NCBI GenBank assembly: GCA_030264375.1
Contig: JASCQW010000150.1
Location: forward strand, 36,125,803-36,189,802
Direction: 5' to 3'
Origin: Carcharhinus longimanus
Taxonomy: Eukaryota
DNA: 64,000 bases
Shown here: one piece after another, positions 1 to 64,000 of the stretch
How positions within the stretch are numbered: position 1 is the stretch's first letter
Layout of the letters: each line of letters starts with the position of its first letter
Notes under the pieces: model-generated
What the model was told of the DNA's origin: nothing
Seen by the model: only the letters and a program-made list of their open reading frames with translations
Database searches by the model: none
Translations under genes and position numbers: made by a program

Positions 1-480
1 GCCCATATCCCTCTATACCCATCCTACCCATGTAACTGTCTAAATGCTTTTTAAAAGACAAAATTGTACCCGCCTCTACTCCTATCTCTGGCAGCTTGTT
101 CCAGACACTCACCACCCTCTGTGTGAAAAAATTGCCCCTCTCCTCTCACCTTAAACCTGTGCCCTGAAGTTCCAGTCTCCCTTACCTTAGAAAAAAAACA
201 TAGATCAGTTAGGTAATCAATACTCCTCATTAAGATCACCCCTAAGTCTTCTACGTTCCAGGGAAGAGTCCCAATCTATCCAGCTGCTTCTTATACCTCA
301 AACTATCAAGTCCCGGTAGCATCTTAGCAAATCTTTTCTGCACACTTTCTGGTTTGATAATATCCTTCCTATAATAGGGTGACCAGAACTGTACACAGTT
401 TTCTGAATATGGCCTTATCACTGTCTTGTAGAACTTCAACAAGATGTCCCAACAAGATGTATTCAATGTTCTGACCATTG
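1..480 (-). mobile_element. CR1-clade (HER1-like) LINE 3' fragment, degenerate
   Basis: Minus ORFs give LLKFYKTVIRPYSENCVQFWSPYYRKDI..VQKRFAKMLPGL..LDRLGLF and TSGHRFKVRG, typical of the CR1 ORF2 C-terminus. Confidence 0.85.
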
Positions 481-869
481 TCCCAACTGGAGCTGGCCAT
501 TAGTTTCTGGATGTTTTTACAAGTATCTTGTCTGGTTATAGGGTGAGGGTTCCATTGCCTGGTGGTGGTGAGTGTCTGGAGAAAAAGTTTCACAAGTTGG
601 GCTGAAGGGCCTGTTTCCATGCTGTCTCTTAGAGAATCTTCCTGAAGCAACTCAACCTGTGGTTTGTATGTCCAATTTAAAAGAAATCTGGTCTTCTTTA
701 AAGTCCAATATTTTCAGACATAATTCAATGTTTTCCTTTCATTATCATGACAACAGTACACAGTTCTGACAACTAGTGATGGCAGTAGCTCCTCCGAAGA
801 ATGCAGCTTGTTGCAGAATCCACGTACCATGGGTGTTGGTGTACAAGAGGTGGGTATAAGACTAGAAAG

Positions 870-1340
870 CAATAGTGTTCGGAGATTCTATAGTTAGAGG
901 AACAGACAAGCTTTCCATTGGCAGGAAGGAATGTTGCCTCCTGAGTGACAAAGGCAAAAATGCCACTGAAGGGCTGCACAAACTGCCAGAACAGATACGT
1001 TATGTATCAGTACTAAGTAGAAAGAAGGATGAAGTCCTGCAGGCAGAATTTAGGGAGCTGAAATGTAGCAAACCCTGGATTATTCCTGATGCCAAATGCT
1101 AATAAGGCTACAAATCAGAGAATAGTGCAAATGGATGCATGGAGAGATGATTCAGGAGTGAGGGACATTGGGAAAGGTCCTTGTATGGTGAAACCCATAC
1201 AAGGCTGACAGGTTGCACTCAGCAAAGCCAGGAAGCAGAATTGTGGCAGGGAGCATTGCTTATGCTTTTGAGGATCATTTAGACTGGTTTGGCAGGGGGA
1301 CAGGAGCCTGAGTGGATTCACAAGGGAGAGAAACAAAGCT
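870..1340 (+). mobile_element. CR1 LINE ORF1 (SGNH esterase-like) relic
   Basis: GDSIVRGTD..CCL..KKDEVLQAEFREL motif in ORF 875-1102; degenerate. Confidence 0.65.
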
Positions 1341-2094
1341 GGGAATGGAAGACAGAGAATTAATAAGCGAATATGGAAATCAAAGGGAACGAAGGAAATA
1401 AACATTAAAGTATTAATGGTTTATACTCCTTTTACGTATTGTAAACCAATGTTTTGCTGTTTGATTAGTCATGTGATGTGTAGTGGCAACATCCGAGACA
1501 TTCAAAACTCACACCTGGAAGGCAACTTTCTCCCCCCGAGCCCCTCACCTGTTTTTTTCTCTGTTTCCTCCCATTTCTGATATTTGTAGCCTAAAGGTGA
1601 CAATTACTTCAATCTGCCTGTTGCAGAGTTGAAATGGTCTCAACTTGCTATGTAGAGGCAAAAACTGACATCTGACCCCTCTGGATCATGCATTTGCTCA
1701 TCCAATGCCAATCAAAACTATTACCTTGAATGAGAAACTGCTTTTCCTGGCTTGGAAGTGACTGTTAAACTCACAGTGGGACACACGTCACAGTGTCAGA
1801 ATGTAGTTCCTGGGAGACTTTGGATTGTTTATGGAAACCTTCGTGAACAAAGGGCTAAGATTTGGAAGAGAAATTGAGCAAAAACAGGGCGTGATCTTAA
1901 GAAAAAAAAAGCCTAAGTACTGAACGAGCGAAAAACGGAAGTGAATGATGCAGATTTTCTCGGCGAGCCATGAGGCACACTTAATGCAATGAAAGAGCCT
2001 CGATGCAATTCTCGCTGGAATGGACTCCCTGGGCGTGTGAATCACCCCCAAAGTGGCCACAGCTGTTTGGCATTAACAACAGAGAGCTGGATAT

Positions 2095-2740
2095 AAGTGC
2101 TAATGATGACAGTCATGCCAGGAAGATAGCACCAAGATGAAGAATCCCTAGATTCATGGAGGGAAAGCTGTTAGACGCTTTAGAAGAGAGGGTGGACATT
2201 TTCTTCCTCCCTGACGGGCGCTGAGTCAGGGGTCATGCAGACAATGACCCTGGGAGGCGGTGACGGTGTCAATCAGTGCCACTGCACTGGCATGGAGGAC
2301 TGGCCATCAGTGTAGGAAGGAAATAACTAACCTCATTCGGGCAGCAAGTGTGAGTGTCCATCCCGTCCTGGCATCAGTCTCATTTGTCGCGCCAGCAATG
2401 TGCAACACCCCAACCTCCCCCCAACCCCGACACCCCACATCCTTCCAGTATCCTGCCCCCCAGTAACTGCCTCCAACCCTTCTGGCACCCCCATCACAAC
2501 CTCTGCCTGCTGAGCCCCAGCCCCCGACATATATCATCTGGTTTCTCGCACCCTCAAGACTCTGTGTCCTTCAGGCTTTCAACATCCCCCTTCTGTCTGC
2601 AGGTCCATAATAAGAGGGAGTGGGAGAAAGCTGGAGGTGGGGTCCCCAACTTGTGAATCCTCACTTCCTTTAAGGAAAAAGCCCTGAATCTAGTGGGGGG
2701 ACGACAGGACTGTGAGCAACAGTGAGGTCAGTCTGCGACA
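2095..2740 (+). mobile_element. PIF/Harbinger Myb/SANT-like DNA-binding gene relic (two exons)
   Basis: PRF..LLDALEERVDIFF..WEAVTVSISATALAWRTGHQCRKEITNL, then after acceptor ctgcag at ~2602 VHNKREWEKAGGGVP; contains stops. Confidence 0.7.
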
Positions 2741-3859
2741 TAGAAATAAGCGTTCCCCAATCCTTCATTCATAAGACATATCTCAAGTAAATGGCATGCT
2801 GCCCAGATATCCCTCCCTAGCAATGAACCTTGTGCTCTTTGTTGCAGGATATGACCCTGAGGCACCCGATCCATCTGGTATCGTCCATCCCCTGCCACTC
2901 CCGCTAAGATAACAACTCAGAGAAAAGCTTGGAGGAAGGCCCCGAGGAAACCCTTGAGACCAGCACCAATCAATACAGCCTTCCATCACACAATCCACAG
3001 CGCAGGTACTATCACTAAGATGGGACAAGTTAGTGGCTTCTGGATCACTCTCACAGGAGTAAGGGGCCGAATGGTGGACTCCTTTTTCTAATTTCTTTGT
3101 ATATATGCCCGGGGAAACCAATTGGGGAACAATTTGGGACATCACTCTGATAAGCAGGGGTTTCTGTTGCAGAACCTTCTCAGGAGCTGTCTGCAGCCAA
3201 GATACTGCAAGCCTCTGTATGGCCTTTACTGGTAAGTAAATGTGTTGTTGTTTTTCCCTTAACTGGTGATCAAGGATTGTTACATCATCGCAGAGACTCA
3301 CAGTTTTCCTGGGAATACACATAGACACTGTGGGAAGTTTCATAAAGCTAGGGAACTGTCAGGGTGCAGAGTGGGCATGGGTGAAGTTAGACATAGAAAG
3401 CTGAGGGTCTTTAACTAATATTACAAATGCACATGTTCCCACATTAAAGCTGTTTATGTCTCACTGTCATTAACCTTCCTCCCAGTGGGGGATAGTGCTT
3501 CACCACATCTGGACAGAGCTCTTCTCACAGGCCCTCAAAGTCTGACAAATGGTTAGGCTCACTCAAAGTGAAAATAACATAATTCTTGAGAGGACTCAGG
3601 CATCACCCTCCTGCATTTTCTGAATAGCAGGCACCAGCACTCCTCAGGCCCTGTGCTCTGATGACTGAGGTTTACTGTGACCCTCTCCCTGGTTGCAGAG
3701 GGGACAGGTCTTTGGGATAGGGGGTTGCTCCTTGGGCTGTCGGGCGATATAGTGTTCTTCTTGTGTGAAGCGGGAAGTAATGAGGTCAGCCCATATCCTT
3801 CTGTCCATAAGAACCTCACCCCGCCTGTCCTCCATCTCATGTCTCCTCTCCGGCCTCTT

Positions 3860-4680
3860 CTTTACTCCCTCCTGGACTTCCAGAGGAGACATTCCACTCC
3901 TATAGGTCGTCATCAGTAAGGCGGTGGCCGCATTGCTGTGCCGAGTTACGTAGGGCATGCAGACTCCCACCATGTGGGAGACCTTTTGGAGACTGCATTG
4001 TAGGGCACCACTGGATCTGTCGAGGCAATGGAAGCACATCTTAAGGAGCCTGATGTACCACTCAATCATAGACTGGGTGGCACTGTGAGGCTTGTTGTAG
4101 TGGACCTTTGCTGAGGTCTCAGGCCTCCATCCTGGCATCATTAGTCAAGACCTCAATGGATATCCTTTGACCCAACGAACCATCCCTGTAGCTTGGAGTG
4201 ACCCTTCAATTCCTCAGGTATTTGCAAATGCCCAAGGATATAGTTGTCATGCATGCTCTCTGGAAAGCATGCACACATGTGCATGAACCTCATCTGCTGG
4301 TCACTCACCAGCTGGACAATAAGGGTGTCTTTCTGTTAACGACTAGGACTCCCTAATGTCAGGGACCTGTAGAGTGACATAAGTGCCGTCGATTGCTCCC
4401 TGCACCTGTGGCAGATCTGCTATGGTGGTGAACCCAACAGTCCTCTCATCCTGCTGGGCCTGGTCCAGGTCAAAATGGATGAAGTCCAATGCTCTTGTAT
4501 ACAGTACATCATAACCTCCTTGATTTATTTATGGGTGGATGACTGTTAGATACAAGGCAGGTCACCCGTGGAGCCCTGGCATGAACCCTTCGTGTCAAAG
4601 TTGAGAGCTGCCATGACTTCCGTGGCCATCAGGAGGCAGCACCCCTTGTCTTCATGTGGTGCTAAGTTGGACATTATGTG
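3860..4680 (-). mobile_element. PIF/Harbinger DDE transposase relic (HARBI1-like), convergent with the Myb gene
   Basis: Minus translations IADLPQVQGAIDGTYV, FPESMHDNYIL, KGYPL, YNKPHSATQSMIEWYIRLLKMCFHCLDRSSGALQ; frameshifted. Confidence 0.85.
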
Positions 4681-4699
4681 GTACATGTACTGTAAGTCT

Positions 4700-4970
4700 A
4701 AATTTATTTATTGTCACAAGTCGGTTTACATTAACACTATAACAAAGTTACTGTGAAAGTCCCCTAGTTGCCACACTCCGGTGCCTGTTTGGATACACTG
4801 AGGGAGAACTTAGCATGGTCAATGCACCTAATGTCTTTCGGATTGTGGGAGGAAACCGGAGCATATGGAGGAAACCCACACAGAAACGGGAAGAATGTGC
4901 AAACTCCGTACAGTGACCCAAGCCAGGAATCAAATCCAGGTCCCTGGCGCGGTGAGACACATGTTGTCTG
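4700..4970 (-). mobile_element. HE1-like tRNA-derived V-SINE
   Basis: V-domain tgtgggaggaaaccggagca..ggaaacccacacaga..aatgtgcaaactcc, shared with several other copies in the window. Confidence 0.85.
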
Positions 4971-6814
4971 ACAGCTCCATGATGGTTACTTGAGTCCTGG
5001 AGACCCCTGGTCGTCTTCTTTTCCTTCAAGCCCCCTGTTCAACCGCTGCTGCCTCCAGCCCTTGAGCCCATTCTGCGTGTCCTGGTCTCCTACCATTGGG
5101 CGTTCCCTGGGTGCCGCCACTTGTTGGTGCTGGAATCTGTGCTCCTCCAGCATTGTAATTAGTACAGAGAGAGAGAGAGACACACACACACAGAAATTCC
5201 GATTTTGGCCTCTTGCTATATTTTCCAGCCTGATGGGATGTGTGTGTGTGCCTAACCGGCCTGCTCAATTCTGCCCAAGGTTCATTACGGGAGGAGAATC
5301 TTTCTTTTCCCAACTCAAAATGCAAACATTTTGATGAAGTGAAATGACTTGAGAAACTTTGAGGAAGGGCAAGACGTTGCAAAGATAGAACAGAGAACCT
5401 TGGGGAGAGGAAGATACCGTAACTCAAAAAATGTAGATAGCTTTGGGCTTAAAGGAGTACATTGTAGGAGGGAGAGACACAGGAATGGCACATTTCTGAG
5501 GTGCTGGAAAGGAGAAATTAACATGGGGGACATTGAGACTCATGTTGATACAGTAAAGATGATGGGAACGTTCCAGAGACAATTTGGCCATTGGGAAGAA
5601 CAGAGAGGAATGTTCATACAGCAACAATAGTGATAAAATAGAGAGTAATTAGATTTCCGAGGACAAAAATGGAAAGGAATGCTTGGTGTAACTCCAATCC
5701 CAGCTTCCCTCTTGCCTGAAAATAGGTGCATGATGAGACCAGAATCCTGGCTTGCTTGGGAATAAATAAGGTTTATCTGGAGTCCTTTGTTCACAGTGAA
5801 CTATTTATTGACTTTTGCAGTAAATAACTGCCTCAGGGTCTGGGTCAGGCTGTCAGTGTACTCTGAATGGATGAAGACAGGTTGGGGCAGGATATGGAGG
5901 TGTGGGGGGAGTCTTGGTGATGATATGAGTGCTAGGATGTCCTCAGGTGCCCAGTTGGCCATTCTGCGAAATCTGGGCTACTAAAAAGAAGTGGGACTAG
6001 GGTTGGGAGAATGATGTTTTCTACTGGAGCCTGACCTCCTGAAACACCAGCAAAATGCATGCTGCCAGGATGTAGGAGTGGCCTGCAGTAGTGTTGCCTA
6101 TTCCTTTAATGGCATGGATCACCCCAATACTGACTCTGTGACCTCAAATGAATGCTGGTATAATAAGGGAAACATTTCAGATCTGAGTTTTTTCTCATCA
6201 GGCCTATGGGTTTCACCTTGATGAGGCTGCTAAATGCTCTTTTCTGGAGCTCACGCCAGAGACTGCTGACACTGTTTGGGTGTCAGAGATGAAAATAATC
6301 TGAGCTGGGAAACAGAGTAATATCAAGCTTGATTCAGTGCACAGTTCTCATTTCTTCATATGTCAGAACATGGTGCGAAGTTTTGGGCTGGGGATATTTT
6401 TCTCGGTTGCATGAAACAACATTAATATAAACACACAATCTAAATGGTTCCACTTGTAAAATGTAGTGGATTCTTTAAATCAGCGAGGGCTTTCAACGAA
6501 GGCAGTTTATCTCTAAACTCACACCGACAAACCGCTTGTGCTCTGCCTGAGACCCTGACCCCTCGTATGTAATCGGATCATCACGTATTCACGTGACCGC
6601 TCGTCTACACTATTAAAAACATTACGTTAAGTTGAAATGACCAAAATGGTGAATATGAAAGTGAGGACCTTCTGTATTAATTTGAGTGAGATGACGCTCC
6701 TAATTCATATCGCTGCATTGGGCACATCATTAAAATCCATCCATCTCTTAGTGTGAACCTGTAGCATAAAATTGAATAGATATTGGCAGACCAGCAGGTC
6801 CAATGGTTTATTTG

Positions 6815-7120
6815 TAAAGTTTAAAGTTTATTTATTAGTGTCACAAGTAGGCTTACATTAACACTGTAATGAAGTTATTGTGAAAATCCCTGAGTTGCCA
6901 CACTCCGGCGCCTGTTCGGGCACACTGAGGGAGAATCTAGCATGGACAATGCACCTAACCAGCGTGACTTTTGAACTGTGGGAGGAAACTGGAGCACCCA
7001 GAGGAAACCTGTGCAGACACGGGGAGAATGTGCAGACTCTGCACCGACAGTGATCCAAGCCGGTCATCGAACCTGGGTCCCTGGTGCTGTGAGGCAGCAG
7101 TGCTGACTACTGTGCCAGGC
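6815..7120 (-). mobile_element. HE1-like V-SINE
   Basis: Same V-domain, tRNA-like head (ggcacagtagtcagcactgctgcctcacagcaccagggacc on minus) and tail. Confidence 0.85.
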
Positions 7121-7623
7121 CATTTCATCCTGCTCCAGATGAAATGAGAACAACAGCTTCAGTGTTTCTGGAGCTGCATCAGCCTGATCATTGTCACTCA
7201 CCCTGATTGCTGAAAGTAAGATGAGACAGGATTGGGTTGCTTTGTGTTTGCACTTGAGTGTCCACATGCACTGTGTGGGGTCCCACATGAAGAATGTCAC
7301 AATGACAGATTACTGCTGACCCACATTAGTCTGAATCACCGCTACCCAAAAATCAGCAAAGATTGGAACCAAAGAAAGAATAAAATTGCACATTTGGGCC
7401 ATTTTATCTTTCAGTGGGGTTATAAAATGAATAAAGGCATGGCACTTGGTAAATTGTGCCTTTGGAGAGCCAGTGTAGACATGATGGACTGAATATTCTT
7501 CTTTCACTCTGTGAAATCAAAGTGAAGGAAATTGAAGGTTATGGCAGATTTTGTTGCTTGACTTTGATCAAAAATAAATTAAACCCGGGAGTTTAATGAA
7601 GCCCAATTCAATATCAATATGAG

Positions 7624-7950
7624 TTTAAATACTTCTGACACAAAGAAAGATGGCAGATGGAACAGAAACCAAGATATTTGTGTAATATTGGTATAAAACA
7701 CAGATCTCAATAGTTTAATTCTGTTCTGGACAGTCCCTCTCCTTAAAATAACATTGCACAGTTCCTGCAGGGACCCCAGGTGTTTGTTCGTTTCACCCAC
7801 TGGGGAAAGCTAGTTGGGCGGAACCAAATCATATTCAAAGACAGAAAGATGACTGGGTGAAACTGCCATCTCAATGCTCAAAGCTTCAATAGTTTTAACC
7901 CTATCCTCTGCAATATTTAAATAGCTCTCAATGTTCTGATTTTGATGAAA
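7624..7950 (+). other. Non-coding block paralogous to 23766-24090, upstream of Ig units 1 and 2
   Basis: cagtccctct..aaaataacattgca.agttcct..gacccc.ggtgtttgtt..tcaccca aligns between 7731-7799 and 23871-23939. Confidence 0.8.
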
Positions 7951-8129
7951 ATAGCTGATACTCTGATATAGAATTTATTTTGCAGATTGTAGAATAAATT
8001 TAACTGCTGGCTGACAGATAAAGTTGGTATTTGATGACTATAGCAGATACTCTGATAGAGAATTTATTTTGCAGATTGTAGAATAAATTTAACTGCTGGC
8101 TGACAGATAAAGTTGGTATTTGATGACTA
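7951..8129. repeat. 89-bp tandem duplication (2 copies)
   Basis: Units start at 7951 and 8040, near-identical (atagc.gatactctgata.agaatttattttgcag...ttgatgact). Confidence 0.95.
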
Positions 8130-8136
8130 ATTATAC

Positions 8137-8270
8137 CAAAAGCAAAACATGGCTGATGCTGGAAATCTGAAATAAAAACAGAAAATGCCAGCTAAACTCA
8201 GCAGGTCCAGCAGCATCTGTGAAGAGAGAAACACAGTTAAATTTCAGGTTGTGACTTTTTATCAGAACTA
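8137..8270. mobile_element. Penelope-like terminal-repeat fragment
   Basis: gatgctggaaatctgaaataaaaacagaaaatgc..ctcagcaggtccagcagcatctgt resembles the ends of the element at 35963-38549; similar pieces near 11230-11310 and 46070-46180. Confidence 0.65.
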
Positions 8271-8670
8271 ATTATATTTCAGCTCCTTTCCCCTTATGTT
8301 CACTCACTGGAAGCAGTGACAATACATCAAGATTGCCTATATATTAACTAATAGAGTTCATCAACACTTTAGTGCAGGTGTCATACAGTAAGTCAAAAAG
8401 TGTTCTAAGTGAGGAGTTTGTACAGAGAATGCATCACAAGCCTTCTGTGATAAGCTATAGAAATGTCTGTTGTATTAGTACTGTACAGAAACATTCAAGG
8501 CTGTTGGCCAAGTGCGGTAAATGGTATTAGGTAGGAGTTTAGGCGTTTCTCACATGCTGACGCAGACTTGATGGGCCGAAAGGCCTCTTCTGCACTGTAT
8601 GATTCTACGAATATAGAAAAGTGATGATGTGGAGATGCTGGCATTGAACTGAGATAAGCACAGAAAGAAA

Positions 8671-8827
8671 TCTCATAACACCAGGTTAAAGTCCAACAGG
8701 TTTATTAGGTAGCAAAAACTTTCGGAGTCTTGCTTCTTCTTCAGGTGAATCACTTGAAGAAAGAGCGAGACTCTGAAAGCTTGTGCTACCAAATAAACCT
8801 GTTGGACTTTAACCTGATGTTATGAGA
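8671..8827. repeat. ~157-bp fold-back inverted repeat (Penelope-type pLTR pair)
   Basis: tctcataacaccaggttaaagtccaacaggtttatt..tcaggtga / tcacttgaag..aataaacctgttggactttaacctgatgttatgaga; arms are reverse complements about ~8749. Confidence 0.85.
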
Positions 8828-9430
8828 CCGTTTATTGTCCATAGAAAAGTGACACAGACTTCCAGTTTCTGAGNNNNNNNNNNNNNNNNNNNNNNNNNNN
8901 NNNNNNNNNNNNNNNNNNNNNNNNNNNNNNNNNNNNNNNNNNNNNNNNNNNNNNNNNNNNNNNNNNNNNNNNNNNNNNNNNNNNNNNNNNNNNNNNNNNN
9001 NNNNNNNNNNNNNNNNNNNNNNNNNNNNNNNNNNNNNNNNNNNNNNNNNNNNNNNNNNNNNNNNNNNNNNNNNNNNNNNNNNNNNNNNNNNNNNNNNNNN
9101 NNNNNNNNNNNNNNNNNNNNNNNNNNNNNNNNNNNNNNNNNNNNNNNNNNNNNNNNNNNNNNNNNNNNNNNNNNNNNNNNNNNNNNNNNNNNNNNNNNNN
9201 NNNNNNNNNNNNNNNNNNNNNNNNNNNNNNNNNNNNNNNNNNNNNNNNNNNNNNNNNNNNNNNNNNNNNNNNNNNNNNNNNNNNNNNNNNNNNNNNNNNN
9301 NNNNNNNNNNNNNNNNNNNNNNNNNNNNNNNNNNNNNNNNNNNNNNNNNNNNNNNNNNNNNNNNNGACGGGGGACTTGGAATCACTTTCAGGCAGTCAAT
9401 TTATAATGTTTAATCTCTGCTCTCTTACAG

Positions 9431-9751
9431 ATGGACAGACTCTGACTCAGACTCCGGATTTGACTGTGAAACCGGGAAACATGGCCACAATGGACTGTAA
9501 CACCGGAATCCAAAATAGCAATACTGTGAGCTGGTACAAGCAGACCCCGGGATCAACTCCTCAGTGGGTTCTCAGCTTTTACCACTCATGGGATGCCCCT
9601 AACTATGGTGCTGGGTTTAGCAGCGACCGATTTACATCCAGTGTCAAGAGTGACAACAGTATTTACCAGTTAATCATAAAGAATGTGGAGCTGAATGATG
9701 CTGCCGTCTATTATTGTGGAACGTGGGTTTCTTCGAGCAGCACCAATGTGT
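9431..9751 (+). CDS. Immunoglobulin light chain V segment, sigma-type (leader exon probably in gap 8874-9365)
   Basis: Acceptor tctcttacag|, open frame QTLTQTPDLTVKPGNMATMDC..VSWYKQTPG..long CDR2 FYHSWDAPNYGAGFSSDRF..DAAVYYCGTW; followed by an RSS. Confidence 0.93.
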
Positions 9752-9779
9752 CACAATGACAGAAGGTAAAACAAAAACT
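9752..9779 (+). promoter_or_regulatory. V 12-bp-spacer recombination signal sequence
   Basis: cacaatg (9752-9758) + 12 nt + acaaaaact (9771-9779). Confidence 0.93.
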
Positions 9780-10094
9780 GGCAACTGTAAATAACATACT
9801 GGCAATATTTTTGTAACTATTAGAACATATTGATGTTTTCCATTTCATAAAATTACCTCAATATTGTCCTTAATGTAAAAGTTTCAAATTGATATAATTT
9901 AATAATTGATAACAATCTGAATCTCACTGCCCAGTATTGAGTGTTGATGACATTTTACAACAACATTGTGGGTGTTACTGTGAGTTTATTCCTTATTGTC
10001 CCACATCAGCAGGAACACTGGGAATACATGAAGCCTGATTGATGCTGGACTGGAGAATCTGAAACGTGTTTTCTGTCTGATTTCCAGGATCAGG

Positions 10095-10133
10095 GATAAC
10101 TGTATGGACTGAATCCTAAAACATGACACTGTG
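10095..10133 (-). promoter_or_regulatory. J1 23-bp-spacer RSS with non-consensus nonamer
   Basis: gataactgt (10095-10103; 5/9 match to ggtttttgt) + 23 nt + perfect cactgtg (10127-10133). Confidence 0.75.
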
Positions 10134-10168
10134 GGTGCTTGGCCAAGGGACCAAACTCTTTGTCGCAG
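10134..10168 (+). CDS. Ig light chain J segment 1 (VLGQGTKLFVA)
   Basis: G GTG CTT GGC CAA GGG ACC AAA CTC TTT GTC GCA G|gtaagt; LGQG instead of FGxG. Confidence 0.9.
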
Positions 10169-13130
10169 GTAAGTGACTGGAAATCCCCTTGAAACTAGCT
10201 GTGTGAGTTTAGAAAATTAGAAATTAGTTACTAATTCAAACTCAGTTATTTCTTAGTAACTACTTTTTAATTGTCAATTTTACAATGAAAGTGCTGACTA
10301 CATGTTTACTCTCCAGCACCAGTTCAGTTAATTATTGCTGTGTTTCTCGATATTGCTCCTGGATGCCTCAATTTGTGCTGCCTGTGACAGCGGTGTTTCT
10401 ACATATTACTACTATTTTTAATTAATCAGTGAACTAATTTTACAATATCTTTCCAACATTTCCAATGAAAACTGATCTTTTCTAACAACTGGTGCAGATA
10501 GATTTTTGACCAATTTCTGGTGCCATTTTTCCTAAAATCTTATTGAAGAGCAAACTTGGAGAAAGGGATAAATTCTGTTTCTCCCTCATTGTTAGGCTAT
10601 TTTGTTCAACAGTTGTGGAATCTTCTCACTATTGGGTGCATTGGGATGGCTTGAATCTAAAAAAAATTCATTTGTGTAACCCCTTTAACATTATTTTAAA
10701 GGACTGTTATTGAAATGCCACTAAACACAACAGCCAATTATTATTCAGAAGTACTTTTTAGCAGTGTTGTTTCAAAGATTACTGACCAGCACACCAGGAT
10801 CTATCATATCCACCTGAAGTGCATAAGACATAGGAGTCATTTCAGAAAATCTTTTTCCAGGGAATAAAAAGACTACTACTGTGTTCACTTAGCATTCACT
10901 GATGTGTTGATCTTGAGCTAGTTCCAGACTCCATGTTTCCAATAGTCCACTCTCATTCCTGACTTTTTCTAGTATTCTGTGACCGTCTGTGTTGCTTCCC
11001 ACACCACTGATGAACTTAAATGTTTAATTAACTTTGCTTTCAGTTTCTGCCTTTCCTGCATCCATAGTGAACTCTTCCATTCTTTACTTGATTTCTGTGT
11101 CTCCATTTTTGAATATCAGCTATCAATCCTTATCCACCATAAACCGACTATCTCTCACAGCCACCTTGCCATACTTCTTGCGACCCTATTTCTTAAGAGG
11201 ACTCCATGCTAATCTTCCAGCTTCTCCTGACCAAAAAAGTCATTTCAGACTTCACAGATGCTGCCAGACTTGCTGAGTTTTTCCAGCACTTACTGTTTCT
11301 GTTCCAGTTTCTTTGTCTCCTTTTTAACTGTTGTGATGATGCCACCCTTTGTAGCAGTGTCTGTATGTTTTCCTTTTTCCTTAATCTGCTTCCCAACAAT
11401 TTATGCCGTCCCTCAAATGTAATAAACACACCCAGGCACTTAACAAGAGTATTATAAAACAAAATATGACACAAAGCCACATAAAGAGATTTTGACCAAG
11501 CCATTTTGAGGAGTGTCTTAAAAGAGGAAAGTGAGACACAGAGGATGAGGGAGAGAACTGCAGAATTTAGGATCTTGAAAGCGAAGGGGCATCCATCAAT
11601 TATGCAGCAATTTCAAAGTGGGCATTTTCAACATCCGAGACAAGGCCAGTATTTGTTGTTCATCTCTAATTGCCCCTGAGAAGCCACCTTCTGGAATCAC
11701 TGAAATCCATAAGTTGTAGATATTTCACTGCTCCCCCCTCCCCACTGTGAATGTTTATAGAACGGTTGCATTCTGGTTCATTCCAAACACTTTCAAACTA
11801 GGCAGTTGATCTTTTTCTCAAATCAGGGAAAGACGAAAGGACATTTGAAATTTAAACAGACCGTCATTTCCCCAACAGCTGCTTCCACCCGCAGCCAATC
11901 CCACCTTCCTGCACTGTTTGAGAGACCTTCGACCCCTCTGGCACCATCACATTCAACTCTCCAGCCTCTGAAGCACAGTGTCCTATTAAACTCCACACAC
12001 TGTCACCTTGTCTCCCATTCACAGTCTCCTTGTTCATGCTGAAATTTTCCTTCCAACACCCATCAAAAGAGGTTCCATTCTTCAATTCCTCTGTTTTTCC
12101 CTTCCCTTCATTCTCATTCATTGACCTCATTGCTGCTCTGAGTCTTGTTACTGTGATTCTATTGGTTGCACATCCTGAGCCAGAAGGTCAGGTTTTGTGG
12201 TGAATTCACTGCAGTGGTGATTCTCTCTGTAACTGGACACAGGATTGACACTGTGGTGAAAGATTTGCTGGTTTTGTGCTCCATGTTTGTCTTTTGAGTG
12301 TTACTATCCAGACCTCGTCCTTCACTGCTGGCTCAGTGTGGGCTGCTCCTGGTTGTCATATTGACACTGAGCCTGTAGCTTCATGTTGCTGCATCATGTA
12401 CATTTCTGTGTGTCATTCAGCACTTGACAGTTTTTCTTTCTTTTAGAAAACACTTTGCAATTTTCTATTTCTAACTTTGTGTAGTTGGATTTTGAGAATC
12501 GTCCTTCCCATTCCCACAGGCTCATGTCTAGGGAATTGTGAGCCCTCTTATCTCTTTCCAACTGACCGTTCATCCCTGATTAACCAGTACAGTGAGTATT
12601 GGCGAGTCATTGAATTATTAAGAATCTACTCCTGTCCTCATCTCATCCCTACAACTGACCCTTTCAGTCAGGCAGGATGGGAGCATCCAAAATGGTCACT
12701 GGGTATCAGGTAGGAAAGAGGCTGTTAGTATTTTTGACCTCTCCAAAAACAGGCTAAATGTATGTGCAGTGAAACATCATGACAGACCATTGACCAACCC
12801 TGGGATGGAGAATGAAATGTCCCTGCTACATTCACCCGAAGTCAACAATTTCACATTGACTGGGGATAGTATCTGGGGTCCGGAGGTGAAGGTCCCACAG
12901 TGAACGCTGCTCTAATCCACAGAGTCAGCAGGAGGATACTAAACAATAACTTTTACATCAAAATTAGTACTTCCTTTTTAATTTTAGATTGAACCTAAAT
13001 AATCATCCAATAAACTTCTGGGGTCCATTATAGGAATAGCAACATTTCAAACCTGCTTCAATCAAACTCTGAAATGATCCCAAGTTTTTGTCCAACTTCA
13101 TACAAACTTGTTTTCTGTTTCTGATTACAG

Positions 13131-13453
13131 CTCAGCAACTCCCTGCCCCTTCAGTGAAACTGCTGGGACCTTCAGCCGATGAGCTGTCCACTAAAGGAGC
13201 TGGCNNNNNNNNNNNNNNNNNNNNNNNNNNNNNNNNNNNNNNNNNNNNNNNNNNNNNNNNNNNNNNNNNNNNNNNNNNNNNNNNNNNNNNNNNNNNNNNN
13301 NNNNNNNNNNNNNNNNNNNNNNNNNNNNNNNNNNNNNNNNNNNNNNNNNNNNNNNNNNNNNNNNNNNNNNNNNNNNNNNNNNNNNNNNNNNNNNNNNNNN
13401 NNNNNNNNGCAGCTTCAAAAACAACCGCAACTGCCTCACAATCCAACTGTTAA
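13131..13453 (+). CDS. Ig light chain constant exon, sigma-type (centre 13205-13408 unsequenced)
   Basis: Acceptor ctgattacag|, phase matches the J donor; AQQLPAPSVKLLGPSADELSTKGAG..AASKTTATASQSNC*; the gap preserves frame (~107 aa); terminal Cys. Confidence 0.88.
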
Positions 13454-13811
13454 ATAGATGGAAGTTTCATTGTGTCAGCTGCCTGAGTAATTAGAATCAC
13501 TTTATCTTCCTGCACCATTATCCATCCTCTTGCCTGGTACCTGCTGCATTTCATGTTTCTCTTTGCTTTACCTGATTCTGCTGTATTATTTGAATTGTTT
13601 GTATCTGAGGCTGGTTTTGTTCAGTCTCTCCCATTGCAAGAGGCTCTACCAGGTTTAATGTGACCCTGTAATTTAGCTCCAATCAGGAATCTGAGTTGAA
13701 AATGGGTTCTTTCCTCAGCAACAGAACTGGATTAATGATGATGATTGATGAAGGCAGTTTATTATATCAACAGCATCAAACTGACAATGGCTGTCACTGA
13801 GAATATTTTTC

Positions 13812-13817
13812 AATAAA
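13812..13817 (+). promoter_or_regulatory. Probable polyadenylation signal of the IgL transcript
   Basis: AATAAA ~360 nt after the C stop, followed by a GT/T-rich stretch. Confidence 0.6.
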
Positions 13818-14299
13818 GAGAATCCTGTGCAAAAAATACTTGTTCTGTCAACTTGTGTTCTCTTTCCCATCCCTAACCCCACCAAATGGTCTAAGTGTGA
13901 GGAGACCAAGGCTCAGGGTTCTGTTTCCATCTACTGAAGTGTTGTGGCAAGTGGGGGAATAGATCAGAATCTTCTAACAATTATTGGGTGTGAGATTTGG
14001 GTTAGGTTTCTTCAGGGTTGTCATTGAAACAAGAAGTAACTAGGTAAACCATACAACTATGGACAGTCTTATGAAGAACCATAATGGTAAGCTTCCAGAG
14101 GCCACAGTAGTGGAAAAATTAACACTTTCCTTGAGATTTGAACTCATAAAGGAGAGCCAAGGTTTGTGTGGCAAATGTAAATTGAATGCTTAAACAAGGA
14201 ATTGTTTGATGAAGAAAATGCAGAAAAGTCCCTATATGGAGTTTCAAAAAGGGGTAAGATAAACTTGCTAATAAAATTAGCAATTACGATAGGATAAGA

Positions 14300-14602
14300 G
14301 AGGAATTGGCGAATGTTGATTGGGGGAGCGCATTGGAAGGTAGGTCTGCTACAGTGGAGGATCTTTAAGGAGATCTTTCTTGGTGCTCAGCAGAAATTTA
14401 TTCCGATGGTTAAAAAGGATCGTAGGANNNNNNNNNNNNNNNNNNNNNNNNNNNNNNNNNNNNNNNNNNNNNNNNNNNNNNNNNNNNNNNNNNNNNNNNN
14501 NNNNNNNNNNNNNNNNNNNNNNNNNNNGATCTTATTGAATGGTGGGGCAGGCTTGAAGGGCTAGATGGCCTACTCCTGCTCCTATTTCTTATGTTCTTAT
14601 GT
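14300..14602 (+). mobile_element. Young CR1/HER1 LINE collapsed into a ~100-N gap
   Basis: QWRIFKEIF..AQQKFIP before the gap; tail gatcttattgaatggtggggcaggcttgaagggctagatggcctactcctgctcctatttcttatgttctt after it. Confidence 0.75.
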
Positions 14603-16209
14603 AATTAGTGGGACTGTGACAATATGGAAAGGATAGAATACCCTTGGTTAATGGGTGCTCATTAGCTTGGAGGGAGATGTATAATAATGTCCCATAGAGC
14701 CCAATGTTGGCTCCATTAACTTTGGTAAATATTAACAATCTGTATTAACACTGGGATTATAATCTCAATTTCTGGTTAGCACAATTGAAGAATGTGGTTA
14801 ACTATGAAGAGACCTGTGTGCAACTTCAGAAGGATATAGACTGGTTAGAAGATGAAGCAGTTAGATTCAGTCCCTCAAGTCTGTTTTATTGTTCTATTTG
14901 CTCCTTGGTCATTTGTACCACAATTTCCTTTACCTGTGTTTAATTCGTACCCTAGGGTGCCCTTCCCTAATGAAGTAAAACGACAATCCCCAATTTTCCC
15001 CTAGCACTCCAGATATTTGGGGGAATGAATTTCAGATTTCCATTACATTTTGTGTGGAAAAGTGCTTCCTGACTTTTCTCCCAAACGGCACAACTCTTAA
15101 TGCATCCCTCTTCTGGATTTTTGCCACTTGAGAAAATAACTTTTCCAACCTAACCATCTCTTTAACTTTGCAAGTTTCGCAGTTATATATTTGTGTCCTA
15201 CATCATCTAATCAATTGCTACTAGTCTCAATCAACAGTTCACTACCAATCAGAATAGATTGAAGGTTTCTTAAAACTGCTATTCATCAGAGCAGCTCCAT
15301 TACCCAAACTGTTTCACACAGAATGTAATACAATATAAACTAAATTTATAATTTATAAATTAAATGTTGAATTTAAACATTAAAATGTTTAATTTTTAAG
15401 CATTAAAAATGTTTAGTGTATAAATGAAAACATTTAAATGTTTTTTAAATGACATTAAAAAATGCCATTAAATGTTTGAATTGCAATTGAAGGTAATTGT
15501 TTAACTGGCTATGTCACAGGTAAGATATACAACTCTTTGTTTTTTTACATAACTTGATGTGTTTGATTTATCTCCCTCCCTAAGATAACCTCAACGTTTA
15601 TCTTGCACCCCACTGCCTCCAGTTTATTCCTCAAGATCCATAGCTATTTTTTCAAATGCTTTCTATTTCTATCCTACAACCAAATTTCTGATGCACTGGT
15701 AGCTTTGCTCTGAAGCCACTTCCTGGGAGGGCTCAATAGAATTCTGGGGTAACTCTCCACTTTCTCTCTAAAACACTCAGGATCGCAGCCCCATGTCCCA
15801 ATTCTAGATAGTGAAGGTGTTTTGATTATTGCTCACAGAGTGAATCTGTCACCATGTTCCTGCAGAGATCAGAGGGATGTGTGGGGAGGATGCTGTCCAT
15901 GACATGTCCTTCCAGCCAGACTCCTTGATATTGGCATTTTATCTGTGGGTATGATATTACCTGTAAACGTGCCAGCAGACCTATTTGGTGAGCCTCTCTC
16001 CTCAAACATAGTAAGGCTTGCTGAACATTGATAGCAGCCACTCCGTTGCTGCCACTATCCACCCTGAACCCTCTCACTCAATATCTCGCCTCACAATGAA
16101 GTCTCTCCCTCACTCTCCCTCCCTCTCCCTCCCTGCTCTGTAGCTGCTCTCTCCCCTGTAGCCATCTCTTCCCATTCCTTCACTCCCTTTTTAAAATGAA
16201 TGTTTTACA

Positions 16210-17900
16210 GGGTGTGGCTGTCATTTATTGACCATTGCTTGAGAAGGCAGTGGTGAACCACCTTCATGAACTGCTGCAGTCCATGTGGTATAGGTACACC
16301 CATGGTGCTGCTAGGGAGGGAATTTCAGAGTTTAATCCAGTGACAGTGAAGGAACAGTGATAAAGGTCATAGTCAGGATAGTGTGAATCTTGGAAGGGAA
16401 CTTGAAGGTGATGGTGTTCCCATGTGTTTGCTGCCCTTGTCCTACTAGGTGGCAGAGGTCACATGTTTTGGAAGGTGCTATTGAAGGAGTCTTGGTGGGT
16501 GCTGCAGTACATCTTGTAGATTAAACACACTGTTACTAACGTGTCAGTAGTAGAGGGAGTAAGTACTGAAAGTGTTGGATGTGGTACCAATCAAATGGAC
16601 TCCTTTATTCTGGATGGCGTTGAGCTTCTTGAGTGTTGTTGGAGCTGCACTCAGCCAGGCAAGAAGAGAATTTTCAAATACATTCCTGACTTGTGTCTTT
16701 CAGATGTTGGACAGGCTTTGGGGAGTGAGGAAGTGAGTTACTTGCTGCAGAATTTCCAACCTTTGATGTGCTCTTGAAGTCACGTTATTTAGGTGGTTGA
16801 TCCAGTTCAGTTTCTGGTCAATGGTTAATTCAAGAGTGCTGATAGTGGGAGAATCAACAATGGTAAAGCTACTGAATGTCAAGGGGAGATGGTCAGAATC
16901 TGTCTTGTTCCAGATCGTCATTGTCTGGCACTTGTGTGGCACAAGCATTACTGTCACAAGTGATGCTGGACATTGTACAGTCATTGGCAAACATAAGCAC
17001 TTCTGCCTTACAATGGGGGAAAGATCATTGATGAAACAGGTGGAGATGGTTGGGCCTAGGACACTATTCCGAGGAACTCCTGCAGTGATGTCCTGAAACA
17101 GACAATTGGCCTCCAATCCCCACAATCATCCTCCTTTGTGCTAAGTGTGACTCTAACTAGTGGAGAGTTTTCCCCTTAGATCCATCGACTCCAGTTTAGC
17201 TTGGACTTCTCGAATCAAATGCTCCCTCTATGACAAAGGCAGTCACTCTCACCTCACCTCTTGATATCAGTTATATTGTCCATGTTTAGGTCAAGACTGT
17301 AATGAGGTTTGGAGCAGAGAGACCTTAGTGGAACCCAAACTGAGAGTCAGTGAGCAGGCTATTGCTGAGTAGGTGCTGCTTGTTAGCATTGTTGACAACC
17401 CCTTCCATCACTTTATTGATGATTGAGACTAGATTGATGGGGTGGAAATTGTCCAGGTTGGCTTTGTCCTGATTCTTGTGGACAGAACATACCTGGGCAA
17501 TTTTCCACATTGGTGGGTGGATGCCAGTGTTGTAATTGTACTGGAAAAACTTGGCTAGGAGTGTAGTAGTTTCTTATCTACAAATCTTCAATGCTATTGT
17601 GGAATATTCTCAGGACCAGTTTTGCATTAACTGGTGCCTTCAGTTGTTTCTTCATGTGGAGTAAATTGAATTAGTTGAAGACTGACATCTGGATTCTGGA
17701 GACCTACAGATTAGGCCAATATGGATCATCCACTTGGCAGTCTTGGCTGAAGGTGGTTATAATGCTTCAACCTTGTCTTTTACGTTGAAGTGCTGGGGCT
17801 CCCCTATCTTTGACAACAGGGAACATTTGTGGAGCTCCCTTCTCTGGGTAGTAGTTTAATTGTCCACTACCATTCATGACTGGATGTGGTGAGACTGCAG
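16210..17900 (-). mobile_element. CR1/L2-group LINE reverse transcriptase relic
   Basis: WKIAQVCSVHK..PINLVSIINKVMEGVV..SQFGF and ITAGVPRNSVLGPT..FINDL in minus ORFs. Confidence 0.85.
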
Positions 17901-18384
17901 AGCTTAGATCTCTACCTATTGTATGACCTTCCACCGTATGGCGTGCAACTTTTGCTGTGCTTTAGCTTCACCATCTTATCAATCTTATCCAAAATAGTAT
18001 CAGCTAATTTGCAATTCAATCTCTTTGCCTTGTCTTCCAGACTTCACCTCCTGTCCAAACTTATCCATCTGTGAACTTGTTATCACACTGCCAGGAAACA
18101 AACCAAAATATTCTAACTGCATCACTATTGTGGATTTCTCTTCCACAAGCTATTCAACTGTAGGTGGCATCACCACCATATGATCTTCTCCACTTTCTAA
18201 TGACTTTAACTGCCAAACTTTAAGCTAGAATCCTCTGTCACTTTATTTTCTTTTCTCCTTTTCTAACTTCACTATTTTCAATTCCCTTTACTTTTTTTTC
18301 TCTCTTGCCTTTCTGCCTGTTCATGCTCACTCCTTTTTTCTCCATTTCTTGCTTTCTTGATTCTCACAGCTACAAGTTAAAACA

Positions 18385-18596
18385 CCATCCAACTCTAACA
18401 TACCTCGGAGTGACTCTAGATAGGACACCAACCTTCCATGAACACCTAAAAACAACTGCAGACAAGCTCTAAAACAACTTGATTGCTAAACTAGCTGGCT
18501 CAATGTGGGGTTTTGCTACCACCACCCTCTGAACCTCAGCACTCGCACTCTATTACTCAGTAGCTGAATAGTGCTCCCCTGTTTGGTCAAGATCAT

Positions 18597-18633
<37 letters not shown>

Positions 18634-19140
18634 TTGATACCCAGCTGAATGTTACCATATGTACATTACTGAAACACTACACTCAGCGCTAATCTCTTGG
18701 CTCCCTGTCCTTGTAAACGTCAGTCCTCCATGGTTCCACTGACTTGCAACAGCCCATAAACTTGACAGAAAAAGTTTGCAATTGCCCCCATCTTCCATTA
18801 GATAATGATCTATTCAGCCCATCCAAGGTATGACTCCCATCAAGAAGATTGATCTGAAAAACCGTTCCACACAGGACGTCAATGCAAACTTCACCTGGAC
18901 AAATGATTGGGAATCATTGGACACGAGAAACTAGTACCTGGTCTCAAACTTAACTCAATGGCTGCCTGGTTTTAACCTTCCAAGGAAAGAATGGCCCATC
19001 TTCAAAAGTTCAGGGCTGGCCGTGGCCCTTGCTTAGCTACCCTCCACAGATGGGGCATTAGTGCCAGGCCTGTAGGAGAGAAGAAACTGTGCATCCAATC
19101 CATAGACTCAGCGGAGGCCTAACTGCAATCAACACAACAG
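18385..19140 (+). mobile_element. I/Jockey-group (Vingi-like) LINE 3' fragment with internal (CA)n
   Basis: TYLGVTLDRTPTFHEHLKT..KLAGSMWG..TSALALYYSVAE..PVW; (CA)n at ~18599-18630. Confidence 0.6.
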
Positions 19141-19237
19141 GACTGGGAGAAGCATCTTGGTTTCGGGACATTGTATTTGCTAAATAAAATTATCATTCTC
19201 TTCCAATTCAAGTTTCTTTCTTGCAGTCGTGTAAAGT

Positions 19238-19535
19238 GGAGGCAGTGGTGTAGTGGTACTGTTGCTGGACTAGAAATCCGGAGACCCAGATCCAGGATAA
19301 TGCTCTCGGACCTGGGTTCAAATCCCACCACTGCAGAAATTTGAATTCAATAAAAATCTGGAATTAAAAGTTGATTGCCACAAAAATGGTCACTAATGCT
19401 CTTTAGAGAAGGAAAACTATCATCCTTATCTGACCTACATGTGACTCCAGATCCATAGCAGCAGACTCTTAAATGCCCTCAGGGATGGACAATAAATGTT
19501 AGCCCAGCCAGTGATATCCACATCCCAGAAACAAA
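19238..19535 (+). mobile_element. tRNA-derived SINE (second family)
   Basis: A/B-box-like head (ggcagtggtgtagtgg..gggttcaaatccc); tail similar to the 3' end of the LINE at 16210. Confidence 0.65.
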
Positions 19536-20199
19536 TACAAAACACTGACCTTAGTCCTCCTGGAGAAGCTGGTCTCTTGGGTATTGCTTCCAATTTCAAA
19601 TTAGCAAGTAATCCTAATTGCAATTTATCTTTTGTTACCTTTTGTAAATCTTCCAGGTTTATATTTCCTACTCCCAGACAAGTTTTAGCAATTGCCGAAA
19701 CTATTTTGTATTCACCCACTTTAAGAACAAAGAGAACAAAGAACAAAATCAGCCCGGGAAACAGGCCCTTCGGCCCAACGAGCCCACGCCGCCATCTCAA
19801 CACCACCAGTCCACCTCTCTACCCATGACCCCTGTCTAATATTTTATGGCCATCCATAAAGTCGCATAATACCTCTCCTGGTTCAGTATTTTCCTCACCC
19901 TTGTTGCCTTTAAATTCATCAATTCCAAGACAATCAAAGAATTATTCTTCTAATATCCCGCAAAGAGACTCCAATTTAGTTCAGGGCATGGCTGATAGTA
20001 AACACCAAGTTGTTCAGAGCCCAGAAGGGGAACTTGAAACAACTGCCCTCACATTTGTGTTTGCTATTTATATATTATGCGGAGAGGTTTTGAAATCCAG
20101 AAATGATGTCCCCAACTGCTTGTGAGGATCTTATAGAAAACGTTCATTAAGAAATAATAATAAAACAGAGTTACACTTAAATAAGATAATGGTTTCACA

Positions 20200-20905
20200 A
20201 TAAATGGGGAAAGGCTTCAGAAATCTAAAGCACAAAAGGGACTTGGGACTCCTGGTTCAAGACTCTCTTAATGTTAACATACAAGTTCAGCTGGCAGTTA
20301 GGAAGGCAAATTCAATGTTAGCATTAATTTCTAGAGGGTTAGAATACAAGAACAGGGATGTACTGTTGAGGCAGTAAAAGGCTCTGGTCAGGCCCCATTT
20401 GGAATACTGTGAGCAGTTTTGGGCCCCATACCTAAGGAACGACATGCTGACCTTGGAGGGGATCCAGAGGAGGTTCACAAGAATGATCCCAGGAATGAAG
20501 GGCATGTCATATGAAGAGTGGTTGAAGAGTCTGGGTATTTACTCGATGGAATTTAAAAGGATGAGGGGGGAATCTAATTGAAAATTACAGAATACTGAAA
20601 GGCCTGGAGAGAGCGGACATGGAGAGGATGTTTCCACTAGTGGGAGAGATAGGATTCGAGGGCACGACCTCAGAGTGAAGGCACGCCCCTTTAAAATGGA
20701 GATGAGGAGGAATTTCTTCAGCCAGAGGGTGGTGAATCTGTGGAACTTATTGCCACAGAGGGCCAGGTCATTGAGTGTCTTTAAGACAGATAAATAGGTT
20801 CTTGACCAACAAGGAGATCAAGGATTACAGGGAGAAGACAGAGGATGGGGATGAGAAGACTCGATGGGCTGAATGGCCTAATTCTGCTCTTGAATCTTAT
20901 GGTCT
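20200..20905 (+). mobile_element. CR1/HER1 LINE 3' end
   Basis: LEYCEQFWAPYLRNDMLTLEGIQRRFTRMIPGM and tail gatgggctgaatggcctaattctgct. Confidence 0.88.
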
Positions 20906-21189
20906 GATAATTCAAAATATTTCCAAACAATCTTAATTTAACTACATTCTCCATCTGTTCAGCAACATCTTATAGATTTTAAGATCCATAAAAGTTCAGT
21001 AACTTTTATCATACACACTGTGCCTTTAATTTTTGTTGTGGTACCCTGAGGCGATCCGCAATTGGCATTTCAGATCGGGTTCTGTTCACACTGCTTTCTT
21101 GGAATTTGGCAGCGATTTCTGCTATCTGCTGAGATCAAAAACAGCCCCTTCATTGGTTTCAGTTTTTCCTTAAATACATTTCTTCCTTT

Positions 21190-21465
21190 TGGTGGCAAGT
21201 AGTTAACATTGCTGCCTCACAGCGCCAGGGACCTGGGTTCAATTCTCGACTCAGGTCACTGTCGGTCTGGAGTCTGCACATTCTCCCTGTGTCTGTGTGG
21301 ATTTCCTCTGGGTGCTCCCGTTTCCTCCCACAGTCCAAAACGCATGCCGATTAGGAGTATTAGCCATGTTAAATTCTCCCGTAATAGGAACTAGATTTTC
21401 ACAGTAACTTCACTGCAGTATTAATGTAAGCCTATTTGTGACACTAATAAATGAACTTAAAACTT
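21190..21465 (+). mobile_element. HE1-like V-SINE
   Basis: gctgcctcacagcgccagggacctgggttcaattc..tttcctcccacagtccaaa..aagcctatttgtgacactaataaa. Confidence 0.85.
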
Positions 21466-23174
21466 AAATAAGGAGGTAAGGGAGAAAGGAAACGGACAAG
21501 AAGGAAACAGGAAGGGTTTGTACATATTAATTGTACATTTTACATGTAGTCTTACTCTTCTCTCATAATTTCTTCACATATGTCAAAGTCTCAAAAAATC
21601 TTCAGTGATTTTAAAAAGCCAAGCTAAAAGTCTGCTGTACCAGCAGTGGTGGAACATGGCTCCAGATTTTCAATCTGCATTGGATTCTGCAATATCTGTC
21701 AGTCATAGTTCACATCAGCTCACATAAATTAAGTAAAGCATTGAACTTTCCTAAAGTATTTGAAGTAATCACTGAGGCTTGTAAGGATCAACATTACATC
21801 AGGCAGTCTTGCTTAAAATACATAGTAAAATCTAAATGCACTTTCATTGACACTTATTACATACATTCCAAACACACCCTATCCATGTATGTGGGTCATG
21901 TTTCTTGTGCAGGATTTGTTTTAGCAGTTTGTGCTATTATTGTGCCATTTTATCAGCAGCCCTGTTGTTACTGCAGCAACATGACTGATCTTAACTGTGA
22001 AAATGTTTGTTTTAAATTGAACTAATATGGGGTTATTATTTTAGTGTTTTTGCCTGTTTTTTTTCAGTGTGGCTTGAATAGGTTGATTGACAGCAATAGC
22101 ATGTGACTAGGTGGTGCTAGGCTTACACTGAGAAATCAAGTCAGTTGCTATTTTGGAAGCTGCAAAGTAGCCATCTCTCTCTCTCTGAAGTCTGAAGACT
22201 GGGATCTACCAGAGACTGGGGGCAAATTTTACCATCCTGACTTCCATGGGAATTGGAGTGGGTGAGGGGCTGACCATGGAAAGATCCATTGACTTCATGC
22301 AGGATTTTTTGGTTTTGGGGCAAACAAGGCTGGAAATTCCCAGCAACCTCAAAAAGACTGGTGAGTTTGGTGAGTCCTCAGAAGATACTCTCTCAGGTTG
22401 TCTAGTTTGTGGTCTCCAATATGAGGCTATCTGAAGAAGACTGCTTACTGAATGTGCTTTGACTTTAAAGACAGAGAGAGAAATCACAGTGTCAATGGAA
22501 TTGTCTGCTAAAAAGACTTCATAAATTGGTGCAAGAATAAAGATCCACAAGTTGCGAACTGTCCATAAGAAGTCAAAACAGCAACAAGCATGTCATAGAC
22601 TGCCAAAATGAGCCATGAATGCTAGAGCTAGAAATGTCAATGCAAAAATTCTGGCAAAATGGGTCACATTGTAAAAGCTTTTTGGGCTAGACCAGCTGAG
22701 AAGAATATTCAGAAGAAGAATCTGGGTGCCTTCAAGAAGAATAAGTTGCATTCTACAAAAACAATTGAAACATCGAAGAATTGTGACTGTTGTATCTTTA
22801 GTTCCTGAGACCAAATACCAACAAAAGCTGATGAATCTTTCTTTAAAACCAGCTGACATGATTTTAAGGCCATATACAATAGAGGTAGGCAGGATTTTCC
22901 AGCTGTGCTCACCCCAAAACTGGAAAATCCTACCCAAAGACAACGGATCTTTGCATAGTCTCTCCCCTTCCCCTGCTATGATTCCTGTGGCAGGCGGGAT
23001 GGGAAAACTTCCCCCATTGTGTCATTTAAAAGTTACATCATGGTCAACATAAAGTTGAGTGGACAAACAATGGAATTGATTCCATGTGGTCTGTGGTAAT
23101 TTTCCAGCTCCATTTGGGAAATCACGATTGGAGAAGATAAAGGTTAACTGGATTGCTGTCAACAGACTGGCCAA

Positions 23175-23485
23175 TGGGTGGCACAGTGGTTAGCACTGCT
23201 ACCTCATAGTGCCAGGGACCCAGATTCAATTCCAGCCTTGGGTGACTATCTTTGTGAAGTTTGCACATTCTCCCCGTGTCTGCGTGGGTTTCTTCTGGGT
23301 GCTCAGGTTTCCTCCCACAGTCCAAAGATGCGTGGGTTATGTTCATTCGCCATGGTAATTTGCCCCTTAACACCAGTGGGATTAGCAGGGTAATACTTGG
23401 GATTACGGGCTAAGGCCTGGGTGGGATTGTTGTTAGTGCAGGCTTGATGGAGTGAATGGCCTTCTTCTGCACTGTAGAGATTCAA
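23175..23485 (+). mobile_element. HE1-like V-SINE
   Basis: ggcacagtggttagcactgct head, V-domain, CR1-type tail gaatggccttcttctgcactgta. Confidence 0.85.
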
Positions 23486-23510
23486 TATCAAAACAGATCT
23501 ACAGGACTTC

Positions 23511-23660
23511 CTGGATAAATACAAGAATGTATTCAAAGAGACACTTGGCTCAATGAAGGGAGTTCAAATGAAACTCAAGACAAAACCTAACAGTCAACCA
23601 AAACGTCTCAAAAGCAAGAGCGGTGCCATATGCAATTTGTCCAAAGGTCAAAGAAGAACA
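23511..23660 (+). mobile_element. Ty3/Gypsy pol fragment
   Basis: LDKYKNVFKETLGSMKGVQMKL..P..K/ARAVPYAICPKVKEE, typical of the region before Gypsy RT. Confidence 0.65.
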
Positions 23661-23765
23661 TTCCCAAGCAAGTAGCCTGAGCAACCAACATGGCGAAAAT
23701 TCTAAAGCAATTCTTGACAAAACTGAACTTGTTCAGATTCCCTGCTGTAGTGGAGACAGTAACCC

Positions 23766-24090
23766 TTTAAATAGTGAATATTTGATACTTAAAGGAATGC
23801 ATCAAATGGAATAAAAACCAACGTATTTGTGTAATGTTTGTATAAATACAGCTCTAGATTTTGTCCTGAACAGTCCCTCTCAAAATAACATTGCAAAGTT
23901 CCTACTGTGACCCCTGGTGTTTGTTAAGTTTCTCACCCATTCCAGGTAGCCGGTTTAGACTGCACTGATATGCCAAAAGCTGAATGGGTGAAGTTGTCAC
24001 TGCAGAGATGCCAGTTTAACTTCAACCCAATCTCCTTCAACTTTTAAATGAAGTGCGATTAGCTTTAGGGAAATAACTATCAGATAACAC
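23766..24090 (+). other. Second copy of the Ig-upstream non-coding block
   Basis: Aligns to 7624-7950. Confidence 0.75.
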
Positions 24091-25009
24091 AATGCACTTA
24101 GAAGTTAGTAAATATGTTTAACAATCTTTGTCATTTATTATTTAATAGGTTCTTATGAGATAGTCAGGTAGCTGGCAAGTTATGGTATCAGGCCTTTTCC
24201 TCTTGAGCATATCAGTGTTAAAACAGTACTAACACGTATGATAAAATTATCTAACATTAAATGAGAAAGTTTGCCAATATATTGTGGGAGGGCTTGAGGA
24301 GGGTACAATAACATGTGCTATATCAATGTATGAATTTTATAAAAGGATATGTACTGAGAGGACCGCTAGATAAAAATTATTTTCTTGTCCGATATTTCCC
24401 AAGGGAGTCTTTGTTTGCCTGCTTCTTCTATCCAGGGCTAGAATTTAAGTGGCAGATCACATCTTTAAAACAAGAATTCCGTGTTCCCCTTTCAGAATGA
24501 TGGTAATAGAGAATCCATCGATGGGATGCACCCGATACATCTACTTGAACCAAAAAAAATTGCTATCATTTGTTCTGGTGTTGCCATCCACCGTGACCAT
24601 GTTTACCACTTTCACAGTGAAGTCTGAAGGCTGTTGGAGTTTGACACTCCCTATGTAAAAGGGCAGGTTTTCAAAAAAAAATGAATGTTTAAAAGTTGTT
24701 CCGTGCTCTGCCGACCTCTAAAATAACTTTGCAACATTTGTAAGGACCATTATAAAATGTCTGAAATGTTTCCTTTACTGTATTGAAGCATCTCAGCATG
24801 TTACTTGAAGTATGTAAAGCCGGAATATCATTGTTTTTTGTGTGGTCATTTTGTAATGTTAGTAATATTCTAATTTATGAATAAAGCATATTTTTGGAAA
24901 ACATGCTGCCCCTAGTTTCTTCCTTGGGAAACTATCTTCTGTTTGAAACGTGATTCAGTCTTTAACTGGACTGATGTGTCACTACATCAATCTGAATCTC
25001 TGACACTGA

Positions 25010-25057
25010 ATGAGAGGCTGGGAGGCTTTCAGATCCTTGCTCTGATTGGTGTGTTTG
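25010..25057 (+). pseudogene. Possible orphan Ig leader exon (1-nt frameshift)
   Basis: ATG..CAG ATC CTT GCT CTG ATT GGT GTG TTT G|gtaaac; 48 nt, hydrophobic QILALIGVF, donor in phase 1 relative to that frame; no V follows. Confidence 0.3.
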
Positions 25058-25325
25058 GTAAACTATTCTAATATTTTACATTTCATAAAAACACTTTAAT
25101 TTTTTCTTTGTGCAATATTTTCCAATTGATACAATTTAATAATGGATGAAATTCTGAACCTCAGTACCCAGTACTGTGTCAATGACATTTTACTGCCTGT
25201 GTGGGTGTTGCTGTGAGTTCATTCCTTACTGTCCCACACCAGCAGGAGCACTGGGAATACGTGAAGGCTGATTAATGCTGGACTGGAAAATCTGGAACGT
25301 GTTTTCTGTGATTTCCAGGATCCGG

Positions 25326-25399
25326 GATAACTGTATGGATTGAACCCTAGAACATCACACTGTAGTTGTTTGGCCAAGGGACCAAACTCTTAGTTGCAG
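25326..25399 (+). pseudogene. Ig light chain J segment 2 with inactivated RSS
   Basis: gataactgt + 23 nt + cactgta (essential position mutated), then LFGQGTKLLVA G|gtaagt; flanks align with 9810-10320. Confidence 0.85.
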
Positions 25400-26760
25400 G
25401 TAAGTGGCTGAAAACTACCCCTGCAGAAGTGTGAATTTGTAGATGTAGTAATTCATTTACAATTTAAACTATTCTTCAAACACTTGTACTGTGTGAAACT
25501 GCTGACTCTACGTTTAACGTCTAACACTTTCTGTAAATTAGTCTTATGTTTTCACATCAGATCTGTTTGACGTCTTGATTTGTGCTGTATTTCTAGTACT
25601 AATTGTTTAGTGCTATTTCTCTGAATTAACGCAGCGTTTCTAGCTTTGAATGTGCTGTATAGCTTTTTCTATGAGCACACATGTCGCTGTCTATTAATTG
25701 ACTAAGTAATTTTTGAGTAGTTGAAGGTCTTGTTCGTGGCTCAGAGGTGGCATCCCTTCCTTGGTGCCAGAAGCTCTGCTTTCCACTCCTATTGCAGGAC
25801 TTGATGACTATGGAGGTATCATGACCAAGCAGTTGGGTTACGAGTCTGTAAACACTCCCTCAACAGCAGGAGAGTCTCCTCATTGGCCAGACTGCAGAAG
25901 GCATACCACTGCACTACATAATCATGGACCAATCCAGATTTTGGGGCATTGTACTTTAAGTAGGAGGAATTTTGAGTGCATTCAATTGTGCTCAGCTCTA
26001 TTTTTAATTCTGAAAATTAATAGAACCACCTCATTCTCAAAACTCTGCACGAACATGGAAACAAAAGCAGAAAAAATCTGGCTCAGTATAATCTGGTTTG
26101 TTTAAACCTAAGATGGAAGGAGTGGTATTGGAAAGGTATAATTGTAAAGTCTGGATGTATGCACATGAATGATGCAGAGTTAAGAACTGAAATTGAGGAA
26201 TGCTGTGCAAAGATTTAGGAAAAGCAATTCTGTTCTTAGCCCCAGCAGCAGAGATCACTAATTCATAGTGAAAGTCAGTATCAATGTTATCCTTAACTAG
26301 GCTGTTGAAGTCAACTCAATTGTCCAAGATGTATACGTTCATTGGCTGATGCCAGTCTTGGGCTGGAGCCTTGGGGAGAGAGAGTTATTAATAGTCTAGT
26401 ATTTCAGATTACTATAATAATCCAGAGGAAGTATTCAAATGCCATTGCAATAATTGGAGAATTTGAATTCCATTTATTCAAACGTTGCATTTTTGTTGTT
26501 AAAAACCCAAATTGTTCAATATCTTCAGGAAAGTTTGGGACTTCAGTTCCACACCAATATGTTAACTGCCCTCTAATAGCCACTCCATTGTATCCAACAG
26601 CTATCAATGGTTCAAGATGTAGACCCATCATCACCTCCGGGCAACTTAATGAGGGACTGTTGCAAGTGATGCCCACATTCCAAAAATTAATGGGGGAAGG
26701 GATTGCAGTGTAATCCACTAAACTATCTATATAACTTGTTTCCTCTGGTTCTGATTACAA

Positions 26761-27068
26761 TTCAGCAATTCCCTGACCCTTCAATAAAACTGCTGGGACC
26801 TTTAGTTGATGAGTTGTTCACTACAGGCCCATTAGTTTGTCTAGTCAGCAAACTATCTACGGGCTTTACTATGGTCATTTGATGGGAATCTGATGAGCAG
26901 TGATGTCCAAACCAGTGTGACGTCACAGAACTCAGACAACACCTTCAGTCTCAGCAGCAATTGACAGTCACTGGCAGAGATTGGAGCAGTGAGAAGGTAT
27001 ACTCCTGTACAGTTCAGCAAGGAGCAGCTTCAAAAACAACCACAACTGCCTCACAATCCAACTGTTAA
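26761..27068 (+). pseudogene. Ig light chain C pseudogene 2 (sigma-type)
   Basis: Acceptor mutated (ttacaa); QQFPDPSIKLLGP..LVCLVSKLSTGF, stop at 26880-26882, indels, ..DNTFSLSS..DWSSEKVYSCTVQQGAASKTTTTASQSNC*. Confidence 0.92.
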
Positions 27069-29169
27069 ATAGATGAAAGTTTCACCTGAATAGTAGGAAA
27101 ATATTACGCTGCTTTTTCTCAACATACCATTTTCTACCTCGATATCTATTGCATTTTGTGCTTTGTATTTGAAGTGTTTGTACATTAAACAATTTTGTTT
27201 TACCCTAATTCAGAACCCTCATGAAGGTAAATGTGGCCAGTCATTGAACAGTGACTTGCTCAGCACTAGCAATGGATTTAATGAAGGTGGTTTCTGATGC
27301 GCTACCATCTTCAACAAAATCAACGTAAACAGACTCAATTAAAAACAATTGTACAGGGAACCAAGCGTATTTTTCTTTGCTGTCTGCCAGTCAATGCTGC
27401 AACAAAAATGAGTAGAATGACTATATCTTTAGCTTCTGTATTATTTCAGCTTTTTAACCAGTTCACTAGGCCTGATATGCAGGCCCACTTTTAAAAAAAA
27501 TATAATACAGGAAATTTAGACCACAAACTCACTTAACCAGGAATAAATTAACCTAGTCAAATTCCACAAGTTCCCTGTATGTTGGCAGGACTCAAAAGCA
27601 GAGAGGATGACAGATGTTGCCCTGTTGTTACTGCCAACCTTTGAAAGAGAGATTAATTTTCCAGTGAGCATTAACCAAAAAACAAAATTTCACCTTTTCA
27701 GGCTTCAACAAATCAACTTAAGTAATTAATACACCAAACTAAGGGAAAAGTCCTTGTTGGATTATCTAATTAATGCAACAGAGATGATCTATAACCACAC
27801 TGCGCTCTGACAGATGTGTAACAAACATAAAGGAACAGGTTGTAAGTTACATCCAGCTTTCTAGCAGGCTCACTAATTGCCACGTTGGATTGAAAATCCT
27901 TTGTATCTTGAGCAAGTATTTATTCCCCATTGTATAGCAGAAGGGAATTCTTCAGGAAGTGAAATTACATGCATAAATTGGAAATCAACTATGAAGAAAA
28001 TATGGGCATGAGAATTTTACGAACTGATTTGATGCATGTCACTGGAAAACAAGACATTAAACTTGAGCTCATGTTCTCTCTCTGTCTTCCAAGCAAAGGT
28101 ACAGTGCCTTATCTTCTTATGTCCACCTATTGGTTATTTTTAGCAGACTCCTTGAAGCCTTCTCCTGGGCCCTGAGTGGACCGCAAGCTCTGAGAACTAC
28201 TGCTCTACATTGTTCCAGGATTGTGGCAAGATGTTTAAATGCAAATCAACAGCTGTGACACGCGCCTAACTGGGAGCTGATCTGGAGCCACAACACCCAG
28301 GAAATGGCTATTAGCTGAATATGTCTTCATGTCAGATACCATGATCAATGTGAAGTGGCTTGGGATCCTCAGTTTGAGGTTTCTTCGATGAAGGTTTCTC
28401 CCCATCTGTAACATAAGAGAGGTCTACAGGTGAGGAGATCCAACATTGTACTTTACATTGGAGCAATCTTAAAAACATTAAAAAAAGTACTTGATCAAGC
28501 ATTTTTTAGGGCTAGGTAAGGACTTCATCCCTTTTAAGCCAGGTTTGTTGGGAAAGCATTTGACAAAAAGGGGGCAGGGATTTGTAGAAGCTCCTTTCGG
28601 AGATCATAAAACTCTCGGTACTAGCATAATAGTTCCAAACCAGAGTGGAAAGCGGAGCAGGTTGCAATATCGGGCAGATCTGTTTCTGTTCAATTTCTTA
28701 GTCTGTTATTCTCAGCTTGTTCATTTTCTGTGCTGAGTGTGTAATGGATCACCAAAATTATGGAAGTAAGTAATCTCACCAAAGTGCAAAGGGTGGGGTT
28801 AGGCACAGATTTCTGTTTGAATCTAAGGTTATATTCACTTGTAGACTAAGGTAACAGTATTCATTGAATGACTGATCTCAGAAAGCCACTTCGCATGCAA
28901 TGTAGCTGAACTTTCGAGTGGTGCATCCTATGTTTGAACCAAAGAATTGAAAGAGCAATTTTGTGACACGATTGACAGAATGAGCTGATACTATGCCAGG
29001 ATACCCAGATTGGTCAAGGATATGCAAACAATGTGTTCTTTATTCACTCAGAAACAAGCGTTAAGGAAATGGAGCATGATTTTGGGCTATTTAAAGAGTC
29101 GGTCAATAGTTTTCAGCTGAGGTGCTTTTGACTCATGCAAAGTTGAAGCGTGTAGTGAGTTGCTGAGTT

Positions 29170-29450
29170 AAGAACATAAGAAATAGGAGCAGGAGTAGGC
29201 CATCTAGCCCTTCAAGCCTGCCCCGCCATTCAATAAGATCANNNNNNNNNNNNNNNNNNNNNNNNNNNNNNNNNNNNNNNNNNNNNNNNNNNNNNNNNNN
29301 NNNNNNNNNNNNNNNNNNNNNNNNNNNNNNNNNNNNNNNNNGCACAAGGACCCCGAGGTCCCTCTGCACCGTTGCCTGCTGCAGTTTTTCGCCACGTAAG
29401 TAATAATCCTTCCTACCATTATTCCTACCAAAGTGGACCACCTCGCTTTT
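29170..29450 (-). mobile_element. CR1/HER1 LINE collapsed around a ~100-N gap
   Basis: KSEVVHFGR..QRDLGVLV before the gap and the same tail as 14528-14602. Confidence 0.75.
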
Positions 29451-30839
29451 GTTGATTGGAGGAAGGCAGAAAATAAAATTTGTTTGCATTGGTATGGGAG
29501 CAGTAGTTACAGGGCTACTTGTTTCATAGCCAAAACAGGACTTGTGAAGGAACAGACAGGAAGGGGAACCTCTGCAAATCAGGTGATGAAAGAGGGCTCT
29601 GTACAGAAGAGCCACCATTCCTACACTGCACTGAATCAAAAGCCGTTGGAAGTCTTACTTCACAAAGGTTGTGCCACCTTCTTTATGTGGGCCCTGAGCC
29701 TCAATTGGTCAAGGTCCTCCAGGAAGATAATAGTATCCTTAAATTGTATGTTGTTGGTTCCTTCCAGATGAGAGCAAATGTCACGTGCACTTCACAAATT
29801 GCTGTGCATAGAACCATAAGGGAAGCCAGAGTGGCCCTGTTTAGAAAAAGAGGGCACTTAATTCTTTCGCTGAAGATGAAAGGGTACATAATATTTTCTG
29901 GATAACAGGCTTCCTGATGTTGTATTTATGTGATTGCAGGTTCCCCGCATCAATGGGGCGTGATACTGCAATTACAAGCTATCACTCACCCAAGCCAGTT
30001 GATATGTGAACTTGGGAAATATCTACTATCCTGGCAACACCTGTGAAGCTTTTATCCTATGACAGTTGGCAATTCTCATTGCCTTCTGGCCTGAAAAACG
30101 TAACAGGATAGTTGCTCAGGAACAACAGCTATTCACTCTGTGCATGGTTCATGATTTCCTTCTGCCATTCCACCACTTGTAAAGATGCACAAAGAAGCAA
30201 CTTACCATCATCCGGATGACTTTGGCAAAAGCAGGTGGTACTAGTTCTGTAGCATTAAATGTCCATCTTCGAAGGTGCTGACATGATGGTTACATGCTGG
30301 TCCTCTGCGAGTGCCTTCGATTACAGCCTTCTCCTTCAAGAGCGGACAGACTGTGTTAATGGGCTTGGGTGAAGTGTTTGCTATAGCTGAACTGCGTACA
30401 TTCAGAGGGTGAGATGTGATATGCAGCTGTGAGGAGAGGTCATTAATTGTTTTTCCAGCACCGCTGCCATTTTGTCAAAATTATACTTTGTGCATAAACA
30501 ATCCTTGTCATGTGCTCACATTCCTTGCAGATATTCAGGCTTCCTGCCCGACTTCCCTTCTTCTCTGGCATCGTTAAAGCTGAGAGTCCTTTCCTTCATC
30601 TGGTATGCCAATATCTTTCTCCATCAGTGTTCCAAGTAATTCTCCAGTAGCAGGCTGTGCATTGCTGCAATTTCCCTTAGAGATAACACCTTTTAAAATG
30701 GAAGGTTACCTCAAGCACATACTTTCTTCACAAGGTTGTTTGGTCCCCTATAATGTGTCAAGGAAACTGAGAGCACATTGGAGTCCAGTGCAGCGCCATC
30801 AGAGAAATGACGATGATGCACAAATTTTACTTGTTACCC

Positions 30840-31730
30840 ACCTTGTTTCCAACAGGATCCCATTCCCAAAAATTGGGCAAGCTAATTTTTCGCCCAATGC
30901 TTCTGTTTATAAAATTAAGGACCGTGTGTGCACTTTTAACAATCTTCTCAACTTGTGTGTCCATCTTCAAATATTAGTGCACATAAGTCCCAGATGTCTG
31001 TTTCTGGATGCCCTTTAGTTCTGTATCATTTACTTTATCGTTATGATGCCTCTGTCATTCTTGCTACAAAAATGTACCGTTTCACCCTTCTGTCATCTGC
31101 CAGGTTCATGATCACTTCGCAGTCTCCCTATGTCCTCAAAGTCTCTTAATTTCCTCCTCACTGCTACATTTGAGTTTCCTGTCATCTGCATATAGGGCAG
31201 TTGTCACAAAACTGGCCTCTGGGGAACACCACTGCATACTCCCCTCCTGTCCCTTAACCCATTTTGTACCCACGGTGTCACTGCCACTATAATTTCATGA
31301 GATTCAATTATACTAATAGGTCTGTTATGTGATATTTTATCAAACACCTTTAGAAAGTCTATACATGAATCAAATATCCCACCTTGATCAACTCTCTCCA
31401 TTACTTTACGGAACAAAGCAATCAAGTTAGCCCAACACATTTGGTCTTTAACAAACCCATGCTGATTTAGTTATTAATCCATATTTTTCCACGTGAGAAT
31501 TAATTTTGTGCTGACTGGTGTGTAATTGCTTACATCTCTCTCCTTTTTTGAACATCATCATGAGCAGTTGCAATTCACAAGTTCTCTGGCACTGTTTCCA
31601 GACCGAGAGAATTGCAAGATCACAGCCAACGTCTCTGCAACTACCAATGTTACTTCCCTCAACAACCCAAGATGCATCCACTTACAACGCTGACTTGCTA
31701 CGTTGAACATTGCCAACCTTTTAAGTAGCT
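30840..31730 (-). mobile_element. Old CR1 LINE RT fragment
   Basis: CWANLIALF..IDFLKVFDKISHNR..SGVPQRPVL. Confidence 0.7.
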
Positions 31731-32479
31731 AATCTTTACTTTATTCACATCAATTATTTTGTTTACTACCTCTTCTTTAGCTGTGGCATTAATGGCATCA
31801 TCTTCTTTAATGAAAGTGATTTGGTATTGCAACCATGCCCCTTGCTCCATGAGATATAACACCCTTTTGGTCACTAATTGGTTTATGACATTGCATTAGC
31901 AATCCAGGTTATGCATTCAAATCCCATAAAAGCAAGTTGGAAAACTGAATTGACTTAAGTGGAAATAGAAAAAAAAGCCTTGAAACATGTTAATTAAGGG
32001 GGTTTTCACAATAGCTTCATTGCAGTGTTAATGCAAGCCTACTTGTGACACTAACAAATAAACTTTAGAAATACGTTAATTAAGCTAGGAATAAGCCGAC
32101 TCATATCTTAAATGAGAATTTCTACCCAGTGTGTGTCCATGGCAATTATTTATAGCAGCATCAAAAACTGCATGCATGAACTATCTTGGTTGTCATTGCA
32201 CAATGGGAAAATTTATTAAAAGGTGATCTGCCATCTGCTAAATTTTTGCCTCGGATTCCAGCAAGAATTCAACTCATGATCACTGGTTTACAAAACTAGT
32301 AGGCTAGCCGCTGAGCAATGAAGCTAACAAGGTACCAAATTTCACAGATGGGAAGATCATGCCATTATCAGACTTAAAAAAAAAGACTATGTATGGAGTA
32401 TGGCAAATCATATTCCATACACAGCTGGATCATTGAAGAGGCTTTCCCACAAAGTTGTATTTCCTGTTCTTTTTGTGTC

Positions 32480-32685
32480 AAGCTTTTCGATTTGGGAGTG
32501 TTGGGGGGGGGCAGATACGGCATTAGGGGAGTTGGGGAGTGTGGGGGGGGGGACAGATGAAGCATTGGGGGAGTTGGGGGGGGTGTGAGGGGGGGAACAG
32601 ATGAGGCATTGGGGGAGTTGGGGGTGTGAGGGGNNNNNNNNNNAAGCTTTTCTATTTGGGAGTGTGGGGGGGGGGAGCGGGGTGG
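32480..32685. repeat. G-rich minisatellite (~41-45 bp units) next to a small gap
   Basis: Three units of cagat..gcatt.ggggagttgggg..gtgtg. Confidence 0.8.
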
Positions 32686-33394
32686 TGGAGCTATGCTGTG
32701 GCAGTCAGGTGATTGGGTTTTTTTTCCTTTGGACTTTCAGTTTCTTTTTGGGCAGACTGTGGTTTGAAAACAGTTGAGCAGCAAGCTAAGGAGCAGTCTC
32801 TTTCTCTTCCTTTCTCTTTGGTTTGATTCTGCCTTGAAGAAGCTGTGTTTTGGGAAATAGATTTGACTACAATCTCTCTGAGTTTCTTCACAAGGGAGTT
32901 TCAGCATTCAACCCAGGAGACTGGATTCCTGTAACAAGTGGGCATTAACCTATGCTATATTGTTTATTTGGAGGATTTTGTGTATTGGAAGTTGGTTTTG
33001 GTTGGAACACATTAGAGATATTCTTTAAGAGTTATACGTTATCGTGGATGTTGTGTTTCTTGTTTGTAATTGTTAAAAGGTTTTGCTAAGTGTCTTACTG
33101 TACATATCAACAATATTCTTAATTAAACTTTGTTGTTGATAAAAGCTCTTCTTGGGTCAGTGGAAATACACCTGAAGTGAAACCTTTCATGCTCATCCTC
33201 GCCAAATTCAACGTAAAACATTACAGGTTAGGCAAGCTTCACAGAACACCTTGGAGTATCCAACCTGACTTTTAACAATTGGCGAAAACCATTAGCAGTA
33301 AATAACTGTTTTATATTGCACGTTATGATCAAGAATGCATTGGATGAATGGGTGTTGGAAGCAGATTCAGTAGTACCTTCCAAAGCACTATTGG

Positions 33395-33855
33395 CAGCAT
33401 GGTGGCAAAGTGGTCAGCACTGCTGCCTCTCAGTGCCAGGGATCCAGGTTTGATTCTGTCTTGGGGTGACTGTGTGGTGTTTGCATGTTCTCCCCATGTC
33501 TGTGTGGGTTNNNNNNNNNNNNNNNNNNNNNNNNNNNNNNNNNNNNNNNNNNNNNNNNNNNNNNNNNNNNNNNNNNNNNNNNNNNNNNNNNNNNNNNNNN
33601 NNNNNNNNNNTCAATCGATCGGGTCCTCCAGTTTCTTCCCACAGTCCAAAGATGTGCGGGTTAGTTGGATTGGCCATGCTAAATTGCATCTTAGTGTACA
33701 AAAGATGTGAAGTTGGTGAAATAGCCATGGTAAATGCATGGGATTAAGGGGATAGGGCAGGGAGAGTGGCCTGGGTGGCATGCTCTTTTGGAGGGTTAGT
33801 GCAGAGTCGATTGATCGATGGCCATCTTCTGCACTGTAGGGAGTCCATGGTTCTA
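33395..33855 (+). mobile_element. HE1-like V-SINE interrupted by a gap
   Basis: Head, V-domain and tail all recognisable. Confidence 0.8.
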
Positions 33856-35496
33856 TAGGATAGACACTCAAATAGGACAAATATTGGAAAAGAGCGAATT
33901 GGCACAAAGGGTCAGGGAGCCTCCAGTACTGTACGATTCTGGCCTATGAAAAGCAATCACTCTTTAATTAGATAATTTAGCTACTGAGTGAATTTTTCAC
34001 ATAAATAGTTAAAACCTCATTGTGAAAAACTCTCAGCTGAAAATTGCTTCTCTGCCATTTGTTGAGCTGAAATATTGCCCAAAATATGTGCTTTCACTAA
34101 ATGTTGTATATTTCACAACATAAACAAGTCTACCTAATGAATTGTCTTGTGTCTTGTCATGCCTTTATCAAAGCTTTGTTGGAAGTTCTCAACATGTCCC
34201 ACTAATCTGGGTTTGACCTTTTACTCGACTTACGAACTAATGAGCTGAATTTGCTTCTGAGTTTTTTCTTACGTAAGTGTATGCATCTGTGAGGGAAGAA
34301 AGACACTTGTTTTGATGATGCATTTCTATAGCTTTTATTTTATCTATGAATATCAGAACTTATACTAACAGTAGATGAAAGGAAATAATACCTTATGTTA
34401 ATGCTAGTTAAAATCAAAAGAAGTTGAATGTTGAGAACAATCCCGCCTGTTTTTACTGACACTAGTTGATTATGAGAGACACATATATAAAATACATCTT
34501 CCTTATTTTAATTTGTTTTAAAAATAGTTACATTTTCAAAGAAAACACAGCAGGAGAGAAATAGAAGAGACAGGACAAGGGAACTAGCTTGAGTGAGCAG
34601 GCCCCAAAGAACAGCATAAAGGGGTGGGGCGCGTGATTAGTCCAAAAGAGTACGAGTTAGGGAATCATGGTGAAAGGGGAGGAGAGATAGTAATGGGAAT
34701 CTGAATAAACGGGCAATATAGTGGAAGTGACTGAATGAAGGAGTTGCTGAAGGAGACGTGTTTACGACAATCCCACTTCACGCCAGACAATCATTACATA
34801 CCACTCTGAAGGAACAAACAAAATGCAAGCAGAGGAAAAGAGAGACTGTTAAGCAGAGAGAAACATGAGAAGAGCCAGAGAGAGAGACAGAAGCAGACAG
34901 AGAGAAAAAGCAATACAAAAACTACAATACAGCTAGGAAATAATTGATGTTCTGTAATTTAAAGTAAAATGTCAGGTCATACAATGAAGCAACAATTTCT
35001 CATAAAGCTGCAAACTCCAACTGTGAAACTCAAGTAATCTATTAATGCAACAGAGAATGAAGTATTGTATTAAGCTCATTGTGAATAAGTTTGGAGGTCT
35101 GGTTGACAGGTGAGTGCATAGTGAAATGGTGCCACACAGGTGCAAATGTAAGAAATAACAGCCATCACTTGCAAATCATACAGCTGTTCCAAACAGCACA
35201 ATAACGGAGTGTCTTGGGACCAACGGTGGAGGGTGGAAGCCGCATCCAAGGCTGGATTCCAGCACTGACGATCCAAAGTTGTCTTGTTTTGTTGGAACAC
35301 TTGTAAGTTATAAAGGGGAATGAATAGCAGGAGATGTATTGCAGACTATAACATACATTATGAATGTATATGTGCTTTTTTATTCCATCGTCATGTTGCT
35401 CTGGTCTCAATTACAGCTCAGCAACTTGCTGATCCTTCAGCAAAAAACTACTTGGCCTTGAACAGAATTATCCACCAAAGGAGACGCCCCACAACT

Positions 35497-35830
35497 GGAG
35501 CAGCACAGTGGTTAGCACTGCTGCTTACAGCGCCAGGGACCCGGGTTCGATTCCCGGCTTGGGTCACTGTCTGTGTGGAGTTTGCACATTCTCGTGTCTG
35601 CGTGGGTTTCCTCTGGGTGCTCCGGTTTCCTCCCACAGTCCAAAGATGTGCAGATTAGGTTGATTGGCCATGCTAGAATTGCCCCTTAATATCCAGAGAT
35701 GCGTAGGTTAGACGGATTACTGGGTAAATACGTAGAAATATGGGGGTAGGGCCTGGGTAGGATTGTGGTCAGTGTAGACTCGATGGGCCAAGTTGCCTCT
35801 TTCTGCACTGTAGGGTTTCTATGATTTCTA
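35497..35830 (+). mobile_element. HE1-like V-SINE inserted in C pseudogene 3
   Basis: Near-full head, V-domain and tail; aact present on both sides. Confidence 0.88.
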
Positions 35831-35962
35831 ACTCTTTGCCTGGCCAGCAAATTATCCATGAGTTTCGCTGGGGCTAGTTGGACAGTCACTGGGAGTCCAA
35901 AAACAGTGGGTTTCCCTATCCATCGCAGTTGTGGAACACAATCTCAACAGCTACCTGGTGGT

Positions 35963-38549
35963 GAAACCAAAAGAAAACATGCTGGAAGATCTCAGGTCTG
36001 GCAGTATCTGTAAAAGAAAAGGACTGATGTTTCGAGCCCAGATGACCCTCTGGCAAAGCTAAAAGGCATCGTAAGTGGGAGATATTTATACTGTTGGGTG
36101 AAGGGATGAAAGATGAGTTAGCCACAAAAACAAAGGGAAAGGCTGCTAGTGGCAGTCCATAGAGAATAGGAGGTCTGAAAGGCCAAACGGCAGAGAAACT
36201 GAAACCAGAAGGTAAACTGTGGCAGAAGATGATGTGGGGTGGGGGTGGGGAAGATGGGTGGGAGAAAGGTATAATTGAGAAGAAGGGGGAAAGAGGGAAG
36301 CAAAGGGGTGAAAAGAAAAGGGGATAAAATGGGGAGGGAAAGAGTAGGCGGGCAGAAAAATTAAAATAAAGAAACAGAAGGCAGAGAACAGTAAAAATTG
36401 AATAAAATGAAAACAAAGGGGTTGAGGTGGGGTAGAGTTATTCATCTGAAGTTGTTGAATTCAATGTTGAGACTGGAAGGCAGTAACGTGCCTAACCGGT
36501 AGGTGAGATGCTGTTTCTCCACTTTGCGTTGACCTTCACTGGAACACTGCAGCAGGCCAAGGACAGACGTGGACATGTAAGCAAGATCATGTGTTAAAAT
36601 GGTAAGCCATGGGAAGATCAGGGTCCTGATTGCGCACAGACCAAAGGTGCTCAGCAAAGCAATCATCCAGTCTATGTTTGGTCTCTCCGATATAGAGACC
36701 ACATTGGAAGCGGCGAATGCAATAGACCAAATTGAAAGAGGTGCAAGTGAAACCCTGCAAGTGAAACTCTAGTTAACCTGGAATGTGTGTTTTGGACCTT
36801 GGATGGTAAGTATGGAAGAGGTAAAGGGGCAGGTGTTATATCTTCTGTGATTGCATAGGAAGGTGCCATAGGTGACAGGAGAGGTGTTGGTTATAATGGA
36901 GTAGTGGACTGGGTTATCCCTGGGGGGACGATCTCTGAGGAATGCTGACAGAGGGAGTGAAGAAAAGATGTGTTCAGTGGTGGCATCACACTGAAGTTGG
37001 TGAAAATGACGGAGCATTATGCTTTGCATGTGGAGGCTGGTGAGGTGAAATAAGAACAAGGAGGACTCTATCCTTCTTCTGGGAGAGATGGAAAGGGGTG
37101 AGGATCGTGGTGCTGGAAATGGACCGCGTGCTGTTGCCAGCTCTGTCAACTTCTGTGGATGGGAAACCATGGTTGAGGAAAGAGCACATATTAGAAGCAC
37201 CACTTTGGAAAGTGGTATAATTGGAACCAATATGATGGAGGCGAAGGAGCTGAGAGAAAGGGATGGAGTCCTTACAGGATGTAGGCTGTGAAGAACTGTA
37301 GTCTAGATAGCTGTGGGAGTCAGCACACTTGTAACGGAGACAGAAACGTCAAGGAAGGGAAGGGAAGTACCTGAGATGGACTAGGTGAAGGTGATGGAGT
37401 GGTGGAAATTGGAAGCGAAGTTGATGAATGTTTCCAGGTCTGGACGAGAACATGAAGCGGCACCAAAATAGTAATCAGTGTACCAGTAAAGGAGTTGTGG
37501 GAGGGGATCTGGGCAGATCTGGAACAAGGAATGTTCCACAACCCCAAAAAAAAAGACAAGCGTATTTAGGACCCATGCAGATACCATTGTTACTCCTCTG
37601 ATTTGGAGAAAGTGGGATGAATTAAAGGAGAAGTTGTTGAGAGATAGAACGAGTTCAGCCAGGTGGAGGAGAGTAGTGGTGAATAGGAATTGTTCAGACT
37701 TCTTTTCAAGAAAGGAGCGAACAGCTCTCAGGCCATCCTGGTGTGGGATGGAGATATAGAGTGATTGCACATCCATGGTGAATACAAGGCGGTCAGAGCC
37801 TGCGAACTGGAAGCTGTCAATATGACACAGGTCATCAGAGAAATCCCGAATGCAGGTGGGGAGGGAATGAATCAGAGGAGTGAGGGTGGACTCAAGTGGG
37901 GCATGAGCTGACACAATAAGCCGACACAATGAGCCTACTAGGACAGTCCTTTGTGGATTTTGTGAAATAGGTAGAAGTGGGCTGCCTGGGGTTGGGAGAC
38001 TATGAGGTTGGAAGCTTATCCAGAGCTGGTGGGGAAGGCATCCAGAGGAAATGAGGTCAGTGATGGTGTTGGAGATAGTGGCTTGACGTTCAGTGGTGTG
38101 GTCACTGTCCAAGGGTAGGTAGGAGGAAGTATCTGAGAGTTGGTGCTCAGCCTCTGTGAGGTAGAATTCAGTATACCATACGACAACAGCACTTCCTTTG
38201 TTGGCAGGTTTGACAACAAAGTCGGGGTTGGATCTGAGGGAGCGAAGAGCAGAAAGTTCAGGAGAGGTTAGAATGGGTGAGGGGGACAGAAATATTAAGA
38301 TGGCCAACGTCCCGTCAACAGCTCTCAATGAAAAGATAATTGTCCCTTTGGGGGTGTCCAACTAGAGGACACCTCCCTACAGTATAAATATCCCCCACCT
38401 TCTATGTCTTTTAACTTTGACAAAGCGTCATCTGGACTCGAAATGTCAGCTCTTTTCTCTCCTTACAGATGCTGCCAGAGCTGCTGAGATTTCCTGGCAT
38501 TTTCTCTTTTGGTTTCAGATTTCAGCATCAGCAGTAATTTGCTTTTATC
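35963..38549 (-). mobile_element. Penelope-like retroelement (RT + GIY-YIG endonuclease) with inverted terminal repeats and 15-bp TSD
   Basis: ORF 37381-38361 KPANKGSAVVVW..TMDVQSLYISIPH..LNNFSFN; CGLYIGETKHRL..FAEHL at ~36640-36710; IRs 35963-36094 and 38379-38516; TSD cagctacctggtggt at 35948-35962 and 38550-38564. Confidence 0.9.
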
Positions 38550-38979
38550 CAGCTACCTGGTGGTCCCTGGCACAGACAACTTTGAAAACAACTGTAACAG
38601 TCACATAATCCAATTAAGATTAGTAAGTGTTACAAGCTTGTACCGTCTGATTTGTGACAATAATGAAAATGTTCATTTAAAGATTTAAAAATGGAGTTCT
38701 TCAAACTTATTTATTCTTTGTTACTTCTATGGTTTTCTTCGATGGTCTGGAATATTTAGTGGCTCCAAAATGGCAGAGTTTAAAAAAAAAGCTTTTCAAC
38801 AGACTACTTATTTTTCATGCAGTCTTCAGTTATAGACTAGCGCTGCTTGGGTGGTATTCTTGTGTCCATCATTTAGATAGGTAGTGGGGATGGGGAAGGG
38901 TGGTGGAGGTGGAGGGAACAGAACTTATCTGGCACTCTTGCTCCACATAGTTAATGGAAAGACAGGGATGATAACCAAA

Positions 38980-40208
38980 TTAGGCTCTGTAGGGATGGGC
39001 AAAGAGCCTGCTTGTATTCACTCTCTATCTACTTCACTTGTAAATAGATTGTACTTAACCAAGTATAGCAACTGACATGTGGAAGAGTCAGCAACTTCAG
39101 GAGGACAGGAGGAAAAGAAGATAACCACATTTTATAAGTGGATATTAAATACACTACATGAGAAAGTGGAAGCAGATTCAACAGGTTAGTTTGCCGGGTG
39201 TTAACGATGGAAAGATGGTAGGAGTGGAGGGCCTGAATGAGATCATTGTTACTAGAGAGGCAGNNNNNNNNNNNNNNNNNNNNNNNNNNNNNNNNNNNNN
39301 NNNNNNNNNNNNNNNNNNNNNNNNNNNNNNNNNNNNNNNNNNNNNNNNNNNNNNNNNNNNNNNAGCCATGATCTTATTGAATGGTGGGGCAGGCTCGAAG
39401 GGCTAGATGGCCTACTCCTACTCCTATTTCTTATGTTCTTTTTTTTAAACAAAGGAAAGTGAATAAATACTTGATAAGGATAGATTTGCAGAGAAGTGGG
39501 ATTGATTGGTTCACCTTTTCAAAGAGCCAACACAGATGGCTTGAATGGCCTCTGATGTATGATTCAATTATATGTGAAAGAGCAGGTGTTCAAATGAAAT
39601 ATGCAACACCTCAAGAAAGTTTGAAACTCAGAATTTCTCTTCTCTAGTGTCAGAAAAGACCCCAAATGAATCCTCAGAGGATGGGAAAACCAATTGGGCT
39701 GAGTTAGCAGAGGATCCTGTCCTATACTGCATGGTCTATGTTCCTACCGTCGGGTCATCCCGGCTTGTCCGAGGAGTTAGAAAGAGGTAGTACTAATCCC
39801 TCAGTTGATAAATGCAACATACAGACCAGAACATGCGAAGTTCACCACTCCGTCTATGTTGAGTTAACTGACCAGGGCCAGCAGCCAGAGAAACAGTTTT
39901 GTCCTTACTTGTTGTATCAAAACCCATCTCTTTCACTTTCCTCCCTGAACAATCTCATTGGCAGGGGATGGAAAGTCTCTCCATGCCCTTTGTCCAGGCT
40001 CACATTTGATCAATGTGCAGCCAGCTGGAAAAACAGGAGTGAGGATCAGATTAGGCTCTGTGGGAATGGGCAAAAGGCCTGTTCATATTCACTCTCTAAC
40101 TACTGCTCTCGTAAATAGATAGTACTTAACCAAAGTATTGCAACTGACATGTGGAAGAGTCAGCAACTTCAGAAGAAGACAGGTGGAAAAGGGAGACAAC
40201 CACATTTA
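38980..40208. repeat. Dispersed direct repeat of ~155 bp (38980-39133 and 40051-40208)
   Basis: ttaggctctgt..gtaaatagat.gtacttaacc..gcaactgacatgtggaagagtcagcaacttcag..aaccacattt present in both copies. Confidence 0.9.
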
Positions 40209-41244
40209 CCCTCCACCCACTCCCTCATTTCCCCCAATTACTCCATTTACTAATACTGATCTATCACATCAGCAGTGGTTATGAAAAGTGACCATATATG
40301 ACAAATATGGCTGATATTCCTCCTTACTTCCCAAGACTCTGCTACATTGTCACGAATGCTTCTCCAGCCGAGATCCACAAATCTAAAATTCTCTGGTATT
40401 ACACTGGCCGACGTACTTCCCTTTTGAATTCAAGGTAGGAATTCTTACTTGTGAGATCTGACGTACACAACACTTATACTAGCTGTTAGAAGAAACTTGA
40501 GTACATGTATATTCATTAAGTGACTTAAGATGATGAACACACAAACACACAAAATATTTAAAATCATCTTCTTACCAGTCACAAGAAGTCAGCAATCAAA
40601 CCACGTGGGCTTTTGTCAAATTGTTGATAGTGTGGTTCACAACGTCAGATTGTTAATCCTTTATACCAGCTCCTCTGATAATGCCACCAGCATTTACTAT
40701 TAACACAATGCTAAAAAAAATTAACATTAAAAACAAATTAAATCTCAAAAATAATCAGACCACTTTTAGCAGTTTAAATTTTGAACAGTGCAGTTGATGA
40801 CAATCTTTTTGTAAGAGATTTGTACTTACTGATCTCTTTCATCTCCTTCCTCCTACTTGCTGTCAATGTTTTAAACCAGCAACTAGGAATAGCCTGATGG
40901 AGGATATTTTGTGTAGATTGTCTCTCTCATTTGCGATATCAAGAGATTCTGCCCCTCCAACTAATACTCTATTCGCCACAAGTACAACTTATNNNNNNNN
41001 NNNNNNNNNNNNNNNNNNNNNNNNNNNNNNCAAGGGGCATACAGCATCTATGAATGTCACCAAATGATCTTTCCTAGACAGAGGTAAGACAGAAAAAGTA
41101 ATTTTAAAAATGCTTACATGCAATGGTAATATGAACTAAATCAGGTCATTTCCTGCTTCCATTATTTTCAAAATCTCCTCTTAAGGGTTTGCAGGCAGTA
41201 GCCACTTTTTATGTCAAATTACTGTGTTGGGTGTCATCACACTA

Positions 41245-41478
41245 AAGTTCATTTATTAGTGTCACAAATAAGCTTACATTAACACTACAGTGAAGTTACT
41301 GTGAAAATTCCTTAGTTGGCATATTCCGGAATCTGTCCGGGTACACTAACCAGCACGTCTTTTGGACTGTGGAAGGAAACCCATGCAGACAAAGGGAGAT
41401 GCGTAAACTCCACACAAAATCACCCAACCTGGGTCCCTGGCACTCTGACACAGCAATGCTAACCAATGTGCCATCGTG
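41245..41478 (-). mobile_element. HE1-like V-SINE, internally deleted
   Basis: Same tail and V-domain as 6815-7120. Confidence 0.8.
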
Positions 41479-44400
41479 TGGGAGATCATAGCCAATCCCA
41501 ATTCTATTTTCACTTTGTAACTTTTTTTGGAAAAGAGCTGGATAAGCAGTGTTCTAAGTACAAGTTTTAAACCACTTGGACCAGGAATTTACTGGGTCTT
41601 ATCTAGCTATGGAGTTATTTGGTCTCAGTACAATCGCAGGAGTGCTCCAAAGAACTTTTGGAATTGTAGGCTAGGGTGGAAAGCCCAGCATTCATTTATT
41701 AAAAAGTGGGAATTAGATTAAGGCATGTTTGCGTTTGGTTACAATGCTTCATTCTCCTCCTTTCATGGCTTAGATTAGAATGGCTACTTGGACAAGTTGC
41801 TTGATAACATTCATGACCCATAATCAACATGAGTCAACATGTTCAGGAGTAAGTGGCGGGGGTTGGGGGGGGGTCGTCCACAAAACTTACGTAAAAATTT
41901 TTACCTCAATGCCAAATACTTTATGGAGCAAGTTGGCTATTAGATTGCTGGGGGTATGGATGATTCATCCATACAATGCACCTGGATTGCCAATGTACAC
42001 TTTTTGTTAACCATATTCAAAGGATTGGGGATGGATATGAGGCTGTTGCAATGTAAAAGAACAAAGAAAATTGCAGCATAGGAATAGGCCCTTCGGCCCT
42101 CCAAGCTTGCACTGACCGTTCTGCCCAACTGAAATAAAACTGTTTATCCTTCCGGGGACCATATCCCTCTATTTCCTTCTGATTCATCTATTTGTCAAGA
42201 CGCCCATTGAAAGTCACTAAATGTCATGATTGGTAACGTCAAAACTTTCAATTTTAGGTTGTAATGTTATGTTCTCCATACCTGAATTAATGAAATGGCA
42301 CAAATGCTTTTATTATTTTTGACTTCACGTGACAGCTATCATGGATACTACAATCATCCTTGCTGAACGTGAGAACAGGGTGTTAAAAATTGGGTCAGCA
42401 TTCTTGCTTCTGGTGAACTTGCTGGTAGATGTGTGTGTATCACAGGAATATCAAGTGAGTACTTTATACTGTTGAAATCACAACTGAACCTAGTGTCCTG
42501 GTGCTATTCACTATCTAGCTTACAAAGAATAAACAGAATTATGCTTTGTTCTCTCCTCCCATGCCTTAGGCTTTCAAAAAATTGTAGGATTAAACAAAAA
42601 GCTATATTTCAGTTTCAATTCAGGAGACTGATATTTGCAAATTGGCTTCTGGTGATCACACAACTAAATGCAAATTTCTTAATCCAGCAGGAGAGCTCAA
42701 GTTATCAGAACTGGATTTGGCAATGTAATTTGAACCAAGTACAAAATCATTACATCCACAATGACAAGTCATGGACTGACAGTATTAGGTAGTTTTCTTT
42801 TGAAAAATGACTGGATCTTGTCCAGTTGGATAGCCATTTAAGATAGAAAGGATAGTAAGCACAGGAAACATTCAAAAACCAATTCCTAAGCAGAGTGAGG
42901 TCAATGTTAGGAAATATTATTTTCTTGAAATTTTGGCAAATATTTATTCCTTACTGTCTTTCAAAGGGAGCTGGATGAGTTCCTGGAAAAGATGGCAGCA
43001 TTTTATGAACCTATCCTGAAGAAGGGTCCCGTTCCCAGCTGCTGGCAGTGCACATCAGGAGACTGAGTGGAACGTTATCTATCAGCAGCACATACCTCAA
43101 CATTTTTTAAAGCAGCACTAAAACCATCCTGCGCCATGGTACCACAATTAAGAAGTAACTAAAAAACTTGGTTTAAAAAGAATGCGTTGTGGGAAGATTT
43201 TTAAAGGCATTAGGTGGAGAGACAGGTTTAAACAAAAAAAAACTCCACTAAATAGAACAGGCCTAAAGCAGCAGAAGTCTCTGCTACCAACTTCAGGAAT
43301 GTAGGAAGAGGGAATGCACAAAATAGGCCAGACTCAAAGGTCAGAAGCATGAGGAAGGAGGAGGCATATATGGAGATCATGAAATCAGGATTGAAGTTTG
43401 ACCAGTGAAGGAATTAAAGATAAGGTCAAAAGACTTTGAATAATGCTTTGGGCACAAGGACTCAATATAGTGACTGTAAGACCGCCTCTTACAAGCTTAT
43501 CAGAAATTAGAATCAAGCACTGCTAGAAGTTATTTGCCCACTTTGCACAAAGCCCAATTTTCATGATTCTAAATGTCATGTTCCCTTGACAATATTGTAT
43601 TTTAGACTGCGCTATGTGGAGCACTTTTAAGTCTCCAACCTGCTCCTTATAGTAAAACGTCGCAGTCAGGTCATGAATTGATGCTGTAGTGCATTAAAGG
43701 AAAGCAGGTGCTCAGAAAACCATCCTATCCTACTGAGGCTAGCCCTGGAATAAAATTCCAGTGTTCCATGAGATGGATTTTCAAGTGTTTAGGCCAATTG
43801 TTAGACCTTGATACAGAACAGAGATACTCAAAATGGAAAACATTGGTTAAGTGAAGGTCATCAAAAAAAAAAGAGCCTGAGCATTATTTCAAAGAGTATT
43901 TATTCCAGTCTACATACTTCAGGCCTGCTGTTTTTTTTCTCCACTGGACTGTACAGCAATTTTGTGCATTTTGTGAAAACTGGACATAAAAACAGTAACT
44001 TCTTATAAAAATCTGTACAGCAAGGTTCCTAAACACCCTAATACAAATTACTCCTATACAGATGACATACAATATGGAGCAATGATTTTTTAAAATAAAA
44101 TCATTTTTCTATTATGCATTTCATATTTNNNNNNNNNNNNNNNNNNNNNNNNNNNNNNNNNNNNNNNNNNNNNNNNNNNNNNNNNNNNNNNNNNNNNNNN
44201 NNNNNNNNNNNNNNNNNNNNNNNNNNNNNNNNNNNNNNNNNNNNNNNNNNNNNNNNNNNNNNNNNNNNNNNNNNNNNNNNNNNNNNNNNNNNNNNNNNNN
44301 NNNNNNNNNNNNNNNNNNNNNNNNNNNNNNNNNNNNNNNNNNNNNNNNNNNNNNNNNNNNNNNNNNNNNNNNNNNNNNNNNNNNNNNNNNNNNNNNNNNN

Positions 44401-45564
44401 NNNNNNNNNNNNNNNNNNNNNNNNNNNNNNNNNNNNNNNNNNNNNNNNNNNNNNNNNNNNNNNNNNNNNNNNNNNNNNNNNNNNNNNNNNNNNNNNNNNN
44501 NNNNNNNNNNNNNNNNNNNNNNNNNNNNNNNNNNNNNNNGCTTTATAAGACATGAATTTACTGGGTCACAATCATAATTTCTTTTATATGTACCTTTTAT
44601 CCATTAGAGGCAACAGTTGTGGTAACCACTCTTTATGATCTTTCAGGGCCTCAACATCAAACTGGTCTATCGTTAAAGTATGTACCAAACATGTCAACTG
44701 CCTGATTTCTCCACACATCTGAGCTGACTAATTCTATGCTTCCAGTGTTTCCTGTTTAGTTTCAAATAGAATCCAGTTCCCTAAACTTCTTGGGCCAGTT
44801 TCCAGACAAGGCCCACAAGTCACTTTTAACATCCCAAATTGGATTCAAAATAATATAGAAAATTTGGATTTGGTTTTATTCAAGTACCTTATCCTATGTT
44901 TTCTAATCCAAGAATTCAGGAATACTGACCTGGGAAACTGTTAAACTAAAGCCTATTGGTCAAATGTAAACCCCAAGACCCAACAAGTTGAGCCAACCAT
45001 GCTTTAGTTTATGTTGATTGGCTGGCATCCAGCACGTAATCCTGGAGATTTGAAAAGGACTTTTTAAGCACTGTTGCCACAACATTGGATAAATATTAAT
45101 CTGAACACCAAGGTCTATTACTCTTAGCAACTTCAAATATACATAGGTTAAGGGAAAAAGATAGATTTAAACTTTATGTTTGACCTCCTAAAGATTCATT
45201 GTAACTCATAAGTTATTACGAATACCTCAGACTCTCCTCACTTATGACCAAAAAAAGCTAATTACAACCTGACTTCCATCATGCCATCCTCATTCATTAC
45301 TTAGGAACAGAATTTAAGTCTTCCTTTAGCTGCAAATTTGCAGTGGATGGGGAGGGAGGGGGATGCAGTGGCCAGTTGACAGTGGCCAATACCACTTTTA
45401 TTTCCACAAATTCAACTAATCTAATCCCCTAACCACTGGCAAGATAATGACTGAAGCCAACAACAATTACTCATTGATTTTTGATCCAGTACAACCTACA
45501 TTTGTATTAGCCAGGGGTCAGCTTTCTTCTGCCTGCTTTGAAACCTTTTTTGAGAAGTCTAGGC

Positions 45565-46566
45565 CAGTGGTTCCCAACTGCCATGAAAAAAGATTCAAAA
45601 TGATTAAAAATTAATGTAATTAAACTAAAACTAACCTCCACCTTTAGCCCTGTAGTCACCTTCTCAAAGACCCGATGAACCTCAGGTCTCCTGCGCTGAT
45701 TAGGACAGAGCTGCAGGTGTGCGGTTGAGATTTTTTTCTGTTCGTCAGGCCCATGACCAACAGGACTTGCAACTGACGACAAAGATCCCATGCCCTCACA
45801 CAAAAAGCAAAGACTCAAAAAGGGTGCAAAACCCTGGTTGAAGTGAGAGAGACAGGAGTAAAAACTGGCATATGCTGTTCTGAAAATCACAATATTGAAA
45901 CCATGCCAATATTTTGTACCTATAATAACATATACCTAATGTCTAGATATGAGATTAGCATTATGCTTAAACTTCTGTCCTGCACTCCACCCTTCTTTTT
46001 TTTTAAAAAAGTTGCACTTTTTTCTCATACTTCTTTTCTACCTGAAGTAATACTACTCAAAATATCAATAATAGCAAAATACTGCAGATCTGACATAAGA
46101 AAAAATACTGGAAAAACTCATAATTGGGAAGTATCCGTGGAGAGACAGTCAATATTCGTGCTGATGACCATTTCAAAATATTCAATCTTGCATTAACTGG
46201 ATAAATTATTTGTGAACTGTTTTTAAGGAAATCAAGAATTCCTTTGTACAGTTTACATTTATATTGGATTGTTTACGTTTTTCCCAGTCAATGGCCCAGG
46301 TTTTGCAATAGCTGGAACTGAAGCTATCAGAGCACGTTATCATGGTAGGAATTGGGTTTTTGGCATACCCTCATGCACAGTATAACATGGAAACCCGTCT
46401 TTCTCAATTCTCTCTGGATTTCTGCCCAAACTGTCATTGCAAATGGAAGCTGAAAATGGCCCCAAAAAGTCTTGCTAAAGGGTAGTTTGGAGAAAATAGG
46501 TGTGCCTCAAAAATATTTTGATAGTACAGAGGTGTGCCTTAACATATAAAAGATTGGAAACCACTG
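45565..46566. mobile_element. Non-autonomous hAT (Charlie-like) DNA transposon
   Basis: TIRs cagtggttcccaa / ttggaaaccactg (12/13); 8-bp TSD gtctaggc / gcctaggc with central TA. Confidence 0.8.
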
Positions 46567-46714
46567 GCCTAGGCTTCAATTTCCATTTACTATGTAAATG
46601 ATTGACAATTGACTCCAGTTGTCTAAATCAATAGACCATAACTTGCAGTTATTAGTCTACTTCACTCATGGAAATGCTGTTTTCCCACTGACTGAAATAA
46701 AAATACTGTTTACT

Positions 46715-47075
46715 TCAGCATCCTTGTCTCTGGGTCAGAAATTAGTGACCTAGGCACTTAACTCCAGAGCAAGATTTCAGTGCTATGAGAAAAGCGTTGT
46801 TCCATCAGATGTAATCTATTGATTATGATCTACCAATGTTTTTCCCTGTCTGCCTACTTATGCATGTAAAAGATCCCCAGGCGATACTTGAAGAGGAGAG
46901 TGCTCTTCAATGTCCTGGCCAACATTTATCCCTCAAACCATCATCACCAAAAATAAGTAATTTTATCATTTGTTAATTTGTGTCTTTGCTTTGGGCAAAT
47001 TGACTGTGAAGGCCATCTATAACGGGAGTATATTTTAGAAAGCCCCACTGCTTATAAAGCACTAGACAAATGCAA
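46715..47075 (+). mobile_element. DeuSINE (SacSINE1/AmnSINE1-related) relic
   Basis: ccctgtctgcc..gtaaaagatccc..tgaagaggag..tgtcctggccaacatttatccctcaa matches the Deu domain as recalled. Confidence 0.65.
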
Positions 47076-47680
47076 CGTATTACCTGTTTTGAGGTGGACT
47101 GTCCCCAGCAAAGAATTCTGTACCAACTGGTAACTCCTGCATATTAAACAACAGCAGACATGATACCACTAGTTCTTGGTACCAATTCAATTACGCAATT
47201 TCAATTTGCATTTTTAGAATAAATGATTGAAAATTACCACTGATTAATTCAGTTAAATATTGTGTTGGAATACATAACTAAATTGGCACTAAGAACTGGA
47301 CACAACAGTATATCTTTCAACTTCTGTAGTTTACCAACATAGCTGAACAGAAAATTAATAGACAAGTCCAATATAATACAGGTTTGGCTGAATAATGGTA
47401 ACTGTCACCTTCTAAATACTATCCTCCCTCTGATCTCAACCTTTCCAAATTCAGAATGGGCCAAACTGTAACCATTATACAAACAGGCCTTGTGTCTGCA
47501 TCTTGAAATACCTACCTAACTTCTTAGATGAGTAATCAAAATAGGTGGAAGGGGGCAAAAATAGGCATCCAGATATGCGGGATTAATTTCCTAAAATTGA
47601 TAAATAAAGATACAACCAATTATACAACTTGAATAAGACACAATTATGATCTTAGGCTGCTTATTGGTCAGTACCACAAG

Positions 47681-47692
47681 GCCCTCTAGCGG
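47681..47692 (-). promoter_or_regulatory. Candidate CTCF binding site
   Basis: Minus strand CCGCTAGAGGGC fits the core consensus CCRCYAGRKGGC; motif evidence only. Confidence 0.45.
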
Positions 47693-50600
47693 TGGAAGTA
47701 ACGCACAATGTTAGGAGTCACAAGATATCTCGATTGAATAGGTTAATTTGCGGGATTAAAATACTAATTTAATCAAATCATCCATGCAGCTTTTATGATG
47801 GTAAACACAAATTGTGATGCTTTGTAAAAGCAGCACATTATTCTTGGAGAATCTCATTTTTATCAGCTGCTAGAGAAAAGGCACAGAGCAGTAGGAAGCA
47901 GGTGAATGCCTCATAATGTAATTGCACACAGGCACTAATGAGCCAGGCTTAAGGACATTGGAAATTGTTCCTATAATAAACACAAAAGCTGCACTAATAT
48001 CAGCGCAGACCTGTTCTCATTGCTGGATATAGATTCTCTTTAAATTCAATAAAAACTCTGGTCATCATCTAGCTCAGAGGTTCGAATGTCTGTTGCAGGG
48101 ATACTCTTGCCAGAAACTGTTATATATGATCGGGGATAAATACTTATGGTGCATTAATGACCCACAAAATGAAATATCTGATGTCTTAGAGCCACATTAA
48201 GCTGGCACCTCCTCTGAGTTTCTCCTCACCCTCAATCACCAAAACCTTTAGCATATCTGATATAATTAATGAAGATTCATACTTAGTGCACAGGGGACAG
48301 AAGTAAAACTACAATTCCCAATGATCTCTTATCCCATGCAAAAGGAGATAAAGCTAAAAGCCAACATTTAATCTGCAGAGTAAGGGTAATTACTGCTAAT
48401 GTACACTATAAATCTGAGGTGACAGAAGTCAAGTATTTTCCACAGCTCTTCAAATCCTGGTGAGGGTGTTCTGATCAGTATACAGTGGTCATGGCACTGA
48501 TCATTGCCAGTGAGGCTTCATACTACATTCAAGGCAGAATTAGATACATTTCCTACAAACATTAGTACAACTCAAACAAAATACAAATCCATACATTGAA
48601 ATCACAAGGAACAATGGAATTTTAAAAATATTGCGTTAAGTTCCACAGAAACTATGGACTAATTGTAATACATTAGTCTGTGGGAAAGAAAACATTGCAC
48701 AGTTGGTCTAAGTGATGTCAAAGTATCTTGCACAAATCTCTAAAGGGGCAAGGACACATTTAGCAATGAAGTGAATCCATATATAGTAGACTCATTTAGT
48801 CTTGAAAAGTTGGAAATGCTGACTGCATTCCTCTGAAATGCAAGGACGCTCCTCATGTGAATCACAGCTTCTGTAAAATCAGTGTAAACCATGTAAATCT
48901 TGTCACTATAGTGATTTGAACTATGAAACCATGACTGAAAGCGCTGTATCGTTTAAAGTATTTGTTCCTGTAGTTGGACCTATGCTTAGTTATCTCAATT
49001 GAAAGTTTAATTTCAAATATTATACTTTATATTATGCATCATAATTGAACAGCTTGCTCTCAATGGAACTGAAAGCAATTTTAAATGCCCAATTTTGAGA
49101 TAATAATTTGCAGATGAAAGAAGCAGTGAAAGCATACAATGCGAACTTAATTTCTAGTTAAGCTTCTATCATTTTTTCCCAGATTTCACTGTACTTAAAC
49201 TAGACATACCAACAAGAATATTCAGACACAAGTGTGTATTTTGACTGATCACAAGCACAGGCCCATAACAGAACCAATTAAATCTGATTTGAACTATTGG
49301 CGACATCATGGCATAAGCATAAATATGGTCAATTGATGAGGTCATTTTCCACTCCAACAATCTGATATTGGAGCGAAGCTTATATCGCAAGAAAAAAAAT
49401 CAAGAACCTTTAGAAATCCTTTCTATTTCAAACCCTTGAGTTTAATGCTTTTAGACCACTCAAGGCAGCCAAGTGATACATAATTTAGTTCAATTTTTAA
49501 AACCTGAAAGGAAAAAAACATGAACACTATTTTCCTTCAGACTGTGCGGAAAAGCAAATCAAGAGTTCAGTCAGACTCATCTTTTAAAACAGAATCAAAC
49601 ATAATTTAATATTGGTGAGAAAATAAATTAAGTACAAAAATGTTTAATAACTTAAAACAACCTTCTGGCTTTGTAGCAAACTAAAATAAAGCAACAGTAT
49701 TTAAACATTTACATCCACCAACTCACAGTACACATTAAGCCTCGGCACTTCTACCTTGCCAGGAACTATATTTTGTACTGAATTAATGAAAATAATTCAT
49801 ACTAGCTGCCATGCAATACTTAACTCTTTAAAAAAAAATGTAACATACAACTTTAAAATACATTACACTCGCCCCTCCTTTTTGGCTAGATCTCAAAATT
49901 GATGATTGATTTCCCTGGGTACTCTGGACAACATCCAATCTCTGTTTTGTACAACTTTTCCAATCCCTGGAATATTCCCAGTGCTTCTTGCAGCCTCACT
50001 TGAATGACTCAATTTTTCAATGCTTGTAGTGCTGAATATTCAAGTAAGTAAGTAGCATTATTAAATACAAGGTAGTTCAACTTGCAGTAGCTGTCATATC
50101 GTCTCATGTCATGTATGTTACGGCGTTAAATTATGGAATGTCTTAACATGCTTGTACTGTCTAGCTTCAGAGCTTTTGTTCAAACTATACTAAGGAACAG
50201 GAAATTCAGTATGAATATTTGTTCCACCTTAAAGAAATCCTTTCAGATTTTATCTCTTTTATATTACAAGCTTTCAGTTCAGCTCAAGTACAAAAAATAA
50301 CCATCCGAAATGTAAATTTATCCCCATGTCCATTGTGCATAAAACACTTGGAGCCAATTTAAAAACTGTCTCAGGTGTACATGCATCTGAATCAGGCTAG
50401 AAACAATGAGATTCAAATCCCCATTTGCTTCCTTGCCTGATTGCACATGCCAGTGCATTCATCAGAACTTGTGGTATGGTACCACACAACATGCACTGTT
50501 TAAGGCAAAGTACAAAACTAGTGTGATTAATTTAAATTAGACCAATACATTCAGCATTCAAATCGAAACTATAAAAGATTTTTCTTTTGCAACTTTACAG

Positions 50601-53600
50601 TAACTATTCAGTTATCTGCATCATGGCTCATTAAAAAAAGAGAAATTGAGTACTCTGCTTCCACAAGAAATTTAAATAGCTGTCTGTAAGCATAGCTATA
50701 ATCTAGGATTAAAAATATTAGTGCAACTTAAAAACTGTGTGGACCATTTTTACAGAATTTTGACAGATGACTAAAAATCAAATTTTGATAAAAGCTTCAA
50801 CTTCTGAATTCTGGTGTTTCAACTAAAAAATCCACCTACACCTCAGATTCTAAAACACCCAATTTGTTACACTACACTGCATGTACATAATTTAATAAAA
50901 GATAGTTACAAAGGAAAACAAAAAGCAGCTCCTAAATGCACACTTTCTCCAGATGAGATAGTTGCAATAAGGTCAAGGATTTAAAGTGGCTGGGATAATG
51001 CAATTACAAGTCAGCTTTACCTAACTGTAACTTCACATAGTTGACTATTTGTGTATAACTGTGCATATACAAGGGGGAACCTAGGTATTCAAAGTTGCTA
51101 CAGGGCTACTCTTTTAAAGTGCTGTTCATTTCCTCTATATAAAAAAGCATGTTTCATATTTAAGTGGTCCTTCATGCTAAAGATAATTCTAAATTAAATC
51201 ACAAACTAAAAGGGATGCCTACTATAGTAAATATAAAGCATTTCATTCTTGTTAGAGATGCAAGGATTGTATAGCATCAATTTTTTTAATATTTATCACC
51301 TTGCACCTTCAGCAGGTTATGGGGTTAGAACTGTCACAGTCTGAATTTTGAGTTCAGTAAGTTGTGTGTAGACAAATTACACACATGCAGGATTAAAAAG
51401 GCCTTCAACATAAAGGTTGCAGCATTTCTGTTGACTCTTGATGTTGGATTCAAGTTAAGTGCATGAAGCCTACTGCATTTTGCCAATATATTAACCTGAG
51501 GCTCCCATTAACAGCTATACAAGCACAGCCCAGGGAACAGAATCTAGTTAAGCCAACATCAAATCTAAAAGTATTCTGCAGATGACAGTATGACTGAATA
51601 TATTTCACACTTTTAGTCATAGAAATATTTAATATATAAAATAAAAAAAAGGCAACCAAAGTAAATGAAAGGCCCAGCGCTGCTGCTAACCTAACAAGCT
51701 GTATAGGAAACTCCATAAATCACTGAACACACCTCTGATTTGGCATGTTATTTCGAGAGCTAGTGCTCATAATTATCACTTGGTCCCATTTTTATTCTTA
51801 ATGTCATTCAGGTTGTCATACGAAGCCTTCACTACTCTCAGGGGGAGGTGGGGGGGGGGGAAGGTTACAAACATCTACTAGTAATGCTCCCAATTCAGTT
51901 ATTGAAGGCTTTTAATATCCACTGGTCCTGTCTCCATTCCACTTACTTAGGTTGGGATGGATGGATCTAACATTCACTAGTATTTCTCTCTTCACAGAAG
52001 TAGCTGATAAAATTTTCAGGTCTGACTTGATATCCACCTGTGTTCTCTCTTCTTGTTAAACATCTATCACATTAAGGTACACAAAAAAGCATATAACGCA
52101 GGCAGGCTAACACCTGATTTCATCTTGGGATCAGGAAAAACTACTCATTCTATGGAAGTCTCTTCCAAAACCTGCAAATCAGTACTCTTTCTTTCACAAT
52201 CTTAGAAATTCCTTTAATAGCAAATCACAGGATAAATAAAATCTACTCAATGTTGAATGGTGCAAAACAGTGGTGACAGANNNNNNNNNNNNNNNNNNNN
52301 NNNNNNNNNNNNNNNNNNNNNNNNNNNNNNNNNNNNNNNNNNNNNNNNNNNNNNNNNNNNNNNNNNNNNNNNNNNNNNNNNNNNNNNNNNNNNNNNNNNN
52401 NNNNNNNNNNNNNNNNNNNNNNNNNNNNNNNNNNNNNNNNNNNNNNNNNNNNNNNNNNNNNNNNNNNNNNNNNNNNNNNNNNNNNNNNNNNNNNNNNNNN
52501 NNNNNNNNNNNNNNNNNNNNNNNNNNNNNNNNNNNNNNNNNNNNNNNNNNNNNNNNNNNNNNNNNNNNNNNNNNNNNNNNNNNNNNNNNNNNNNNNNNNN
52601 NNNNNNNNNNNNNNNNNNNNNNNNNNNNNNNNNNNNNNNNNNNNNNNNNNNNNNNNNNNNNNNNNNNNNNNNNNNNNNNNNNNNNNNNNNNNNNNNNNNN
52701 TCCTCCAGCAATTAGCCTATATAGCCATTATTTATGTGAGTCTTGTCAATGGAGGGGAGGGGAGGGGGGCAGGCGGCGCGGTGGTAGAAGGAGGGAAAGG
52801 GAAATGCCAAAACAAAGGGATCTTAGCCTAATATAATCCTATCCTCATTTCCATCAGGGGGTCTTTGTATTGGAATCAGGAGCGCAAACAGCGACTAATT
52901 TTCCCTCACCCAAGAGCACAAAGGCCAACTGCCACATACTCAATTATCATGGGGGAGACCAGCTAACTTAGCAGAGATCAGAATTCAAGTCAGAGGCCTT
53001 CCTCATTTCTATTCTTAGTTACTTATTATGTAAATTCACTGAGCTGCCGACTCTGATTGCAAAAAACATCATAATATTTCCCCAAATTGCTGAAAATAAC
53101 GCACATAATCTAGTTTAGGTATCAAATTGGATGAGGAAAGTAGAAAACTATTCCAAAATGAATATACAGCAGATGCAATTAAATCTGAAGATCTGTTTAC
53201 TGGAATTCAGACAATATATAAACTGATATTGTCTCTAGAAGACAACATATAAACCTATGTCATGCAAGATAAATTTGTTACTTTGCCTGCACCTTTCCCA
53301 GTTAAAATATTGTCAACTGGAAACAGAGTTCTCTGCCTTCAGTGAACTAAAACAACTGCACGTAACTTGAATGGGCAAGTAGTGTTTTAACTTCTGCAAT
53401 TTGTCCTTTTCTAAAATAAATCCAAAATGTATCACAAAACTTCACAAACTGTACTTTTGAAAGACATGAATAATACTGACATGACCTACAGGTGCTCTTT
53501 TTGGGGGTGGCAAAAGTCAACTTCTGCTAAGAGTTCAAAATCTAAGGCAGTGATGATCAGCCTAATTTTCAAAAAGGGCAATCTGGAAAAACTGAACACT

Positions 53601-56600
53601 AGAGTGATGCATAGGATCATGCATTATATTTTCAATCTGTAGCATGCTTTTACTAGAATTCCTCACTTTGTGCAGTTCTTCTACAGCAGATTACAAACTA
53701 GGAAATACCACACCAAATCCAGCTATATGAAGCTTTATTTTCAGAGCTTCTGTCAAGAGATTCTGGTCAGCATTATCTGAACTTACTAACCTACAAGTGG
53801 TAACATTCAATTGTCATGAGCCAATTTTACTGGTAGAGTTTAATTGATTAAGATTTCAAATATCCAGTCCAGGTGTTTGAACATAAATTACTGATGTCCA
53901 ATTATAACTTTTTGGGAAACATAAGTTTTGTTTATATGGGGCTAAGCAATCATTTGCAATAGTGTACATGTGCAAAGTAAAGGAACATTGACTATTAATT
54001 AGGCCTCTTCAAAATGTATTTTACAGTTCTATTTTACAAATTCAATAATACAAAAACAGTTTGGTGAGAACCAATGAATAGGAAGATAAATTATTTAGAT
54101 GTGCTTTTAAAAACTGTCCAAGTTATTTCAGATATCACCCATGTTCTTCTGATAATGTCACTAAGACTAAGAAACCATAAACTCTCATGTTACAGGTTTT
54201 GAAATTGAAAATTACATTATATTCACACTGGAAGTATGCTTCTTTCTTTGGTGGTGGGCAGGAGCACAGGTTGGAAGGTAAGAAGAAGAGAAGGCAAAGA
54301 AATATAGGTAGGGATTTTTTCTGGAAGCATTAAGTAGGAGAAATGCACACCCTGAAATCTTAATTTAAAAAGATGTACAACTGGGAGATGGGGGAGGAGG
54401 AAGAATATGGTATTAATTGCAGCCACCTTGTTGATTCCTTAATTAAACTGAAAAGATTTTAAGCTGGTGAAAAACCTTTTATAGCTACACTTACATCAAT
54501 TGCAGGATTTAAAAAAAACTATAAGAGGCAATAATTGTGTGTGCATCTGTTTTTTTGGGGGGGGGGGGGGGGGGGGGTTGGAAAAAATGATTAGGNNNNN
54601 NNNNNNNNNNNNNNNNNNNNNNNNNNNNNNNNNNNNNNNNNNNNNNNNNNNNNNNNNNNNNNNNNNNNNNNNNNNNNNNNNNNNNNNNNNNNNNNAACTA
54701 ATTAGGACAGTAATAACTTGGAAGAGCTAACATACAGATATCCCCTGCAATCCAGGAATCAATGCAGACAAAATCATTATGACTTGTACCTTTTTATAAA
54801 AGACAACTGATCTGTTGTGAATCACTACCAGGAGATGCAACCCTAACTCTTCACTATGAAAAATATTTATAATTAATCCTATTGAGACAAGGCATCAACG
54901 CTTTCCTACATCACCATCCAAAAAAATCAAATTGTGGGCATAAAGCAGAGCAGGCCAGAGAATGACAAGTTGCAGATCAGTGCGATATCTGTAATGAGAA
55001 CGCCATCTCAGTTTGTGTTTTTGAAAAAGTGCAGCAGAATTGCTTTTATACACATCACACTGTGTAGGCTAATGCAGTATTAGACAGAATCCAATTCATA
55101 TTAGCTAGATGCTGTGCTGTAAATAAGCAGAGAGCAAGTATGAATTATGAATGAAGATAGGTGCAAGTTAAATCCACTTGGTTTAACTGTCAAACTAAAG
55201 CGTGCTGAATGGGAGGACAAAGAAGCAATGGTTGTGACAGGTGTCCAACCGTAATTGCACATGACCCTTCAGCTGGAAACATACATCACCAGTCCTCTAG
55301 TCACAAATTAAGTTAATAGTTGACCATTCACTAGTTAGCAAGTAGAATTATTGTTTTGTCATTACAGACAAACTGGCCTAGAAATCAACTAAAAAAAAAA
55401 TCAGGTATCAAAAGCTTTATCATTTCAATCACACAAAATACCAAAAGCAACTTTTGTCACATATCATATTTGTGGCAAAGTATGCTGTTGAGTATTACAA
55501 AGTGCTAGCAAAAATCATTCTTTAAACATAAACTTGATTTTACTAGAAAAAGTAAACTCTCAAACAAATGCACAAGCTGTCAGCCAGATTCGATTTTCAC
55601 AATAGGGTTTTCTTACATACATGTTCTGAAAATGGTTGAGTAACTGAGCACGTTTAATTAGTTGAATAATAAAGCAATTTATAATAGTGAATAATTAGCT
55701 CTGAACCAAATTAAAGTCAGATTGTGATGAAAATCTACACACACAATCACATAGATAATCCAACTGCTTTGTTATTCTCCTCTGCAGACTATTCCTAATT
55801 ATTTCAGATACAAATTACATCTCAAATATTATTTCTTGTGTGGAAAACTTCTATTTTCCACTAGAATGTAACTGATATTCAGGAGATAGCATTGAAGTAA
55901 ATTCTGAAATATTACCATAATCAATCTGTTCTCTGAATAAGACTGAACTGCATCTAGCACTGGAAACTACAATGTGCCAGGCAATGCTAGGTGAAAAAGC
56001 GCCTTCAAGTGAAAAATGAGAACCTTATATCAGGCGTTACGGCTTTTAGCTTCCTGAAATTGCAATTTCTCTACAATTTTGCAAAATTCAAAATGTATGG
56101 TATACAAAAAATTAAGTACATTATCTTCCAGCTTCTTTGAAGGATTAAAGAGCTGAGGAATGAGGAACAGTCATCTGCAAGTCCACTTTGCTTAACTATT
56201 CATATTTTCAGATACTCCAAAAACATTCACAAATCATATTCTGGTGTTTTAAACGTAGCACACTTGGCCAAAAAGAAAGTGGCCCAAAATAAATGGAACA
56301 TTTGGTATCAGCTCCCTTTGCCATTGGTTTGAGGCTAAGTATGAGTGCGCATTTACCATGGGCCCAAGAAGTTTAATTTCCTCAACCACTATTCATAATC
56401 ATGCACTAAACATAAGCAATACAACTTCACTTCCCTCCTTGCAACCTGTCTCAATTCAAACAGGACCAGTGGATTTGTGTCTGCATTCAATTTTGACAAA
56501 GATTTAAAAGCCGGCTACAGCTAACTGTCCACTGAAGGTTCAAGTCTGGTTAATTTATTTAAAAGCTCACCAGTTAGCATACAAAACTTTCCACTCAAAA

Positions 56601-56789
56601 TCCCCTGCTAGCACTCCTGTAAAAAGTTTGTTTATAAAAATAGATGCTCTGTGAAGCCCATTTCAGCATAAGGTTGTAAAACTCTTTGGCAGGGTACCTA
56701 AAAATCAGGTGCCTGTCTGCACACTGGCCCCTCAATCCCTACTCTTAATTTTAAAACAAAATTTTGAAGCGCTAAACAGCAAATGAACT

Positions 56790-56915
56790 TTAAAAGAGAA
56801 AAGTAACAAAAACAAAACAAAATTGGAGCAAAACAAAACAAATTTAATGATCATAAATGCAAAAGTAAAATCAATAGTCAAACAAAACAAAGGAAACAAA
56901 ATGAAAAGAAATTGT
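56790..56915 (-). promoter_or_regulatory. ELAVL1: Probable ELAVL1 polyadenylation site (ATTAAA 56848-56843) inside a U/GU-rich element
   Basis: Minus strand tttgtttcctttgttttgttt..ATTAAA tttgttttgttttgctccaattttgttttgtttttgtt, ~1.1 kb after the stop. Confidence 0.6.
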
Positions 56916-57944
56916 ATAACAGAACATTAACTAAGTTCAAAGGCAGTTTGTAAAAACTTTTAGATTAGTCTTCTTTAAGTCTATTTTAACAAAGCTTTGT
57001 GTTGACAGCTAACCTGCATGAAAAAAACATTAAGTACTTTCTATTCTGACGCATTATCCCAATTTAGCATGTCAATTATGCAAAAAACAAAAACTTTTTT
57101 AAAAAAAGAAATGGAGTTCACTAGATGGGGTGCAACAAACCTACAAATGCTCAAATGTTTGAACTTCTATGATAATATTACAAGCAGAATTAATCCTGTA
57201 TTGCATGAGATTTCCCAACCAAAATGTTCCTTTCACCCAGAAATTTGGCAAAATTGCGAGTCACCTGCTCCATTTTTGTACCGTACACTGTAAATTTCAT
57301 TAATTGACTCATGGTTGTACTTATGTCAGGAATTAAAACTGAATTGTTTTGCACTTACCTCCATATTTCATGGGACAAGGAGGACACAGAAGGTGCCATT
57401 TACACTTATCTACAGAAAACTGTAAATTACAGCCATGGCTTAGACAGCTGGATGAATGTACTACTAAACATATTAATTTTACAGGCACAAATCAACATTT
57501 TAATTAAAAAAGGTTTACTAATGCATAAAGCCTATGCTAACATGTAGTGCATTTATGAAATTGCTTTCTCAAATGCAAGCAGGAATTAACTAAGAGCTGC
57601 TAGTCATATAACTGATTACATTAAAATGGAATGAATGTTGTAATTTAAAGCGATATTATTTCAAATTCAAGGAACTACTATACAATTTAGTATTTTACCC
57701 TCCTTTTTTGGGTGGGTAGGAAGAAAGGAGGGGAACATGGAAGGAAATGTATCAAACTTTTGAACATTTCATGTTAGTTGCATCCCAGAGTACTAATATA
57801 AAAAATCCTTTTCACTTATTCTTCTAGAATGGTAGACAAAACACTTCTGTCACAACAGTAAGAGTTGCTTTACACTAGTGGACTTATTCACCGTTCAGCA
57901 GTGTATTTCTAATTGAATGCTTACAAATGAGCACAAGCTTTAAA

Positions 57945-58319
<375 letters not shown>

Positions 58320-60656
58320 TCAAAGGTGACGAAAACAAATGAAAATTAGTAAAAAATTCTCATACCCTTCCCCTCCAAAAAAAAAAGGACAATAAAAAGT
58401 TCAATACATGGGCTTGGGAAGACTATTGCTGTTAAGCCATTGATTTAAACTTAGCGGACCTGATTCATCCAGACAAATGTAGGATCCAGAGTAACCATCT
58501 TTCACTTAAAACTGGTATAAAGCATTTTATGGGATTCCAAACCCCTACACTGTTGCCGGACACAACTCATTGTGCATTTTTACACAAGTACAGTCAAAGG
58601 GTTATCAAGTTTCCTTCTGCCAGATTCATTCCACAGACAAACAAGTATAGTTTCCTTACCAACGCAGCTTTTTACATCCACCGGGACAAAGGAGCAGCTT
58701 TATCAATGCAAACACAAAGATCAGAATTTTCTGGTCATTTTTGCTGGAGGGTTCTTCCCGTTCCACTAACAGCAGAGTGCATAAAATAGGAAACCCTGTT
58801 GAGAGGCAGGATCAGAAGATCCCACCGCCAACGAATGGCGGGGCTGAGTGCGGAAAATTCCACCCAGAGTTGGCTTATTGGCTTTATTCTCCTGCAACTT
58901 GAACTACAGAATTATCAAACATAAATGCGTCTAAACTGATACTTTATTCCACTCAAAAACCAATGCTACATATTAAAGTGCCTAATACTAAATCCTGCAA
59001 TTTTCTTAAGACTTTTTTGCAAGGTAGCATCTGAACAAATCCTAGATTATTTGCCATATTTGTAGCACACATAAAGAGCTGATGCTAGACATTTTTGACA
59101 AGACAAATAAGAAAGTATTTTCAAATGTCAGCTGCAATTCAAAAATTACTTCAACTTTGGAATATATAGCGCATCTAAATTATATGCTGACGCAGATCAA
59201 ATATCATTTTTGTTTCTGTATCAGTGGAGACCTGAACTATCAAATAATGGTGCCAGCATTCATAATAGGCAGAAGCACATCGCTCACCAGTTATCTTCTC
59301 CCATTCAGTATTATTCAGCGAATGAAAATTCCCGAAACCAAGTGATTGCCTCTTCATTTGCTGAGTTAATGGCGATTAGTCCGCTACTTACTCTGTAGAG
59401 GGGACACTCCTTGGTAATGAGCAGCATTGTTTGTCTCTCCACTAGTATACTGTTGCCCCAGCAGTGGAGATGGCTGCAAAGGGGACCTGAACCTGTTTAA
59501 CAAGGATCACTCTCACCATGGTAGTTCAAAGCCTGTCATTTAACAGATAGGGTTTATCACAAGGAAATTAGTTCCATCCAGTCAGAGTACAGTATTGTAA
59601 AATTTTGAGGCACGTCTCATTTAAAGGGTATGGAAAGTTGCTAGGTGATAGACATGTAGGCTTGTTGCATTCCTACTGTGTCTGCTTGATGTTTTTTAAA
59701 TTCCTCACTAGAAGATTAACTGTTTATGTCAGTTGCTTTATCCCCCCAAGCAAGTCCTTTGCACTTACTTGCCCTTAAATCAGATGTGGCTAGAAGTGAG
59801 AGGGAGAGTTGCTGTTGGGGTTTGGCCAATCTACTTAGCGTTAGCCAAAATAACTGTTAGAAAGTAACAGACCCTAGAATTGTCTTCTAATAATTCCACA
59901 TTGTCACGATTAAGGTACTTTCAGTCTGTCACATTTCCACAAAGATACAATGTAATGTTCAGCATTTTCCCCAGGACCCAGGCTTAATAGCAATGATGTC
60001 ACCTCACCTCTTTCCCATTGTAGCAGGGACAAGGAAAGCAAACAGGGAAAATGAGAAAAATAGTGGGAAAAAATGCAGAGGAAGATACAGACATGGTGTG
60101 GGTTCAAAACACCAAAGAGCACAATGTATACTGGGGTTGCCATGGTGTTGAATGATGATTCCACCTAAATCAAAATGGACAGAATGGATTTAATCATTTG
60201 TATATCATTTGATAGTTCTGAAGAATGGATCTGGCCAATTACTACAAATATTTGAATACCTGTTCCCTCATAAGATATTGACAGTATAAAGTTACACTCA
60301 ATAGACAAGTCTTTCTGGTCATGCCCATCATCGTTCCAGCATTCATTTTCAAAAGGGACAATGAGTGACAAATCTATCTATAATATGAACAGAAATTCAA
60401 TAAATTATTGAAGTTAATCAGGATCCAAATTGGTGCTCATTAATAAATGGTCAAACACATCAGCTATCCCAGTTGCAAAGTTCGGTACTATATCTGAAAG
60501 AATTCACAATAAATTCTAACAGGAAAACATTGTCAAAACAATGCTGCAACCTCAGAGTTCAGGAAGACTGAAGTCATTTTTTGGTACTGAATGAATGATT
60601 GCATGAAGTAATCTTGAAGTAAAAGCTGGGTTGAAATCCGTAGCAGTAGCCTTTCA

Positions 60657-61019
<363 letters not shown>

Positions 61020-61757
61020 CTAGTGTGCTGGCAATCCCGTTACAATTGGTTTAGAAAATGCAACCTATTGATATATATTAAGGTAAATTATTTTAATAAC
61101 TTAAAAAAATTAAAAATGTGGTATCAAGACTGGTTGCGATCATAATTACAGGAAAAAAATCCATTAGGTACTAGTGCCCAAAAATCGTCAATCCTTGGTC
61201 TATGTGGTCAAAGTTCTTGGATATAATATTGCACTTCAACAATTTAAATGTAACATATAAACAGTCCTAAGTATGATTTCATACAGGAATGCAATAGAGA
61301 ATTTTAGTCAAATTAATTGGGAAACAATATCCCAACAAGTAAATCAAAGCTATCTTCAGAAATGTTGTCAAAAGTATTTGAAGAATGTAATCCTGAGCAT
61401 TCGGAGCTGGCTGGGCTGCTGGCACTATTAAATATTGTTTGAATGCTTAACAATTAAAATGGTATTAAGCAAAACAAAATCTGATCTATACTCGAGAGAA
61501 TCTGAGGTGTTAGCTGAATCACTTCTGGACAACAGAAATAAGGGGAGAACAATATAGAGAAAAAAAGCCAAGTTCCCAAATATGTTTCCACACTCACGAT
61601 TAAGCAAGTTAATAAAGATGGGCACTATAGTGGGCTATTTAGCTCCACTTTAATGCAGTCTGACAAAGTTCAAAGACAATATTCCTAAATTACAAAGATC
61701 AACTTTATGAATACTTAAATATATTCCTTTCATTATTGATAAAGAACATAAAAGTTA

Positions 61758-61919
<162 letters not shown>

Positions 61920-62832
61920 TCAATTAACATATTCATTTCTGGGATTAGCAGTTTTAATAAATATTGCATTGGATATGTAAAGGCCATGTCTATTTGAATC
62001 ACGAAGAACAGATTTCGTTCTGATCTTCGACTTTACCCAAATAGCACATTTTGATATGTTAAACATTAATTTACAAAAGGTATGCACTGTTAGCATTAAC
62101 ACGGCAAGAAGAAACATTGAAGTACATTAGCTTCAAATTTTTCTATACATCAGCGATGCCAATACCATACTTGATTCTAATAACAAACTGATGACTAGAC
62201 ACTTTGCAGATATGCTCGTAGATTTAATTGTTATTTTAAAACATTTATCAGAGCATTTGTTTTTGAAGCAGTGTCTATGGTTAACTCCTGTGACATTTAA
62301 TTTGATTTGACTTGAGAGTACACAGTGCTCAGTCACTTGTCTCCTTAAAAGTATGTACATTTGATCTCAGGGCTTACATGTGCTGAGACTGTAGGCACAT
62401 AAAATTCAAACTGAAGATAACACCTAGCTTTTAAAGGAAGGACCTCACTGCCAACCAAAACCTCAACTGCAGGACAGTTGCTGAAGCTTCAAAGCTCACT
62501 AAAAAACCTAATTTATAAATGACTATATCACCCTAAGATGTGAACTTTATCACCGTGAAATTTTGTTCAACTCAACTTCTCATCCAATATTTAAGCACCA
62601 TAACAGGGCAGTTCCAGTTGGTGAACACTGCCCAGCATGGAATTAAGCCAAACAGGTTACGTTTCATCAAGTTATTGATCTAAGTGAGAACAACAGCAGT
62701 TTACCGTAACTGGCTTCACCTCTGGGCTAAGAAAGAGGACAAAATACCTATGTCTAGCACAAATCAATAACTTTGAGGCGGGTAATGAGAAAAGATCAAA
62801 TGTGTACATATTGTGAAACATGCACAAGGTTA

Positions 62833-62958
<126 letters not shown>

Positions 62959-63127
62959 TTAAAAGTAAGTGTTTGGTTAGCAACAATCCAGCTAAATTTC
63001 CAGGAAGGAAAAGCTCTAATTTTATCACATGCTATTTCCAATTAAACTGTAATCTGCAGAGGCACTCCAAGTTCTATGGGCTACATTGAGCTGAAGCAAC
63101 TCTTCATACAAACAAGTCAGAAATGAA

Positions 63128-63810
63128 GGGAGTGATTCTCCCATCCCATTTTTTTTAGCATAGCGGGATGGGAGATTTTAGCAGGGCCAGATGAGTGCAA
63201 TCCACGCTGTGTGCCTGGCACCGAGCTCATCTCCCACTGCTAGATATCCAGCGCTGTCAGCTCCGCACCGGATATAGGAGTGGAGCTGCATAATTTATGT
63301 TAATTCAAATTTAGATGCTATTTACATGCTATTAGGGAACCTGGGACTGCCCAAGGTGCAAAGTGTCAATGCCCAGGGGCACCTTGGCACTGCCCACCAA
63401 ACAGGGGCAGTGCTGTGAGGGTAGTGGGTTCTGTTTCCACTCTGACTTTGGGATCATGAGCATAGGCTGACAATCCTTTGTGGGAGAGGGTTTTGGAGGG
63501 CCAGCGTTGCAGAGGTTGCGGGGCTGGCCAGCAATCGGGAGGCCAGCAGACAGGGACTAATGCGCAAGCATCGACTCGGCACTGACAAATCGACGCGTGC
63601 GGTGGTCCACTCAGCACAGTGCTACTGGCCTCTCCAGCAGGAATAGGGCCTGTCCCCTGATTTTTAATTGTGATTCACACTACTGCACTCTGCAGTGCAT
63701 ACAGTGTGGGAGATTCTTCTCTGAGCTCCCACTGGTAAAAAAAAGCGTGATTTACCCCAGTTTTTATGCAAATATTTTCATTCAGAATTTTTTTTGGGGA
63801 GAATCCGGCC
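63128..63810. mobile_element. MITE-like element (probably Harbinger-derived) in an ELAVL1 intron
   Basis: Ends gattctccc / gggagaatc are inverted; GC-richer interior; shorter similar elements near 22888-23015 and 58715-58865. Confidence 0.55.
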
Positions 63811-64000
63811 TAGAGTATTGAGCGGTGGGTTTTCTGAAACCATCTAATTGCACTTTGTGCTATACTGCCAGTGTACTCTGCACACAAGATTCCAGCTTAA
63901 AGTCCATTCCTGGTTTAACTCAACAGCTAAGTCTTGTACCAAAGTTATATTAACAGAAAGGTCTTTCATGTCACGCCAGAACTTTTATAAAAAGCCAGTA

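Follow-up and report, generated by a model that had tools for sequence, protein, structure and literature searches.

Splicing from a donor within the V recombination signal of an unrearranged, putatively sigma-type shark light-chain cluster: a likely sterile germline transcript

Background

Sterile light-chain transcripts were reportedly described by Iacoangeli in 2017. In sharks, IgH and IgL that have not rearranged are known to give sterile transcripts, and promoters are found only together with V; RNAs of unrearranged V-J-C minigenes keep their recombination signals (RSSs) and encode no full-length chain (PMC5192425). Mammalian J-kappa germline transcripts and the human JC-kappa RNA also retain RSSs and have J spliced to C before recombination, and they start at J-adjacent promoters and lack V (PMC4283955). 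In sturgeon and paddlefish, the IgL4 sigma genes have a V-only frame and an acceptor upstream of J, carry no RSSs and do not rearrange, their J-C gene having a leader of its own (PMC5985310). Fish are not known to have a surrogate light chain, and the order of their heavy- and light-chain rearrangement is open (PMC5192425, PMC3570791); neither VpreB nor lambda5 has been reported there.

Here we describe a 64-kb stretch of shark DNA (the window; G000:C150:36125803-36189802, within which all positions below are counted). It carries an unrearranged Ig light-chain minigene with V, J and C in a single orientation and 12/23 RSSs, as in a V-J-C cluster. RNA contigs of related organisms resemble the sterile shark transcripts, with the difference that the V-J spacer is spliced out, from a donor inside the V-RSS to a conserved acceptor that lies 46 nt upstream of J. 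Whereas the mammalian RNAs begin without V, the shark splice keeps V and has no conserved J-C start codon. The sturgeon genes share the isotype (motifs compared by eye), the V-only frame and the position of the acceptor, but the shark cluster has RSSs, rearranges and has a J exon closed by stops. Its recombination-independent V-only frame also recalls the surrogate light chain VpreB/lambda5; unlike that system, the shark cluster has no unique tails, dedicated genes or lambda5-like partner.

Methods

The run search returned 14 holders, none of which was recorded as RNA and eight of which were guessed to be RNA; four of these eight (X1, X3, X5 and X8) were analysed. They are assembled contigs from related organisms (three organisms, three studies) and were aligned to positions 9400-13204. 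Such contigs prove neither a single molecule, a start site nor an expression level, and depths were not used for ranking isoforms. Joints with GT..AG ends at the J-C splice in 3 of the 4 runs, together with a leader joined to V in X3, indicate that the runs behave as spliced RNA.

Results

The features of the window are listed in Table 1. We assign the cluster to the sigma type on the basis of its 12/23 RSS order, a long CDR2 (about 8 residues by hand count), its nearest proteins and a by-eye match to the sterlet. Sigma-type FR3 and C motifs are present, and the V and C exons match sterlet V-sigma and C-sigma by eye (supplement of PMC5985310). The proteins nearest to V are a catshark V (71%) and teleost V domains (51-57%), with the motif YG.GFSS common to them. 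Atlas and PDB searches returned generic V domains only, and the protein search with the C exon gave no match at E<=1e-10 among 3 candidates (58-188 aa only).

Table 1. Features of the window, with their support in paralogous copies (L002, L004, unit 2) and in relatives' contigs (X1, X3, X5, X8)
Feature	Position	Strand	Remarks
N gap	8874..9365	+	probable site of the leader exon
V exon, sigma-type, unrearranged	9431..9751	+	Pfam V-set 2.8e-15; acceptor AG at 9429-9430
V-RSS	9752..9779	+	heptamer 9752-9758, 12-nt spacer, nonamer 9771-9779; in-frame TGA 9757-9759
Used donor AAG/GTAAAA, within the V-RSS spacer	9766..9771	+	joint 9763->10086, GT..AG, cut +2, in X3, X5 and X8
Germline intron, the whole V-J spacer, 322 nt	9766..10087	+	322 nt in L002, 320 nt in L004
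Predicted donor GTGAGT	9980..9985	+	no use seen in the contigs; of background strength; L004 has lost the GT
Conserved non-coding block in the spacer	9986..10040	+	identity 95% in L002, 89% in unit 2, 73% in L004
Conserved, used acceptor	10066..10087	+	relatives' contigs and paralogs
J-RSS and J exon	10088..10168	+	81 nt in this copy, against 83 nt in L002 and L004
J-RSS, 23-nt spacer	10095..10133	-	consensus heptamer; nonamer 5/9
Two-codon uORF, Met-Asp-stop	10104..10112	+	in 4/4 copies; upstream of ATG 10123
ATG in the J frame, this copy only	10123..10125	+	paralogs and relatives' contigs
J segment WVLGQGTKLFVA	10134..10168	+	donor GTAAGT at 10169; J-C joint in X1, X3 and X8
C exon	13131..13453	+	middle inside N gap 13205-13408
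Unit 2, pseudogene copy of spacer and J lacking V	25071..25470	+	heptamer CAC mutated, J-frame stops, no ATG
Unit 2 C pseudo-exon	26761..27068	+	acceptor AG mutated; stops and frameshifts

Among 79 V-type matches in the genome, three are sigma-like (the window, L002 and L004); all three are unrearranged and keep the V-RSS donor. The spacer and J region has 5 matches in the genome, and a pattern search gave 7, corresponding to the 4 known copies and 3 unrelated sequences. In L004 (G000:C20805, 70-330) the V is frameshifted near its start and has a stop just before the heptamer; it is likely a pseudogene, though both used splice sites are kept. The fourth copy, unit 2, has neither V nor V-RSS and, judged by its mutations, is a pseudogene over its whole extent (25071-27068). 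Light-chain genes of another isotype with germline-joined VJ (L008 and L009, G000:C133) lie elsewhere in the genome.

An intact sister C exon (L026) lies about 5 kb before the window, and a short remnant of another sigma C exon (22 aa, 73% identity) is found at 35834-35960. A leader exon was not found by tblastn in the window or in the 40 kb upstream. In an X3 contig, a leader-like sequence is joined to V at 9431, and its translation resembles the leader of the catshark gene model P0002. The L002 contig begins at the same base where the window resumes after the gap (L002 1-20 against window 9366). This start at the gap edge, and the gap in the C exon, point to a probable collapse of repeated leader and C exons in the assembly, which makes the pairing of V-J with C uncertain. 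Upstream of V, the window also contains an imperfect palindrome of 157 nt (88%) at 8671-8827 and an 89-nt tandem duplication at 7941-8129.

The J-RSS nonamer (10095-10103) agrees with the consensus at only 5 of 9 positions and is identical in all 4 copies; this weakness may limit or slow sigma rearrangement. Rearrangement does take place at the locus, since an X3 contig has a joint (9745->10136) whose ends are not GT..AG and which fits a V-J coding joint of the ordinary kind.

Contigs of all four runs pair the acceptor at 10087 with the V-RSS donor, as a joint in three and, in X1, as a loose end at 10086 bearing the V end, the heptamer and the start of the spacer, beside a V contig ending at 9766. 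The donor GT occupies positions 8-9 of the 12-nt V-RSS spacer, which is identical in the 3 V-bearing copies. Because the donor lies within the V-RSS and is joined to 10087, the 322-nt V-J spacer is removed, and the product is an unrearranged V-(RSS)-J-C RNA. Each listed splice into 10087 starts at 9766, so the transcript keeps V. Each of the three V-bearing genomic copies retains the full spacer, which speaks against explaining the joint by a germline deletion. Some contigs keep the J heptamer, and contigs that cross the spacer and 9980 unspliced (X1 record 2, X3 record 10) come from the same runs as spliced forms. A spliced, RSS-retaining sterile transcript had been proposed in an original prediction made on this DNA; such RNA from the unrearranged locus is indeed seen in the relatives' contigs, though spliced from 9766 and keeping V.

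Divergence between the relatives' V contigs and the window reaches about 8%. Record 25 of X8 (405 nt) spans 291 nt of V, and equal-depth joints have sides of 82 and 32 nt, the sum of the three being 405, which suggests that V, the exon and C lie on one path. Two more X8 joints into the exon (9717->10093 and 9731->10095, intervening letters not known) may represent the same splice in divergent paralogs and were excluded from the count. In the papers covered by a literature search, no description of a donor within the V-RSS of shark sigma genes was found, and term searches of PMC2435157, PMC3014032 and PMC4279169 likewise turned up nothing relevant; the splice may be in print already.

The acceptor is identical at 22/22 positions in L002 and L004, against a background identity of 67% in the L004 spacer (P about 1.6e-4), and in L004 it is kept better than its neighbours, the RSS exon and J, which are both at 85%. 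Over the 631 nt compared between the window and L004, no stretches of identity are longer than 10066-10090 (25 nt) and 9757-9780 (24 nt), which are the two intron ends. This conservation hints at selection on both ends; the RSS spacer is also constrained for RAG, and gene conversion is possible.

The original prediction had paired this acceptor with another donor, GTGAGT at 9980, to define a 108-nt mini-intron with both splice sites conserved. The motifs lie where it had placed them (GTGAGT at 9980, AG ending at 10087, and TAA AAC ATG at 10117-10125 with A at -3), as do the unit 2 counterparts of donor (25213) and acceptor (25318), with ATC replacing ATG. The acceptor proved functional, being used in the relatives' RNA contigs and conserved above chance (22/22 in L002 and L004). 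The mini-intron found no support. The joint 9979^10088 is not listed among the contigs of the 4 relatives' runs, an absence that is not proof since contigs drop rare forms; the GT is lost in L004; and the donor, at 7/9 of MAG/GTRAGT, is of background strength, 138 such sites (2.2 per kb) occurring on the + strand of the window. Its 6/6 retention is at chance level, as expected from local identity (P=0.78 for L002, 0.48 for unit 2). Between unit 2 and the window, identity is 88-89% inside the supposed intron and 100% of 6 nt and 91% at its ends; the interior being as conserved as the ends, the 9980-10087 block is not conserved like an intron. Within it, the stretch 9986-10040 is possibly a J-proximal regulatory element; it contains TGGGAAT and GGAA motifs resembling Ikaros and ETS sites.

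As had been foreseen, the 81-nt exon 10088-10168 is followed by GTAAGT and spliced to 13131 (X1, X3 and X8), and translation across this splice gives MTLWVLGQGTKLFVA-AQQLPAPSVK. The ATG that opens this frame is in frame in one of the 4 genomic copies covering the exon. A TG is inserted behind 10129 in 4/4 runs, and the same TG is present in L002; an X3 contig matches 10101-10164 with the TG as the sole difference. The ATG at 10123 is thus in frame only because the window copy lacks this dinucleotide, a 2-nt loss in a TG run that may be a real allele or an assembly error. In the 83-nt exon of L002 the ATG opens an out-of-frame peptide of 24 aa, and it is absent from L004 and unit 2. The lack of a clear signal peptide, already noted as a caveat, was confirmed: only two residues precede J, and reading from the acceptor in phase 1 meets a stop at 10117. 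A sturgeon-like L-J-C arrangement, with a leader spliced to the acceptor, was rejected, as it meets an in-frame stop in the window and, by eye, in the other 3 copies too. LGQG was considered as a mark of a decayed J and dropped because the X3 contig has the same J, the TG being the only difference.

When spliced in silico, the window and L002 show stops after V and again in the RSS exon, and no frame encodes a complete chain; a recombination-independent full chain is thereby excluded. The unrearranged V ends at VSQ*, as stated in the original prediction, through the TGA at 9757-9759, which falls in the heptamer. The last junction, that of J with C, follows this stop at a distance of 87 nt (89 with the TG).

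Discussion

The RNA spliced from the V-RSS donor to 10087 and from J to C is likely a sterile germline transcript and a predicted substrate of nonsense-mediated decay (NMD). This reading combines the 9765^10088 and J-C splices in the relatives' contigs, the identical genomic sites, the V-frame stop in the heptamer and an 83-nt exon without an open J-C frame. Stops lying more than 50-55 nt above the last junction predict decay, and by this rule the distance of 87 nt predicts it here. We propose that transcription would start at the V promoter and include the leader, that the donor within the V recombination signal would be joined to 10087 and J to C, and that the resulting RNA would be cleared by NMD. 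Both splice ends are probably selected so that transcription across both RSSs is processed like that of an mRNA before recombination; a link to the opening of the locus is conceivable, and the weak J nonamer may prolong the unrearranged state. Both splice sites are deleted by V-J recombination, which confines their action to the time before rearrangement.

The splice shows one 12-nt RSS spacer serving both as a RAG signal and as a splice donor. As the 9765^10088 junction exists only before V-J joining, it would be a precise marker of cells with an open, unrearranged sigma locus, and it offers a direct test for the existence of a V-only product. Germline RNAs containing V, J and C could also be miscounted as rearranged in shark repertoire data.

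The same RNA would arise if the splicing were incidental and cryptic, a functionless by-product whose donor is kept by RSS constraint and whose acceptor is kept by hitch-hiking or gene conversion near the J-RSS. The used donor reaches only 7/9 of the consensus, there are 1.6 equally pyrimidine-rich acceptors per kb, the copies are paralogs in tandem and the product has a premature stop, all of which such an accident would accommodate. It accounts poorly, however, for the L004 acceptor, intact at 22/22 where the RSS exon and J are both at 85%, and for an identical splice in three organisms despite V divergence of up to about 8%, and we consider it unlikely.

A more doubtful proposal is that sigma clusters hide a selected V-RSS donor that gives rise to a processed mRNA for a secreted, VpreB-like chain. 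The spliced germline RNA would escape decay and encode leader and V only, ending at VSQ, for use with IgH before light-chain rearrangement. A leader-V frame with its own stop does exist, its leader being seen in X3 and not in this assembly; in the window and L002 it finishes cleanly at VSQ*, and the VSQ end is shared by 4 of 5 homologues, teleost or unnamed (P0003, P0004, P0006 and P0007). This end is nevertheless automatic wherever V finishes in GTGT before the heptamer, and the GTGT, overlapping the start of J, may be retained for joining. Without J, a V domain misses its G strand, and the stop 87 nt above the last junction speaks against escape from decay. An intact J-C partner was not found, unit 2 being broken. 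Nor is the cluster a dedicated, non-rearranging gene with a unique C-terminal tail: it has RSSs, yields a V-J-type joint (X3, 9745->10136) and adds two residues beyond V, and the V of L004 is frameshifted. On the other side, the sigma genes of sturgeon and paddlefish are split into leader-V and leader-J-C genes, for which a VpreB/lambda5-like role was suggested by the authors (PMC5985310). If the proposal were true, the shark cluster would represent an ancestral light-chain gene of dual use, which sturgeons later fixed in the form of split sigma genes. The frame linking the V end and the heptamer appears common to sharks and bony fish, as seen from the VSQ ends.

The lambda5- or JC-kappa-like J-C chain of the original prediction, made from a transcript started in the spacer with the donor at 9980 and the ATG at 10123, is very improbable: every motif is present in the window copy, the block at 9986-10040 could be regulatory and PMC4283955 cites a report of a JC-kappa protein in humans, but the ATG is in frame in 1/4 genomic copies and the TG in 4/4 runs shifts the frame, no conserved in-frame start, leader or N-terminal extension was found and a uORF precedes the ATG, the 9980 donor is lost in L004 and in the contigs is either spanned by a joint or passed unspliced (the lack of a listed joint weighing little, as rare forms are dropped), the acceptor is joined to V in the splices listed (though contigs cannot show starts), and JC-kappa was not found in mice according to the same source. 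The block 9986-10040 also weakly matches the tail of the catshark gene model P0002 (7/11 aa, E 1.2), and that model treats a similar stretch as its last exon.
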